Positions 1 through 64,000 of a DNA stretch of 64,000 nucleotides are shown here, piece after piece. The position numbers and the translations under genes are program-made. The stretch's first letter is position 1. Each line of letters begins with the position of its first letter. Under the pieces are notes generated by a model. It saw nothing but the letters and a program-made list of their open reading frames with translations. It searched no databases and was not told the DNA's origin. The DNA is from Candidatus Binatia bacterium (GTDB lineage: Bacteria; Desulfobacterota; Binatia; UBA9968; JAJDTQ01), in assembly GCA_963666515.2 (NCBI GenBank), contig OY762897.2, forward strand, positions 2,272,001 through 2,336,000, read 5' to 3'.

Positions 1-213
1 GTCCAGCGTCTGCTGCTCGGAGGTCACGTCCATCTCCAGCGCCAGGGCCTTGCGGCCCTTCGCCTCCACCAGCCGGGCGGTCTCCCGTACCCCGGCGAAA
101 CTCACGTCCGTGGCGCACACGTGAGCCCCTTCCTCGGCCAGCCTCACCGCATACGCCCGGCCCAGGCCCGTGGCCGCGCCGGTCACCAGGGCAACACGAT
201 TTTCAAGTCTCAT
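1..213 (-). CDS. SDR family oxidoreductase (5' part, runs off window start)
   Basis: Manual translation from ATG at 213: MRLENRVALVTGAATGLGRAYAVRLAEEGA...; TGxxxGxG Rossmann motif; overlaps the ogt stop. Confidence 0.85.
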   Translation of the reverse strand, partial: MRLENRVALVTGAATGLGRAYAVRLAEEGAHVCATDVSFAGVRETARLVEAKGRKALALEMDVTSEQQTLD

Positions 214-679
214 GGCTCCGCTCCAGGTCGAGCAGGTACTGCTTCACGTCCAGCCCTCCGCCGTACCCGGTCAACTTCCCGTTTCCGCCGATGACCCGGT
301 GACAGGGAACCACGATGGCGATGGGATTGCGCCCGTTGGCCGCTCCCACCGCGCGCACTGCGGCCGGCTGTCCTATGGCCCGCGCCTGCTCGCCGTAGGA
401 GCGGGTGGCGCCGTAGGGAATGTCCTGAAGCGCCGTCCACGCGCGCAACTGGAACGGCGTGCCGGACGGAGCCAGAGGCAGGTCGAACCCTCTCCGCCGC
501 CCCCGGAAGTATTCATCGAGCTGCCGCCTCGCCTTGGCCACCAACGCCCCACCCTTCCGCCAGCCTTCGACGACCCTGCCTGGATGCCGCCCCTCCCGGA
601 AACCGATCATCCTGACCGCGTTCTCGTCGGCCACGATCAGAAGCTCGCCCACCGGACTCTCCATCCAGTCGTAGTTCAT
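203..679 (-). CDS. ogt: methylated-DNA--protein-cysteine methyltransferase
   Basis: PCHRV active site, GTPFQ and RAVGAANGRNP motifs. Confidence 0.95.
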   Translation of the reverse strand: MNYDWMESPVGELLIVADENAVRMIGFREGRHPGRVVEGWRKGGALVAKARRQLDEYFRGRRRGFDLPLAPSGTPFQLRAWTALQDIPYGATRSYGEQARAIGQPAAVRAVGAANGRNPIAIVVPCHRVIGGNGKLTGYGGGLDVKQYLLDLERSHET

Positions 680-775
680 GTCCTTCCCTTTCCACTCCCC
701 GAAACTTGCTTAAAATCCAATCCTTGTTTGTGTGAACAAGCCGCAGAGTATTGACAAACTCGCGGGTGGCGCCCC

Positions 776-1849
776 TCAGTCTTCCACCGGCACCATCCAG
801 CCGTGGCGGTCCGGCAGGCGGCCGCGCTGGATGTCCGACAGGTCGTTGAACAGGCGCTGTGCCAGCGGACCCACTTCGCCGCCGTGGACGCGGATCCGCT
901 CGCCCCTGTAGGCCAGCTCGCCCACCGGGGAGATGACCGCGGCGGTGCCGGTGCCGAAGACCTCCCGCAGGGCGCCGTCGCGGGCCGCGGCCATGACTTT
1001 AGCGATGGTCACTGGCCGTTCGGCTACGCTCACGCCGTAGTCCCTTGCAAGCTGGAGCACGGACTCGCGGGTCACGCCCTCCAGCAGCGTGCCGGAGACC
1101 GGCGGCGTCACCAGCTCGTCGCCGATCACGAAGGCGATGTTCATGGAGCCGACTTCCTCGATGTATTCCTGGTTGATGCCGTCCAGCCACAGGACCTGGG
1201 CGAAGCCGTCCCGCTGGGCTTCTTCTCCGGCCAGCAGGCTGCCGGCGTAGTTCCCTGCGGTCTTGGCCGCGCCGGTGCCGCCCCGCACCGACCGGGCGTA
1301 GCGGTCTTCCACGCGGATCCGCAGCGGGTTGAAGCCTTCGGAGTAATAGGCCGCCACCGGCGAGAGGATGATGAAGAACTGGTAGGTGCGCGAGGGACGC
1401 ACGTGCAGGTCGGGGTCTTTCGCGAAGGCCACCGGCCGGATGTACAGGGAGGTGCCCGGCGCCCGCGGCACCCATTCCCGGTCCACGGCGACGAGCTGCC
1501 TGAGGGCGGCAAGGAACAGGTCCGGGTCGATGGGCGGCACGCACAGCCGCGTCGCCGAGCGGTTGAAGCGGGCGATGTTCCGGTCGGGGCGGAACAGCCG
1601 GACGGCATCATCTTCCCCGCGGTACGCCTTGAGTCCCTCGAAAATGCTCTGCGCGTAGTGGAGCACCACCGTGGCCGGCTCCAGCTCCAGCGGGCCGTAA
1701 GGCACGATGCGCGGGTCGGACCAGCCCGCGTCTCCCGCCGCGTCCAGGAGGAACATGTGGTCGGTGAACACTTGGCCGAAGCCAAGCTGGTCGTCCCGCG
1801 GCTTGGCCTTGGGCCGTTGGATGCGTGTAAACGGAATCTCGAAATTCAT
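776..1849 (-). CDS. ilvE: branched-chain amino acid aminotransferase
   Basis: LHYAQSIFEGLKAY, LYIRP, KTAGNY, EEVGSMN, GTAAVISPVG motifs; start could be 1849-1861. Confidence 0.93.
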   Translation of the reverse strand: MNFEIPFTRIQRPKAKPRDDQLGFGQVFTDHMFLLDAAGDAGWSDPRIVPYGPLELEPATVVLHYAQSIFEGLKAYRGEDDAVRLFRPDRNIARFNRSATRLCVPPIDPDLFLAALRQLVAVDREWVPRAPGTSLYIRPVAFAKDPDLHVRPSRTYQFFIILSPVAAYYSEGFNPLRIRVEDRYARSVRGGTGAAKTAGNYAGSLLAGEEAQRDGFAQVLWLDGINQEYIEEVGSMNIAFVIGDELVTPPVSGTLLEGVTRESVLQLARDYGVSVAERPVTIAKVMAAARDGALREVFGTGTAAVISPVGELAYRGERIRVHGGEVGPLAQRLFNDLSDIQRGRLPDRHGWMVPVED

Positions 1850-1933
1850 TGACGACAACATACTCCTTGAGTCCGCCCAGTGTACTACACGCTACGCCCG
1901 TTTCGGAAAAGCCCGTCCAGCCACGAAGCAGGT

Positions 1934-1962
1934 TTGACAGTGTAGCATTTCCGCAACATAAT
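1934..1962 (+). promoter_or_regulatory. sigma-70 promoter of ABC transporter operon
   Basis: TTGACA-17 bp-CATAAT. Confidence 0.7.
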
Positions 1963-2048
1963 CGGGTGCGGGTTTGTCGGGTGCGGATCGAGCACCCGGT
2001 TGCCCCACCACAAGCCGGACAACAACGGAAAAAGGAGGAACGAGAACC

Positions 2049-3395
2049 ATGTCCATAAGGAGACAGACATTCAGCATCCTGTTGGTTGCGCTGGCGCTGG
2101 CCGTCGCGGCGCCGTTCAGCGCCGGCGCGGTCGAGAACAAGCTGGTCGTCGTCACGTCGTATCCGCCGGACACGACCAACACGGTGAAGGCGGCCTTCGA
2201 GAAGAAGCACCCCGGCGTCAAGGTCGAGATGCTGCGGAAGAAGACCACCGCCGGCATCAAGTACCTGCAGGAGACCGCCGGCAACAACCGCTCCGACATG
2301 TTCTGGGCCTCGGCCCCCGACGCCTTCGAGGTGCTGAAGGGAGACGGGCTGCTGCAGAAGTACGAGGTCAAGGTCAAGGGCATTCCGCAGAAGGTGGGGG
2401 CTTTCCCCATCAACGATCCCGAGGGCTACTACAAGGGGTTCGCCGCTTCCGGCTACGGCATCATGTGGAACACCCGCTACCTCAAGGCCAAGAAGCTGCC
2501 GGTGCCGAAGACCTGGGCGGACCTGGCCAAGCCGGTCTACCACGGCCACGTGGGCATGAGCGCGCCGTCGCGCTCGGGAACCACCCACCTGACCGTCGAG
2601 ACCCTGCTCCAGGGGAAGGGCTGGGAAGAGGGCTGGGCCATCTGGAAGGCCATCGCGGGCAACTTCAAGACCGTCACCGAGCGCAGCTTCGGCGTGCCCG
2701 ACGGCGTCAACTCGGGCCAGTTCGGCATCGGCATCGTCATCGACTTCTTCGGGCTGTCGTCGGAGGCCTCGGGCTTCCCGGTGAAGTTCCTCTACCCGCA
2801 GGTGACGACCCTGGTGCCGGCGAACATTGCCATCGTCAGCAACGCACCGCACCCCAAGGCCGCGGGGGCTTTCATCGAGTTCCTGCTGTCGTCCGAGGGC
2901 CAGGAGGTGCTGCTGGACCCGAAGATCCGGCGGCTGCCGGTGAACCCGGCGACCTATGCCAAGGCGCCGGCCGGCTTCCCGAACCCGTTCAAGGACAAGT
3001 CCATCGGCGCCGCGGTCAAGTTCGACCTCGAACTCTCCAAGAACCGCTACAACGTGATCAACTCGCTCTTCGACGTCATGGTCACCTACCGGCTGGACGA
3101 CCTGCGCGCGGCCACCAAGGCGATCCACAACGCCGAGGCGACGATGGGGAGCAAGTCCAACGCCGAAGCGCGGAAGCTGATCGACGAAGCCAAGGCGCTG
3201 GTGGCCGCGGTGCCCATCGAGGCCGCCCAGGCGGGCAAGGCGGACTTCAACAGTATCTTCAAGAAGAAGCGCAAGAAGGCCACCACCAAGGTGACCGGCC
3301 GCCAGGCGGAGATCGAGCAGGCGTGGGACGCCAAGGTCAAGGCCAACTACACCAAGGCAAGATCGCTGGCCGAGAAGGCCGCGTCCATGCTGTAG
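2049..3395 (+). CDS. ABC transporter substrate-binding protein (AfuA/PgtC-like)
   Basis: Signal peptide, AAGGAGG RBS, DMFWASAPDAF and PSRSGTT motifs; followed by permease and ATPase. Confidence 0.85.
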   Translation: MSIRRQTFSILLVALALAVAAPFSAGAVENKLVVVTSYPPDTTNTVKAAFEKKHPGVKVEMLRKKTTAGIKYLQETAGNNRSDMFWASAPDAFEVLKGDGLLQKYEVKVKGIPQKVGAFPINDPEGYYKGFAASGYGIMWNTRYLKAKKLPVPKTWADLAKPVYHGHVGMSAPSRSGTTHLTVETLLQGKGWEEGWAIWKAIAGNFKTVTERSFGVPDGVNSGQFGIGIVIDFFGLSSEASGFPVKFLYPQVTTLVPANIAIVSNAPHPKAAGAFIEFLLSSEGQEVLLDPKIRRLPVNPATYAKAPAGFPNPFKDKSIGAAVKFDLELSKNRYNVINSLFDVMVTYRLDDLRAATKAIHNAEATMGSKSNAEARKLIDEAKALVAAVPIEAAQAGKADFNSIFKKKRKKATTKVTGRQAEIEQAWDAKVKANYTKARSLAEKAASML

Positions 3396-3415
3396 CCCGA
3401 ATGCGAGTCCGGTAG

Positions 3416-3440
3416 CCCGTGCCCCCGCGTGGGGTACGGG
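3416..3440. repeat. intergenic palindrome (REP-like or mRNA-stabilising hairpin)
   Basis: cccgtgcccc-cgcgt-ggggtacggg inverted repeat between binding-protein and permease genes. Confidence 0.5.
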
Positions 3441-3484
3441 CCGCCGGTTATCTCGGCGGCGGGTCCGTACAGGCAAGGAACTCC

Positions 3485-5194
3485 GTGTACGCGGCAATGC
3501 GCGGCCAGTGGGGGCCGGCGGCGGTGGTGGCCGTGGTGGGCCTCTTCCTGTTGGTGTTCCTGGTGCTGCCCGTAGTGAACGTGATCTACGTGGCGTTCCA
3601 GGACCCCAACACGGGCGCCCTCACCCTGATCAACTTCGTCGACTTCTTCCGCACCAGCCTGTTCCAGGAATCCTCCATCAACTCGCTCTACGTGGCGGCC
3701 ATGGCGGTGGTGGTGTCGTCGTGCTTCGCCCTGCCGCTGGCCTATTTCACCTCCCGCTTCAACTTCAAGGGCGCCGTCCTGATCCAGACCCTGGGCATCA
3801 TCCCGCTGATCATGCCCCCCTTCGTCGGCGCCGTGGCGATGCTGCTGCTGCTCGGCGAGAACGGCTCCGTCAACCTGCTGCTGGACGAGTGGTTCGGCTT
3901 CACCATCCCGTTCATGGAAGGGCTCAACGGCGTCATCCTGGTGGAGAGCATCCACTACTTCCCGTTCATCCTCATCAACCTCTCGGCGGCGCTCAACAAC
4001 ATCGACCGGTCCATGGAGGAATCGGCGCAGAACCTGGGCGCCAGCGGCCTGCGGCTGTTCCGCCGCATCGTGTTCCCGCTGGCCATGCCCGGATACGTGG
4101 CCGGCGCGTCGCTGGTGTTCCTGAAGGTGTTCGACGACATCGGCACGCCGCTCTTGCTGAACGTCAACAACATGCTGGCGCCGCAGGCCTATCTGCGCAT
4201 CTCCTCCATCGGCATCGCCGACCCCATGGGCTACGTGATCTCGGTGATCCTGGTGATCTTCTCGCTGCTGGCGCTGTGGACCTCCTTTCTGGCGTTACGC
4301 AACAAGGACTACGCCATGCTGCAGAAAGGGGGCGGCGGCCTGATGAAACGGGACCTCCGGCCGTGGGAGAAGGCCGCCTGCTACGGCGTGGTCGTCTTCA
4401 TCCTGCTGCTGGTGCTGTCGCCCCACTTCGGGCTCATGCTGCTGTCCTTCGGCACCGTCTGGTCGTTCAGCGTGCTGCCCGACGGCTACACCACCGCGCA
4501 CTACGTGCAGGTGGTGTCGTCGTCGTTCCAGTTCATCAGCAACACGCTGCTCTACGCCGGCCTGGCCGCGGCCATCGACGTCTGCTTCGGCACCGCCATC
4601 GCGTACGTGGTCTGGCGCACCAGGCTGATCGGCCGGCAGTGGCTGGACTACATCGCCATGGGGGCCGTCGCCATCCCCGGGGTGGTCCTGGGGATCGGCT
4701 ACCTGCGCACCTTCTACGAGTTCAACGTGCCCCTCATCGACAAGCCGCTGGCGTCCTGGTGGGTCATCATCGTCGTCGCCCTGGCCATCCGCAGGATGCC
4801 CTACGCTCTGCGCGCCTGCACCGCGGCGCTGCAGCAGATCAGCGTCATGCTGGAGGAAGCGGCCGAGAACCTCGGCGCCACCAAGGGCCGCACGGTCCGC
4901 CGCATCGTGGTGCCGCTGATGGCGGGGGGCATCGTCGCCGGCTTCGTCACCAGCTTCGCCACCGCCGCGGTGGAGCTGTCCACGACCATCATGCTGGTGT
5001 CGCAGGAATCGGACGCGCCGCTGGCGTTCGGCATCTACGAGTTCATGCAGTCGGCCGCGGGACGCGGACCCGGCGCGGCCCTCGGCATCGTCGCGGTGGT
5101 CATCGTCGGCATCACCACCTACGTCTCGCACCGCTTCATCCAGCGCAAGGAAACCCAGCGGACCCCCGACGTGACGGTGGTGGCGGGAGCGTGA
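3485..5194 (+). CDS. Fe3+/FbpB-type ABC transporter permease (two EAA domains)
   Basis: Multi-TM protein with two EAA loops (EESAQNLGA, EEAAENLGA); GTG after AAGGAA. Confidence 0.9.
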   Translation: MYAAMRGQWGPAAVVAVVGLFLLVFLVLPVVNVIYVAFQDPNTGALTLINFVDFFRTSLFQESSINSLYVAAMAVVVSSCFALPLAYFTSRFNFKGAVLIQTLGIIPLIMPPFVGAVAMLLLLGENGSVNLLLDEWFGFTIPFMEGLNGVILVESIHYFPFILINLSAALNNIDRSMEESAQNLGASGLRLFRRIVFPLAMPGYVAGASLVFLKVFDDIGTPLLLNVNNMLAPQAYLRISSIGIADPMGYVISVILVIFSLLALWTSFLALRNKDYAMLQKGGGGLMKRDLRPWEKAACYGVVVFILLLVLSPHFGLMLLSFGTVWSFSVLPDGYTTAHYVQVVSSSFQFISNTLLYAGLAAAIDVCFGTAIAYVVWRTRLIGRQWLDYIAMGAVAIPGVVLGIGYLRTFYEFNVPLIDKPLASWWVIIVVALAIRRMPYALRACTAALQQISVMLEEAAENLGATKGRTVRRIVVPLMAGGIVAGFVTSFATAAVELSTTIMLVSQESDAPLAFGIYEFMQSAAGRGPGAALGIVAVVIVGITTYVSHRFIQRKETQRTPDVTVVAGA

Positions 5195-5196
5195 GC

Positions 5197-6282
5197 ATGG
5201 AATCGGAAAACGCCGCCGGCGTGGTCATCGAGGGGCTCAGCCTGGCCTACGACGCCACCGACGTGCTGAAGGGCGTCGACCTGCGGATCGAGGCGGGCGA
5301 GCTGTTCACCTTCCTGGGTCCGTCCGGCTCCGGCAAATCGACCTTGTTGCGTTGCGTGGCCGGTTTCGGCCCGACGCCCCGCGGACGCATCCTGATCGGC
5401 GACCACGACGTGACGCGGCTGCCGCCCTGGCGGCGGAACGTCGGCATGGTGTTTCAGTCGTACGCGCTGTGGCCGCACATGACCGTGTACCGGAACGTCG
5501 CCTTCGGGCTCGAGGAGCGCAGAACGCCGTCGGCCGAGATCCCGAAACGGGTGAAGGCCGCGCTGGACATGGTGGGTCTCTGGGAGCTGGCGGAGCGGCG
5601 GCCGTCACAGCTTTCCGGCGGCCAGCAGCAGCGGGTGGCGGTGGCCCGTACCATCGTCGTCGAGCCTCGTGTCCTGCTGCTGGACGAGCCGCTGTCCAAC
5701 CTGGACGCCAACCTGCGCGTGCAGATGCGGCGCGAGATCCTCGACCTGCAACGGAAACTCAAGCTCACCACCATCTTCGTCACCCACGACCAGGAGGAGG
5801 CCAACACCATCTCGGACCGGATCGCGGTCCTCGACCAGGGCATCCTTCAACAGGTGGGATCGCCCATGGACCTCTACGACACGCCCGTCAACCGGTTCGT
5901 CGCCGATTTCCTCGGCAGCGCCAACCTGCTGGACGGGCGCGTGGAGGCAGCCGGCGAGGGCGCGCGCTTCGTGGCCGCCGGCGGCATCGTCCTGCCGCTC
6001 CCCGGTGAGCGCCACACACCCGGAGACGGCCGCACCGCCATGTTCCGTCCCCAGGACGCAAGCATCGCCGCGGCGGGCGATGCCGGCGGCGCCACGGCCT
6101 TCGCCGGCCGTGTCAGCCATCGCGAATTCCTCGGAAACCTCATCCGCTATACCGTCGCGGTCGACGACAAGGTGTCCCTGCTGGTTGACGATACGCACCA
6201 GTCCGGGCGCCGCGCCTTTTCGGTCGGCGACAGCGTGACGGTCAACGTCGACACCGAACGTGTACGGGTACTGACCGGCTGA
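5197..6282 (+). CDS. ABC transporter ATP-binding protein (PotA/FbpC-type)
   Basis: GPSGSGKS Walker A, LSGGQQQR signature, LLLDEP Walker B, C-terminal TOBE-like region. Confidence 0.93.
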   Translation: MESENAAGVVIEGLSLAYDATDVLKGVDLRIEAGELFTFLGPSGSGKSTLLRCVAGFGPTPRGRILIGDHDVTRLPPWRRNVGMVFQSYALWPHMTVYRNVAFGLEERRTPSAEIPKRVKAALDMVGLWELAERRPSQLSGGQQQRVAVARTIVVEPRVLLLDEPLSNLDANLRVQMRREILDLQRKLKLTTIFVTHDQEEANTISDRIAVLDQGILQQVGSPMDLYDTPVNRFVADFLGSANLLDGRVEAAGEGARFVAAGGIVLPLPGERHTPGDGRTAMFRPQDASIAAAGDAGGATAFAGRVSHREFLGNLIRYTVAVDDKVSLLVDDTHQSGRRAFSVGDSVTVNVDTERVRVLTG

Positions 6283-6332
6283 CGCGAGCACAGGGGTCCC
6301 GCGTCCACCTGCTCCGGGCGAACGGGGAGGCT

Positions 6333-6959
6333 CTACCCTTCCGCCCTGGCGGCGGCTTTCCGCGCTTCCAGCTCCGCGGCCTCGGCCGCGGTCTTGCCCC
6401 ACAGGGGCGGGTCCTTGAGGTACTCTTCCTCTTCCGGCGTGTTCGGGCGTCCCAGGACCGCGTTGCGATGGGGGAAGCGGCCGAAGCGCTTGATGGCGGC
6501 ATGATGGCCGACCGCAGCCCTCATGGAATCCTCGTTACCGAGGCTGCCGTAGAGGACCAGCGCCCGTTCCTGGTCGGCCAGCCGTTCGCTGTGCTCGAAC
6601 GGCAGGTAGATGAAAGTCCTGGGCCAGCGGGCGAACCCCCGGTCGTAACCCTGCTCCAGGGCATACCCGGCGACCTCGCGGGCCTTGGCGTCGGTGGCGA
6701 AGGCGCGGGGCGTGCCGCGGTAGATGTTGCGCGGGAACTGGTCCAGGGCCATGATCAGGGTCAGGCAGTCCTCGGGCGTCCGCTTGAAGTGGTCCAACTC
6801 GCCGGCCGCGGCGCGCTCGTGAACCCCGGTGTAGTGATCGACCAGGTGCCGGTCGAACTCCGGGGTGGCGCGAAACCACACCTGGCGCTTCTCCATCTCG
6901 ACGCTCAGGTCCAGCGTGCCGAACCAGAAAGTGAGTATCTCTCTCGATAGAGCTTCCAC
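6333..6959 (-). CDS. DUF924 family protein
   Basis: ILTFWF, LDQFPRNIYR, YLPFEHSE, FGRFPHRN motifs; GGAGG upstream of GTG at 6959. Confidence 0.88.
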   Translation of the reverse strand: MEALSREILTFWFGTLDLSVEMEKRQVWFRATPEFDRHLVDHYTGVHERAAAGELDHFKRTPEDCLTLIMALDQFPRNIYRGTPRAFATDAKAREVAGYALEQGYDRGFARWPRTFIYLPFEHSERLADQERALVLYGSLGNEDSMRAAVGHHAAIKRFGRFPHRNAVLGRPNTPEEEEYLKDPPLWGKTAAEAAELEARKAAARAEG

Positions 6960-7064
6960 GCGTCCTCCGGCGAAAGAAAGGTCGCTGCAAGTCTTGACCA
7001 ACAGAGGTCCAATTGCAACACTGCCCAAGCGCGGGCGGGTCGATCCGGTCTCCGGGAGGTCATT

Positions 7065-8024
7065 ACGGCAAACTTCGACGACAAGGTCGCGGCAAGCGGC
7101 CGGTCCCTCCACAAGCAGAAGCTGCAAGTGCTTCAGGTCAACATGGGGAAGTACTGCAACCAGTCGTGCTTCCACTGCCACGTGGAGGCCGGGCCGGGCC
7201 GCAAGGAGATGATGGACCGCGCCACCGTGGACGACGTGCTGCGGTTCCTCGAAAACTCCGACATCCCCACCGTGGACATCACCGGCGGCGCGCCGGAGCT
7301 GAACCCCCACTTCGACCATCTCGTGGAATCCTGCAGGGACATGGGACGCCACGTGATGGACCGATGCAACCTCACGGTCTTCTACGAGGAAGGCAAGGAG
7401 TACCTGCCCGAGTTCTTCAAGCGCCACCGGGTCGAGGTGATCTGTTCCCTGCCCTGCTACACCAGGGAGAACGTGGACAGCCAGCGCGGCAACGGCACCT
7501 TTGAACTGAGCGTGCGCGGGCTGCAGGAACTGAACCGCCTGGGCTACGGCCGGCCCGGCTCGGGGCTGGAGCTGAATCTCGTCTACAACCCCATGGGCAA
7601 CTACCTGCCGCCGCCCCAGGAGCAACTCGAGGGCGACTACCGGCGCATGTTGGGCGAGGAGTTCGGCATCGTCTTCAACCACCTCTACTGCCTGACCAAC
7701 ATGCCCATCACCCGCTTCAGGAAATTCCTCAAGCAGCGGGGACAGTACGACGACTACCTGCAGCTCCTGGAGGACAACTTCAACGCCGAGACGGTGGAGA
7801 AGGTCATGTGCCGCGACCTCCTGAGCGTGGCGTGGGACGGCTCGGTGTACGACTGCGACTTCAACCAGATGCTCGACATGCCCCTGGGCCGCGTGAACGG
7901 GAAGAAGCCCCACATCCGGGAGTTCTCGGCAGCGGACTTCGAGGACCAGCCCATCCTCACCGCGAACCACTGCTACGCCTGCACCGCGGGCACCGGCAGC
8001 AGTTGCGGCGGCGCCCTGGTCTGA
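7065..8024 (+). CDS. arsS: ArsS-like radical SAM protein (DUF3641), arsenosugar-biosynthesis-associated
   Basis: CNQSCFHC (CxxxCxxC), DITGGAPE, YDCDFNQML, C-terminal HCYACTAGTGSSCGG; first canonical start is GTG 7128, but RBS and conserved N-terminus lie upstream. Confidence 0.8.
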   Translation, partial: TANFDDKVAASGRSLHKQKLQVLQVNMGKYCNQSCFHCHVEAGPGRKEMMDRATVDDVLRFLENSDIPTVDITGGAPELNPHFDHLVESCRDMGRHVMDRCNLTVFYEEGKEYLPEFFKRHRVEVICSLPCYTRENVDSQRGNGTFELSVRGLQELNRLGYGRPGSGLELNLVYNPMGNYLPPPQEQLEGDYRRMLGEEFGIVFNHLYCLTNMPITRFRKFLKQRGQYDDYLQLLEDNFNAETVEKVMCRDLLSVAWDGSVYDCDFNQMLDMPLGRVNGKKPHIREFSAADFEDQPILTANHCYACTAGTGSSCGGALV

Positions 8025-8056
8025 CGCGCCGACGCCCGGCCGCGGACGACCCGTCC

Positions 8057-8734
8057 ATGCGGCTTTCCATCATCATCCCCGCCCTGAACGAGGAACGCGC
8101 CATCGCCGGCGCCGTCGGCAACGCGGCGCGCATCGAACCCCACGAGATCATCGTCGTGGACGGCGGCAGCACGGACCGCACCCCGGACATCGTGCGGGAC
8201 GGCCCGGCCCGGCTGGTGTTCTCCGCCAGGGGGCGCGCGGCGCAGATGAACGAGGGCGCCCGGCGCGCCGAAGGCGACGTGCTGCTGTTCCTCCACGCCG
8301 ACACCGCGCTGCCCGACACCGCAAGGCTCGACGTCGAAGGCGGCATGGCCGACCCGGAATGCGTGGGCGGCCGTTTCGATATCCGCCTGGACAGCGAGCG
8401 CCCGCTGCTCCGGGTGGTCGGCCGCATGATCAGCCTGCGTTCCCGTCTGACCCGGGTGGCCACCGGAGACCAGGCCATCTTCGTGCGGCGGTCCGCGTTC
8501 GACGGGCTGGGCGGCTTCCCCGAGATTCCCATCATGGAGGACGTGGCGTTCTGCCGCGCGCTCAAGAAGGAAGGACGCATCGCCTGCCTGCGCTCGCGGG
8601 TGGTCAGCTCGGCCCGGCGGTGGGAGCGGAACGGCCCGGTGCGGACCATCCTGCTCATGTGGGCGCTGAAGCTGCTCTTCCTCGCCGGAGTGCCGCCGGC
8701 GACCCTGAAGCGGCTCTACAGCGAGGCCCGCTAG
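8057..8734 (+). CDS. GT2 glycosyltransferase (TIGR04283-like, ArsS-associated)
   Basis: SIIIPALNEE, VDGGSTD, FLHADT, GDQAIF, MED, SSARRW motifs; adjacent to ArsS. Confidence 0.88.
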   Translation: MRLSIIIPALNEERAIAGAVGNAARIEPHEIIVVDGGSTDRTPDIVRDGPARLVFSARGRAAQMNEGARRAEGDVLLFLHADTALPDTARLDVEGGMADPECVGGRFDIRLDSERPLLRVVGRMISLRSRLTRVATGDQAIFVRRSAFDGLGGFPEIPIMEDVAFCRALKKEGRIACLRSRVVSSARRWERNGPVRTILLMWALKLLFLAGVPPATLKRLYSEAR

Positions 8735-8760
8735 TGCCTGTGCCCGGACAGCCGCCAACT

Positions 8761-8790
8761 TTGACCGTTTCGCCGGCTTTGTGTTAGGTT
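8761..8790 (+). promoter_or_regulatory. putative sigma-70 promoter
   Basis: TTGACC-18 bp-TAGGTT with extended -10 TG. Confidence 0.45.
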
Positions 8791-8800
8791 GGCGTTCCCG

Positions 8801-10102
8801 ATGAGTCGCATGGAAAACGGAAAGCAGCAGGAGATCATGGCGAAGCACAAGGAGTACCTGTTCTCCTGCGTCGCCAACTACTACGAAGAGCCCCTGGTGG
8901 TGGACCGGGCCAAGGACTCGCTCGTTTACGACGTGGAGGGACGGGAGTACCTGGACTTCTTCGGCGGCATCGTCACCGTCAGCGTCGGGCACTGCAACGA
9001 CACGGTGGTGGCCGCCATCGAGGAGCAGGTCCGCAAGGTCCAGCACACCTCGACGCTCTACCCCAACGAGCCGCACGTGCGCCTGGCCGAGAAGCTCGCC
9101 GCCGTCACCCCCGGCGCGCTCAAGCAGTCGTTCTTCACCAACAGCGGCACCGAGGCCAACGAGACCGCGGTGCTGGTGGCGCAGCTCTACACCCGCTCCC
9201 ACGACGTCATCGCGCTGCGCCACGGCTACAGCGGCCGTTCCCAACTGGCCATGAGCCTCACCGGGCACTACACGTGGCGGCTGACGCCCACCGCGAGCCC
9301 GAACATCCACCACATCCCCAACGCCTACTGCTACCGGTGTCCGTTCGGGCTCACCTATCCGAGTTGCGACCTCAAGTGCGCCAGGGACCTGGAGGGCGCC
9401 ATCCAGACCGCCACGTCGGGGAAGCTCGCCGCGTTCATCGCCGAGCCGATCCAGGGCGTCGGCGGGTTCATCACCCCGCCCAGGGAGTACTTCCGGGAGG
9501 TCGCCGACATCGTGCACAAGTACGGCGGCCTGTTCATCTGCGACGAGGTGCAGACGGGATGGGGCCGGACCGGCGGCAAGATGTTCGGCATCGAGCAGTG
9601 GGACGTGGAGCCGGACATCATGACCTTCGCCAAGGGCATGGCCAACGGCGTCCCCATCGGCGGCACCATCACCCGGCCGGAGATCGCCGACAGCATCCGG
9701 GGGCTGTCCCTCTCCACCTTCGGCGGCAACCCGGTGACCTGCGCCGCGGCCCTGGCCACCATCGAGGTCATCGAGAACGAAGGTCTCGTGGCCAACGCCG
9801 CCGACCGGGGCCGCCAACTCCGGGACGGCCTGGAAGGGCTGCGGGAGAAGTACCCCCTCATGGGCGACATCCGCGGCATGGGCCTCATGCAGGCCATCGA
9901 GATGGTGGGGCCGGACAAGACCCCGAGCCCGGAAGCGGTGCTGAGGCTCTTCGAGCTGACCCGGCAGAACGGGCTGCTGATCGGCAAGGGCGGGCTCATG
10001 GGCAACGTGATCCGCATCACCCCCGCCCTGAACGTGACCAGGGACCACGTGGACGAGGCGCTGGCGCGGCTGGACCGGTCGCTGGCGCAGATGGGGCTCT
10101 GA
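8801..10102 (+). CDS. class III PLP aminotransferase (alanine-glyoxylate AGXT2/omega-amino acid type)
   Basis: YLDFFGGI, SGTEANE, AEPIQGVGG, DEVQTGWGRTG, FAKG (PLP Lys), STFGGNP; start 8801 or 8810. Confidence 0.9.
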   Translation: MSRMENGKQQEIMAKHKEYLFSCVANYYEEPLVVDRAKDSLVYDVEGREYLDFFGGIVTVSVGHCNDTVVAAIEEQVRKVQHTSTLYPNEPHVRLAEKLAAVTPGALKQSFFTNSGTEANETAVLVAQLYTRSHDVIALRHGYSGRSQLAMSLTGHYTWRLTPTASPNIHHIPNAYCYRCPFGLTYPSCDLKCARDLEGAIQTATSGKLAAFIAEPIQGVGGFITPPREYFREVADIVHKYGGLFICDEVQTGWGRTGGKMFGIEQWDVEPDIMTFAKGMANGVPIGGTITRPEIADSIRGLSLSTFGGNPVTCAAALATIEVIENEGLVANAADRGRQLRDGLEGLREKYPLMGDIRGMGLMQAIEMVGPDKTPSPEAVLRLFELTRQNGLLIGKGGLMGNVIRITPALNVTRDHVDEALARLDRSLAQMGL

Positions 10103-10108
10103 CTTCGG

Positions 10109-11097
<989 letters not shown>

Positions 11098-11101
<4 letters not shown>

Positions 11102-11933
11102 TCGGCTGGCGGCGCTACGCGAAGGTCCTGAGCGGCGGCCTGATCGTGCTGCTGCTGTGCATCTGCGGGCTGGGGGCTCCCTGGCTGGCGCCCTACGACC
11201 CCCAGGAACAGAGCCTGGAGCAGAGGCTGCGCCCGCCGTCGCTGGACCTGGCGGCGAACCCGCACGTCATGGGCACGGACAATCTCGGCCGGGACCTCCT
11301 GAGCCGGGTCATCTACGGCTCGCGCATCTCGCTGATGGTGGGGGCGGCGACCGTCTTCCTGGCCGGGATACTGGGCTGCTTCCTGGGCGCGGTGGCCGGA
11401 TACTTCGGCGAGCTGATCGACGAGACCATCAACAAGACCACGGAGATCTTCCTGGCCTTTCCATTCCTGCTGCTGGCCATCGCCATCATGGCCTTCCTGG
11501 GGCAGGGCCTGATCAATCTCATCATCGCGCTGGTGCTGAGCCGCTGGGTGCAGTACTGCCGGGTGGTGCGCGGCGAGGTGCTGTCGCTCAAGGAACGCGA
11601 GTTCGTGCAGGCCGCGCGGGCGCTGGGGGCCAGCAACCGCTACATCATCCTGCGCCACGTGATTCCCAACACGCTGCCCAGCGTCATGGTCATCGCCACC
11701 TTCGCCATGGCCGTGGTGATCATCACCGAGGCGAGCCTGAGCTTCCTGGGGCTCGGCGTCCCGCCCAGCATCCCCACCTGGGGCTCCATGCTGAGCGAGG
11801 GCCGCAGCTACATGTACCGTGCCCCCTGGCTCACCATCTTTCCCGGCATCGCCATTTTCGTCACCGTCCTCGGCATCAACCTGCTGGGAGACGGCCTGCG
11901 CGACATCTTCGATCCCAAGCTCACGCGGAACCG

Positions 11934-11937
<4 letters not shown>
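11098..11937 (+). CDS. dipeptide/oligopeptide ABC transporter permease (DppC-like)
   Basis: MGTDNLGRDLLSR, AARALGAS, LSFLGLG, NLLGDGLRD motifs; GTGA overlap with dppB. Confidence 0.92.
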
Positions 11938-13763
<1,826 letters not shown>

Positions 13764-13770
13764 CACGCCG

Positions 13771-15426
13771 CTATTGGATGAGATTGCCGCGCCGCGCTTC
13801 GGCCACCATGTAGTCGCAGACGCGGAAGGCGTTGGCCTCGATGGTGAGGGTGGGGTTCAAGCCGGCCGCGGTCACGAACACGCTGGCGTCGACGATGAAC
13901 AGGTTGGGCACGTCGTGGGAGCGGCACCACTTGTCCACCACCGACGACTCGGGGTCGTTGCCCATCCGGCAGGTGCCCATCTGGTGGTTGTGGAGCTTGC
14001 GGGTCTCGGGCTTGGGCACGATGATGCGGGTGGCTCCCGCGGCCTCGTATATCTCGCGGGAACGCTCGCCCAGGTAGGCGGCCAGCCGGACGTCGTTCTC
14101 GTGGCTGGTGTAGGTGACGCGCGCCACCGGCAGGCCGTAGCAGTCGGTCACCTCGGGGTCCAGGTCCACGGCGTTGCTCTCCACCGGCAGGCTCTCGCCG
14201 GTGCAATGGCTGTGCAGGTAGTGGCTCCAGGTCTCCCGCATGGAGTCCTTGTGCTCCTTGCCCCAGCGCTTGCCGTGGATGGGCCGCAACGCCAGCTCGA
14301 TGGGGTCGCCGCCGTGGGCGCGGGGGTGCATGAAGCCGCCGCGGATGAATCCGCGCTTCGTGTCCGTCTTGTAGAAATCGTGGAGCACCCGGGTGCTGGA
14401 GGTGCCCTTGTGGCCGTCCAGCGGCTCGGGCATCGTCACCACCAGGGTCACGCCCGGAGAATGGAACATGAGGTTCCGGCCCACCAGGCCGCTGCCGTTG
14501 GCCAGCCCCTGGGGGAAGCGCGCGGACTCGGACAGGAGCAGCAGCCGCGCCGTCTCCACGCCTCCCGCGGCCATCACCACCAGGCGGGCCGGCTGGTGCT
14601 CCTCCTCGCCCTCGCCGTTGAAGTAGGTCACGCCGGATGCTCTGCCCTGGCGGTCCAGGGTGATCTCCCGCGCCAGGCACAGGGGCCGCACCTCCAGGCG
14701 CCCGGTGGCCAGCGCCTTGGGCAGCAGCGACTCCAGGGTGCTGGACTTGGCCCCCACCGGGCAGCCGTAGGATGAGCACATCCCCTTGCCGATGCAGCCC
14801 GGACGGCCGTCGTAGTCGCCGGTGAGGATGGCCAGAGGCGTGGGGAAGGGATGCAGGCCGAGCTTGCGCGCGCCCTTCTCCAGGGCCGCGCCGGGGCTGT
14901 TGCGGGCCGCCGGCCCCACCGGGTAGTCGCGCTTGCGCGGCGGATCGAAGGGGTTCGACCAGCCCTTCCCCGACACCCCGATGGTCCATTCCGCCTTCTC
15001 GTAGAACGGCTCCATGTCGTCGTAGGAGATGGGCCAGTCCTCGATGGTGGTGCCGGCCACCGGGCCGTCCTCGGACTTCACGCGGAAGTCCGACTCGTGG
15101 AAGCGCCAGGACAAGCCGCTGTAGTGGATGGTGCCGCCGCCCACGCACATGGCGTTGGAGAAGGTCTGGGTCTTGGTGGAGATCAGCTCGGTGGGGCTGT
15201 CCGCGTCCGGCCGCCAGGTGCGCGGCTCCAGCTCCACCGTCGGCCAGAAGAAGTTGCGCCGCTTGTAGAGCAGCTCGTCGCCCAGGGCGAAGTCCTCGCG
15301 CTTGTACCAGGGACCCCGCTCCAGCACGCACACGGTCATGCCCGCCTCGGTCAGTTCCTTGGCCGCCACCAGGCCCGAGGCCCCGCCTCCCACGATGCAG
15401 ATGTCGACTGTTTCGTGCTGTGCCAT
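13771..15426 (-). CDS. GMC family flavoprotein oxidoreductase
   Basis: IVGGGASG FAD site, VGGGTIHY, Cys cluster CIGKGMCSSYGC, HQMGTCRMG, NPTLTI. Confidence 0.9.
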   Translation of the reverse strand: MAQHETVDICIVGGGASGLVAAKELTEAGMTVCVLERGPWYKREDFALGDELLYKRRNFFWPTVELEPRTWRPDADSPTELISTKTQTFSNAMCVGGGTIHYSGLSWRFHESDFRVKSEDGPVAGTTIEDWPISYDDMEPFYEKAEWTIGVSGKGWSNPFDPPRKRDYPVGPAARNSPGAALEKGARKLGLHPFPTPLAILTGDYDGRPGCIGKGMCSSYGCPVGAKSSTLESLLPKALATGRLEVRPLCLAREITLDRQGRASGVTYFNGEGEEEHQPARLVVMAAGGVETARLLLLSESARFPQGLANGSGLVGRNLMFHSPGVTLVVTMPEPLDGHKGTSSTRVLHDFYKTDTKRGFIRGGFMHPRAHGGDPIELALRPIHGKRWGKEHKDSMRETWSHYLHSHCTGESLPVESNAVDLDPEVTDCYGLPVARVTYTSHENDVRLAAYLGERSREIYEAAGATRIIVPKPETRKLHNHQMGTCRMGNDPESSVVDKWCRSHDVPNLFIVDASVFVTAAGLNPTLTIEANAFRVCDYMVAEARRGNLIQ

Positions 15427-15450
15427 CGCTTCCTCCACGCCTTGAAACGC

Positions 15451-15486
15451 TCGCCCCGACCCTCTCCCCGGAGGAGGGGCGAAGGA
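15451..15486. repeat. REP-like palindrome
   Basis: tcgcccc...ctctccccggaggaggggcga inverted repeat between two co-oriented genes. Confidence 0.45.
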
Positions 15487-15488
15487 TG

Positions 15489-16103
15489 TCAGGACGACTT
15501 GTCCTTCCTGTCGCCGGCGAACTCGTCGGGCTCGTTGGCGTCGTACCAGCCGTATGGGGATTCGTTGCCGTGGGGGAAGCTCGGGCCGGGGTAGCCCAGA
15601 ACCTGCCAGCCCACCCGGTCCTTGTTGCCGCCGTGCCGCGGGTGGCCGTAGAACCCCTCCATGGTATGGGTCACGAGGAGCGTGAAGAACGGCTCCTTCC
15701 GCTCGTCCAGGATGGTCAGGACCCGGTCCCGCCCCGCGTCGTCCAGCCCGCAGAAGTCGGCGCCGGGGCGCAACTCCGCGGCCAGCCTGTCCAGCTCCGC
15801 CACGCCGTCGCAATAAGCCTGCCGGTGGCGGCTGCCCAGCCCGTTCAGCTTGAACAGCGTGGCCTGCTGCTCCTCGGTGCGGCCCCCCATGCTCCCCAGG
15901 AGGAAGTTGGAGTACTCCTTCTTCTCCCGCGGGCCGATGTCCGCGTCCACGTCGTCCGCGGCCAGCAACCCCTCGATGTAGTCGATGACCCCGGCCTCGC
16001 GCGCGCCCGGGTCCTCGTCCGAGGGAACGATGCGCGCCGCCGCCGCCTCGATGGTGGCGCGCTCGTGCCGTGAGAGGACGCCGCCTGAATCGCTATCACT
16101 CAT
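15489..16103 (-). CDS. gluconate 2-dehydrogenase subunit 3 family protein
   Basis: PGAREAGVIDYI, EGFYGHPRHGGNKDRVGWQVLGYPG; directly upstream of the GMC subunit. Confidence 0.88.
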   Translation of the reverse strand: MSDSDSGGVLSRHERATIEAAAARIVPSDEDPGAREAGVIDYIEGLLAADDVDADIGPREKKEYSNFLLGSMGGRTEEQQATLFKLNGLGSRHRQAYCDGVAELDRLAAELRPGADFCGLDDAGRDRVLTILDERKEPFFTLLVTHTMEGFYGHPRHGGNKDRVGWQVLGYPGPSFPHGNESPYGWYDANEPDEFAGDRKDKSS

Positions 16104-16260
16104 GTGGAACCCGCTTCCATGTTGATATCCTGCCTTGGTATCCTGTCCCGCCGCCGCGGGGATGAGCCATCATACAATAGCGGCGGACAGAATTCACCTT
16201 CCCTTGACAGGCCGTAGCCGTCGTTCCAGACATAGCTGAACCCGGTTGGAATCCTGTCAC

Positions 16261-17244
16261 ATGATCGAGAAGCCGCCATACGCGATCACGCCGGATATCC
16301 TTTTCCGCGTTGAAGAAATCGGCGAGATGATCGGCCGCGCGGAAGCCGCCGGCATCTCGCAGGATCTGCGCCTGCGGCGAATCAACCGGATCCGCACGAT
16401 TCACGGCTCGCTGGCCATTGAAGGCAACACCTTGAGCGAAGAAGAGGTTGCCACGATTCTCGACGGCAAACCGGTCGCCGCTCCGCCAAGGGACCTTGCG
16501 GAGGTCCGCAACGCCATCCGGGCCTACGACCAGTACCAGCAGTGGGACCCCGCCGACCAGGGCGACCTGCTGCGCGCTCACGAAATTCTCATGGCCGGGC
16601 TGCTGGATGCCCCGGGGCGCTATCGTCAAGGTCAGGTGGCCGTGATGGGCGAGGACGAGGTTCACCACATCGGTCCGCCTGCAGCACGCGTGCCGGAACT
16701 CATGACCAACTTGTTGACGTGGCTCCACAGCACCGACGAACATCCGCTGATTGCCAGCTCGGTCTTTCATTACGAGTTCGAGTTCATCCACCCCTTCGAG
16801 GACGGCAACGGACGGATGGGGCGGCTCTGGCAGACCCTGATCCTGACCCGCTGGAAAACCCTGTTCGCCTGCATTCCCGTGGAGAGTCTTGTCCATGCCC
16901 GCCAAGCCGACTACTACGAAGCCATCAGGCAGAGTTCGGCAGACGGCGAGAGCACATCGTTCATTTCGTTCATGCTGGCAATCATTGTCGAGGCGCTTCG
17001 GATTCCGACAGGGAGCGACCAAGTAGCCGATCAGGTAAGCGACCAAGTAGCAAGGCTGCTCGCGGCTCTGGCCAAAGGCCCCAGGACCGCTGCACAACTA
17101 ATGGCGGACATGGGCTTGTCGCATCGCCCCACGTTCCGCAAGAACTACCTTCGTCCGGCGATCTCCGCAGGGCTGGTGGAGATGACACGGCCCGAATCGC
17201 CCACGGCAAGAAACCAGCAGTACCGGCTTACCGGTGTATCTTGA
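16261..17244 (+). CDS. Fic family AMPylase with N-terminal autoinhibitory motif and C-terminal wHTH
   Basis: HPFEDGNGRMGR Fic motif; SLAIEGN inhibitory motif; SDQV repeat linker. Confidence 0.92.
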   Translation: MIEKPPYAITPDILFRVEEIGEMIGRAEAAGISQDLRLRRINRIRTIHGSLAIEGNTLSEEEVATILDGKPVAAPPRDLAEVRNAIRAYDQYQQWDPADQGDLLRAHEILMAGLLDAPGRYRQGQVAVMGEDEVHHIGPPAARVPELMTNLLTWLHSTDEHPLIASSVFHYEFEFIHPFEDGNGRMGRLWQTLILTRWKTLFACIPVESLVHARQADYYEAIRQSSADGESTSFISFMLAIIVEALRIPTGSDQVADQVSDQVARLLAALAKGPRTAAQLMADMGLSHRPTFRKNYLRPAISAGLVEMTRPESPTARNQQYRLTGVS

Positions 17245-17285
17245 CGAGAGACGGCAGCCCTGATAGAACTTAGCTCAACTTAGCT
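17241..17285 (+). promoter_or_regulatory. promoter/operator of phd-vapC module
   Basis: TTGACG-17 bp-TAGAAC overlapped by direct repeat AACTTAGCT x2 (17267-17275, 17277-17285). Confidence 0.55.
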
Positions 17286-17299
17286 AGAAGGGGCGTAAA

Positions 17300-17554
17300 A
17301 TGAAGCAGGTAAACATGCACGAGGCGAAATCCCAGCTTTCCAGGCTGGGCAAGTTGGCCTGGGAGGGCGAGGAGATCGTGATCGCCAAGGCCGGCGAACC
17401 ATATCTGCTGCTGAAGCCGTACAAACGACCCGTGGAGGAACGAAAGCCTGGTGGGCTGGAAGGGCAGATATGGATGGCCCCGGACTTTGACGAGCCCGAC
17501 GAAGAACTCATGGACCTGATCGAGAACTCGAAGATCTTCCCGGATGAGGACTGA
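17300..17554 (+). CDS. Phd/YefM family antitoxin
   Basis: VNMHEAKSQLSRL...GEEIVIAKAGEP pattern; acidic C-terminus; upstream of PIN toxin. Confidence 0.9.
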   Translation: MKQVNMHEAKSQLSRLGKLAWEGEEIVIAKAGEPYLLLKPYKRPVEERKPGGLEGQIWMAPDFDEPDEELMDLIENSKIFPDED

Positions 17555-17558
17555 CGTC

Positions 17559-17936
17559 GTGCGTCTGTTGCTGGACACCCACGCATTCGTATGGTGGATC
17601 ACCGACTTCGCGCTGCTGACCGAGACAGCCCGTTCGGCAATCGCCGACCCCGGCAACGATGTCTTCGTCAGCGCCATTACCGGTTGGGAGGTCGCCGTCA
17701 AGCGGGCCAAGGGGACCATGACCGCGCCCGACAATCTGTCGGCGATGGTCGAAGAAAAGTGCTTCATCCACCTGCCGTTGACCTTCCATCATGCCGAACA
17801 GGCGGGCAAACTGCCGATGCATCACCGTGACCCGTTCGACCGTTTTCTGATCGCCCAGGCCCAAGCCGAGGGATTGATACTCGTCACCCGCGATCAACAA
17901 ATCCCTCGATACGACGTAGCCACCATGGCGGCTTGA
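17559..17936 (+). CDS. vapC: VapC/PIN domain toxin
   Basis: LLLDTHAFVW, SAITGWE, HRDPFDRFLIAQA, LVTRD; start 17544 or 17559. Confidence 0.9.
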   Translation: MRLLLDTHAFVWWITDFALLTETARSAIADPGNDVFVSAITGWEVAVKRAKGTMTAPDNLSAMVEEKCFIHLPLTFHHAEQAGKLPMHHRDPFDRFLIAQAQAEGLILVTRDQQIPRYDVATMAA

Positions 17937-17977
17937 CCCCAGGTTGCCCTCTCCCATTTACGCTCCCGGCCTTTAGG

Positions 17978-18040
17978 CGTCCTGAGATAGCGTCCTTCGA
18001 CTTCGCGACGCTGGCGCGTCGCTACGCTCAGGACGAACGG
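17978..18040. repeat. REP-like palindromic element (ccttcgacttcgc...gctcaggacgaacgg family)
   Basis: cgtcctgag/ctcaggacg arms with inner gcgacgc/gcgtcgc stem; partial copies at 6311-6325, 19328-19338, 19437-19445, 36950-36970 and 55847-55868. Confidence 0.65.
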
Positions 18041-18043
18041 TTG

Positions 18044-18382
18044 TCAAAGCGGCTTGACCACCTTGACTACCGCCGCCGCCATCGCCGTGGCCGCCTTCAG
18101 GTAGGTCTTGATCCGGTGGAGCTTCTCCCCTGCCCGTTCGAGGTTCCGGAGGCCCCGTTCAAGCTCTTTCTCGTTGTCGACGAGTTCCCGGCGGATATCC
18201 GCGACACGCGCGTTTTCGATCCGGCGGATGGCGAGGCAAACGTCCAGCAGCGCCATGGCCGCCGCGGTTCGGTCCGCCTCGGGGAGATCCTTCACCCCCG
18301 AGAGCCATTCGGCGGACATCATCTGCTTCCTTGCCTGCCGCAACTCGGACAGGGTCTTGCTGCGGATCTCTCCCGGAGTCAT
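18044..18382 (-). CDS. hypothetical coiled-coil protein (112 aa)
   Basis: ATGA overlap with the upstream lipoprotein stop; helical heptad pattern; no family recognised. Confidence 0.7.
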   Translation of the reverse strand: MTPGEIRSKTLSELRQARKQMMSAEWLSGVKDLPEADRTAAAMALLDVCLAIRRIENARVADIRRELVDNEKELERGLRNLERAGEKLHRIKTYLKAATAMAAAVVKVVKPL

Positions 18383-19308
18383 CGGACGGCCCTCCTCGCT
18401 TCGGCACCGAGTTGCGACACCAGTTCGACGAAACCCGCAACGGTGGCGGCCAGTTCCGCGGCCCGTGCGGCATCCAGACGTCCCTCCAGAGCCGCCACGT
18501 ACGCGCTTCGCAACGAACGGATGGCCTGCTCCGCAGACCGCGCCGCTGCCACGTCGGCAGGTTCATGCAGGCTCCGCAGCCGCCGCGCCGCCCAGGTCTT
18601 GGGCAACCGGCCGGCGCTCACGTACGGCTCCACCACGTCGTCGTTGCGGAAACGGGCCGACACGATCTCCCCGTCCGCGCGGACCTGCCGCGCGAGGGCC
18701 GCCACCAGCGCTTCCTGAAGCGCCAGCTCGCGTTCGATGGCTGCGCCACGCGCTTCCAGCTCGCCGCGCAGCGCCGCGGACTTGAACGACGCCAGCGCGA
18801 TGCTCGCCGCGGGCTCGACGAGACCGCTCACCGGAACGCCGCCCATGCGCGCTCTCTTGAGCCTTGGCGACAGCTTGCCCAACTCCGCGGTCAACCGCTT
18901 CGCGGCATTGCCGATCCCTTTCGGCCCGTCCGGCTCAAGCAGCGTACGGAGAGCAACGAAATACGATCTCAACAAGTCGTTGTGGCGCTTGGCGGCGTCG
19001 TACTCCGCCAGTCGTTCCGCCATGGCCGCGTCGAATTTCCGCAACGCGTCCCGGCGCTGTTCCTCCGACAGCCCGCCCCGGGCCTCCACCAACGCACGCG
19101 AATCCACCGCCATCGCCAGCTCGAACGCCCGGTCCAGCAACGGCGGCACCTTGCCGGCGTAGGCGATGCCCGCCTCGGCCACCGCATCGAGCCGGGCGGT
19201 GTCCGTGGCCGCGGTGCAGCCGGTTACCACGAGCGCCAGGACGAACACCGGCAACAGGTGCACGCCGCGGTTGTAGATGTGACGGGCTCGTGCGCCCCTT
19301 GTCTCCAT
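18379..19308 (-). CDS. hypothetical alpha-helical lipoprotein
   Basis: GAGGAGG RBS, hydrophobic stretch ending in lipobox LVVTGC (Cys31). Confidence 0.75.
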   Translation of the reverse strand: METRGARARHIYNRGVHLLPVFVLALVVTGCTAATDTARLDAVAEAGIAYAGKVPPLLDRAFELAMAVDSRALVEARGGLSEEQRRDALRKFDAAMAERLAEYDAAKRHNDLLRSYFVALRTLLEPDGPKGIGNAAKRLTAELGKLSPRLKRARMGGVPVSGLVEPAASIALASFKSAALRGELEARGAAIERELALQEALVAALARQVRADGEIVSARFRNDDVVEPYVSAGRLPKTWAARRLRSLHEPADVAAARSAEQAIRSLRSAYVAALEGRLDAARAAELAATVAGFVELVSQLGAEARRAVR

Positions 19309-19555
19309 GAACGGTGCCTCCTCGCCTGCGAAGTCGAAACGGTGCCACGAGCCGAAGGGCCGCGCACCACCCGGCTTGTCGCATTCTGAATCGACCGGTC
19401 CACGTTTTGCACAGAACAACCGGAATGTGCAAGGGTGTCGAAGGGCCGGTCATTGACCAGGCGCCCGCACTTGCTGTAGTTTCGTCTCGGAGCACGCCAA
19501 CGAGCCACCCGGGCGCACAGGATCGGCACACCCTGCCCGGACAAGGAGGAACGAA

Positions 19556-20797
19556 ATGAAAGACGGCCTGCGTTTCGTGGACAGCGACATGCACATTCAG
19601 GAACCGGGGGACCTCCTGGAGAAGTACCTGGACCCCGAGTTCAAGCATCGGGTCACTTGGGCGGTGGACGGCAAGGGGAAGATCAGCCGGCGCACCTGGA
19701 CCATCGACGGCCTGCCCACCGGCGCGGACTCGGAGATGCAGCAGCACCGCAAGAAGGCGGCTTCGTCAAAGGCCACGGGGCCCATCATGGGGGCGGCCAC
19801 CGGGGTGCTGTCGGCGTCACGGATCGCCGACACCGGGCGCCTCGACTTCGCCATCGAGCGGGGTTACGACGAGGAAGCCCAGATCATGGGGATGGAGATG
19901 GAAGGCATCGACATCGCCGTGCTCTTCCCCACCGGGGGACTGGGGCTTCTGGCGCGGGACAACATGGACCCGCATCTCTCCCACGCCTTGAGCCGGGCCT
20001 ACAACGACTGGATCCACGACTTCTGCCAGCACTGCCCGGAGCGCATGAAGTTCGCCGCCATGCTGCCGCTGCACGACGTGAACCTGGCGTGCCACGAACT
20101 GAAGCGGGCGGTGCAGGAGTTGGGGGCGGTGGCCTCGTTCATCCGGCCGAACATGGTCAACGGCCACTTCTGGCACTCCAACTACTGGGACCCTCTCTAC
20201 AGCCTGCACGAGGAACTGGACGTGTCCTGGTGCTTCCATGAAGGCACCGGCGCCTGGAACTCGCATATGAACGAGCTGTACGGCGAGAATCGCTTCTACC
20301 GCCACGTGGCCAGCCACTGGATCGAGATGCAGCAGGCCCTCATCGCCATGATCATCGGCGGCGTCTTCGAGTTCCATCCCAAGCTGCGGGTGGGTTACCT
20401 GGAAGCGCAGAACTCCTGGGTGCCAGGCATCCTGACGCGCATCGAGTGGGACTACGCCAACTACCGCGACTCCCACGCGCCCTACCTGTCGCTGACGCCC
20501 AGGGAGTACTTCCAGAGGAACTGCTGGGCCGCAGTGGAAGGCAGCGAGCCCGAGATCGCCGGCACCGCGGATCTCATCGGCGCCCACCGGATGTGCATCT
20601 CCACCGACTACCCGCACTTCGACTCGAACTTCCCCAACGTCTCCACCAACCTGCTGAACAACGTGTCACGGGAAACCGCCGCCGCCATCTTCATGGGCGG
20701 CGCCGGGTTGTACAAGTTCAGCGAGGAGGACTTCCAGAAGGCCCACGCGGCCGCGGAGGCGAGCCAGAAGCGCCAGACAGCGGTCAACGAGGGCTAG
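19556..20797 (+). CDS. amidohydrolase_2 family metallo-hydrolase
   Basis: DSDMH, AVLFPT, AYNDW, FHE, YLEA, STDYPH motifs; AAGGAGG RBS. Confidence 0.9.
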   Translation: MKDGLRFVDSDMHIQEPGDLLEKYLDPEFKHRVTWAVDGKGKISRRTWTIDGLPTGADSEMQQHRKKAASSKATGPIMGAATGVLSASRIADTGRLDFAIERGYDEEAQIMGMEMEGIDIAVLFPTGGLGLLARDNMDPHLSHALSRAYNDWIHDFCQHCPERMKFAAMLPLHDVNLACHELKRAVQELGAVASFIRPNMVNGHFWHSNYWDPLYSLHEELDVSWCFHEGTGAWNSHMNELYGENRFYRHVASHWIEMQQALIAMIIGGVFEFHPKLRVGYLEAQNSWVPGILTRIEWDYANYRDSHAPYLSLTPREYFQRNCWAAVEGSEPEIAGTADLIGAHRMCISTDYPHFDSNFPNVSTNLLNNVSRETAAAIFMGGAGLYKFSEEDFQKAHAAAEASQKRQTAVNEG

Positions 20798-20821
20798 ACC
20801 TCAAGGTCCCGCGCGAATCGA

Positions 20822-20854
20822 GAGGGGGTGAAAGCGCCGATGCTTCACCCCCTC
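20822..20854. terminator. hairpin between convergent genes
   Basis: gagggggtgaa...ttcaccccctc inverted repeat. Confidence 0.55.
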
Positions 20855-20873
20855 GCAGTTCAAGATCCGATTC

Positions 20874-21743
20874 TCATTTCGGCATCGGCCCCACCAGCAG
20901 CGCGGGGTCGAGGCGGCGGCCGAACAGGTTGATGCGCCAGTCGAGGTGGGGGCCGGTGGAGCGGCCGGTGGAGCCGACCTCGGCGATGGGCTGTCCCTGC
21001 TTCACCCGCTGGCCCTTCTTTACCAGGATGCGCGACAGGTGGAGGAACGCGGACGAGAGGCCGTGGCCGTGGTCGACGATCATGGTGCCGCCGGAAAAGT
21101 ACATGTCCCGGTGCACCAAGGTGACCACGCCGGCGGCGGGCGCCGCCACCCGGGTGCCCTTGGGCGCGGCGATGTCGATGCCGTAGTGGGGACGGCGCGG
21201 CTCGCCGTTCAGGATGCGCTGGGAGCCGTAGACGCCGCTGATGCGGCCCTTTACGGGCCAGCGGAAGCCTCCGAGGAAGTCGGTGCGCGGGTCATCGACC
21301 TTGCGCGCGCGCTTCACCAGGGCGACCTCCCGGCGGATGCGCTTGAGATCCTCCTTGCTGGGCGTCACCTTGCGCGGCGGCAGGCCGTCGATGCGCTGAA
21401 CGTTGTACTTGCGGGGCTTGACCACCAGCCCGTACCGCTGGCGCCGTCCGTCCGGGAAGACCACCGACAGCACGGCCCGCGGCGGGGCGTCGCGCCCGAA
21501 GCCGACGAGGAACCAGCCGTCACGGGAGACCCGCACCCGCTCGCCCTCGAACTCCACGACGGAACCCGGCGCCACGCGCCCGCGCAGCAGACCGCCCTGG
21601 ATCCGCGCGCCGTCCAGTTGAACCGCAGCCTCAGCGGCCCGCGACGCATCCGCGGGTAGCAGCACGAACAACGCCGCCAGACAAAGCGCCGTCAACGTCC
21701 ACCGGGACCGCAAACCAGGTACGTTCGTAACAGGTACGTTCAC
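20874..21743 (-). CDS. M23 family metallopeptidase
   Basis: HYGID and STGPHLDW Zn motifs; signal-like hydrophobic segment; start uncertain (21713-21806). Confidence 0.88.
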   Translation of the reverse strand: MNVPVTNVPGLRSRWTLTALCLAALFVLLPADASRAAEAAVQLDGARIQGGLLRGRVAPGSVVEFEGERVRVSRDGWFLVGFGRDAPPRAVLSVVFPDGRRQRYGLVVKPRKYNVQRIDGLPPRKVTPSKEDLKRIRREVALVKRARKVDDPRTDFLGGFRWPVKGRISGVYGSQRILNGEPRRPHYGIDIAAPKGTRVAAPAAGVVTLVHRDMYFSGGTMIVDHGHGLSSAFLHLSRILVKKGQRVKQGQPIAEVGSTGRSTGPHLDWRINLFGRRLDPALLVGPMPK

Positions 21744-21947
21744 GGGATCAACCAAGACTGACGCGGAGCAACGTATCCTTCCTGTTGTGTCGCCAAGCGT
21801 CTGCATCTACAACATATGGTGTATGCGGGCTCCGGTGTCAACCGACCGGCCGGCTGCGGTCTTGACTTGGCGCTGCTTCGGTGGTCCGATGGAATCGGAA
21901 CAGGCTGGCGGTCCCTGCGCGGTCGGACGGAAAGGGAAAGGCGCCCG

Positions 21948-22436
21948 ATGGCACAGTGCGGTGATGGTTCCGGAGACGGCGGCACGACGCGGCGCGGCAC
22001 TCTCGCGCTGATCCTCATGGGCGCGGGGCTCGTCTTGAGCTACGGCCTGCTGGCCGCCCAGGGCTTCCTGTTTCTCCTGCCCCGGCGCCTCCGGCCCGAG
22101 GTCCGCTGGCTGTTCGCCGGACGGCTGGACCACTACCGGGAAGGCGCCGTCCGCAAGTTCACCGGCCTCGACGGCACGGAAATCCTCATCAAGCGCAGTC
22201 CGGGCGGCATCGAGGCCTTCAGTTCGGTGTGCCCCCATCTCGGGTGTCGCGTCCACTGGGTGCCGTCCCGGAAAGAGTTCTTCTGTCCCTGCCACAACGC
22301 GGTGTTCGACGGCGACGGCGTGGCCGTCTCCGGTCCGCCCGCGGACGCGGGACAGCGCCTGGCGCGGGTTCCGCTGAGGGTCGACGACGCCAGCAACGTC
22401 GTCTACGTCGGCGTCAGGGACACGGGCAAGGGTTGA
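21948..22436 (+). CDS. Rieske [2Fe-2S] subunit of quinol:cytochrome c reductase
   Basis: CPHLGC and CPCH boxes; twin-Arg-like TTRRGTL plus TM helix. Confidence 0.92.
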   Translation: MAQCGDGSGDGGTTRRGTLALILMGAGLVLSYGLLAAQGFLFLLPRRLRPEVRWLFAGRLDHYREGAVRKFTGLDGTEILIKRSPGGIEAFSSVCPHLGCRVHWVPSRKEFFCPCHNAVFDGDGVAVSGPPADAGQRLARVPLRVDDASNVVYVGVRDTGKG

Positions 22437-22443
22437 CGAAGCC

Positions 22444-23502
22444 ATGAGCAAGCCTCCCGGAGCCGGCCGCCTGCAAGCCATGTTCCCGTTCGACTGGGAG
22501 CTGCTGAGGCACGCCGGCGCCGAGCCCATCCCCAACCACCTGAAGAAGTGGTGGTTCTGCCTGGGCGGCACCGTCCTCTACCTCTTCATCGTCCAGGTGG
22601 TCACGGGCATCGCCCTGACCTTCTACTACGTGCCCTCCGCGGAGGAAGCCTACGCCAGCGTGGCCGCCATCACCCGCGAGGTCCGCTTCGGCTGGTTCAT
22701 CCGCTCGCTGCACAAGTGGGCCGCCAACCTCATGATCATCGCCGTGATGCTCCACATGCTGCGGGTGTTCGTCACCGGCGCCTACCGCCACCCGCGGCAG
22801 CTCAACTGGTGCGTGGGCTTCCTGCTGTTGCTGGTGACCCTGGGCTTCGGCTTCACGGGCTACTCGCTCGTCTTCGAGCAACTGAGCTTCTGGGGCGCCA
22901 CCGTGGCCACCAACCTGGCCGAGGCGGTGCCGCTGGCCGGGCCGTGGATGGCGCACTTCCTTCGCGGCGGCGCCGAGGTCGGCGGCGCCACGCTGACCCG
23001 CTTCTACATCCTCCACATCGGCGTGCTGCCGACGGTGGCGTTCGCGCTGCTGGCGCTGCACATCCTGCTGATCCGGCTGCAGGGCGTCACGGAACTGGAG
23101 CCGCCGGACGAAGAAGACACGGCCGGGAAACGCCACTTCCCCTTCTGGCCGGACCACGCCACCACCGAGATCCTGATCGGCGTGCTGCTGATGTATCTCC
23201 TGACCATCCTGGCCCTGGTCTTCCCCGCGGGGCTCGGGCCGGCCGCCGATCCCACGCAGACCCCCGATCACATCAAGCCCGAGTGGTTCTTCTATTTCAG
23301 CTTTCGCCTGCTCAAGCTGACGTCGCTGCGCGTGAGCGTGGCGCTGACCGTGGCCATGGGCGCCATCGCCTTCTTCTGGCCCTTCATCGAGGAATGGTGC
23401 CGGCGCCGCTGGCGGGTGCCCGACGGCGTCCCGGTGACCCTGGGCACCCTGGCCTTTCTGGTCTTTCTCGTGCTGACCGTGTGGGAATCCTTTGCCGACT
23501 GA
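22444..23502 (+). CDS. cytochrome b6-type subunit fused with subunit IV
   Basis: WFCLGG, four heme His (RSLHKW..MLHM; ILHI..ALHI), GFTGYSL, HIKPEWF Qo motif. Confidence 0.92.
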   Translation: MSKPPGAGRLQAMFPFDWELLRHAGAEPIPNHLKKWWFCLGGTVLYLFIVQVVTGIALTFYYVPSAEEAYASVAAITREVRFGWFIRSLHKWAANLMIIAVMLHMLRVFVTGAYRHPRQLNWCVGFLLLLVTLGFGFTGYSLVFEQLSFWGATVATNLAEAVPLAGPWMAHFLRGGAEVGGATLTRFYILHIGVLPTVAFALLALHILLIRLQGVTELEPPDEEDTAGKRHFPFWPDHATTEILIGVLLMYLLTILALVFPAGLGPAADPTQTPDHIKPEWFFYFSFRLLKLTSLRVSVALTVAMGAIAFFWPFIEEWCRRRWRVPDGVPVTLGTLAFLVFLVLTVWESFAD

Positions 23503-23526
23503 CCGTCACGAGTCTGGAGCCATGCC

Positions 23527-25122
23527 ATGAGCCTGACCTTCAAACGCTACGTCATTGCCGGCCTGTCCTTCCTCTTCCTCGGGGCGCTTCTGCTGGTGGC
23601 CTGGCAGGAGTCCCGGCGCCACCGGGTGGATCAGGGCCACGAGCCCGTGGTCACCGCGGCCAACCAGGCGTGCGTGACCTGCCACAAGGTCGATTCACCG
23701 GCCATGGTCATGCAGTGGGAGCAGTCCCGGCACGCCCGCTTCGGCGTGGGCTGCGTCGATTGCCACCGGGCGGTCGAGGGCGACATCGACGGCTGGATGC
23801 ACGAGGGGACGCTGGTCTCGGCGCTGGTGACGCCCCGCGACTGCGCCCGCTGCCACGTGCGGGAAGAGGAGCAGTTCGCGCGCAGCCACCACGCCCGCGC
23901 CGGCGAGATCCTGGCGAGCCTCGACAACGTGCTGGCGGAGAAGGCCGCCGGCATGCCCGGCAACATCGCGGACGCGGTCAACGGCTGCTGGCAGTGCCAC
24001 GGCAGCATCATCAGGTTCAAGCGGGACGCGGACGGCGCGGTGCTGCGCACGGGCAAGGAGAACAAGCCGGTCATCGACCCGGACACCTGGCCCAACAGCG
24101 GCATGGGGCGCCTCAACCCCGACGGCTCCAAGGGGTCGTGCCACGCGTGCCATTCACGCCACTCGTTCCAGGCCAAGCTGGCGCGGGCGCCGGAGAACTG
24201 CGGCAAGTGCCACATGGGACCCGACCATCCGCAGATCGAGATCTACAACGAGTCGAAGCACGGCATCGCCTTCTACGCCAACCGCGCGAACATGGCGCTG
24301 GACAAGGAAGGCGACTGGGTGCTGGGACGGGACTACGCCGCCGCGCCCACCTGCGCCACCTGCCACGTCAGCAGCCACATGACGCCGCAGGGCGTCCGCA
24401 CGGGCAACAAGCACGACGTGGGCGAGCGCATAAGCTGGACGCTGCGGCCGGTGATCAGCACCAAGCTCAACCGGGTCGTCTTCAAGGACGGCTACCAGGA
24501 AGACTACCCGGATACCCGGGCGCTGCCGGAGATCGGCGCCACCGTGGACACCGTCGAGAAGGTCGTGCGCAACGAGAGGCTGGTGAACCGGACGGTGCCG
24601 CGCCAGGTGGCCCGCATCGTGACCTGGGAGCAGCGGCGGGAGAACATGAAGCAGGTCTGCCGCAACTGCCACAACGACACCTACATCGACAACTTCTACC
24701 GCCAGTTCGACCAGCTCGTGGTGCTCTACAACGAGAAGTTCGCCCGCCCGGCGCAGCGGATCATGAACGAACTGAAGGCCGACGGCGTGCTCCGGGCCAA
24801 CGCCCCCTTCGAGCACGACGTGCAGTGGGACTTCTGGGAGCTGTGGCACCACGAGGGCCGCAGGGCGCGCCACGGCGCCAGCATGATGGGGCCGGACTAC
24901 ACCCACTGGCACGGCATGTACGAGGTCTCCAAGCACTTCTACCTGAAGTTCCTGCCCCACGTCATCAAGGCCGCTGCCACCAAGGGGCCGGAGATGAAGG
25001 ACAAGTACACCCGGCGGGTCCAGGAGCTGCTGGCGCGGCCCGAGAACGTTTGGCTCAAGGGCCTCAGCGCCGAGGAGGCGGAGGCGCTGCGCAAGGCGTA
25101 CGAGGAACGTTACGACCAGTGA
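23527..25122 (+). CDS. membrane-anchored octaheme cytochrome c, hydroxylamine oxidoreductase (HAO) family
   Basis: Eight CxxCH (CVTCH, CVDCH, CARCH, CWQCH, CHACH, CGKCH, CATCH, CRNCH); GPDHPQIEIYNESKHG and MMGPDYTHWHG HAO-family motifs; N-terminal TM helix. Confidence 0.9.
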   Translation: MSLTFKRYVIAGLSFLFLGALLLVAWQESRRHRVDQGHEPVVTAANQACVTCHKVDSPAMVMQWEQSRHARFGVGCVDCHRAVEGDIDGWMHEGTLVSALVTPRDCARCHVREEEQFARSHHARAGEILASLDNVLAEKAAGMPGNIADAVNGCWQCHGSIIRFKRDADGAVLRTGKENKPVIDPDTWPNSGMGRLNPDGSKGSCHACHSRHSFQAKLARAPENCGKCHMGPDHPQIEIYNESKHGIAFYANRANMALDKEGDWVLGRDYAAAPTCATCHVSSHMTPQGVRTGNKHDVGERISWTLRPVISTKLNRVVFKDGYQEDYPDTRALPEIGATVDTVEKVVRNERLVNRTVPRQVARIVTWEQRRENMKQVCRNCHNDTYIDNFYRQFDQLVVLYNEKFARPAQRIMNELKADGVLRANAPFEHDVQWDFWELWHHEGRRARHGASMMGPDYTHWHGMYEVSKHFYLKFLPHVIKAAATKGPEMKDKYTRRVQELLARPENVWLKGLSAEEAEALRKAYEERYDQ

Positions 25123-25192
25123 GATCCCTCGCGGCCAACGGAGTACGGGAACCGTTGCGGAGGAATCGGCGTCCGGAGGTTGCCGGCCGGGA

Positions 25193-26503
25193 TCAGGGCT
25201 TCGTGCCCACCGCCGAGTGGAACGGTTGCGAGATGAAGAACTGGTTGCCGGCCGAGGCAATCGCGTCCCGCCACTCCTCGGCCTCCTCCGGCGTCAGCCG
25301 CGAGGCCATGCGTTCCTGCTGCTGTTGCAACCGCTCCCCTGATGCGTAGGTGGCGTACTGCGGCAGCATGACCACGTCCCGGAGTCCGGCCCGCTCCATG
25401 CGCTCGTAGAGGCTCGCGTCCGCGCAACCGCCCCGCACCACGTCGCCGTAGCCGGTCTGGGCCTTGTGCTTGAGGTCGGACCGTAGCGGCAGATTGACCC
25501 ACCACGGCATGTCCAGGGAACGGACGATGGCCGCCACCTTGCCGCCGGGCCGGGTGACCCGAACCAACTGGGCCAGCATGGCGTCGGCGTCGCCTTCCTC
25601 CATGACCGTGAACGCCAGGGCTGCGTCGAACCGGCCGTCGGCGAACGGCAGTTCCTCGCCGTTGGCGCTCCGCCACTCGATGACGCCGTCGAGCCCTTCG
25701 CTCACCGCCAGCTTCCCCGCCTCGCGAAGCAGATAGTTGTTGATGTCCGCGCCCACGATGGGGTTGCGCTTATCGGTGTAGCGGGCCAGCCAACGCGCCA
25801 CCGTGCCGGCGCCGCAACCCACCTCCAGCACCGTCTGACCGGGTTCGAGCCCGACCTCGTCCACCACGCTCCGCACCACCCGCAGGTATCCGGGGCCGCG
25901 GGTCTCCAGGAAAGCCACCATGCCCAGGTAACGGCCGCCCAGGGTCACGGTCGTGTAACGCTCGGCGAGGGCGGGCAGCAGCGGATCCCACTGCGACGCC
26001 GCCAAGCCTAGCGGAAAGAGCAGCAGCGGCGGCCCCGATCCCCGGACCGTGTAGGAGATGCCGGCCTCCTCACCCTCCCCTTCCGGGATCTGAACCGACG
26101 GCAGCGGACTCTCCCTGTCCCGAACCGCGAGAAACTCCAGCATGGCCGACCCGACCTCGCCGGTGCGGTCCGCCATGACGTCCGCCCACATGGGGCTGAA
26201 GTAGTCGCGCAGCATGGTCAACGTGGTCCCCGGCAACCCGTCCACCGCACGCATGAGATCGCCCACCACGTTCCCTCCATCGCCCGATACGATCAGCAGC
26301 CGCGACGCATGGGGACGCAGCACCTCGGTCTTCATGCCCCGCGGACAGATGAGGGTGAGCGACGCCACCGCCGCCGGGTGCTGCTCCAGCAACCCGCTCC
26401 AGTCGCCGGGCAGGTAGGCCGCCACATGGGCCTTTTCGATGCCCAGGCGCCGCAGCAACTCGACGACACGGTCCTCCACCGAACGATTTTCCTGTGTGAC
26501 CAC
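25193..26503 (-). CDS. class I SAM methyltransferase with N-terminal alpha/beta-hydrolase-like region
   Basis: VLEVGCGAG motif I, LPFADGRFD, RVTRPGG; hydrolase-like GSGPPLLLF segment; GGAGG RBS before GTG. Confidence 0.82.
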   Translation of the reverse strand: MVTQENRSVEDRVVELLRRLGIEKAHVAAYLPGDWSGLLEQHPAAVASLTLICPRGMKTEVLRPHASRLLIVSGDGGNVVGDLMRAVDGLPGTTLTMLRDYFSPMWADVMADRTGEVGSAMLEFLAVRDRESPLPSVQIPEGEGEEAGISYTVRGSGPPLLLFPLGLAASQWDPLLPALAERYTTVTLGGRYLGMVAFLETRGPGYLRVVRSVVDEVGLEPGQTVLEVGCGAGTVARWLARYTDKRNPIVGADINNYLLREAGKLAVSEGLDGVIEWRSANGEELPFADGRFDAALAFTVMEEGDADAMLAQLVRVTRPGGKVAAIVRSLDMPWWVNLPLRSDLKHKAQTGYGDVVRGGCADASLYERMERAGLRDVVMLPQYATYASGERLQQQQERMASRLTPEEAEEWRDAIASAGNQFFISQPFHSAVGTKP

Positions 26504-26615
26504 GGTGTCCCTCCTGTACTTGCCGACGGTTCAGCGTTAGTGAATTTCCCACGGCGTATCAAGTCCACCGCACGAGTCCCCGGCCCCACATTTCCATTGC
26601 AGCAGATCGTCAATT

Positions 26616-26715
26616 CGTCATTCCGGCGAAAGCCGGAATCCAGGGGCGGCGGCAGGCCGGGGCCGCAGTGCCGGCCGGCCCTACCCCCTGGATTCCGGCT
26701 TTCGCCGGAATGACG
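26616..26715. repeat. REP/REPIN-like doublet with perfect 31-bp terminal inverted repeats
   Basis: cgtcattccggcgaaagccggaatccagggg (26616-26646) and its exact reverse complement (26685-26715). Confidence 0.85.
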
Positions 26716-26771
26716 GGTGCAGGCTATGGCAGCCCGGCCCGGCGTGACGGGTGCGGGCGTTGAGCCTCGCC

Positions 26772-26800
26772 TTGACCCCTCTCCGCATTCACGCCACTAT
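26772..26800 (+). promoter_or_regulatory. putative sigma-70 promoter
   Basis: TTGACC-17 bp-CACTAT upstream of carboxyltransferase copy 1. Confidence 0.45.
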
Positions 26801-26836
26801 GAGCAGTCTGCAACAGCACATCTTTCAGGAGACCAC

Positions 26837-28327
26837 ATGAGCGACATTCACTTCATCGACACGACCCTGCGCGACGGCAACCAGAGCCTGTGGGCGCTCA
26901 ACATGAAGACCGCGGCCATGGTGGAGGCCGCGGAGCAGATGGACCAGGCGGGCTTCGAGTCCATGGAGTTCTTCGTCACCAACATGTTCAAGAAGTACGT
27001 GCGCGAGCACAAGGAGGACCCGTGGGACTGGCTGCGGGAAGGCACCAAGCGGCTGCGCAAGACCGAGCTGCGGCTCCACGGCGGGCTCAAGGGCGGGCTC
27101 GAGAAGAAGCCGGCGTCCATCCTCAGACTCATCATCCAGAAGGTGGTGGACAGCGGCATCACGCTGACGCGCACGTCCAATAGCTGGAACGACTACGAGG
27201 TCTTCGGCGAGGAAGTGAAGGGGCTGCGCGAGCTGGGCATGGAAACCGTGGTGAACCTCATCTACTCGGTGTCGCCCCGGCACACCGACGAGTACTACGC
27301 GCAGAAGGCCCGGGAAGCCGCGGCCATCAAGCCCTACCGCATCTGCTTCAAGGACGTGGGCGGGTTGCTCACGCCGGAGCGCACCCGCTCGCTGGTCCCC
27401 TTGGTGTTGGAGAACATCGGCGACACCCCGGTGGAGTTCCACGCCCACTGCAACAACGGCTTGGCGCCGCTCAACTACCTGGAAGCCATCGAGCTGGGCA
27501 TGACCACCATCCACACCAGCGTGCCGCCGCTGGCCAACGCCTCGGCCCAGCCCTCCATCTTCAACATGGTGCGGAACATCCGCGCCGTGGGGCACACGCC
27601 GCTGGTGGACGAAGAGGTGCTGCGGCCGGTGGAGCAGCACTTCACCTACGTGGCCAGGCGCGACGGCCTCCCCATCGGCAAGCCCGTGGAGTACAACCAC
27701 GGCCAGTACCTGCACCAGGTGCCCGGCGGCATGATCTCCAACTTCGTGCACCAGCTCAAGCTCGTGGGCATGGAGGACAAGCTGCCGGCGGCGCTGGAGG
27801 AGGCCGCGCGGGTGCGCGCCGAGTGGGGCTATCCCATCATGGTGACGCCATTGTCGCAGTTCGTGGGCACCCAGGCGGCGTTCAACGTCATCCTGGGCGA
27901 GCGCTACAAGGAGGTGGCAGACCAGTCCATCCAGTACGCCCTGGGCATCTGGGGCCGGGAAGGCGCCGAGCTCATGGACCCCGACGTCAAGGACAGAATC
28001 CTGAGCCGCCCCCGGGCCAAGGCCTGGACCGAATGGGAGCAGCCGGAGCCGTCGCTGGCGGAGTTGCGGGGACAGGTGGGTGGACCCTCGATTTCCGACG
28101 AGGAGCTGGTGCTGCGGGTCTACGCCGGCGTGGACGAGGTCAGGACCATGATGGAGTCCGGCCGCCCGCGCGAGTACCTGAGCGCCCGCCAGCCGCTGGT
28201 GCGGCTCATCAACGAGCTGACCAAGCAGAAGGAGTACACCCAGGTGTACATCCGCAAGCCGGGCTTCTCCCTCACCCTGGGGCGGAACGCCGACGGAGAC
28301 GCGACCGAAGGTACTGCCGCCGCGTAG
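26837..28327 (+). CDS. pyruvate carboxylase subunit B/OadA-like carboxyltransferase, copy 1 (no biotinyl domain)
   Basis: DTTLRDGNQSL, FKDVGG, EFHAHCNNG, HQVPGGM, GYPIMVTPLSQ; no EAMKM biotin motif. Confidence 0.85.
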   Translation: MSDIHFIDTTLRDGNQSLWALNMKTAAMVEAAEQMDQAGFESMEFFVTNMFKKYVREHKEDPWDWLREGTKRLRKTELRLHGGLKGGLEKKPASILRLIIQKVVDSGITLTRTSNSWNDYEVFGEEVKGLRELGMETVVNLIYSVSPRHTDEYYAQKAREAAAIKPYRICFKDVGGLLTPERTRSLVPLVLENIGDTPVEFHAHCNNGLAPLNYLEAIELGMTTIHTSVPPLANASAQPSIFNMVRNIRAVGHTPLVDEEVLRPVEQHFTYVARRDGLPIGKPVEYNHGQYLHQVPGGMISNFVHQLKLVGMEDKLPAALEEAARVRAEWGYPIMVTPLSQFVGTQAAFNVILGERYKEVADQSIQYALGIWGREGAELMDPDVKDRILSRPRAKAWTEWEQPEPSLAELRGQVGGPSISDEELVLRVYAGVDEVRTMMESGRPREYLSARQPLVRLINELTKQKEYTQVYIRKPGFSLTLGRNADGDATEGTAAA

Positions 28328-28579
28328 CGGCGGGGTTCAAAGTGTGCGGAGACCGGCTGGCGTAGGCTGCGCGCGCTTCGTGACCTGATCGCTCCCAAGC
28401 CCGCGCCAGTGCCGACCAAGGCCGAAGTCAAGGAACAGGTCAAGATTCGCCATCAGGACGGCTCCTTGCCCGACCCTGACGAATTGGCCCGTCGGGGTCA
28501 CCTCACTGGGAACATCCCTGGAAGGAGTTTTGCTTCAGGGTGGCAGCGAAGTTATCTATGCCATCGTGCTTGCGAACGC

Positions 28580-28609
28580 TTGAAAGGCGCATAGCGGATA
28601 CGCTATATG
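28580..28609 (+). promoter_or_regulatory. promoter/operator of toxin-antitoxin pair
   Basis: TTGAAA-18 bp-TATATG overlapped by palindrome ATAGCG-gata-CGCTAT (28591-28606); start codon 7 nt downstream (leaderless). Confidence 0.55.
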
Positions 28610-28616
28610 CCTAGAT

Positions 28617-28940
28617 GTGGGATGGCAGGTCGAAACCGTTTCCAGTGTCGATGCCGAAATCGCGGCCCTGCCGGTGAAGTTGCGTGCCCGGCTGGTGCGG
28701 CTGCTGGAGACAGTGGAGAACGTCGGTCTGGAGGCATTGCGGGAACCGCACGTCAAGCATCTCGAAGGCAAGCTCTGGGAACTACGGGTCAGGGCTGAAG
28801 GGGGGACCGCCAGGGGGATCTATGTGACAGCGGCGCAACGACGGGTGGTGGTCCTGCATGTGTTCGTAAAGAAGTCGCGGAGGACACCGCTTCGGGCTCT
28901 CGCGACAGCCAGGGAACGTATGAAGCAGGTGAAGCTATGA
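28617..28940 (+). CDS. RelE/ParE (Gp49/HigB-like) toxin
   Basis: EPHVKHLEGKLWELRV, VVLHVFVKKSRRTP motifs; toxin-first arrangement. Confidence 0.88.
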   Translation: MGWQVETVSSVDAEIAALPVKLRARLVRLLETVENVGLEALREPHVKHLEGKLWELRVRAEGGTARGIYVTAAQRRVVVLHVFVKKSRRTPLRALATARERMKQVKL

Positions 28941-29221
28941 CCAGACTGAAGGAACTGAAGAAGCGTCTTATGGAAGACCCGGAATTCCGGGAGGAGTACG
29001 CGCGGATTGATGACGAGTACACGCTGATCGAGGCGCTGGTTCGTGCCCGCACGGCGGCGAAGCTGACGCAGGCGGAACTGGCCCGGCGCCTCGGCACGAC
29101 GCAGTCGGCCATCGCGCGGCTGGAGGGCGGCGGAGTGTCGCCGTCGTTTACCACCTTGCGCCGCTACGCTGAAGCGACCGGCACGCGGCTGACCGTTGAG
29201 TTGGTACAAGCCAACCGCTGA
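28937..29221 (+). CDS. XRE-family HTH antitoxin (HigA-like)
   Basis: LTQAELARRLGTTQSAIARLEGG HTH; ATGA overlap with the toxin. Confidence 0.88.
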   Translation: MTRLKELKKRLMEDPEFREEYARIDDEYTLIEALVRARTAAKLTQAELARRLGTTQSAIARLEGGGVSPSFTTLRRYAEATGTRLTVELVQANR

Positions 29222-29303
29222 AGGGGGCATGCTTCACCCCGCGATGGCGCCAAGCCGTCATGCAGAATCCTCCCGAGCCCGAACGCTTCTGAAACGCCGC
29301 TTC

Positions 29304-29638
29304 TCAACTCAGCACCCGCAAGGCGGTCTCCGGCATCTTGTCGAGAACCCGGGCAAGGCTCTGGCGGCGCCGGTGGGGCCGCGTTTGCCCTGCTCCCAGT
29401 TGCGGACCGTCTCGTGCGACACGTCGATGCGTCGCGCGAACTCCACCTGCGTAAGCCCGAGGCGCCGACGAACGCGGCGCGCGAACCGCGCCATGTCGCG
29501 CATCGCCTCGGCATCGTCCTCCCGCTGCTGCGATGCGAGGTCCGCCTCCGTGGCGCCGTCCACGACCGCATGATCGATCCTCCCCTCGGGCAGGCTGCGC
29601 GGATCGTCCGGATCAATCCTTACGCGCTTCGTGTTCAT
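29304..29638 (-). pseudogene. HTH antitoxin with a 1-nt frameshift near the C-terminus
   Basis: LTQVEFARRIDVSHETVRNWEQGKRGPTGAARAL, then the expected RVLDKMPETALRVLS* continues in another frame after ttgcccgggtt (about 29352). Confidence 0.7.
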
Positions 29639-29748
29639 ACTCGCGAACCTCCTTCCCGTTGGCCTTGCGGGCCGAGATGATGCGGATGGCTGAGCCGCGC
29701 ATGGGAAAAACAGTCATCGCTCTTGGCATCGTCCCACTCGAAGTCCAT
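29613..29748 (-). pseudogene. BrnT-family toxin remnant with internal deletion
   Basis: N-terminus MDFEWDDAKS joined out of frame to C-terminus RGSAIRIISARKANGKEVREYE; middle of the gene missing. Confidence 0.75.
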
Positions 29749-29753
29749 GTGCT

Positions 29754-29782
29754 GATATAGGCCAATGGCCTACAAAGGTCAA
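29754..29782 (-). promoter_or_regulatory. promoter/operator of decayed BrnT module
   Basis: Minus strand TTGACC-17 bp-TATATC with palindrome TAGGCCA-n-TGGCCTA (29758-29772). Confidence 0.65.
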
Positions 29783-29986
29783 TGATTGGCGGTTGCCCGC
29801 GATGAAAGGCGGGGGTGATCGGCGCCCGCCGCGTGTGCTAAGTTCGAGAATTCCGTTTGCAGGGCATTGGCAACAGCCGCGAATCAGAATCGCGCCCCAC
29901 AGGGCAGGACGGATGCGGGTGGACGCTCGGAGGCGCCACCGCCGCATCACGGGCGATTGCATGGCAACGACCACCGAGGAACACGC

Positions 29987-31477
29987 ATGAGCGACGTCAC
30001 ATTCGTGGACACCACGCTGCGGGACGGCAACCAGAGCCTGTGGGCCTTCAACATGAAGACCGCGGCCATGCTGGAAAGCATCGAGCGCATGGACCGGGCG
30101 GGCTTCGAGTCCATGGAGTTCTTCACCGCCACGATGTTCAAGAAGTACGTGCGCGAGCACAAGGAGAACCCGTGGCACTGGCTGCGGGAGGGCGCACGGC
30201 GCGCGCGCAACACCCCGTTACGGCTCCACGGCGGCATCAAGGGCGGACTGGAGAAGAAACCCACGTCGGTGGCGCGGCTGGTGGTCCAGCACGTCATCGA
30301 CAGCGGCATCACCCTGACCCGCACCTCCAACCCCTGGAACGACTACTCCGTATTCAAGGAGGACGTGGAGGCGCTGCGCGAGGTGGGCATGAACTGCGTG
30401 GTGAACCTGATCTACTCGGTGTCGCCGCGGCACACCGACGAGTACTACGCGCAGAAGGCCCGGGAAGCCGCCGCGCTGAAGCCCTGGCGCATCTGCTTCA
30501 AGGACGTGGGCGGCCTGCTCACCCCCGAGCGCACCCGGACACTGGTACCCCTCGTGCTGGACAACATCGGCGACGTGCCGGTGGAGTTCCACGCCCACTG
30601 CAACAACGGGCTGGCGCCGATCAACTACCTGGAAGCCATCGAGCTGGGCATGACCACCATCCACACCAGCGTGCCGCCCCTGGCCAACGGCTCGGCCCAG
30701 CCGTCGATCTTCAACATGCTCCGGAACGTACGCGCCATGGGCCATACCGCATCGGTGGACGAGGAAGTGCTGAAGCCGGTGCAGGAGCACTTCACCTTCG
30801 TCGCCAAGCGCGACGGCCTGCCCATGGGCGCGCCCGCGGCCTTCGACCAGTCCGTCTATGCCCACCAGGTGCCCGGCGGCATGATCGCCAACTTCCGCCA
30901 TCAACTGGGGTTGGTAGGCATGCTGGACAAGCTGCCGGCGGCGCTGGAGGAGGCCGCGCGGGTGCGCGCGGAGTGGGGCTATCCCATCATGGTGACGCCG
31001 CTGTCCCAGTTCGTCGGCACGCAGGCCGCCATCAACATCATCATGGGGGAACGCTACAAGCAGGTCACCGACCAGTCCATCCAGTACGCCCACGGCATCT
31101 GGGGCCGGGAGGGCGCGGAACTGATGGACCCCGACGTGAAGGACCGCATCCTGGGGCGGCCGCGCGCGAAGGACTGGGAAGGCTGGCAGCAGCCGGACCC
31201 GTCGCTCCCCGAGGTGCGGACGCAGCTCGGCAGCTCCTCCATGTCCGACGAGGAGCTGATCCTGCGGGTCTTCGCCGGGGACGAGGCGGTGGAGGAACTG
31301 CAGAACGCCGGCCGGCCCCGCGAGTACCTGAGCGCCAGCCAGCCGCTGGTGCGGCTCGTGAACGAGCTGACCAAGCAGCAGGAGTACACCCAGGTCTACA
31401 TCCGCAAGCCGGGCTTCTCCCTCACCCTGGGACGGAGCGCCGACGGCGAGGCGGCGGAAGACACCGCGGCCCTGTAG
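29987..31477 (+). CDS. PycB/OadA-like carboxyltransferase, copy 2
   Basis: Same motifs as copy 1; GAGGA RBS. Confidence 0.85.
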   Translation: MSDVTFVDTTLRDGNQSLWAFNMKTAAMLESIERMDRAGFESMEFFTATMFKKYVREHKENPWHWLREGARRARNTPLRLHGGIKGGLEKKPTSVARLVVQHVIDSGITLTRTSNPWNDYSVFKEDVEALREVGMNCVVNLIYSVSPRHTDEYYAQKAREAAALKPWRICFKDVGGLLTPERTRTLVPLVLDNIGDVPVEFHAHCNNGLAPINYLEAIELGMTTIHTSVPPLANGSAQPSIFNMLRNVRAMGHTASVDEEVLKPVQEHFTFVAKRDGLPMGAPAAFDQSVYAHQVPGGMIANFRHQLGLVGMLDKLPAALEEAARVRAEWGYPIMVTPLSQFVGTQAAINIIMGERYKQVTDQSIQYAHGIWGREGAELMDPDVKDRILGRPRAKDWEGWQQPDPSLPEVRTQLGSSSMSDEELILRVFAGDEAVEELQNAGRPREYLSASQPLVRLVNELTKQQEYTQVYIRKPGFSLTLGRSADGEAAEDTAAL

Positions 31478-31498
31478 GGGTGGGTTTCAAACCCGCCC
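31474..31498 (+). repeat. GTAG-type REP element
   Basis: GTAGgggtgggtttcaaacccgccc; related copies at 28324-28341 (degenerate) and 52358-52384 (reverse). Confidence 0.65.
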
Positions 31499-31553
31499 GC
31501 GCCAAGGCAGGTCGCCGGCGGTCTGAATTGGCGGGAACCACCGAGGAACAGCC

Positions 31554-33026
31554 ATGAGCGACGTCACATTCGTGGACACCACGCTGCGGGACGGCAACCA
31601 GAGCCTGTGGGCCTACAACATGAGGACCGCGGCCATGCTGGAGGCCATCGAGGGCATGGATCGGGCGGGCTTCGAGTCCATGGAGTTCTTCAGCGCCACC
31701 ATGATCAAGAAGTACGTGCGCGAGCACAAGGAGAACCCGTGGCACTGGATCCGTGAAGGCACCCGGCGCGCCCGCAACACTGGGCTGCGGATGCACGGCA
31801 GCATCCGGGGCGGGCTGGAGAAGAAGCCCACGGCAGTGGCCAAGCTGGTGGTCAGCCACCTGGTGGAGAACGGCATCCGCCTGACGCGCAACTCCAACCC
31901 GTGGAACGACTACTCGGTGTTCAAGCAGGAGGTGGACGACCTGCGCGAACTGGGCATGGATGCCGTGGCGAACATCATCTACTCGGTGTCGCCGCGGCAC
32001 ACGGACGAGTACTACGCGCAGAAAGCCCGGGAAGCCGCAGCCCTGAAGCCCTGGCGCATCTGCTTCAAGGACGTGGGCGGCATGCTCACCCCGGAGCGCA
32101 CCCGTACGCTGGTGCCCATCGTGCTGGAGAACATCGGCGATACCCCGGTGGAGTTCCACGCCCACTGCAACAACGGGCTGGCGCCGCTCAACTACCTGGA
32201 AGCCATCAAGCTCGGCATGACCACCATCCACACCAGCATACCGCCGCTGGCCAACGGCTCGGCCCAGCCCTCGATCTTCAACATGCTCCGGAACGTGCGC
32301 GCCATGGGCCATACGGTCAACGTGGACGAGGAAGCGCTGAAGCCGGTGCGGGAGCATTTCACCTTCGTGGCCAAACGGGACGGCCTGCCGGTGGGGGAGC
32401 CGAGGGCCTTCGACCAGTCCGTCTACAGCCACCAGGTGCCCGGCGGCATGATCTCCAACTTCGTGCACCAGCTCCGCCTCGTGGGCATGGAGGACAAGCT
32501 GCCGGCGGCGCTGGAGGAAGCCGCGCGGGTGCGCGAAGAGTGGGGCTATCCCATCATGGTGACGCCACTGTCCCAGTTCGTGGGCACCCAAGCGGCCATC
32601 AACGTCATCATGGGAGAGCGCTACAAGCAGGTCACCGACCAGTCCATCCAGTACGCCCTGGGCATCTGGGGGCGGCAGGGCGCCGAGTACATGGACCCCG
32701 AGGTGAAGGACCGCATCCTGGCGCGGCCGCGGGCCAAGGCTTGGGAGAACTGGGAACAGCCGGACCCGTCCCTCAAGGAGGTCCGGGCCCGGCTCGGGGC
32801 CTCGCTGTCCGACGAGGAGCTGATCATGCGGGTGTACGCGGGGGACGAGGCGGTGGATGCTCTGCAGAACGCAGGCCGGCCGCGCGAGTACCTGAGCGCC
32901 AGCCAGCCGCTGGTGCGGCTCATCAACGAGCTGACCCGCCAGCAGGAGTACACCCAGGTCTACATCCGCAAGCCCGGCTTCTCACTCACGCTGGGGAAGG
33001 AATCGCCGACGGCCGGCGCTTCCTGA
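31554..33026 (+). CDS. PycB/OadA-like carboxyltransferase, copy 3
   Basis: Same motifs as copies 1 and 2; shares upstream accaccgaggaaca with copy 2. Confidence 0.85.
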   Translation: MSDVTFVDTTLRDGNQSLWAYNMRTAAMLEAIEGMDRAGFESMEFFSATMIKKYVREHKENPWHWIREGTRRARNTGLRMHGSIRGGLEKKPTAVAKLVVSHLVENGIRLTRNSNPWNDYSVFKQEVDDLRELGMDAVANIIYSVSPRHTDEYYAQKAREAAALKPWRICFKDVGGMLTPERTRTLVPIVLENIGDTPVEFHAHCNNGLAPLNYLEAIKLGMTTIHTSIPPLANGSAQPSIFNMLRNVRAMGHTVNVDEEALKPVREHFTFVAKRDGLPVGEPRAFDQSVYSHQVPGGMISNFVHQLRLVGMEDKLPAALEEAARVREEWGYPIMVTPLSQFVGTQAAINVIMGERYKQVTDQSIQYALGIWGRQGAEYMDPEVKDRILARPRAKAWENWEQPDPSLKEVRARLGASLSDEELIMRVYAGDEAVDALQNAGRPREYLSASQPLVRLINELTRQQEYTQVYIRKPGFSLTLGKESPTAGAS

Positions 33027-33031
33027 ACCGG

Positions 33032-34126
33032 CTACGCCTCCGCCACCATCGGCGCCGGCACCGCCATGTCGTAGAGCCGCGCCACGTTGTCCCGCAGGAG
33101 CTTGGCGCGCACGTCCTCCGGCAGGTGACCGAGGTCCCGCGCCACCACGTCCCGCGAGTGCGGCCAGGTGGAGTTGGCGTGGGGGAAGTCGTTGGACCAC
33201 ATGCAGTTGTCGTGCCCCCACCAGACCAGATTGCGGGCGCCCACGGCGTCGTTGAAGAAGGTGGCGAAGACCTGCCGGTTGAAGTACTCCGTGGGCAGCT
33301 TGTCGATGGTCAGCGGGTCGGTGGGGCGGTGGCGGTCGAAGTAGTAGTCCCACTGCTCCAGGACATAGGGCAGCCAGCCGATCTCGTTCTCCACCAGCAC
33401 GATCTTGAGCTTCGGAAAGCGTTCCAGCACGCCCGAGAAGATGATGTCCATGAGGCTGTCGGTGATCTCCGCCAGCTTCAGGTTGACGCTGCCCCGGTAG
33501 CGCTCCAGGCCCTTGCGGTCGTAGCGGGTCTTGACGTAGCCGAAGCCCGTGAGGATGTGGACGCTGACGGGCATCTCCATCTCCTGGGCCGCGGCCCAGA
33601 AGCGTTCGTAGTGGTCGGAGGCGAAAGACATCTCCTTGGGCGGCACCTGCCAGATCAGCGCGCCGCGCAACCCGGCATTCTTGCAGCGCTCCAGTTCGGC
33701 TACCGCCACGTCCATGTTGTAGGTGGCGATCATCGGCACGCCCACCAGCCGGTCGAGGTCCACCTGGCAGTATTCGATGAGCCAGTCGTTGTACGCCCGG
33801 CAACATTCCTCGTGGAGCGCCACATCCTCCTGCGAGAACAGGCTCAGCGCATAGGTGGGGTAAAGCACCTCGGCGCTGACGCCATCTACCGCCATCTCCT
33901 TGAGCCGGGCGTTGGGATCGGAACCGCCGGGATGGGTCTGGAACCCCTCTCCGACCTTCAGCTCGGGAAAGCGCGGCGCGTTGTCGCGCATGGCTTGGGG
34001 CATGCGGTCCACGAGGGTGGCCGCCGGCTCCATCACGTGCGAATCCGACGAGAACAGCACCTCGTCGGTGGCGACCCCGCCCTCGCCCCTGAAAGTCCGT
34101 CTATAAAGGCCCGTATCGATGCTCAT
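33032..34126 (-). CDS. amidohydrolase_2 family protein
   Basis: SSDSHVMEP, EVLYPT, AYNDW, VSVH, WSNDFPH; AAGGAG RBS. Confidence 0.9.
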   Translation of the reverse strand: MSIDTGLYRRTFRGEGGVATDEVLFSSDSHVMEPAATLVDRMPQAMRDNAPRFPELKVGEGFQTHPGGSDPNARLKEMAVDGVSAEVLYPTYALSLFSQEDVALHEECCRAYNDWLIEYCQVDLDRLVGVPMIATYNMDVAVAELERCKNAGLRGALIWQVPPKEMSFASDHYERFWAAAQEMEMPVSVHILTGFGYVKTRYDRKGLERYRGSVNLKLAEITDSLMDIIFSGVLERFPKLKIVLVENEIGWLPYVLEQWDYYFDRHRPTDPLTIDKLPTEYFNRQVFATFFNDAVGARNLVWWGHDNCMWSNDFPHANSTWPHSRDVVARDLGHLPEDVRAKLLRDNVARLYDMAVPAPMVAEA

Positions 34127-34194
34127 GGGAGGCTCCTTTCGTCGCGTCCTGTCTCTTGAATTCTTATGCCAAACCGCCTGCCGTTGCCAACGCT

Positions 34195-35487
34195 TCACTT
34201 GCGATCGCGGTTGGCGACCTCCAGCGCCGCGAACGCGTACATGCGCGCAGCGGCTTCGAGGTCTTCCACCTTCTGCATCTCGCTGGTGGCCGGCTTGGCG
34301 TCCGCGGCTTCCGGCGCCGGGCCGCACTTGATGGCCGGGATGCCCACCTCGGCGAACACCGTGAGGTCCGCGTAGGTGCTGGTGAAGGCGCTGCGGATGG
34401 GCTCCACCTTGCGGCCCCGGACGTACTCGTGGGCCTCCTCCATGGCGGCCACCAGGGGCTCCGCGCCCTTGGACTCGTAGCTGTTGACCGACAGGAACAG
34501 CGAGGACTTGGCCTCGATGCCCGTGTCGGCCAGGACCGCCCTCACCTCCCGCAACACGTCGATGGCGCGCTGGTCCGGGGTCATGAAGGCCTCGACGTAG
34601 AGGTTGCAGATGGCCGGCGAGAAGTTGGGCTTGAACGGGGCGCCGCCGAAGATGGAGCCGATGTTGACCTTGGGCACCATGGTGCCGGCGCCGAACTCGT
34701 AGCGGTGCTCCTGCTCGTAGCGCCGCGCCCATTCCTCCAGCGCCGGGATGATGGAGGCCATGCGCACCACCGCGTTCTTGCTCTCCCTGGCGTCCACCGG
34801 GTGGTCCACGAACGGCCCGTACATGGGCTCGCCGTAGGTGGTGATCTTGATGAAGACGGCGCCGCACTGGGCCCAGGTGATGCGGAACTGGGACGGCTCC
34901 ACCACGATGCAGTAGTCCCCCACCACGCCGTGGGTCACCAGGTAGCGCGCGCCGTGGCCCTTGCCGCGGTAGGCGGGGCCCTGGTAGTGGTCCACCGGCG
35001 CGCGCCCGATCTCGCCGGCCACGCCGGTGACGATGACGTCGCCCTTGAGCTTGACGCCGCTCTCCTTGAGCGCCTTGGCCATGACCAGCGTGCAGGTGAG
35101 CGGCCCCTTGTCGTTGACGATGCCGCTGCCGTAGATGACGTCGTCCTCCCGCCGCGCCAGCGCCTGCCACTCGGGCCGGCTGCTCCCGGTGATCCAGAGA
35201 TCCTCCTGCCCGCCAGACAGGGCCGTGTCCATGTGCCCGTTGAACAGCAGCGTCGGCCCCGTGCCCTCGCCCGGAATCACCCCCACCACGTTGGCGCGCC
35301 CCGGCTCGGTGTGCTGCAGGAAAGTCTCGATCCCCTGCTTCTGCAGCCAGTCATGGATGAACCGCGCCACCTCCTCCTCGCTCCCGGTGGGCGTGGGGAA
35401 GTTGACGACGTCCATGGCCAGACTGGCCAACTCCTCCCGGTCGATGTGGGAAAAGACCTTCTCCAAGGTCGCTTGGTCGGTATACAT
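34195..35487 (-). CDS. M20 (ArgE/DapE-like) metallo-hydrolase with atypical metal ligands
   Basis: GRANVVG, LLFNGHMDT, GSGIVNDKG, VVEP motifs. Confidence 0.85.
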   Translation of the reverse strand: MYTDQATLEKVFSHIDREELASLAMDVVNFPTPTGSEEEVARFIHDWLQKQGIETFLQHTEPGRANVVGVIPGEGTGPTLLFNGHMDTALSGGQEDLWITGSSRPEWQALARREDDVIYGSGIVNDKGPLTCTLVMAKALKESGVKLKGDVIVTGVAGEIGRAPVDHYQGPAYRGKGHGARYLVTHGVVGDYCIVVEPSQFRITWAQCGAVFIKITTYGEPMYGPFVDHPVDARESKNAVVRMASIIPALEEWARRYEQEHRYEFGAGTMVPKVNIGSIFGGAPFKPNFSPAICNLYVEAFMTPDQRAIDVLREVRAVLADTGIEAKSSLFLSVNSYESKGAEPLVAAMEEAHEYVRGRKVEPIRSAFTSTYADLTVFAEVGIPAIKCGPAPEAADAKPATSEMQKVEDLEAAARMYAFAALEVANRDRK

Positions 35488-35579
35488 GGTCGGAACCCCC
35501 TCCGTGGATTACAGCGGAAGCTAACGGACACGGAAGCCGGGAGTCAAGCGAAACGGGGTCTGGTAGATGTCGGAATGGG

Positions 35580-36521
35580 CTAAGTGTTCCGGGAACCGTC
35601 GTATCTCAGGAACCGCTTTACCACCGGATGCCATGCGCACGGTTGGTACCCCTTCCACGAAGGATGGTGGATGGCCAGAATGACGCTTTCTCCCTCGGAG
35701 TAGCAATAGCGGCCGAGGAGGCTCTTCGGCGACCTCTTCGGCGTCGTCGGAAAATTTTCGGAGCCGAAGCAGTCAATCAACGCTTTCAGCGGCCTCGCCC
35801 AAAAGTCCTCGTCGTACGGCATATTGTCCCAGAGCCTCATTCCGCATGCCACGATGTGCGTTGGACGCAGACATTCCAAAGTCGCACGAAACGGAGCGGC
35901 CGCATCTTCCCACATCTCTCTGGTCGGTGGGATGTCAGGAGCGTCGCCGACACTCCGCTGAACATAGTTGTAGAACGCAATGGAATTGAAAAACTGGGAC
36001 CGCTGTGCAGGAGTGTCGGGTCCGAGAACCGTGTGAAAGACTTTGGTGAAGAAAGGATAGACGCTTCCTTCAATGTAATCTTGCACCACAGCCCTCGTCA
36101 GTTCGCTACCCCAGCCGTCCGATTCCTTCTCGTAGTGCGATTCTCCGAGAATCAGGAGTCTGGCCGGCAGACCGAGGTTATTTCGCTCGCCGTAGCCCTC
36201 TCCTTTCCAAGGACGAAATCTCGGTTGACGCCTCGTCTTCAGCCAATTCACGAAAGAACGCTTGCTCTCCCCGGATCGTTTTCCTGCGAGCAGACCCTCA
36301 ACGCTTATGTCCTCGTCGATGTCGTCCCAATGAATTCCCTGGCCTTTGCCGATGAGGCTCCAGTTGGCCCTCTCTTGCTTCGTGGCGTAGGCGAGCCTCG
36401 GGTACCGGTCCAACGGGATGGACACAGTACCGCCATCGCTCAACTTGACGTGCAGCGTGTCACCCGACGCCTCTAAGCCGACCGCGTTCGGCACACTTCT
36501 TTCAACTGCTGAAATACTCAT
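35580..36521 (-). CDS. DUF2442 domain fused to uracil-DNA-glycosylase-superfamily-like domain
   Basis: aa 1-97: LSDG..IPL..YPRL..AT..ER.NW...GIHW.DIDEDISVEGLL (DUF2442); aa 100-313: LLILGESHY, FYNYVQ, LRPTHIVACG, IHHPS (UDG-like motifs). Confidence 0.75.
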   Translation of the reverse strand: MSISAVERSVPNAVGLEASGDTLHVKLSDGGTVSIPLDRYPRLAYATKQERANWSLIGKGQGIHWDDIDEDISVEGLLAGKRSGESKRSFVNWLKTRRQPRFRPWKGEGYGERNNLGLPARLLILGESHYEKESDGWGSELTRAVVQDYIEGSVYPFFTKVFHTVLGPDTPAQRSQFFNSIAFYNYVQRSVGDAPDIPPTREMWEDAAAPFRATLECLRPTHIVACGMRLWDNMPYDEDFWARPLKALIDCFGSENFPTTPKRSPKSLLGRYCYSEGESVILAIHHPSWKGYQPCAWHPVVKRFLRYDGSRNT

Positions 36522-36738
36522 CCCAAGCCTCTACGAGTTCCCTTCGATGTTCTTCGACAATACCGATAATACGCGAAATTTCGGCCGGACGGAATCCGCC
36601 GGCTTCCTGAAGCCGGATGGGTTCGAGCCAGAATTTCGCAACGTGGTTGTCTCGCGCTACATGCACGTGACGAGGCTCTTGACCGTCGCTTGAGTAGAAG
36701 AAACACCGGTACGGTCCCTGCCTCAGTACAGTGGGCAT
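36502..36738 (-). CDS. DUF4160 family protein
   Basis: MPTVLRQGPYRCFFYSSDGQEPRHVHV...AKFWL...AWDEYF pattern; overlaps the DUF2442 start. Confidence 0.88.
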   Translation of the reverse strand: MPTVLRQGPYRCFFYSSDGQEPRHVHVARDNHVAKFWLEPIRLQEAGGFRPAEISRIIGIVEEHRRELVEAWDEYFSS

Positions 36739-37090
36739 CTCTGCTATCGCGTAGGTGACCCATGCAGTCAGCCACTCCGTTGATTTGATCCGGCGTCCTT
36801 TGACGCCGTCAACACGGAGTCTCAACCCAAGGATGGAAACATACCGTTTAATCCAAAATCTCTCAAGGTGCCCTACCGGACCGAGAAAATTGAGCCAAGC
36901 GTTGTGTATTTGACCGAGGTGGGAGTCCCCGGGCGCCCTTTCAGATCACCGTCCCGAGCGGAGTCAAGGGAAGAGACTTGACAGCGAACAGGTAATCAGT
37001 GACCCGGGGCAACGTCATCGCCGGACCCTTGCAGGCAACCTCCTTGTTTCCGACGAAGATACCGGTGCAACACGCGTCCGCGCGCCTTCA

Positions 37091-37120
37091 TTGACACGGC
37101 CGGACACGATCCGCTATTTT
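37091..37120 (+). promoter_or_regulatory. putative sigma-70 promoter of ubiD-like gene
   Basis: TTGACA-18 bp-TATTTT. Confidence 0.55.
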
Positions 37121-37247
37121 ACCGTTTCGCGCTGGAGCCTGCCGTTTCTTTCCGACACCGAAGCCCCGAATCCGGGCTGCAACACACGGGGCGACGGGGA
37201 CTCTCTGCGACATCACTTGAAAGTTCGACGCGAACAGGAGGCAGTCA

Positions 37248-38876
37248 ATGGGTTATGCAGACCTACATGAGCATCTGAGAATGCTCGAAGAAGCGGGGCA
37301 TCTGCGCCGCATCAACCAGACCATCAACAAGGACACGGAGCTGCACCCGCTGGTGCGCTGGCAGTACCGGGGCGGCATTCCGGACGAGGAGCGCAAGGCG
37401 TGGTACTTCTCCAACGTCACCGACTCCCGCGGGCGCAAATTCGACTTTCCCGTGGTGGTGGGAGCGCTGGCGGGCAGCAAGGCCATCTACTTCCTGGGCA
37501 TGGGCTGCGACAGCGCCGAGGAGATGGACAAGAAATGGAAGCACGCCCTCTCCAACCCCATCACGCCCAAGGTGGTGGACAACCCGGCGTGCCATGAAGT
37601 GGTGATGACCGGCGATGCCGTGGAGAACCAGGGGCTGGACAAGTTCCCGGTGCCCATCTCCACCCCCGGCTTCGACAACGGCCCCTACACCACCTGCTCC
37701 CACTGGATCACCAAGGATCCGGAAACCGGCATCGGCAACATCGGCAACTACCGGGGCCAGATCAAGTCGAACTCCCGGGTGGGCGTGTTCCCGTCCGGGC
37801 TGGGCCAGGACATCTTCCTGCACTGGAAGAACGCCCAGAAGCGCGGCGAGCCGCTGGAGGCGGCCCTGGTCATCGGCGCGCCGCCGGTGGTCTCCTACGT
37901 CTCGGTGCAGAAGGTGGACTACGGCGTGGACGAAATGGCCATCGCCGGCGGCTTCGTGGGCGAGCCCATCCGCATGGCCCAATGCAAGACCGTGGACCTG
38001 CAGGTGCCGGCGGAGTCCGAGATCGTCATCGAGGGGCGGCTCAACACCGAGTTCGTGGAGCCCGAGGGGCCGTTCGGCGAATCCCACGGCTACATGCACC
38101 CCCGGCAGTTGAACCCGTTCATGGACGTCACCGCCATCACCCACCGCAAGGACGCCATCTATGTTTCCTGGTTGAGCCAGCTCACCCCCAGCGAGTCGTC
38201 GGTCATCCGCAAGATCGGCTACGACCGGCTGATGCTGGTGCACCTGCGCGACCACTGCCGCATCACCAGCGTCATCCGGGTGGAGATGCACGAGCCCCTC
38301 ACCAACACCTACAAGCTCGTCATCGTGCAGATGCGCAAGCCCAAGGAAGCCGAGGTCTGGCGCGCGCTCCACGCCGCGGCATCGTTCCACCCCGGCGTCG
38401 GCAAGATCGTCATCGCCGTGGACGAGGACATCGACCCCTCGGACGAGGCAGCCGTCTTCTGGGCCATGTGCTACCGCATGAAGCCCCACCAGGACGTGCA
38501 GATCATCGGCGGCATGGAGAAGGGCCACGCCCCGCCGTTCCTCTACAAGCACGAGGCCAAGGGCACCGACGTGGTGTCGTACCACCTGCCGGCGGACGAG
38601 TCGGGGATGCTGTGCAACGCCATCCAGAAGGAGCCCTTCCCGCCCGTGTCCCTGCCCAAGCGGGAATACATGGAGCACGCCCGGGAGCTGTGGGAGGAGT
38701 TCATGCTGCCGCCCCTCAAGCCCAAGATGCCGTGGTACGGCTACTCCCTCGGGCAATGGGACGAGGAACTGGACGAGGAAGCCAGGCTCGCGGTGGAGGG
38801 ACGCTACTTCGAGACTGGCGAGAAGCTCAAGTCACGGCGGGTCAAGGCCAGCGAGGTGGAGGAAGAGGACCACTAG
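37248..38876 (+). CDS. UbiD family (prFMN-dependent) decarboxylase
   Basis: DLHEHL, GNYRG, CKTVDLQVPAESEIVIEG, EGPFGE, VDEDIDP motifs; AGGAGG RBS. Confidence 0.92.
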   Translation: MGYADLHEHLRMLEEAGHLRRINQTINKDTELHPLVRWQYRGGIPDEERKAWYFSNVTDSRGRKFDFPVVVGALAGSKAIYFLGMGCDSAEEMDKKWKHALSNPITPKVVDNPACHEVVMTGDAVENQGLDKFPVPISTPGFDNGPYTTCSHWITKDPETGIGNIGNYRGQIKSNSRVGVFPSGLGQDIFLHWKNAQKRGEPLEAALVIGAPPVVSYVSVQKVDYGVDEMAIAGGFVGEPIRMAQCKTVDLQVPAESEIVIEGRLNTEFVEPEGPFGESHGYMHPRQLNPFMDVTAITHRKDAIYVSWLSQLTPSESSVIRKIGYDRLMLVHLRDHCRITSVIRVEMHEPLTNTYKLVIVQMRKPKEAEVWRALHAAASFHPGVGKIVIAVDEDIDPSDEAAVFWAMCYRMKPHQDVQIIGGMEKGHAPPFLYKHEAKGTDVVSYHLPADESGMLCNAIQKEPFPPVSLPKREYMEHARELWEEFMLPPLKPKMPWYGYSLGQWDEELDEEARLAVEGRYFETGEKLKSRRVKASEVEEEDH

Positions 38877-38889
38877 CTTCGAGGCGGCC

Positions 38890-39735
38890 ATGCAGATCCA
38901 GACACTCACGCTGTTGCATCCCGGCAATATGGGCGCCACCGTCGGCGCCGCGGTGAGCGGCGCCCGGGTGCTGTGGGTTTCGGACGGACGGAGTGAAGGG
39001 AGCCGGCGGAGGGCACGAGAGGCCGGACTGGTCGAAGTGGCGACGCTTGCGGAGGCCGTCGGTGAGAGTGACGCGGTCCTTTCCGTGTGCCCGCCCCACG
39101 CCGCCGAAGATGTGGCGCAAGACGTAGCCGACCTGGGGTTCACCGAGATCTACATCGACGCCAATGCCGTGTCCCGGGCCACCGCGCAACGCGTGAGTAC
39201 GGTTGTCGGCAAGGCCGGGGCCCATTTCGTGGACGGCGCCATCATCGGCCCGCCGGTGCGCAAGCCGGGCACCACGCGCCTCTACCTGTCGGGAACCGGA
39301 GGCGAGGCGGTGGCGAACCTGTTCTCTGGTGGCCTGCTCGACGCCAGGGTCATCCAAGGGGGGACCGGCGCTGCCTCCGCTCTCAAGATGGCCTACGCCG
39401 CCTGGACCAAGGGCAGCGACGCGCTGGTCCTGGCCATCCGTGCGCTGGCGGCCACGGAAGGCGTGGAGGAGGCGCTGCTCCAGGAGTGGGCGGGCTCGCA
39501 ACCCAACCTCGGCCGCAAGAGCGAACGCGCGGCCTCGGTAGCAGCGCCCAAGGGTTGGCGCTACGTGGGCGAGATGGAAGAGATCGCCGCCAGCTTCGAG
39601 TCCGCGGGGCTTCCCGCAGGCTTCCACAAGGCCGCCGCCGACCTCTACCGGCGGCTGGCGCCGTTCAAGGACCGCACGGACCCCGGACCCGAGGTCAAGG
39701 AAGTGCTCGACGTGCTCGCTACGAAGAGACGGTAA
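38890..39735 (+). CDS. NAD(P)-dependent oxidoreductase (beta-hydroxyacid dehydrogenase-like, DUF1932)
   Basis: HPGNMG, SVCPP, DANAVS, VDGAIIGPP, ASALKM, RYVGEMEEIA. Confidence 0.85.
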   Translation: MQIQTLTLLHPGNMGATVGAAVSGARVLWVSDGRSEGSRRRAREAGLVEVATLAEAVGESDAVLSVCPPHAAEDVAQDVADLGFTEIYIDANAVSRATAQRVSTVVGKAGAHFVDGAIIGPPVRKPGTTRLYLSGTGGEAVANLFSGGLLDARVIQGGTGAASALKMAYAAWTKGSDALVLAIRALAATEGVEEALLQEWAGSQPNLGRKSERAASVAAPKGWRYVGEMEEIAASFESAGLPAGFHKAAADLYRRLAPFKDRTDPGPEVKEVLDVLATKRR

Positions 39736-39773
39736 ACGTCAGCCGGCCGTCACAGTTTATCCGGGAGGTTCCC

Positions 39774-40190
39774 TCACAATCTGAGCAGCGGACGGTCCGG
39801 CGATTCAGGCCGCGGCCCGAGCGTCTGGCGCACGCAGTCAGCCACCAGATCCAGCCGTTCCATGACGATTTGGCCGACCAAAGCATCAGCCCCGGCCGGC
39901 ACGACGACGCACTCGGTGGACGTCCAGCGGTCGCCGATGCGGACCGTCAGCGGGCCGGCGATGGGCCGTTGACGCTGCTGTCCGTCAGCGTAGGTGAACG
40001 CGGCGCTGCCCACGACCCTGATGCCGAGCCGGTTCACCGTGTCCTCAGGCAGCGCCAGCATCACCGCGCCCGTATCCGCGACGGCGCGGACGGTAACCCG
40101 CCGGATGTCTTCCTCCCTGCGATGCCCTTCCTCAAACAGCGCACGGTCTCGCGGGTTCTCCAACTCTATGTCCACGACGATTTCACCCAT
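39774..40190 (-). CDS. clan AA (retropepsin-like) aspartic protease, single domain
   Basis: ADTGA catalytic motif; ALVGQIVMERLDL C-terminal motif. Confidence 0.82.
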   Translation of the reverse strand: MGEIVVDIELENPRDRALFEEGHRREEDIRRVTVRAVADTGAVMLALPEDTVNRLGIRVVGSAAFTYADGQQRQRPIAGPLTVRIGDRWTSTECVVVPAGADALVGQIVMERLDLVADCVRQTLGPRPESPDRPLLRL

Positions 40191-40351
40191 CGCGCTCCCC
40201 TTCTCCATGCAGTAGCCATCCACGCCCCGACAAGGATACCGCATCATGGGCGGAACCCCAAGCTGCGGTCTCGTCTCATGACCATATGCCCGCAAGATCC
40301 ATGCCAATGCGGACGCGGGCGCCGGCGCAGAGTGGTCGAGCCCGGCCGCCC

Positions 40352-41185
40352 TCAGAGGACCGACTCCGCGGAGAGCGGCTTGGGCCTCCCGTGGTACCAC
40401 TCGAACCAGTCCTCGCCGTCCCGGGGACAGGCCGACAGCATCGCCTCCATGGTCACGGGTACGATATCACCCTCGCGGATCTCCCGCAGTCGTGACGCCG
40501 GCATCGGGTTGCCGTACTGCGCGTTCCTCATCTCCAGCCGGATCGCGCCCATCTCCGCGATGATCCCCGCGGCGGTCTCGACGTCTTCGGGCCCGCGGAT
40601 CAGCCGGTACAGGTCGTCCCGCCCTTCCGAGGCGCCGTGCTCGATCTCGTCCCGCAGGATGATCTTCGATGCGCGCGAGAGGGCCTCCTCGTAGTCGCCG
40701 CCCCGGAGCGGGATCATGCCGTAGAACAGCGAACCGCCGCCGCCACGGGTGAACAGCGCCGCGGCCAGATCCAGTTCCGACCCGCCCGCCTTCAGCTCCG
40801 CCCACCGCCGGTGCTCCCGGCGCGACAGCTCGTACCACGATGCCTGCTGCGCGGTCTCCCGGAGTTCGCGCCACTGCACCCGCTCGCCGCTGATGCCCTC
40901 GTAGATGTAGGCCAGCATGCCGTAGTGGCGGACCTCCTGGTAGTCCTCGGTGAGTTGGTCCACCAGCGTTTCGCGGGACACGGACCGGTCCACCTGCTCC
41001 ACCAGCTCGCAGCGCTGGTGGGAGGCGATCTCCTCCAGGTTCCGGGCCTCCCGCGCCACCTGGAAACGCAGCCAGTCCAGGTGCTGCGGAAGCGGCCGTT
41101 TCTCCTCGAAGAAACGTTGCGCCACCTCGGCCTCGCCGGCGCGGTACTTGCCGACGATCTCCTCGATTTCGGGTATCGGCGTCAT
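40352..41185 (-). CDS. ferritin-like fold hypothetical protein
   Basis: Two ExxH motifs (QEVRH, DEIEH) in a helical protein. Confidence 0.6.
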   Translation of the reverse strand: MTPIPEIEEIVGKYRAGEAEVAQRFFEEKRPLPQHLDWLRFQVAREARNLEEIASHQRCELVEQVDRSVSRETLVDQLTEDYQEVRHYGMLAYIYEGISGERVQWRELRETAQQASWYELSRREHRRWAELKAGGSELDLAAALFTRGGGGSLFYGMIPLRGGDYEEALSRASKIILRDEIEHGASEGRDDLYRLIRGPEDVETAAGIIAEMGAIRLEMRNAQYGNPMPASRLREIREGDIVPVTMEAMLSACPRDGEDWFEWYHGRPKPLSAESVL

Positions 41186-41306
41186 GGTCTCGACTCCACA
41201 CGGAGGATGGACATGCTTGTCGGGACGCTAACACCGGGCAGGGAGCCTGTCAAAGCTCCCGGCCGGCCGGTGGTGGGTGCGTCGCCGACGGGGTATGATG
41301 ACCGCC

Positions 41307-42026
41307 ATGTCCACGGCGAAGGGAACCGCGCTCGTTACCGGCGGAGCCAGGCGCATCGGCGCCGCGGTGGCGCGGGCGCTGGCGCAGCACGGCTACGGTG
41401 TCGCGCTCCACTATCTCGACTCTGCGGAAGCGGCCGAACGCACCGCGAGGGAGATCGAAGGGATGGGCCGCCGGTGCCGGCTGTTCCGCTGCGACCTGAA
41501 CGACCACGACGAGACCGCGGCGCTGATCCCCAGGGTGCGGGAGCACTTCACCGACCTGACCGTCCTGGTCAACAACGCCTCGGTCTTCGAGCGCGGCACG
41601 CTTCGGGAAACCGGCCGCGGCCTTTTCGAGCGCCATTTCAACGTCAACTTCAAGGCGCCCTTCTTTCTCACCCAGGCGTTCGCCGAGGGCTGCGCCCGGG
41701 GCCAGGTCATCAACCTCCTCGATACCCGCGTGAGCCGCACCGACCCCCATCACGCCGCCTACACGCTGTCGAAGAAGGCGCTGCTGGAGCTTACGCGGAT
41801 GGCGGCCCGCGAGCTCGGCCCCGCCATCCGGGTGAACGGGGTTTCCCCGGGCATGATACTGCCCCCGCCGGGCGGAGTGGTGGACGACCTGGAGCGGCGG
41901 AGCGCCGCCCTGCCCTTGAAACGCATCGGCGACACGGATAACTTGGTCGCCGCGGTGCTGTTCCTGCTGGACAACCCCTTCGTCACGGGCGAATGCATCT
42001 ACGTCGACGGCGGGGAGCATCTGTAG
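41307..42026 (+). CDS. pteridine reductase-like SDR (FolM/PTR1-type)
   Basis: TGGARRIG (Arg typical of pteridine reductases), NNAS, YTLSK; precedes folB/folK-like genes. Confidence 0.82.
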   Translation: MSTAKGTALVTGGARRIGAAVARALAQHGYGVALHYLDSAEAAERTAREIEGMGRRCRLFRCDLNDHDETAALIPRVREHFTDLTVLVNNASVFERGTLRETGRGLFERHFNVNFKAPFFLTQAFAEGCARGQVINLLDTRVSRTDPHHAAYTLSKKALLELTRMAARELGPAIRVNGVSPGMILPPPGGVVDDLERRSAALPLKRIGDTDNLVAAVLFLLDNPFVTGECIYVDGGEHL

Positions 42027-42084
42027 CGCGGCCCGTCCGAGTCATCGGATCGTAGCCCCCATGTCGGGTTGGCGACCACGTCCC

Positions 42085-42474
42085 ATGATCCAGAAGAATC
42101 CGGTCAAGATCACCATCGAGAACCTGCGGCTCCGCACCATCATCGGCATCAATGACTGGGAGCGCGAGACGAAGCAGGACGTGGTCGTCAACGTGGAACT
42201 GGAGCTGGCGCCAGACACGGTCTTCACCCGCGACGCCATCGACGAGACCGTGGACTACAAGCGCCTCAACAAGCGGATCATCGCCGAGGTGGAGCGGTCG
42301 TCGTTCTTTCTCATCGAAAGGCTCTGCGAGCACCTGCTGGAGCTGGTGATGGACGACGAGCGCGTGAAGCGCGCCCGGGTCCGGGTGGCCAAGCCGGCGG
42401 CGCTCCGCTTCACCGACTCCGTGTCCGTGGAATGCTCGGCGGAGAGGACGGGGACGGGAGCGGGCGAAGCATGA
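42085..42474 (+). CDS. dihydroneopterin aldolase/epimerase (FolB/FolX family)
   Basis: IIGINDWER..KQ, DYK, FLIE, KPAALRF motifs. Confidence 0.85.
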   Translation: MIQKNPVKITIENLRLRTIIGINDWERETKQDVVVNVELELAPDTVFTRDAIDETVDYKRLNKRIIAEVERSSFFLIERLCEHLLELVMDDERVKRARVRVAKPAALRFTDSVSVECSAERTGTGAGEA

Positions 42475-42857
42475 ACCTGGCGGTGATCGGCGTCGGCTCC
42501 AACATCGAGCCTGCGGTCAACGTTCCCAGGGCGCGGGAGCGGATCGCCGAACGGCACGTGATCCTCGCCGAGTCGCCGCTGGTGGAGACGGCGCCCGTCG
42601 GCTACGTCCACCAGCCCGATTTCACCAACGGCGCCCTGCTGGTGAAGACCCGCGTGGACTGCGAGCGGCTGAGAGCGGACCTCAAGGCCATCGAGGTCCT
42701 GCTCGGACGGGAGCCCGGCAAGGACCGCTACGGACCCCGGACCATCGATCTCGACATCGTCGTGTGGAACGGCGAGGTCATCGACCGCGACCTCTACACC
42801 CGGGACTACCTCCGCGACGCCGTGCTGGCGGTCCTGCCCGACCTGGACCTGCCGTGA
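42471..42857 (+). CDS. folK: 2-amino-4-hydroxy-6-hydroxymethyldihydropteridine diphosphokinase
   Basis: GVGSN, QPDFTNG, GPRTIDLDI. Confidence 0.9.
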   Translation: MNLAVIGVGSNIEPAVNVPRARERIAERHVILAESPLVETAPVGYVHQPDFTNGALLVKTRVDCERLRADLKAIEVLLGREPGKDRYGPRTIDLDIVVWNGEVIDRDLYTRDYLRDAVLAVLPDLDLP

Positions 42858-43849
42858 GTCCACGCCGGAATGCGCGGCCGATGCGCCCGACCTGCGCGGC
42901 GGCTTGCGCGCTGCTGGCGCTGTTCGCAATGGCCGGCAACGGGTTCGCCGGACGAATCGAGGTCAAGGCGGTCCCGGTGGCGCTGGATACCGAAAGGCCG
43001 GGCGTCCGGGTATTCGGCCGGCTCGTGTTCATGAGCGGCTTCGAGCTGGTGTCGGATCACCGGAGTTTCGGCGGGCTCTCGGGCCTGGAGGTCAACGCGG
43101 ACGGCCGGCGGCTCCGGGCCGTCTCGGACCGGGGCGCCTGGATCACCGCGGACCTCACCCACGACCTGGACGGGCGCCTCGTCGCCGCAGACTCCTGGCG
43201 CCACGCGCCCATGCTGACGCCCGCGGGCAAGCCGGTCCGGGGCCGCCTGCGCGACGCCGAAGGGCTGACGCGCGCCGGCGACGGCTCGTTCCTGGTCTCG
43301 TTCGAGCGGCGCCACCGGGTCTGGCGGTATCCGGCGGCCCTCGACGCGCCGCCCCGTCCGGTGAAGACGCCTCGCGCCCTGGACGGAGCGCCCGTCAACG
43401 GAGGGCTCGAAGGCATCACCGTGCTGTCCGACGGCACGCTCCTGGGCGTGACCGAACGGCACGCCAACGGAGACGGCAGCCTCAAGGGCTGGCTCATGCG
43501 GAACGGCACGGCCCGGGAGATCGCCTACCTGCCGGCGGACGGCCTCCGCCCCACGGGTCTCGCCGCCCTGCCCGGCGGCGACGTGCTGCTGCTCGAACGG
43601 CGCCTGACGGTGACGGGAATACGCGTCCGCATCGTCCGCCTGGCGCGGGGAAGCCTGCGCGCCGGCACCCCGTTGCGCGGACAACCCGTGGCGGAACTGA
43701 AGCATCCGCTGCCGGTGGACAACTTCGAGGGGCTCGCGCTCCGGCGCGACCGTGCGGGACGGACGCTGCTGTACCTGGTGTCCGACGACAACTTCATGCC
43801 GTTTCAGAGGACGCTGCTGTTCCAGTTCCGGATGATGGACGATCCGTGA
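42854..43849 (+). CDS. esterase-like activity of phytase family protein (beta-propeller)
   Basis: Signal peptide; FGGLSGL, SDRG, DAEG, NGGLEG, DNFEG, VSDDNF; start 42854 or 42881. Confidence 0.82.
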   Translation: MSPRRNARPMRPTCAAACALLALFAMAGNGFAGRIEVKAVPVALDTERPGVRVFGRLVFMSGFELVSDHRSFGGLSGLEVNADGRRLRAVSDRGAWITADLTHDLDGRLVAADSWRHAPMLTPAGKPVRGRLRDAEGLTRAGDGSFLVSFERRHRVWRYPAALDAPPRPVKTPRALDGAPVNGGLEGITVLSDGTLLGVTERHANGDGSLKGWLMRNGTAREIAYLPADGLRPTGLAALPGGDVLLLERRLTVTGIRVRIVRLARGSLRAGTPLRGQPVAELKHPLPVDNFEGLALRRDRAGRTLLYLVSDDNFMPFQRTLLFQFRMMDDP

Positions 43850-43932
43850 ATCCGGGTCCGGTGTCCTGTCCCATAAGCACGTGTGCTAAGATGCGCAGGA
43901 TGGTCCGGTCGTGCATCCATTGAGGGGGAACC

Positions 43933-44976
43933 ATGAGCCTTCAACTGCTTGAACAGAAACCGCTCGAGAACCTGAGCCTGGACGAGCTTCGCGCGCTGTT
44001 CCACCAGCGGGTCCGGCCGGAGGCCATCGAGCACGTCATGGGCGCGGCGGAGAGCGAGTCCACCCTGAAGCGGAACCGCACCGCGCTGGACCGGCTGCTC
44101 TTCCGCCAGCGCATCTTCCACGACGTCACCGACCCGGACACCTCCATCGAGCTGTTCGGCCACCGCCTGCCGTCGCCGGCGCTGATCGGCCCGGTGGGCA
44201 GCTTCCGTATCCTGCGCAAGAACGGCGAGCACGAGGTGGCGGAAGGCGGCAGCCTGTTCGGCACCATGGTGTTCATCAGCGGCGCCACCGCGTCCACCGT
44301 GGACCAGTGGGCGGAAGGAATATCCTCGCCGCTGGTGTACATGGCCTATCTCAGCAAGGGACGGGACAAGGTGCTGGCCGCGGTGCGCCGGGCGGACGAG
44401 ATCGGCTACGCCGCGGTCGGCCTCACCATGGACACGCTGCAGCCCACGAAGCTCAGGGACCGGGTGCCGCTGTCCTCGGACGGCAAGCCCCGCACCGTCC
44501 ACCTGTCGTCGCCGGACGACGTGACGTGGCTCAAGAAAGAGGTGTCCGTCCCCGTCGTGGTGAAGGGGATCATGAACCCCGACGATGCACGCATCGCCAT
44601 CGACGCCGGCGCGGACTGCCTGGTGGTCTCCAACCACGGCGGCCGCATCCTCGACTTCAACCGCGCCGCCATCGAGGTGCTGCCGGAGATCGTGGACGCG
44701 GCCGACAACCGGGTGCCGGTGCTGCTGGACAGCGGCGCCCGCAGGGGCGGCGACATCGCCAAGGCCCTGGCCCTGGGCGCCAGCGCGGTGCTGCTGGGAA
44801 GGCCCATCTGCTGGGGCCTCGGCGCCGCGGGGCCGGAGGGCGTGGCCCGGGTGCTTTCCATCTTCACGGACGAGCTGAAGCGGGTGATGATCATGACCGG
44901 CACCCCGGCCATCGCGGACATTACGCCATCGCTTCTCAGCCTGGACCCGAACAACGTCTGGTTCCGCGGCCTGTAG
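43933..44976 (+). CDS. FMN-dependent alpha-hydroxy acid oxidase/dehydrogenase
   Basis: VVKGI, SNHGGR, DSGARRGGDIAKALALGA, GRP. Confidence 0.9.
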   Translation: MSLQLLEQKPLENLSLDELRALFHQRVRPEAIEHVMGAAESESTLKRNRTALDRLLFRQRIFHDVTDPDTSIELFGHRLPSPALIGPVGSFRILRKNGEHEVAEGGSLFGTMVFISGATASTVDQWAEGISSPLVYMAYLSKGRDKVLAAVRRADEIGYAAVGLTMDTLQPTKLRDRVPLSSDGKPRTVHLSSPDDVTWLKKEVSVPVVVKGIMNPDDARIAIDAGADCLVVSNHGGRILDFNRAAIEVLPEIVDAADNRVPVLLDSGARRGGDIAKALALGASAVLLGRPICWGLGAAGPEGVARVLSIFTDELKRVMIMTGTPAIADITPSLLSLDPNNVWFRGL

Positions 44977-45004
44977 GCCGACGGGCTGCACGAGAGGATA
45001 TCCC

Positions 45005-45469
45005 ATGAGCGCGGAAGATCGTCTGAAAGAATTGAACCTGAGCCTGCCGCCCGTGCCCAGGCCCATGGCCAACTACGTCAGCGCCGTGAGGACGGGCTCG
45101 CTGCTGTATCTTGCCGGCCACGGCCCGCTGGGCGACGACGGCAAACCCGTCTCGCGCGGCAAGCTCGGCCGCGACCTGACCGTGGACGAAGGCTACCAGG
45201 CGGCGCGCCAGACGGCGCTGAACACGCTGGTCACCCTGAGAGCGGAACTCGGCAGCCTCGACCGCGTCCGCCGCATCGTCAAGGTGCTGGGCATGGTCAA
45301 CGCCGACCCGGACTTCCAGAAGACGCCGCAGGTCATCAACGGCTTCTCGGACCTGATGGTGGAGGTGTTCGGCGAGAGCGTGGGCAAGCACGCGCGCTCC
45401 GCGGTGGGCATGGCGACGCTGCCCAACGCGATCCCGGTGGAAATCGAGTCCATCTACGAGGTGGAATGA
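45005..45469 (+). CDS. RidA/YjgF family protein
   Basis: ANYV, AGHGP, INGFSDL, HARSAVG, LP..IPVEIE. Confidence 0.9.
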   Translation: MSAEDRLKELNLSLPPVPRPMANYVSAVRTGSLLYLAGHGPLGDDGKPVSRGKLGRDLTVDEGYQAARQTALNTLVTLRAELGSLDRVRRIVKVLGMVNADPDFQKTPQVINGFSDLMVEVFGESVGKHARSAVGMATLPNAIPVEIESIYEVE

Positions 45470-45545
45470 CGGCCGCCGGGCGCGTTGCCCTTTCCTCGTG
45501 TGGCGCCCGCGGGCGGGCGGTTTCGGAACCCGCCCGGCGACTCAA

Positions 45546-45580
45546 TCGACGGAATCGTCGAAGGCGTTCGACCGTTTTGA
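45546..45580 (+). promoter_or_regulatory. putative upstream activator (enhancer) sites
   Basis: Palindrome TCGACG-gaat-CGTCGA followed by a degenerate second copy, about 70-100 bp upstream of the sigma-54 motif. Confidence 0.45.
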
Positions 45581-45647
45581 CGTGCCCACCCCGCCCGGGA
45601 CCCCGGCAACTCCCTGAAAACATGGCTCTTTCGAAAGCCCCAGACGC

Positions 45648-45663
45648 TGGCACGAAAGGTGCT
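45648..45663 (+). promoter_or_regulatory. sigma-54 (-24/-12) promoter of degQ
   Basis: TGGCAC-GAAAG-GTGCT with correctly spaced GG and GC. Confidence 0.72.
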
Positions 45664-45699
45664 CACCAAGGGTCACAGATTCTTTAAGGAGGTGGCTCC

Positions 45700-47175
45700 A
45701 TGCCCTCGAAGCAAGTCCGTTCCACGTCCATGAAGGCGCTGGGCGTCTGCGCCCTGCTGCTCGCCGTGTTCGCCCTCTACTCGGGCTTCGATCGGCAGCC
45801 TCTCAACGCGTCCACCAAACCCGCCGCCGACCAACGGCCGGTGCGGGGAATCGTCGACCTGGTCAAGGCCGTGAGCCCGGCGGTGGTCAACGTCACCACC
45901 AAGGGGGAGACCCTGCCGGCGGCGTGGTCCCGGCGGTTCGGCCACTCCCTGCCCGAGGAATGGCGCAAGTTCTTCGAAGACTCCCCTTTCTCCATCCCCA
46001 ACCCCTTCAACATGCCGGGCAGGCCCGGCACGCCGCGCAGGACCCAGGCATACGGCTCCGGCGTCATCATCGACTCCAAGGGCCTGATCCTGACCAACCA
46101 CCACGTGGTGGCGGGCGGCAAGAACGCCATCATCACCGTCACCCTCTCGGACGAGAACGAGTTCGAGGGGAAGGTCGTGGGCATGGACGAGAAGACCGAC
46201 CTGGCGTTGATCCGGATCGACGCCGGCTACCCCCTGCCCACCGCGCCTTTGGGCGACTCGGACAAGCTGGAGATCGGTGAAGGCGTGCTGGCCATCGGCA
46301 ACCCGTTCGGCCTCGACCGTACGGTCACCTCCGGGATCGTCAGCGCCAAGGGGCGCCGAATCGGCGCCGGGCCGTACGACAACTTCATCCAGACCGACGC
46401 CTCCATCAACCCGGGCAATTCCGGCGGACCGCTCATCAACCACCGCGGCGAAGTGGTGGGAGTGAACACCGCCATCTACAGCCGGGGCGGCGGCAACGTG
46501 GGCATCGGCTTCGCCATCCCCATCAACCTGGTCAAGGAGCTGCTGCCGCAACTGCGGAACGACGGCCAGGTCACGCGCGGCTGGCTGGGGGTGGCCTTCC
46601 AGAAGATGACCCCGCTGCTGGCGGAGTCCCTGAAGGTGGGCGAGCCGCGCGGGGCGCTGGTGGCCCAGGTCTTGCCCGACACTCCGGCCCAGGAGGGAGG
46701 GATCAAGGCGGGAGACGTCATCGTCGAGTTCGACGGGATTCCCATCGAGGCGACCGGGAACCTGCCGATGATCGTGGCCCGCACCCCGGTGGGCAAGGAG
46801 GTGGGCGTCAAGGTTTTGCGCGACGGTGGTGAACGGACGCTGACGGTACGGATCGGAAAGCTCGCCGAGAAGTCCGCGGCGGTTGCGGAACAGGGATCGG
46901 ACCTCGGGCTCACCGTAAGCGAGATCACCCCGGCTACGGCCAAGAAACTCTCCCTGAAGCAGGAGAAAGGCGTCGTGGTCACCGCGGTGAAGCCGGGGAG
47001 CCCGGCGGACGAGGCCGGGCTGCGCCAGGGAGACGTGATCCTGGAGGTCAACCGGATTCCGGTCACGACGCTGGCCGCCTACAACGAGGCGCTCGGCCAG
47101 GCGGAAGAGGGCCGGAACGCGCTGTTCCTGGTACAGCGGGGCGAGATGCGGCGGTTCTTCGTCGCGAAGAGCTGA
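45700..47175 (+). CDS. HtrA/DegQ serine endoprotease with two PDZ domains
   Basis: TNHHV, TDLAL, GNSGGPL catalytic triad motifs; two PDZ; AAGGAGG RBS. Confidence 0.95.
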   Translation: MPSKQVRSTSMKALGVCALLLAVFALYSGFDRQPLNASTKPAADQRPVRGIVDLVKAVSPAVVNVTTKGETLPAAWSRRFGHSLPEEWRKFFEDSPFSIPNPFNMPGRPGTPRRTQAYGSGVIIDSKGLILTNHHVVAGGKNAIITVTLSDENEFEGKVVGMDEKTDLALIRIDAGYPLPTAPLGDSDKLEIGEGVLAIGNPFGLDRTVTSGIVSAKGRRIGAGPYDNFIQTDASINPGNSGGPLINHRGEVVGVNTAIYSRGGGNVGIGFAIPINLVKELLPQLRNDGQVTRGWLGVAFQKMTPLLAESLKVGEPRGALVAQVLPDTPAQEGGIKAGDVIVEFDGIPIEATGNLPMIVARTPVGKEVGVKVLRDGGERTLTVRIGKLAEKSAAVAEQGSDLGLTVSEITPATAKKLSLKQEKGVVVTAVKPGSPADEAGLRQGDVILEVNRIPVTTLAAYNEALGQAEEGRNALFLVQRGEMRRFFVAKS

Positions 47176-47212
47176 GCGCATGAGGACGGCGACCGGGAGC
47201 CGTTGCGAATTC

Positions 47213-47240
47213 TTGCCAAGTTCAAGGCCGTTTGTATAAT
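47213..47240 (+). promoter_or_regulatory. sigma-70 promoter of two-component operon
   Basis: TTGCCA-16 bp-TATAAT. Confidence 0.65.
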
Positions 47241-47298
47241 GGGATGACGGGCTGCGGCCCGTCGTAGCCCGCGGTCTCGAAACCGGCCAAGAATCATC

Positions 47299-49008
47299 AT
47301 GAAACGAGCTTCCCTGGTCCCCTACTTCCTCGCCTCGGTCCTGCTGCTCCTGGGGCTCTTCTCGCTCTACGTGTTCTACGAGAGCCGCTGGCTGGAGGAG
47401 GAGCTGGTGCGCCAGGTGGAGGTCAAGGCGCTGGCCCTGACCAGGACCATGGAGACCAGCGCGAAGAAGTCCATCAAGGGCAACGCGCTGATCGAGGAAC
47501 TGGTCCGGCGGCGCCTGCTGGACAACGCGCGCCTCATCGACCGGCTGCTGACCGCCAACCCTCCAGCGCGCCTGGTGCAACGCATCAGCGCCATCAACGA
47601 CCTCTACCGGGTCGAACTCCTGGACCTCCAGGGCCGCCCCTGGGTGTCGCACACCGGGACCGAGCCGCCCGGGATCGGCGACCTCCTGGCCGGGTTTCGG
47701 GAACGGTGGTCGGGGCGCAAGGCCGAGGTGCACAACTGGGGCAAGCTCTGGTCGCAGTTTCCGGGCCAGCCGCCGCCCCTTCCCCAACACAAGTTCTGGG
47801 AGGACAGCGTCTTCGGGATAGCCCTGGAAGCCCGGAGCTTTCCCGGGTACATCGCGGTCCACGCGGACGCCTCCTACATGCTCAAGCTGCAGCGCGAGAT
47901 CGGCGTTCAGCGCCAGATCGAGGACCTGGGGCGGCAGGACGACATCCACCACCTCGCGCTGCTGGACAACGACCTCACCGTGCTCGCCCACACGGACCCC
48001 GCGCTGACCGGCGTCCGCATGGTGGATGACTTGGCCGCCAGGGCGCGGGCCACCGAGCGTTCGGCGCACCGCATCGTGGAGACGGACGGCGGCGGCCGGC
48101 GTTACGAGGTGGTCAAGCCCATCACGCTGGACGACGATCCCATGGGGTTCCTGCGCATCGGCCTGTCCATGGACGCCGTGGACGCCGCGTGGTGGCAGAG
48201 CCTCCGGTCCATGGTGTGGCTGGGGTGCGGCATCCTGGCCCTGGGCATGCTGGGGTTTACGGCGATCCTGTACAACCAGCGGTTCCACATGCAGGAGATC
48301 AAGGCCCTGGAGGCGGAAGTGGACCGCCGGGAGCACCTCTCGATGATGGGCAACCTGGCGGCCACCGTGGCCCACGAGGTCCGCAACCCGCTCAACGCCA
48401 TCTCCATGGGCCTGCAACGCCTCAAGGGGGAATTCAAGCCGACCCGGGACGAGAGCGAGTACAGCCGCTTCATCGAGCTGATGCGCGGGGAGGTTCACCG
48501 CCTGAACGCCATCGTGGAGGAGTTCCTGACCCTGGCGCGTCCGCTGAACATGAAGCCCGACCTGGTCAAGGTCGACCAGTTGCTGAACGAGCTGACCACG
48601 CTGACTCAAGGCGACGCCGAGGCGTCCGGGGTGGACATCCGGGTGGTGGGCCACGGCCCTCGGCCGGTGGTGAAGGCCGACCCGGACTATCTCAAGCAGG
48701 TGTTGCTGAACCTCATCCTCAACGGTCTCCAGGCCATGCCCGAGGGCGGCACCCTGACCATCGAGACCACGACCCGTGACGGCAGGATGCGGCTCGCGGT
48801 CAGCGACACCGGCGTGGGCATCCAGCCGGAGAACCTCGCGCGCATCTTCGAGCCCTACTTCACCACCAAGACCGACGGCTCCGGGCTGGGCCTGGCCATC
48901 GCGCGCAGGATCGTCGAGGGCCACGGCGGAACCATCGACGTGACCAGCAGGACGGGCAGCGGCAGCCGGTTCGAGATCGTTCTCCCGTTGGACCACGCCT
49001 TCGCGTAG
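47299..49008 (+). CDS. membrane sensor histidine kinase (ZraS/AtoS-like)
   Basis: Two TM helices, AHEVRNPL H-box, N/G1/F/G2 boxes. Confidence 0.92.
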   Translation: MKRASLVPYFLASVLLLLGLFSLYVFYESRWLEEELVRQVEVKALALTRTMETSAKKSIKGNALIEELVRRRLLDNARLIDRLLTANPPARLVQRISAINDLYRVELLDLQGRPWVSHTGTEPPGIGDLLAGFRERWSGRKAEVHNWGKLWSQFPGQPPPLPQHKFWEDSVFGIALEARSFPGYIAVHADASYMLKLQREIGVQRQIEDLGRQDDIHHLALLDNDLTVLAHTDPALTGVRMVDDLAARARATERSAHRIVETDGGGRRYEVVKPITLDDDPMGFLRIGLSMDAVDAAWWQSLRSMVWLGCGILALGMLGFTAILYNQRFHMQEIKALEAEVDRREHLSMMGNLAATVAHEVRNPLNAISMGLQRLKGEFKPTRDESEYSRFIELMRGEVHRLNAIVEEFLTLARPLNMKPDLVKVDQLLNELTTLTQGDAEASGVDIRVVGHGPRPVVKADPDYLKQVLLNLILNGLQAMPEGGTLTIETTTRDGRMRLAVSDTGVGIQPENLARIFEPYFTTKTDGSGLGLAIARRIVEGHGGTIDVTSRTGSGSRFEIVLPLDHAFA

Positions 49009-49073
49009 GACCCGTGGAGCGCGCGGGGGGAACGGCGATCCGAGCCCCGAAGCGCAGGCGCTACGAAAACGAC

Positions 49074-50498
<1,425 letters not shown>

Positions 50499-50534
50499 CC
50501 CCGCCCCAAGCCCGTAACGCGCGTAACTTGGTGC

Positions 50535-50563
50535 TTGACAACGGATATTCCTGATGATACTTT
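50535..50563 (+). promoter_or_regulatory. sigma-70 promoter of sigma factor gene
   Basis: TTGACA-17 bp-TACTTT. Confidence 0.6.
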
Positions 50564-50812
50564 AGGCTGTTGCTGATTTCCCTCAAGGACCGTTGCTCAG
50601 TCGTTGCTCGATCCGGGCGGGTTCGCAGGGACTATCCCAACACAACTACAAAACGTGCCTGTTCCGCAACTCCTCCGGTCATGCTCCAGGAGCGTCAACG
50701 GTTTTGCAAGGGTTGCGGATTTTTTCAACTACCGGATTGTTGGTTTGCCGGGTGCTTCAAGGGAGCTTCACCCCTTTGAGCGACGGCGTGATGAATCATT
50801 GTGGAAGCCGAA

Positions 50813-52327
50813 ATGATGGAGAGAGCCTTGAACATCGAAGACACCGAGGATGCGATGGACGACTCAATCGACGAGCTTGACGACGTTGCCATAAACGAGG
50901 TCGAGGACGAAGAGCAGCCTGCATCCTTTTCCGAGGAGTCCGCGCCGAGCCACGTCCCGGTGGACAGCGACCGGGTGGACGAAAAGACCGACCCGGTGTC
51001 GCTCTATCTTCGCGACATCGGCTCGACGCCCCTGTTGACGAGGGAACGCGAGGTCCAGCTCGGAATGCAGATGGAGCAGGGGCAGGAAGAGTACATCGAC
51101 AGCGTCATCGCCTCGCCGTTCACCGTTCGGCAGGTGCTCGATCTGGCCGAGGAGATCAAGAGGAACGAGACGCCGCTGGATCGGGTGCTGATGGCCGGCG
51201 ACGACGGTGAAGCGTTCGACGAGGCCATCGAACGCCGCCGGTTTCTCAAGGGCGTCACGGTGCTGCGGGGCCTGGTCCGGGAGCAGAAGCGCATACAGGC
51301 GGAACTGGGCCGCAAAAGGACTTCCCAGAAGCGCCGGGTCACGCTGGAAGCCGATCTCGCCAAGAAGCAGACCCGCATCATCGACGCGGTGAAGGCGTTG
51401 CGGCTGTCCAAGGAATGGATCGACGACATCGGCGCCAACCTCAAGGAGTCGCACCGTACCGTCGTCAAGCTGCAGGCGCAGGCCCGCAGTCACACCCGCG
51501 GCAACGCCGCCAAGCAGATCGCCGCCGAAATCACGGCCATCGAGGAGGCCCACGAATCGTCCGCCGAGGACCTCGCGCGTCAGGTGGAAGCCATCACCGA
51601 AGCCGAGCTCAAGGCCTCTTCGGCGAAGAAGATCCTCATCGAGGCCAACCTGCGGCTGGTGGTGAGCCTGGCGAAGAAGTACGGCAACCGCGGCCTCCAG
51701 TTCCTCGACCTGATCCAGGAAGGGAACGTGGGTCTCATGCGGGCGGCGGAAAAGTTCGACTACCGGCTGGGCTACCGGTTCTCGACCTACGCGGGCTGGT
51801 GGATCCGGCAGAGCATCACCCGGGGCATCATCGACTCCGCGCCGACCATACGCATCCCGGTGCACATGATCGAGACCCGCAACAAGCTCATCCGCGCGCA
51901 CCGCTCGCTTCACCGCAAGCTCGGCAGGGACCCGCAGCCGGACGAGGTCGCCGCGGAGATGGGGCTGACCACCGAGGAGATCCGCCGGCTGATGCGCATC
52001 GTTAAGGAGCCGGTCTCACTGGAAACCCCCATGGGCGACGACGAGGAGAGCCGGCTCGGCGACTTCGTGGAGGACAAGCACATCCCGAAGCCGCTGGAGC
52101 AGACGATTCACGCCAACCTGCGCGACAGGGTCAAGAAGTACCTGGCCACGCTGCCGCCGAGGGAGGAGGCCGTGTTGCGGTTCCGCTTCGGCATCGGCGA
52201 GGTGCGGGACTACACCCTCGAGGAACTGGGGGAGCGCTTCTCGCTCACCAGGGAGCGCATTCGCCAGATCGAGCAGCGCGCCTTGAGAAAGCTTCGGACC
52301 GCGGTCGGACCGGACCTTCAGGACTAA
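50813..52327 (+). CDS. RpoD/RpoS-like sigma-70 factor lacking region 1.1
   Basis: Region 1.2 [31 protein letters not shown], region 4 [15 protein letters not shown]. Confidence 0.9.
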
Positions 52328-52380
52328 GCCTCGTCAGAGCGACCGCATAGGCACGCAGGGGGCAGGTTTGATACCCGCCC

Positions 52381-52761
52381 CTATAGCTCTTCCTCCTCCA
52401 ACTGCGCAGGCGGCCCCGCCCGGTGGGTCTTCACCTCGCCGCGCCGCCGCCGCGCGTACTCCTGCACGCGCCGCCTAGCGGCATCGAATGCGTCGCGGAT
52501 GGCCACGTGAACGTCGTGGTGCGCCGCGGCCTGGCTGTTGTCGCGGTTCACCACCAGCTCACCGCCCGGCACCGTCAGGTCGATGCGGACGTTGTAGAGC
52601 CTGCCCTTGTGATGGTGACGGTGCGGCGCGGCCACCACCACCCGGCAACTCGTGATGCGGTCATAGAACTGATCGAGCTTCGCCGCCTTGTCGCGAACCG
52701 CCCGCTCGATGCCGCGAGAGGGTTCCACGTCGCGAAAGGTCACTTGCACTTCGAGTTTCAT
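52381..52761 (-). CDS. HPF/RaiA family ribosome-associated protein
   Basis: QVTFRDV, ITSCRVVV..PHRHHHKG, AIRDAFDAARR. Confidence 0.85.
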   Translation of the reverse strand: MKLEVQVTFRDVEPSRGIERAVRDKAAKLDQFYDRITSCRVVVAAPHRHHHKGRLYNVRIDLTVPGGELVVNRDNSQAAAHHDVHVAIRDAFDAARRRVQEYARRRRGEVKTHRAGPPAQLEEEEL

Positions 52762-52867
52762 CGGCCCCCCTTTTGATCCCTTCTCCTTTTCTATAATCTT
52801 CGGCGATGGTGCGTCAATTGCCTGAAAGCCTCTGCCGGGGAAGCCGTCTCCGCGGGCAAGGACTTCC

Positions 52868-55846
52868 ATGAGCGGGCGCAGCCTCACGGGGTTCCCGCCT
52901 TCGGAGCGGCGCCGGCTGCAACGCCTGGCGCAATCGGCGCCGTCTCCGGACGCCGCGCTGGTGCAGCTCGGTCGGCTCGTGGAAACCGCCGGCCGCGCGC
53001 CTCTGGCGGACCTCGCGCCGGCCGAGCTGCGGCTCCTGCTCCGGGTCCTCGGCGGCAGCGCCTACCTCGGCGACATCCTCATCGGCGAAGGCGCGTCGTG
53101 GGCGGAGACCTTCACCCAAGCCATAAGGACGGGACCCAGGACGGCCGCCGGCCATGCCGCGGCGTTCGGCCGGGTCCCCCGGCAGGAGACCCCGGCGCGG
53201 TTCTACCGCAGGCTTCGGCGTCACAAGCGGCGGGAGTTCCTGCGCATCGGCGCCCGCGACCTCGGGTCGCTGGCGCCGGTGGAAGAAACCATGGGGGAGC
53301 TGACGACCCTCGCGGACTTCGCGCTGGACGCAGCCTGCCGGTTCTGCCGGGCGGACCTGGAACGGCGGCACGGCCGGGTGAGGCTTCCGGGCGCCTCGCG
53401 GGACAACCGCTTCGTCGTGCTCGGCATGGGCAAGCTCGGCGGTCGGGAGCTCAACTTCAGCTCGGACATCGACCTCATCTACCTTTACGAGACCGATGAG
53501 CCGGCGCGCCGCGGCGCCGTCCCGCCCACGGAATTTTTCGGCCAGCTCGCGGAACGCCTGACCCAGGCCATGGGCGAGGTGACCGAGGACGGCCTGGTGT
53601 TCCGCACCGACCTGCGGCTTCGGCCGATGGGGAGCCAGGGACCCGCGGCGCAACCGGTGGCCGCGGCCCTGCTCTACTACGAGTCCTGGGGGCTGTGCTG
53701 GGAGCGGGCGGCCCTGATCAAGGCGAGGCCCGTGGCCGGGGACCTGGAGTTGGGCGAGGCGTTTCTGGACGACGTGAGGCCGTTCGTCTACCGCCGTTAC
53801 CTGGACTTTTCCACGGTGGAGGAGCTGCGCGACATGAAGACGCGCATCGAGCGGCAACAGCTCGCCGACGGCGACGGCCGGAAGCGGAACCTCAAGCTCG
53901 GTCACGGAGGCATCCGCGAGGTCGAGTTCTTTACCCAGGCCCTGCAGCTCGTGAACGGCGGCTACGACCCGCACATCCGCAAGCGGGGCACGCTGGACGC
54001 CCTGGCGGAGCTGGCCCGGCACGGCTACGTGCCGGCGACGGAGAGCGAGGCGCTGAGCGCCGCCTACCGGTTCCTTCGCGACGCGGAGCACAAGCTCCAG
54101 ATATTCGCCCACCAGCAGACCCACGCGATCCCCCGCGAAGCAGACCGGGAACGCGCCCTGGCGCGGCGGCTGGGCTACATCCGCGAGCCCGGCGGGGAGG
54201 CCGGCGCCTTCTGGGCGGACTACCGGAGGCACACGGAAGCCGTCCACGCGGCCTTCGAGCGGCTCTTCTACAGCGCGCGGAAGGAGTTCTCGGCCGAGGG
54301 AGACCTCCAAGTCTGGCAAGACCTGGAGCAGCGGGAACGGGTCATCGGGGAGCTGGAAGAACGCGGCTTCCCGGACGCCGCCAAGACCTACGGCGACCTG
54401 CTGGCGGTTCGGGACGGCAGCGGCGCCACGCCCCCCGGCCCCAGGCGCCGCAAGGTCATGCGGGACCTCATGCCGGCGCTGATGAGGACCATCCTGGACT
54501 CCGCGGAACCGCAGCAGGCGCTGCACCACATGGCCGAGTTCGGCCGCCGCATCGGCGCCCGCACCGGGTTCCTGTCACTGCTGGCGGAGAACCCCGGCAC
54601 CACGCGCCTGCTCATCGATCTGTTCGCCAACAGCCGCTTCCTGTCGGTGCTGTTCGTGAACCGGCCCGAGTTGCTCGACAGCCTGATCCGGGTGGACCTC
54701 ACCCGCGTCGCCAAGACCCGGGCCGAGATGCTGGACGAGCTGAACGCATCCATCGCGGAAGCCGCGGACGTCGAGGACGGCCTCGACCGCCTGAGACGCT
54801 ACCGCACCGAGGAGTTCATCCGGCTGGGCCTCCACGATCTCGGCGGCGAGCTGGGCTTCGCCGAAGCCGTCGCGCAACTGACCGGACTGGCGGAGGCCTG
54901 TCTGGAGGCGGCCCTGGGCTTGGCGCGGAGCGAAACGGACCGCCGGCACGGCGCCCTGGAGGCCGGGCGCTTCGCGGTGCTGGCCATGGGCAAGCTCGGC
55001 GAGGCGCAGCTCGAATACAACTCCGACCTCGACCTCATCTTCCTTTACGACGGTCCCGATGGCGTCGAGACCCGCGGCGGCCTCAGCGCCCACGAGTACG
55101 ACGTGCAACTGGGGCAGCGGCTCATCACCTGTCTTTCAGCGCCGACCGCGGAAGGCATCGCCTATCAGCTCGACATGCGGTTGCGCCCCTCGGGACGGTC
55201 CGGCCCGCTGGTCTCCTCCATCGAAGCGTTCCGGCGCTACCACGAGACCAGCTCGCAGTTGTGGGAACGGCAGGCGCTGATCCGGGCTCGTTTCGTGGCC
55301 GGTGACGCACGGCTCGGCGCCGAGGCCGAGGCCATCGCCGAACGCTTCGCATACCAGGACAACTTCAGCGACGAGGATCTGGCCGAGATCGACCGGCTGC
55401 GCATGCGCATGGAGCGGGAGCTGGCGCGGGAGGACGGCTCCCGCTTCGACGTGAAGACCGGGCGGGGCGGGTTGATCGACGTGGAGTTCCTGGTGCAGAT
55501 GCTGCAACTGCGCTTCGGGCACGAACATGCCGCGCTGCGCCAACGGGACACCCTCGGCGCGGCCGCGGCCCTTCGGGAACTGCGCCTTCTCGGGGCTCGG
55601 GACCACCGGACCCTGGCAGAGGGCTATGCGTTCCTGCGCCGCCTAGGCCACCGCCTGCGGATCGAGCGCGACCACGACACCCACGTTCTCGAACGCGAGC
55701 CCGGCAAGCTTCGGGCCGTGGCGCTGGCTCTGGGCTATGAAGAAAAGGGCCGCAGGTCTGCGGGCGCGGCGCTGCTGCGGGACTACGAGAAACGCCGGGA
55801 GCGCATCCGGGCGTGCTACGACAGGTTCTTTTCGGGCGGCGGGTGA
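52868..55846 (+). CDS. glnE: bifunctional glutamine synthetase adenylyltransferase/adenylyl-removing enzyme
   Basis: Two nucleotidyltransferase repeats (GMGKLGGRELNFSSDIDL; AMGKLG..YNSDLDL), GGIREVEF, GGLIDVEF. Confidence 0.95.
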   Translation: MSGRSLTGFPPSERRRLQRLAQSAPSPDAALVQLGRLVETAGRAPLADLAPAELRLLLRVLGGSAYLGDILIGEGASWAETFTQAIRTGPRTAAGHAAAFGRVPRQETPARFYRRLRRHKRREFLRIGARDLGSLAPVEETMGELTTLADFALDAACRFCRADLERRHGRVRLPGASRDNRFVVLGMGKLGGRELNFSSDIDLIYLYETDEPARRGAVPPTEFFGQLAERLTQAMGEVTEDGLVFRTDLRLRPMGSQGPAAQPVAAALLYYESWGLCWERAALIKARPVAGDLELGEAFLDDVRPFVYRRYLDFSTVEELRDMKTRIERQQLADGDGRKRNLKLGHGGIREVEFFTQALQLVNGGYDPHIRKRGTLDALAELARHGYVPATESEALSAAYRFLRDAEHKLQIFAHQQTHAIPREADRERALARRLGYIREPGGEAGAFWADYRRHTEAVHAAFERLFYSARKEFSAEGDLQVWQDLEQRERVIGELEERGFPDAAKTYGDLLAVRDGSGATPPGPRRRKVMRDLMPALMRTILDSAEPQQALHHMAEFGRRIGARTGFLSLLAENPGTTRLLIDLFANSRFLSVLFVNRPELLDSLIRVDLTRVAKTRAEMLDELNASIAEAADVEDGLDRLRRYRTEEFIRLGLHDLGGELGFAEAVAQLTGLAEACLEAALGLARSETDRRHGALEAGRFAVLAMGKLGEAQLEYNSDLDLIFLYDGPDGVETRGGLSAHEYDVQLGQRLITCLSAPTAEGIAYQLDMRLRPSGRSGPLVSSIEAFRRYHETSSQLWERQALIRARFVAGDARLGAEAEAIAERFAYQDNFSDEDLAEIDRLRMRMERELAREDGSRFDVKTGRGGLIDVEFLVQMLQLRFGHEHAALRQRDTLGAAAALRELRLLGARDHRTLAEGYAFLRRLGHRLRIERDHDTHVLEREPGKLRAVALALGYEEKGRRSAGAALLRDYEKRRERIRACYDRFFSGGG

Positions 55847-55864
55847 CCCTTCGACTTCGCTCCG

Positions 55865-57291
<1,427 letters not shown>

Positions 57292-57438
57292 TCAGTAACA
57301 CGGAAACCGGCAGCCATCAAGGTGAACCTTTCCCGAACGCCTCCGTCAAGGGCAACTGGCAACGATGCGGCCAATACCGTACAATGAGGAACGGGTCAGC
57401 CGTTGCCCCCCACGGCGCCACGGACACCGGGAGACTTC

Positions 57439-58842
57439 ATGCCCAACCCAGGAACCGACGACAATCCCCTCCGAGTCGCCATCATAGGCTCGGGGCCGGC
57501 AGGCTTCTACGTCGTCGAACGGTTGTTTCGCGAGCAGGGACTGAGCGTCGAGATCGACATGTTCGACGAGTTGGCGACTCCGTTCGGTCTGGTTCGGGGA
57601 GGCGTGGCTCCGGACCATCAGAAGATCAAGTCGGTGGCGCGGGTCTATGACCGCAACGCCCGGAAACCCAATTTCCGCTTCTACGGCAACGTCAGCTACG
57701 GCCGGGACATCCACCTGAGCGACCTCGAGGACTGCTACCACCAGGTCTGCTTCACCACCGGCGCCCAGACCGACCGCAGTCTCGGCATTCCCGGCGAGGA
57801 CCTCCGGGGCAGCCACGCCGCCACCGAGTTCGTGGCGTGGTACAACGGGCACCCCGATTTCCGTGACCGCCGCTTCGACCTGTCCGGCGAGAACGCCGCG
57901 GTCATCGGCGTCGGCAACGTCGCCATCGACGTGGCCCGCATCCTGTGCCGGAGCTACGAGGAGCTGGCCGTCACCGACATCGCGGACTACGCGCTGGAGG
58001 CGCTGCGCCAGAGCAGCATCCGCAACGTCTACCTCATCGGCCGCCGGGGCCCGGCCCAGGCCGCTTTCACGAACCCCGAGATCAAGGAGATGGGGGAGCT
58101 GGCCGACGCCGACGTGGAGATCCTCCCCGAAGAGGCCAAGCTCGATGACCTCAGCCGGGCGTACGTGGAAGCGCACCCGGACAAGGCTCTGCTCCGCAAG
58201 ATCGAGATCCTCCAGAGCTACGCCGGCCGGCCGCCCACCGGCAAATCGCGCCGGCTCAGCATCCGCTTCCTGCTGTCGCCGGCGGAGATCATCGGCGACG
58301 CCGAAGGCCGGGTACGCGCCCTCCGCTTGACCAGGAACGAACTCCACGCCGACAACGGCTCCCTGCGGCCGCGCGCCACGAACGAGCACGAAACCATCCC
58401 CGCGGAAATCGTCTTCCGGTCCGTGGGCTACCTCGGCGTGGCCCTGCCCGATGTCCCCTTCGACGAACGGCAGGGAGTGATCCCCAACGACCGAGGGCGG
58501 GTGCTGGCGGGAGCGGGCAAGGATCCGCTCACCGGCCTCTACGCTTCCGGATGGATCAAACGGGGACCCACCGGCGTCATCGGCACCAACAAGCCCGATG
58601 CCGCGGAAACCGTCGAACGCATGCTGGAGGACCTACAAGCCGGCGCCACCCTGCATCCCGGCCGCCCCGGCGTGGCCGCAGCCGAGGCGCTGGTGCGGGA
58701 GCGCCAGCCCGACTACGTTTCCTACGACGACTGGCTCCGTCTCGATGACATCGAGACCGCCCGCGGCAAGAAGCATGGACGCCCGCGGGTCAAGCTCACC
58801 CGCACCGAGGACATGCTCGCGGCGCTGAGGGCAGCGGACTAG
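57439..58842 (+). CDS. ferredoxin--NADP+ reductase (FprA/adrenodoxin reductase type)
   Basis: GSGPAG, GLVRGGVAPDH, GVGNVAIDVAR, GWIKRGPTGVIGTNK. Confidence 0.9.
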   Translation: MPNPGTDDNPLRVAIIGSGPAGFYVVERLFREQGLSVEIDMFDELATPFGLVRGGVAPDHQKIKSVARVYDRNARKPNFRFYGNVSYGRDIHLSDLEDCYHQVCFTTGAQTDRSLGIPGEDLRGSHAATEFVAWYNGHPDFRDRRFDLSGENAAVIGVGNVAIDVARILCRSYEELAVTDIADYALEALRQSSIRNVYLIGRRGPAQAAFTNPEIKEMGELADADVEILPEEAKLDDLSRAYVEAHPDKALLRKIEILQSYAGRPPTGKSRRLSIRFLLSPAEIIGDAEGRVRALRLTRNELHADNGSLRPRATNEHETIPAEIVFRSVGYLGVALPDVPFDERQGVIPNDRGRVLAGAGKDPLTGLYASGWIKRGPTGVIGTNKPDAAETVERMLEDLQAGATLHPGRPGVAAAEALVRERQPDYVSYDDWLRLDDIETARGKKHGRPRVKLTRTEDMLAALRAAD

Positions 58843-58913
58843 GAGCACAGGCCCGCCCGAATCCGGATGGCCATTCCGATCCAACCGTCATCCCGGGCAT
58901 TCATGTCATGAAA

Positions 58914-59034
58914 TCACCCCGGGCTTGACTCGGGGTGACGTTTTCCGTCATTCCGGGCTTGACCCGGAATCCAGACGTCCGTTTTCTGGACCCCGGATCA
59001 GGTCCGGGGTGACGGTGCGGGGGTCCGGGGTGAC
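58914..59034. repeat. cluster of REP-like palindromes between convergent genes
   Basis: tcaccccggg..ctcggggtga; cgtcattccgggcttgacccggaatccag...ctggaccccggatcaggtccggggtgacg; gtccggggtgacg repeated. Confidence 0.75.
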
Positions 59035-59056
59035 GATCGGCCCTGCCGCGAGGTTC

Positions 59057-59752
59057 CTAGTCGTTTCCGAGCAGCGCCGCGGCAGCACGGTCTGCGATCA
59101 CCACCGCGGCGTGGGAGGCGACGCGGCCTGCGGGAATGGCGGCATCCCCTTCGCGCAACCGCGCCAGCATCTTCCGCTTGTCGTCGCCGGTCACCACCCA
59201 GAGGATCTGCCGCGCACTGTCCAGGACCGGATAGGTCAAGGTCATGCGCCGCCGTCCCTGGTAGGTATCGGTCACGGCCACCGGGACGTCGCGGACATCC
59301 AACTCCGGCGCGCCCGGAACCAGGGAGGCAGTGTGACCGTCCGGTCCCAGGCCGAGGTGCGCCAGATCGAGCCGGTCGGACGGTTCCGTCAGCCGGCGGA
59401 GGGTGCCGGCGTATTCCCGTGCCGCGGCGTCGAGATCGTCCGTCTCCACCGGCATGGCGTGTATCTGCGCGGATCCGAGTGGCGCGTGTTTCAGGCTTTC
59501 CCGCAGATGCGTGAGGTTCCGGTCCGGGTGCCCCTCCGGGGCCACGCGCTCGTCCACCTGCACGATCTCCACCGCCTGCCAGGGAACGTCTTCCTTCGCC
59601 AACGCGCGCAGCATGACCCAAGGGGTACGGCCGCCGCTCACGGCGAAGACGAACCGGCCGCGGGCGCTCACCGCCGCGCGCGCGGCGTCGGCGATGAAGG
59701 CCGCGGCGCGGTGCGCCACCGACTCCGCATCGGGAAGCACCTCGATGTTCAT
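59057..59752 (-). CDS. pgl: 6-phosphogluconolactonase
   Basis: SGGRTP, VDERV, LGLGPDGHTASL, RMTLT. Confidence 0.92.
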   Translation of the reverse strand: MNIEVLPDAESVAHRAAAFIADAARAAVSARGRFVFAVSGGRTPWVMLRALAKEDVPWQAVEIVQVDERVAPEGHPDRNLTHLRESLKHAPLGSAQIHAMPVETDDLDAAAREYAGTLRRLTEPSDRLDLAHLGLGPDGHTASLVPGAPELDVRDVPVAVTDTYQGRRRMTLTYPVLDSARQILWVVTGDDKRKMLARLREGDAAIPAGRVASHAAVVIADRAAAALLGND

Positions 59753-59808
59753 GAGCGTGTCAAGAGATTCGCGATCCAGGGCGCATGGCCAAAACCGCAG
59801 CCCTCTCG

Positions 59809-60828
59809 CTATTTCTTGCCGGGCAGCTCCTCGTGGCCGCCGAACTGGAAGCGCATGGCCGAGAGCAGCTTGTCGGCGTAGTCGGCCTCGCCGCGGGAGC
59901 TGAAGCGCTCGAACAGGGCGGCGGTGAGGACGTGGGCGGGCACCGCCTCGTCCACCGCGGCCTGGATGGTCCAGCGCCCTTCCCCGGAATCGGACACCCG
60001 CCCCGCGAACCGCTCCAACCCCGGGTCGTCCAGCAGCGCGTTGGCGGTGAGGTCCAGCAGCCAGGACGCCACCACGCTGCCGCGGCGCCACAGCTCCGCC
60101 ACCTCACCCACGTCGAAGTCGTACTGGTAGTGCTCCGGGTGCCGCAAAGGCGTCTGCTCCGCGCTGGCCTCGTGGCCCTGCTTGCCGACGTTGGCGTGCT
60201 TCAGGATGTTGAAGCCCTCGGCGTAGGCCGCCATGATGCCGTACTCGATGCCGTTGTGGATCATCTTGACGAAGTGTCCGGCGCCGTTGGGGCCGCAGTG
60301 CAGGTAGCCGTGCTCCGCGGTGCCCTTGCCCGGCTCCCGCCCCGGCGTGCGCGGCGCCTCGTCGATGCTGGGCGCCAGCGCCGCGAAGATCGGATCGAGG
60401 TGCTGCACCACGCCCGGCTCGCCGCCGATCATCTGGCAGTAGCCCCGCTCCAGGCCCCACACGCCGCCGCTGGTGCCCACGTCCACGTAGTGGAGGCCCC
60501 GGGGCGCCAGCTCCCTGGCGCGCCGGATGTCGTCGATGTAGTAGGAATTGCCGCCGTCGATGAGGATGTCGTCTTGCTCCAGACGGTCCACGAAGGACTC
60601 GATGGTCCGGTCCACCACCGCCGCGGGCACCATCATCCACACCGCCCGGGGCTTCTCCAGTTTCGCCACCAGCTCCTCCAGCGAGCCGCTCCCCACCGCG
60701 CCCTCCTCCGCCAGTCCCCGGACCGCGTCGGCGTGCATGTCGAAGGCCACCACCTCGTGCCCGGCCTTGATCAGCCGCCGCGCCATGTTGCCGCCCATCC
60801 TTCCCAAACCGATGATGCCCAACTGCAT
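59809..60828 (-). CDS. gnd: decarboxylating 6-phosphogluconate dehydrogenase (short type)
   Basis: GLGRMG, DGGNS, SGGVWG, HFVKMIHNGIEYG, DSGEGRW, FGGH; AAGGAGG RBS. Confidence 0.93.
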   Translation of the reverse strand: MQLGIIGLGRMGGNMARRLIKAGHEVVAFDMHADAVRGLAEEGAVGSGSLEELVAKLEKPRAVWMMVPAAVVDRTIESFVDRLEQDDILIDGGNSYYIDDIRRARELAPRGLHYVDVGTSGGVWGLERGYCQMIGGEPGVVQHLDPIFAALAPSIDEAPRTPGREPGKGTAEHGYLHCGPNGAGHFVKMIHNGIEYGIMAAYAEGFNILKHANVGKQGHEASAEQTPLRHPEHYQYDFDVGEVAELWRRGSVVASWLLDLTANALLDDPGLERFAGRVSDSGEGRWTIQAAVDEAVPAHVLTAALFERFSSRGEADYADKLLSAMRFQFGGHEELPGKK

Positions 60829-61042
60829 GCGAACCTCCTTGGACAAGGTCCTTGCCTGGGAGCCCGTCCGAGTAGTCGAATTTCAGGGGGCGACCCGCGG
60901 TCGCCCTGGTGTCCTGCCAACTGTTTCATCTTAGCACACCAACCTTTCCAGCAGGACACGGTGCACGACCGCGGCCTCCCCGCGAGCACGACGGGCGGAC
61001 ACGATAGTATTACCCTTGGGGATACGATAGATTGACCGCGCA

Positions 61043-62881
<1,839 letters not shown>

Positions 62882-62986
62882 GCCGGGTTGCGGCAACTCC
62901 TGGATTCACGTAAAGACCAGCCGGAAACCACAGCAGGGGTACGTGAAACGCGGCCCCGAGCCCATCGGGAAGAACGGAGGAAGACC

Positions 62987-64000
62987 ATGTTTTCAAGAGT
63001 GCTCGTGACATTGGCGGTGCTTGGCCTCGCCCTGCCTGCTTTCGCGGAAGAGAAGATTTCCCCGGCGCTTCAGAAGGTCATCGAAGCGGCCAAGAAGGAA
63101 GGCGAGCTCAAGATACAGTGGACGCCCGGACGCCTTGGTGGAGACGTCGGTCTCCGCAAGATGGTCGCGGCATTGAACAAGCGCTACGGGACCGATCTCA
63201 AGGTCCGGTACACGCCCGGGCCGAGCTTCCCGCGCATGACCGCCAAGCTGCTGCAGGAGCAAGCCGCCGGCCAGCCGGCCAGCAGCGACATCCACCTGGG
63301 CACCTCGAACCACATCTCCCAGGGCACGGCCAAGGGCATGCTCACGCTGCTCGACTGGGAGGGATTGCTGGAGCGGCCCAACCCCAAGGGCGCCAACATC
63401 AACCGGACCGCCCCCAAGGGCGCCGCGGTGGCCATCGCCTCGCGCGTGGTGGGCATCTCCTACAACTCGCGGCTGGTCAAGGGCGATGACGTTCCCAAGA
63501 GCATGGAAGACGTCTTCAAGCCCAAGTTCAAGGGCAAGATCGCTTCCACCCCTTACGCTACCGGTCTTTACCAGTTCGCCGCCGACGACATGCTCGGGCG
63601 CGAGCGCATGACCGACTACACCAAGCGCCTGGCCGCGCACATCGGCGGACTCATGCTCTGCAATGCCCAGGAGCGCATCGCCAGCGGCGAGTTCCTGATG
63701 CTGGTGTTCGACTGCGGCCACGACGACGCCCTGCGCATGACCCGCAAGGGCGCGCCGGTCAAGCAGGCCACCATCAAGGAGATCTCGCGGATCAACGTCA
63801 TGTACCTGGGCGTGCCCAAGCACGCGCAACGCCCCAACGCCGCCATCCTGTTCGCGAACTTCATGAACACGGCGGAGGGCCAGAAGCTCCAGTGGGACCT
63901 GGGCGGTCATGACCTGCACATCTACCCGGAGGCCAACACGCGCAAGCCGGTCCTGGATATCGTCAAGGGCGGCGGCCTGCTCTTCATCGACACGGTGGAG
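62987..64000 (+). CDS. ABC transporter substrate-binding protein (runs off window end)
   Basis: GGAGG RBS; MFSRVLVTLAVLGLALPAFA signal peptide; AAKKEG, PKFKGKI and PNAAILF motifs of AfuA-like binding proteins. Confidence 0.8.
   Translation, partial: MFSRVLVTLAVLGLALPAFAEEKISPALQKVIEAAKKEGELKIQWTPGRLGGDVGLRKMVAALNKRYGTDLKVRYTPGPSFPRMTAKLLQEQAAGQPASSDIHLGTSNHISQGTAKGMLTLLDWEGLLERPNPKGANINRTAPKGAAVAIASRVVGISYNSRLVKGDDVPKSMEDVFKPKFKGKIASTPYATGLYQFAADDMLGRERMTDYTKRLAAHIGGLMLCNAQERIASGEFLMLVFDCGHDDALRMTRKGAPVKQATIKEISRINVMYLGVPKHAQRPNAAILFANFMNTAEGQKLQWDLGGHDLHIYPEANTRKPVLDIVKGGGLLFIDTVE

Follow-up and report, generated by a model that had tools for sequence, protein, structure and literature searches.

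A Rieske/cytochrome b6-type gene trio with an octaheme HAO-family cytochrome in a Binatia genome, a candidate quinol-dependent nitrite reductase

The window analysed here, 64,000 nucleotides of contig OY762897.2 from a Candidatus Binatia bacterium (assembly GCA_963666515.2), contains three co-directional genes whose translations correspond to a Rieske protein, a fused cytochrome b6/subunit IV and an octaheme cytochrome c of the HAO family. This confirmed what a first-pass annotation of the sequence had observed. On balance, we favour the reading that the trio encodes a dedicated quinol-oxidising Rieske/b6-type complex, in which a catalytic octaheme anchored in the membrane takes the place of cytochrome f/c1 and probably reduces nitrite to ammonium. 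To judge from the sequences, the trio is a real and ordinary representative of a kind already described and known from its genes. A Rieske/cytochrome b plus octaheme arrangement is not new and has been described for Nitrospira (PMC6311188, PMC6606698, PMC12342949) and Caldithrix (PMC5317091).

As shown in Table 1, the genes are closely spaced, with 7 nt between the Rieske and cytochrome b genes (22437-22443) and 24 nt between the cytochrome b and octaheme genes (23503-23526). The Rieske ORF has two possible starts, 21816 and 21948. The second agrees with the N-termini of homologues and follows a Shine-Dalgarno-like stretch that lies within a 141-nt divergent intergenic region (21807-21947). 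A search for sigma-70-like promoters between 21500 and 25500 gave 0 matches, compared to 0.3 expected. The high GC3 of the cytochrome b and octaheme genes (0.94-0.96) and the thousands of homologues recovered with the two proteins indicate that the genes are real. Among the ORFs at the locus there was no further c-type gene in the operon, and cytochrome f/c1 was absent.

Table 1. Features of the trio, in window coordinates.
Feature	Position (nt)	Strand	Residues	Basis or comment
Shine-Dalgarno-like purine-rich stretch	21930..21941	+		Read in sequence; precedes Rieske start
Rieske [2Fe-2S] subunit, 162 aa	21948..22436	+		PF00355, 39 bits
Rieske box I, CPHLGC	22230-22247	+	95-100	Identical in 24/24 sequences
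Rieske box II, CPCHNAVF	22284-22307	+	113-120	Ser, Tyr absent in 24/24 sequences
Cytochrome b, 352 aa, b6-like part + subunit-IV-like part	22444..23502	+		PF00033, 197 bits; PF00032, 31 bits
Cys in WFCLGG, heme-ci position	22558-22560	+	Cys39	Motif in translation
PEWF of cytochrome b	23278-23289	+	279-282	Motif in translation
Octaheme cytochrome c, HAO family, 531 aa	23527..25122	+		PF13447, 81 bits (cut-off 21.9)
Asp-His pair after sixth heme motif	24223-24228	+	Asp233-His234	Invariant in 20 family members
Trp in column of HAO cross-link Tyr	24907-24909	+	Trp461	MAFFT L-INS-i alignment

The Rieske protein carries a twin-arginine motif and one transmembrane helix at its N-terminus, and it matched PetC of b6f and the small subunit of arsenite oxidase weakly, in both cases below cut-off. 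Motifs of the Rieske protein and of cytochrome b were compared in 24 sequences, the window and 23 of the 25 syntenic loci introduced below. Box II was correctly annotated as lacking the Ser and Tyr of high-potential clusters; the bc1/b6f type reads CPCHGSxY at this site, and the substitution is common to the whole set. The two residues raise the potential of the cluster (PMC12954380). Because both hydrogen-bond donors are absent, the potential of the window Rieske should be lowered.

Cytochrome b consists of a four-helix b6-like part joined to a three-helix subunit-IV-like part. Its b-heme ligands, His90/His104 and His191/His206, are separated by 13 and 14 residues, the b6-type spacing, which was kept in 24/24 sequences. 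Cys39 is a candidate ligand of heme ci, as expected of a b6f-type complex; in its column, 20 of the 24 sequences had Cys and 3 had Ala, while one did not match the pattern. NCBIfam models for cytochrome b6, ExtP and subunit IV each matched below their own cut-offs, and 2757 relatives were found at E <= 1e-60. Together with the Pfam matches and the conserved spacing, these results uphold the earlier assignment of a b6-type cytochrome b with a heme-ci Cys, a fused subunit IV and PEWF. The His spacing, the heme-ci Cys and a PEW[YF] subunit-IV part are shared with b6f and Firmicute-type bc complexes, as are the disulfide-forming boxes and Tat signal of the Rieske protein. The window differs from b6f in the fusion of b6 and subunit IV and in having no cytochrome f/c1, and window-type Rieske proteins have Ala/Gly and Phe where b6f has Ser and Tyr in box II.

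The octaheme has CxxCH motifs at residues 49, 76, 106, 154, 205, 225, 276 and 378, all invariant in an alignment of 20 diverse family members, and a signal-anchor helix at about residues 8-26. Both features had been read in the first pass, and its assignment to the HAO family held up against Pfam (Table 1) and the PDB. Asp233-His234 fell on residues 267/268 of 1fgj (query 202-282 aligned with 1fgj 236-316), which we take to be the catalytic Asp-His pair of Nitrosomonas HAO; by this alignment the octaheme keeps the pair. AlphaFold modelled the heme core poorly (mean pLDDT 61). Nitrosomonas europaea HAO and Kuenenia HOX/HDH share with the octaheme eight c hemes in order, an Asp-His pair near heme 6 and distal-His motifs, but similarity to these P460 enzymes was low (4e-12 to 2e-17), and the window protein differs in its extra insertions between hemes 4/5 and 7/8, its N-terminal membrane anchor and its cross-link position.

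That position lies in MMGPDYTHWHG, residues 453-463. Trp461 occupied the cross-link column in an ungapped MAFFT L-INS-i alignment with 1fgj and the Brocadia paralogues, and His460 would do so if the alignment shifted by one. Residue 467 of 1fgj, presumably the cross-link Tyr467 of Nitrosomonas HAO, fell on the Tyr of the motif NPNGFTY in a Brocadia HAO (L083). The column held Tyr in six oxidase/HDH-type Brocadia paralogues and Trp in the HAOr-type paralogues L084, L086 and L089. The lack of a cross-link Tyr, with Trp (or His) in its place, indicates that the octaheme is not a P460-type oxidase. The earlier call of MMGPDYTHWHG as a reductive type thus stood for the column itself, but the motif does contain a Tyr (Tyr458) 3 (or 2) residues ahead of it, so that the call depends on the alignment, and loop alignments may shift.

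In the proposed mechanism, a quinol, probably of low potential (e.g. menaquinol), would be oxidised at the Qo site of a Q cycle. The first electron would pass to the Rieske cluster and on through the octaheme heme chain to the five-coordinate heme 4, which would reduce a nitrogen oxide in the periplasm; conversion of nitrite to ammonium is the most probable reaction, with hydroxylamine and NO as likely side substrates. The second electron would travel across the membrane by way of hemes bL, bH and ci, which would make the reduction electrogenic. Structure prediction of a complex of cytochrome b, the Rieske protein and octaheme residues 1-60 scored 0.73, against 0.02 for the best of 3 controls, yet the three runs shared no contacts (partner pLDDT >= 65; run agreement at least 0% of contacts). 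Of 157 solved complexes, 116 reached a mark of 0.73, as did 2 of 215 mismatched pairs.

In the host genome (98% complete), neither NapA nor NarG scored above cut-off, the PF01077 siroheme sulfite/nitrite reductase was absent, and searches for NrfA, NirK, NirS and Hcp found none. No nitrate or nitrite reductase other than the octaheme candidate could be recognised in it, and with no NapA or NarG there is no evident internal source of nitrite. It has just one HAO-family gene, consistent with the earlier claim of a non-anammox host. A second Rieske/b6/subunit IV complex is encoded by split genes elsewhere in the genome, which suggests a dedicated role for the trio. Four other members of the genus also lacked PF01077, carriers and non-carriers of the octaheme alike; among the 3 tested genus genomes without the octaheme it was missing from 2. 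Within the genus, octaheme presence does not complement a siroheme nitrite/sulfite reductase.

HAO-family reductases reduce hydroxylamine in vitro. The octaheme might accordingly detoxify or scavenge hydroxylamine and/or NO from neighbouring nitrifiers, yielding ammonium, with nitrite not a physiological substrate. The sparse nitrogen gene content of the host would suit such a role, as would the accessory character of the trio, which was present in 3 of the 7 genus genomes and in 5 of 121 in the class sample. We regard this alternative as unlikely, if the least so of those considered, because a complete Q-cycle complex would be a heavy investment for detoxification alone.

A second alternative is that the octaheme forms NO, as the anammox HAOr (Kustc0458) does, taking one electron per nitrite and releasing NO or passing it on. 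HAOr is described as reducing nitrite to NO (PMC9250108, PMC12485887), and the window octaheme resembles it in the Trp of the cross-link column and in the Asp-His pair, which is retained in 6h5l. Overall similarity points elsewhere. The PDB matches were 4qo5 (1e-42), 6h5l (3e-20), 4n4j (2e-17) and 1fgj (4e-12), with 4qo5 reaching 6e-60 against the family profile, so the closest solved relative is IhOCC of Ignicoccus hospitalis. In a quick tree the window family fell on the IhOCC side, outside the HAO/HDH/HAOr clade. The window family and IhOCC formed separate clades on that side, and IhOCC aligned with the octaheme at 150-207 bits across three stretches, whereas the Brocadia IhOCC orthologue scores 465 bits. 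The absence of NirK and NirS, moreover, gives no sign of denitrification in the host. An NO-forming enzyme is thus an unlikely explanation, and we keep to ammonium as the probable product.

IhOCC and the window octaheme share an insertion of roughly 45 residues between hemes 4 and 5, the lack of a cross-link Tyr and membrane association. IhOCC has no reported Rieske/cytochrome b partner, whereas both genes lie upstream of the window octaheme. It also has Asp-Val in place of Asp-His; Val at the position of His234 in the nearest solved relative counts against the favoured reading. The physiological role of IhOCC is unknown (PMC4429474), and it has been classed as a nitrite reductase with eight hemes and no P460 (PMC9250108).

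To survey synteny, we used 74 related loci with at least 1600 bp upstream of the octaheme gene. The Rieske and cytochrome b genes lay directly upstream in 25 loci from about ten phyla (gap 17-114 bp), and neither was present in the other 49. The three-gene unit proposed in the first pass therefore recurs, and a trio peculiar to this Binatia genome is ruled out. All 25 syntenic octahemes had the conserved N-terminal anchor, which none of the 49 non-syntenic ones had; these carried cleavable signal peptides or lipoboxes instead. This link between anchor and synteny speaks for the anchored octaheme being a subunit of the complex. The Brocadia copy of the family stands alone. In a Desulfocapsa-type locus (about 49% identity), the only one of loci L071-L080 examined in this way, three ORFs precede the octaheme gene, one with four CxxCH motifs, one of 267 aa and one of 399 aa. 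Judged from the ORFs alone, we read these as NrfH/NrfC/NrfD-like, and the locus as an example of other quinol modules that may feed the same octaheme family. No conserved nitrogen or sulfur genes were found beside the trio in the flanks of 13 syntenic loci. The flanks without nitrogen genes, the patchy occurrence of the trio and the lack of NapA and NarG count against the favoured reading.

The survey also bears on whether the octaheme is a mere electron-transfer subunit, a multiheme stand-in for c1/f that would pass electrons on to acceptors elsewhere in the periplasm or outside the cell. A multiheme c subunit is described as a common partner of Rieske/cytochrome b in anaerobes (PMC5317091, citing Dibrova 2013), and the best NCBIfam match of cytochrome b, though below cut-off, was ExtP of a Geobacter multiheme cluster. 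Against this, the HAO-type Asp-His pair is invariant in 20 diverse family members, and close homologues (63-77% identity) are stand-alone periplasmic proteins or lipoproteins in the 49 non-syntenic loci, a better fit with an enzyme than with a fixed subunit. The sequence is also kept at about 70-90% identity between phyla; the best 120 listed relatives were all at least 69% identical, and the named ones span several phyla. A purely electron-transferring role is therefore improbable, and a catalytic octaheme is preferred.

Oxidation of hydroxylamine or another reduced compound, with the electrons going to a c-type acceptor or into the quinone pool, is very improbable: HAO superfamily membership and the label 'hydroxylamine dehydrogenase' that some databases give to homologues speak for it, but the cross-link column has no Tyr, Tyr-less HAOr is described as giving no hydroxylamine oxidation (PMC9250108), and quinone reduction through a Rieske/b complex would require reverse electron flow. 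A search of the host for AMO/pMMO, which would make hydroxylamine internally, gave no match, but the control genomes were likewise silent, so this negative carries no weight. We give equally little weight to a non-nitrogenous substrate such as sulfite, which is reduced by a related octaheme enzyme of Thioalkalivibrio (PMC8840924) and would suit both the lack of PF01077 in the host and the source of IhOCC, which reduces sulfur and is not known to metabolise N-oxides (PMC4429474), since assimilatory sulfite arises in the cytoplasm and the octaheme is periplasmic, sulfur genes are not conserved beside the trio, and PF01077 is missing from other genus members irrespective of the octaheme.

The favoured reading, quinol-dependent reduction of nitrite to ammonium, has published parallels. 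In Nitrospira moscoviensis and N. japonica, two Rieske/cytochrome b genes lie upstream of the gene for a periplasmic octaheme termed 'OCC' or 'ONR', from the multiheme family to which HAO belongs, and quinol-linked reduction of nitrite to ammonia has been proposed (PMC6311188, PMC6606698, PMC12342949). Expression of the genes is reported for cells growing with nitrite as their only nitrogen source (PMC6606698, PMC6311188). Compared by published gene description, the order of Rieske, cytochrome b and octaheme is the same (PMC6311188, PMC12342949), although the Nitrospira cluster is described among nitrogen-assimilation genes (amtB, glnA) and the window trio is not. No Nitrospira names appeared among the best 120 listed matches of the octaheme or cytochrome b search; a protein-atlas cluster commonest in Nitrospirota (feature score 0.96) is a lead toward the Nitrospira octaheme. 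Caldithrix abyssi is reported to ammonify nitrate without NrfA, and its Cabys_2558-2556 encode Rieske, cytochrome b and 'epsilon-Hao' beside nap (PMC5317091). By that description, a Rieske/cytochrome b pair again adjoins a Tyr-less HAO-family octaheme proposed to convert nitrite to ammonium. The Caldithrix trio lies inside a nap nitrate-reductase cluster, whereas the genome of the window has no NapA above cut-off.

The anammox Rieske/cytb-HAO complex, cited in the first pass, proved to be an analogue and not an orthologue. R/b-3 with HAOr (Kustc0458, PDB 6H5L) likewise combines a b6-type Rieske/cytochrome b with a Tyr-less HAO-family octaheme, but identity with R/b-3 (Kuste4569-4574) is ruled out by gene number, the fused cytochrome b and the different octaheme clade. 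The Brocadia counterpart is encoded by six genes, for a Rieske protein, an NAD(P) oxidoreductase, b6, a subunit IV not fused to it, a multiheme c and an HAO anchored at its C-terminus, and this HAO is HAOr-like (589 bits to 6h5l). The Kuste4569 Rieske is reported to carry the Ser as well as the Tyr, with a potential of +303 mV (PMC12954380); the window Rieske has neither residue. The overall reaction proposed for the trio is that of NrfAH, from quinol to a periplasmic multiheme nitrite ammonifier, but NrfH is a quinol dehydrogenase unrelated to the Rieske/cytochrome b of the window. NrfAH is regarded as electroneutral.

For the host genome alone, the trio appears to be an ordinary accessory respiratory or assimilatory module. 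It nevertheless offers a compact three-gene target for studying electron handover from a Rieske cluster to a multiheme enzyme, and its paired changes, a Rieske protein without the Ser/Tyr hydrogen-bond donors and an octaheme without the cross-link Tyr, are directly testable. More tentatively, the octaheme may represent a distinct, structurally unsolved clade of the HAO superfamily, very widespread and very conserved; in one of three wiring variants it would join a low-potential Rieske/b6 of its own in an electrogenic enzyme of three subunits that uses quinol to reduce nitrite to ammonium. If a Q cycle does accompany the conversion of nitrite to ammonium, the energy conserved would exceed that from ammonification by NrfAH. 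One published survey screened nrfA and onr only (PMC10716430). If our proposal is true, the family would provide a third main route by which nitrite is ammonified or assimilated, uncounted by such surveys, and its genes would mark nitrogen-retaining organisms, among them Binatia, Latescibacterota, Ignavibacteria, Gemmatimonadota, Acidobacteriota and Zixibacteria, that those surveys do not count.

The three genes that the first-pass annotation had described as a Rieske/cytochrome b6-type complex with an octaheme partner form a real operon, and nearly all details of that description were right; every motif it had quoted was recovered in the ORF translations. The ORFs are co-directional and are separated by only 7 and 24 nt. 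Upstream lies a divergent intergenic region of 141 nt, and a convergent gene begins 70 nt past the stop codon. NCBIfam models matched all three products below cut-off only: the Rieske protein hit b6f PetC and the small subunit of arsenite oxidase, cytochrome b hit cytochrome b6, ExtP and subunit IV, and the octaheme protein hit hydrazine dehydrogenase. A promoter scan of 21500-25500 returned no sigma-70-like site. The terminator scan of the operon region gave 4 matches against 1.8 expected, none of them at the operon 3' end.

Coordinates of the operon and of neighbouring features in the window
Feature	Position	Strand	Assignment
Rieske ORF	21948..22436	+	Pfam Rieske domain
Cytochrome b ORF, 352 aa	22444..23502	+	Pfam cytochrome b N- and C-terminal domains in one protein
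Octaheme ORF	23527..25122	+	Pfam PF13447 (HAO family), 81 bits
Methyltransferase protein, 436 aa	25193..26503	-	UbiE/COQ5-type domain in C-terminal half
Carboxyltransferase paralogue	26717..28327		HMGL-like and PYC_OADA domains
Carboxyltransferase paralogue	29867..31477		HMGL-like and PYC_OADA domains
Carboxyltransferase paralogue	31554..33026		HMGL-like and PYC_OADA domains
Small flanking genes	16246..17936		mobile-type or toxin-antitoxin-like
Small flanking genes, two short ORFs	28617..29221		mobile-type or toxin-antitoxin-like

The convergent methyltransferase gene also adjoins the trio in the closest relative (locus L002), which probably reflects shared ancestry and not a functional link. 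Within 6 kb there are three carboxyltransferase genes of the oxaloacetate decarboxylase alpha/pyruvate carboxylase B type, of which the first two are almost the same length and highly similar. Small genes with Fic and PIN domains flank the region.

The best solved relative of the octaheme protein by sequence was IhOCC of Ignicoccus (4qo5, 1e-42), followed by anammox HAOr (6h5l, 3e-20), Kuenenia HOX (4n4j, 2e-17) and Nitrosomonas HAO (1fgj, 4e-12). Between hemes 4 and 5 the window protein and IhOCC share a stretch of some 45 residues that HAO lacks. An alignment of 20 diverse family members showed the eight CxxCH motifs, Asp233-His234, Trp461 and several candidate distal His residues to be invariant. 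In HMMER alignments Asp233-His234 fall on 1fgj residues 267/268, the catalytic pair of HAO. Arg307 was considered as a third distal residue in the place of NeHAO Tyr334 and was dropped, the loop alignment being unstable even between NeHAO and a Brocadia homologue. The AlphaFold2 model, built from a 20-sequence alignment, had a mean pLDDT of 61 and fell below 50 in the heme core.

Oxidases of the P460 type carry a cross-link tyrosine (NeHAO Tyr467), and the first-pass annotation had proposed that the window protein is instead of the reductive type. The family-profile search of the PDB fell short of the C-terminal region of 1fgj that holds this site, so the position was mapped through the HAO paralogues of Brocadia pituitae; the 150 best matches from the representative library were all nearer the query than canonical HAO and thus supplied no Tyr-bearing reference. 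The Brocadia genome gave 15 matches, read as 12 HAO-type ORFs. One of these (L083) aligned with 1fgj over 444 residues, placing residue 467 on the Tyr of its NPNGFTY motif. In the L-INS-i alignment the column held Tyr in six Brocadia paralogues of the oxidase/HDH type, Trp in three HAOr-type paralogues, Leu in one and Phe in the IhOCC orthologue. The window protein had Trp461 there, as did 7 of 7 included members of its family (Trp in each). If the alignment is moved by one residue so that the Thr residues match, the column holds His460, with Tyr458 just upstream. Because neither alignment places a Tyr at the cross-link position, the octaheme would be of the reductive type, a reading whose support comes from alignment rather than from structure.

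The Rieske and cytochrome b subunits were compared in 24 sequences, the window and 23 of the 25 loci in which both genes lie directly upstream of an octaheme gene (the comparison excluded L003 and L070 and the partial L010, L014 and L068). All 24 had CPHLGC as box I, and in none did box II contain the Ser or the Tyr: the Ser position was Gly or Ala and the Tyr position was Phe. A twin-arginine was found in every Rieske sequence and a b6-type His pattern in every cytochrome b. The heme-ci position was Cys in 20/24 and Ala in 3/24, one sequence giving no pattern match, and the motif PEWY occurred in 18 and PEWF in 6. Mutational data suggest that the Rieske potential falls by roughly 150-200 mV when both Ser and Tyr are lost. 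A lowered potential of the window Rieske would suit a menaquinol-type donor. According to the excerpts of PMC12954380 consulted, the Tyr/Ser pair of box II raises the potential, and the anammox Rieske Kuste4569, which has both residues, is at +303 mV.

A second Rieske/cytochrome b complex, with split b6 and subunit IV, is encoded elsewhere in the same genome (G000:C1:3087843-3091421, locus L114), so the window's complex is an additional and dedicated one. The second complex has box II CPCHGSGF, and its cytochrome b also carries the heme-ci Cys. Binatota are described in portions of PMC8262859 as generally respiring via alternative complex III.

Relatives of the octaheme protein were abundant, with at least 7998 among the 8000 candidates scored; the 120 best listed were 69-95% identical. 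For the fused cytochrome b, 2757 relatives scored E <= 1e-60. When one genome per species was scanned, at least 597 stretches matched, of which the best 80 loci were kept. The three-gene synteny, whose survey the first-pass annotation had proposed, was found across about ten phyla: among the 74 loci that extend at least 1600 bp upstream, Rieske and cytochrome b directly preceded the octaheme in 25, and 49 had neither. The 25 records were titled Binatia, 'Syntrophobacterales', Latescibacterota, Deltaproteobacteria, Gemmatimonas, FCB group, Ignavibacteria/Ignavibacteriota, Planctomycetales, Anaerolineae, Acidobacteriota/Thermoanaerobaculia, Zixibacteria and KSB1. The same N-terminal hydrophobic anchor, with charged residues after it, was present in 25/25 octahemes with Rieske/b and in 0/49 without, which had cleavable signal peptides or lipoprotein boxes instead. 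A third wiring was seen in Desulfobulbaceae-type homologues (about 49% identity). At the one such locus examined (L074) the octaheme gene is preceded by a four-heme ORF and by ORFs of 267 and 399 aa, which may be NrfH/NrfC/NrfD-like. The three wirings imply one enzyme family that is joined to different quinol-oxidising modules or is soluble, and such variation fits a periplasmic terminal reductase.

When cytochrome b and Rieske were modelled together with residues 1-60 of the octaheme, the complex prediction scored 0.73, compared to 0.02 for the best of 3 controls; of 157 solved complexes 116 attain this score, as do 2 of 215 mismatched pairs. Contact agreement between runs was at least 0% and partner pLDDT at least 65. 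In this model the octaheme anchor may pack on the Rieske helix and the first helix of the subunit-IV part.

The flanks of 13 syntenic loci held no conserved nitrogen genes beside the trio. Outer-membrane porin-like genes (PF13372, Alginate_exp) adjoin it in three of the 13 (L053, L056, L059); at L056 a molybdopterin oxidoreductase is also encoded 2.5 kb downstream, and at L022 the next downstream gene codes for a cytochrome c/EB_dh protein. Nine Rieske/b-type loci (L008:6615-7232, L011:6604-7215, L052:4663-5280, L053:6609-7238, and L009, L010, L014, L039 and L061) share a conserved soluble ORF of roughly 205 aa, without Pfam family, directly 3' of the octaheme; no locus lacking Rieske/b has it. 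A tblastn search of the genome that holds the window gave no match to this ORF, which could be a fourth, accessory gene of the module.

The anammox Rieske/b-linked HAO is organized differently. In Brocadia (L086) its operon has six genes, encoding Rieske, an NAD(P) oxidoreductase, b6, a 240-aa membrane ORF, a multiheme c and HAO, in agreement with Kuste4569-4574 as described in the same excerpts of PMC12954380. The L086 protein matched HAOr with 589 bits, and the Brocadia member of the window's own family (L093) stands alone. A quick maximum-likelihood tree was built from 70 rows and rooted only at the midpoint. In it the window's family had an SH-aLRT support of 99 and its Desulfocapsa-type sisters one of 98, and both fell among the IhOCC-side lineages and apart from the HAO/HDH/HAOr clade. 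Separate clades and different operons indicate that the association of Rieske/b with an HAO-family octaheme arose at least twice.

Comparable modules have been described. Excerpts of PMC6311188, PMC6606698, PMC5767232 and PMC12342949 describe for Nitrospira an octaheme named 'OCC/ONR' that is preceded by two Rieske/cytochrome b genes, is co-expressed on nitrite and is proposed to carry out quinol-driven reduction of nitrite to ammonia; lineage IV has NapC in place of the Rieske/b pair. In Caldithrix abyssi, according to parts of PMC5317091, a Rieske/cytochrome b/'epsilon-Hao' module adjoins nap, and the organism ammonifies without NrfA. Both resemble the window's trio as they are described. 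Nitrospira names were absent from the best 120 matches listed for the octaheme or for cytochrome b, and from the best 80 of at least 597 scan loci. The Nitrospira OCC is biochemically uncharacterized according to PMC6311188, and our literature search found no biochemical characterization of such a complex. This kind of complex is thus already in the literature, as yet without bench work, and the window operon adds a member. The trio is best explained as a dedicated quinol:N-oxide reductase with Q-cycle coupling, for which nitrite is probably the substrate.

The host genome (4.67 Mb, 98% complete) has one HAO-family gene. Searches of it found no NrfA, NirK, NirS or Hcp and no NapA or NarG above cut-off; the best molybdoenzyme was formate dehydrogenase, and the others had no nitrate-reductase model match above cut-off. 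An AMO search gave no match, but control genomes were equally silent. The siroheme nitrite/sulfite reductase family PF01077 was likewise not found in the host, and was present in only 1 of 5 other genus members tested, irrespective of the octaheme; this gap raises the question of the route of sulfate or nitrite assimilation. A complementary occurrence of octaheme and siroheme nitrite reductase within the genus was discarded, as the pattern was not clean. Among the words sampled from the operon (21948-25122), a fraction of 0.21-0.46 was contained in sponge and coral reef metagenome runs and one of 0.81-1.00 in four runs of one coded organism, a habitat lead only.

A near-full-length strong match occurred in 3 of 201 genomes of the phylum sample, too few for co-occurrence statistics. 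Orthologues (E < 1e-280) were present in 5 of the 121 genomes that sample the class and, within the genus, in 3 of 7; the trio is an accessory trait. With no nitrate reductase above cut-off and no other nitrite reductase found in the host, any nitrite, hydroxylamine or NO would need an external source.
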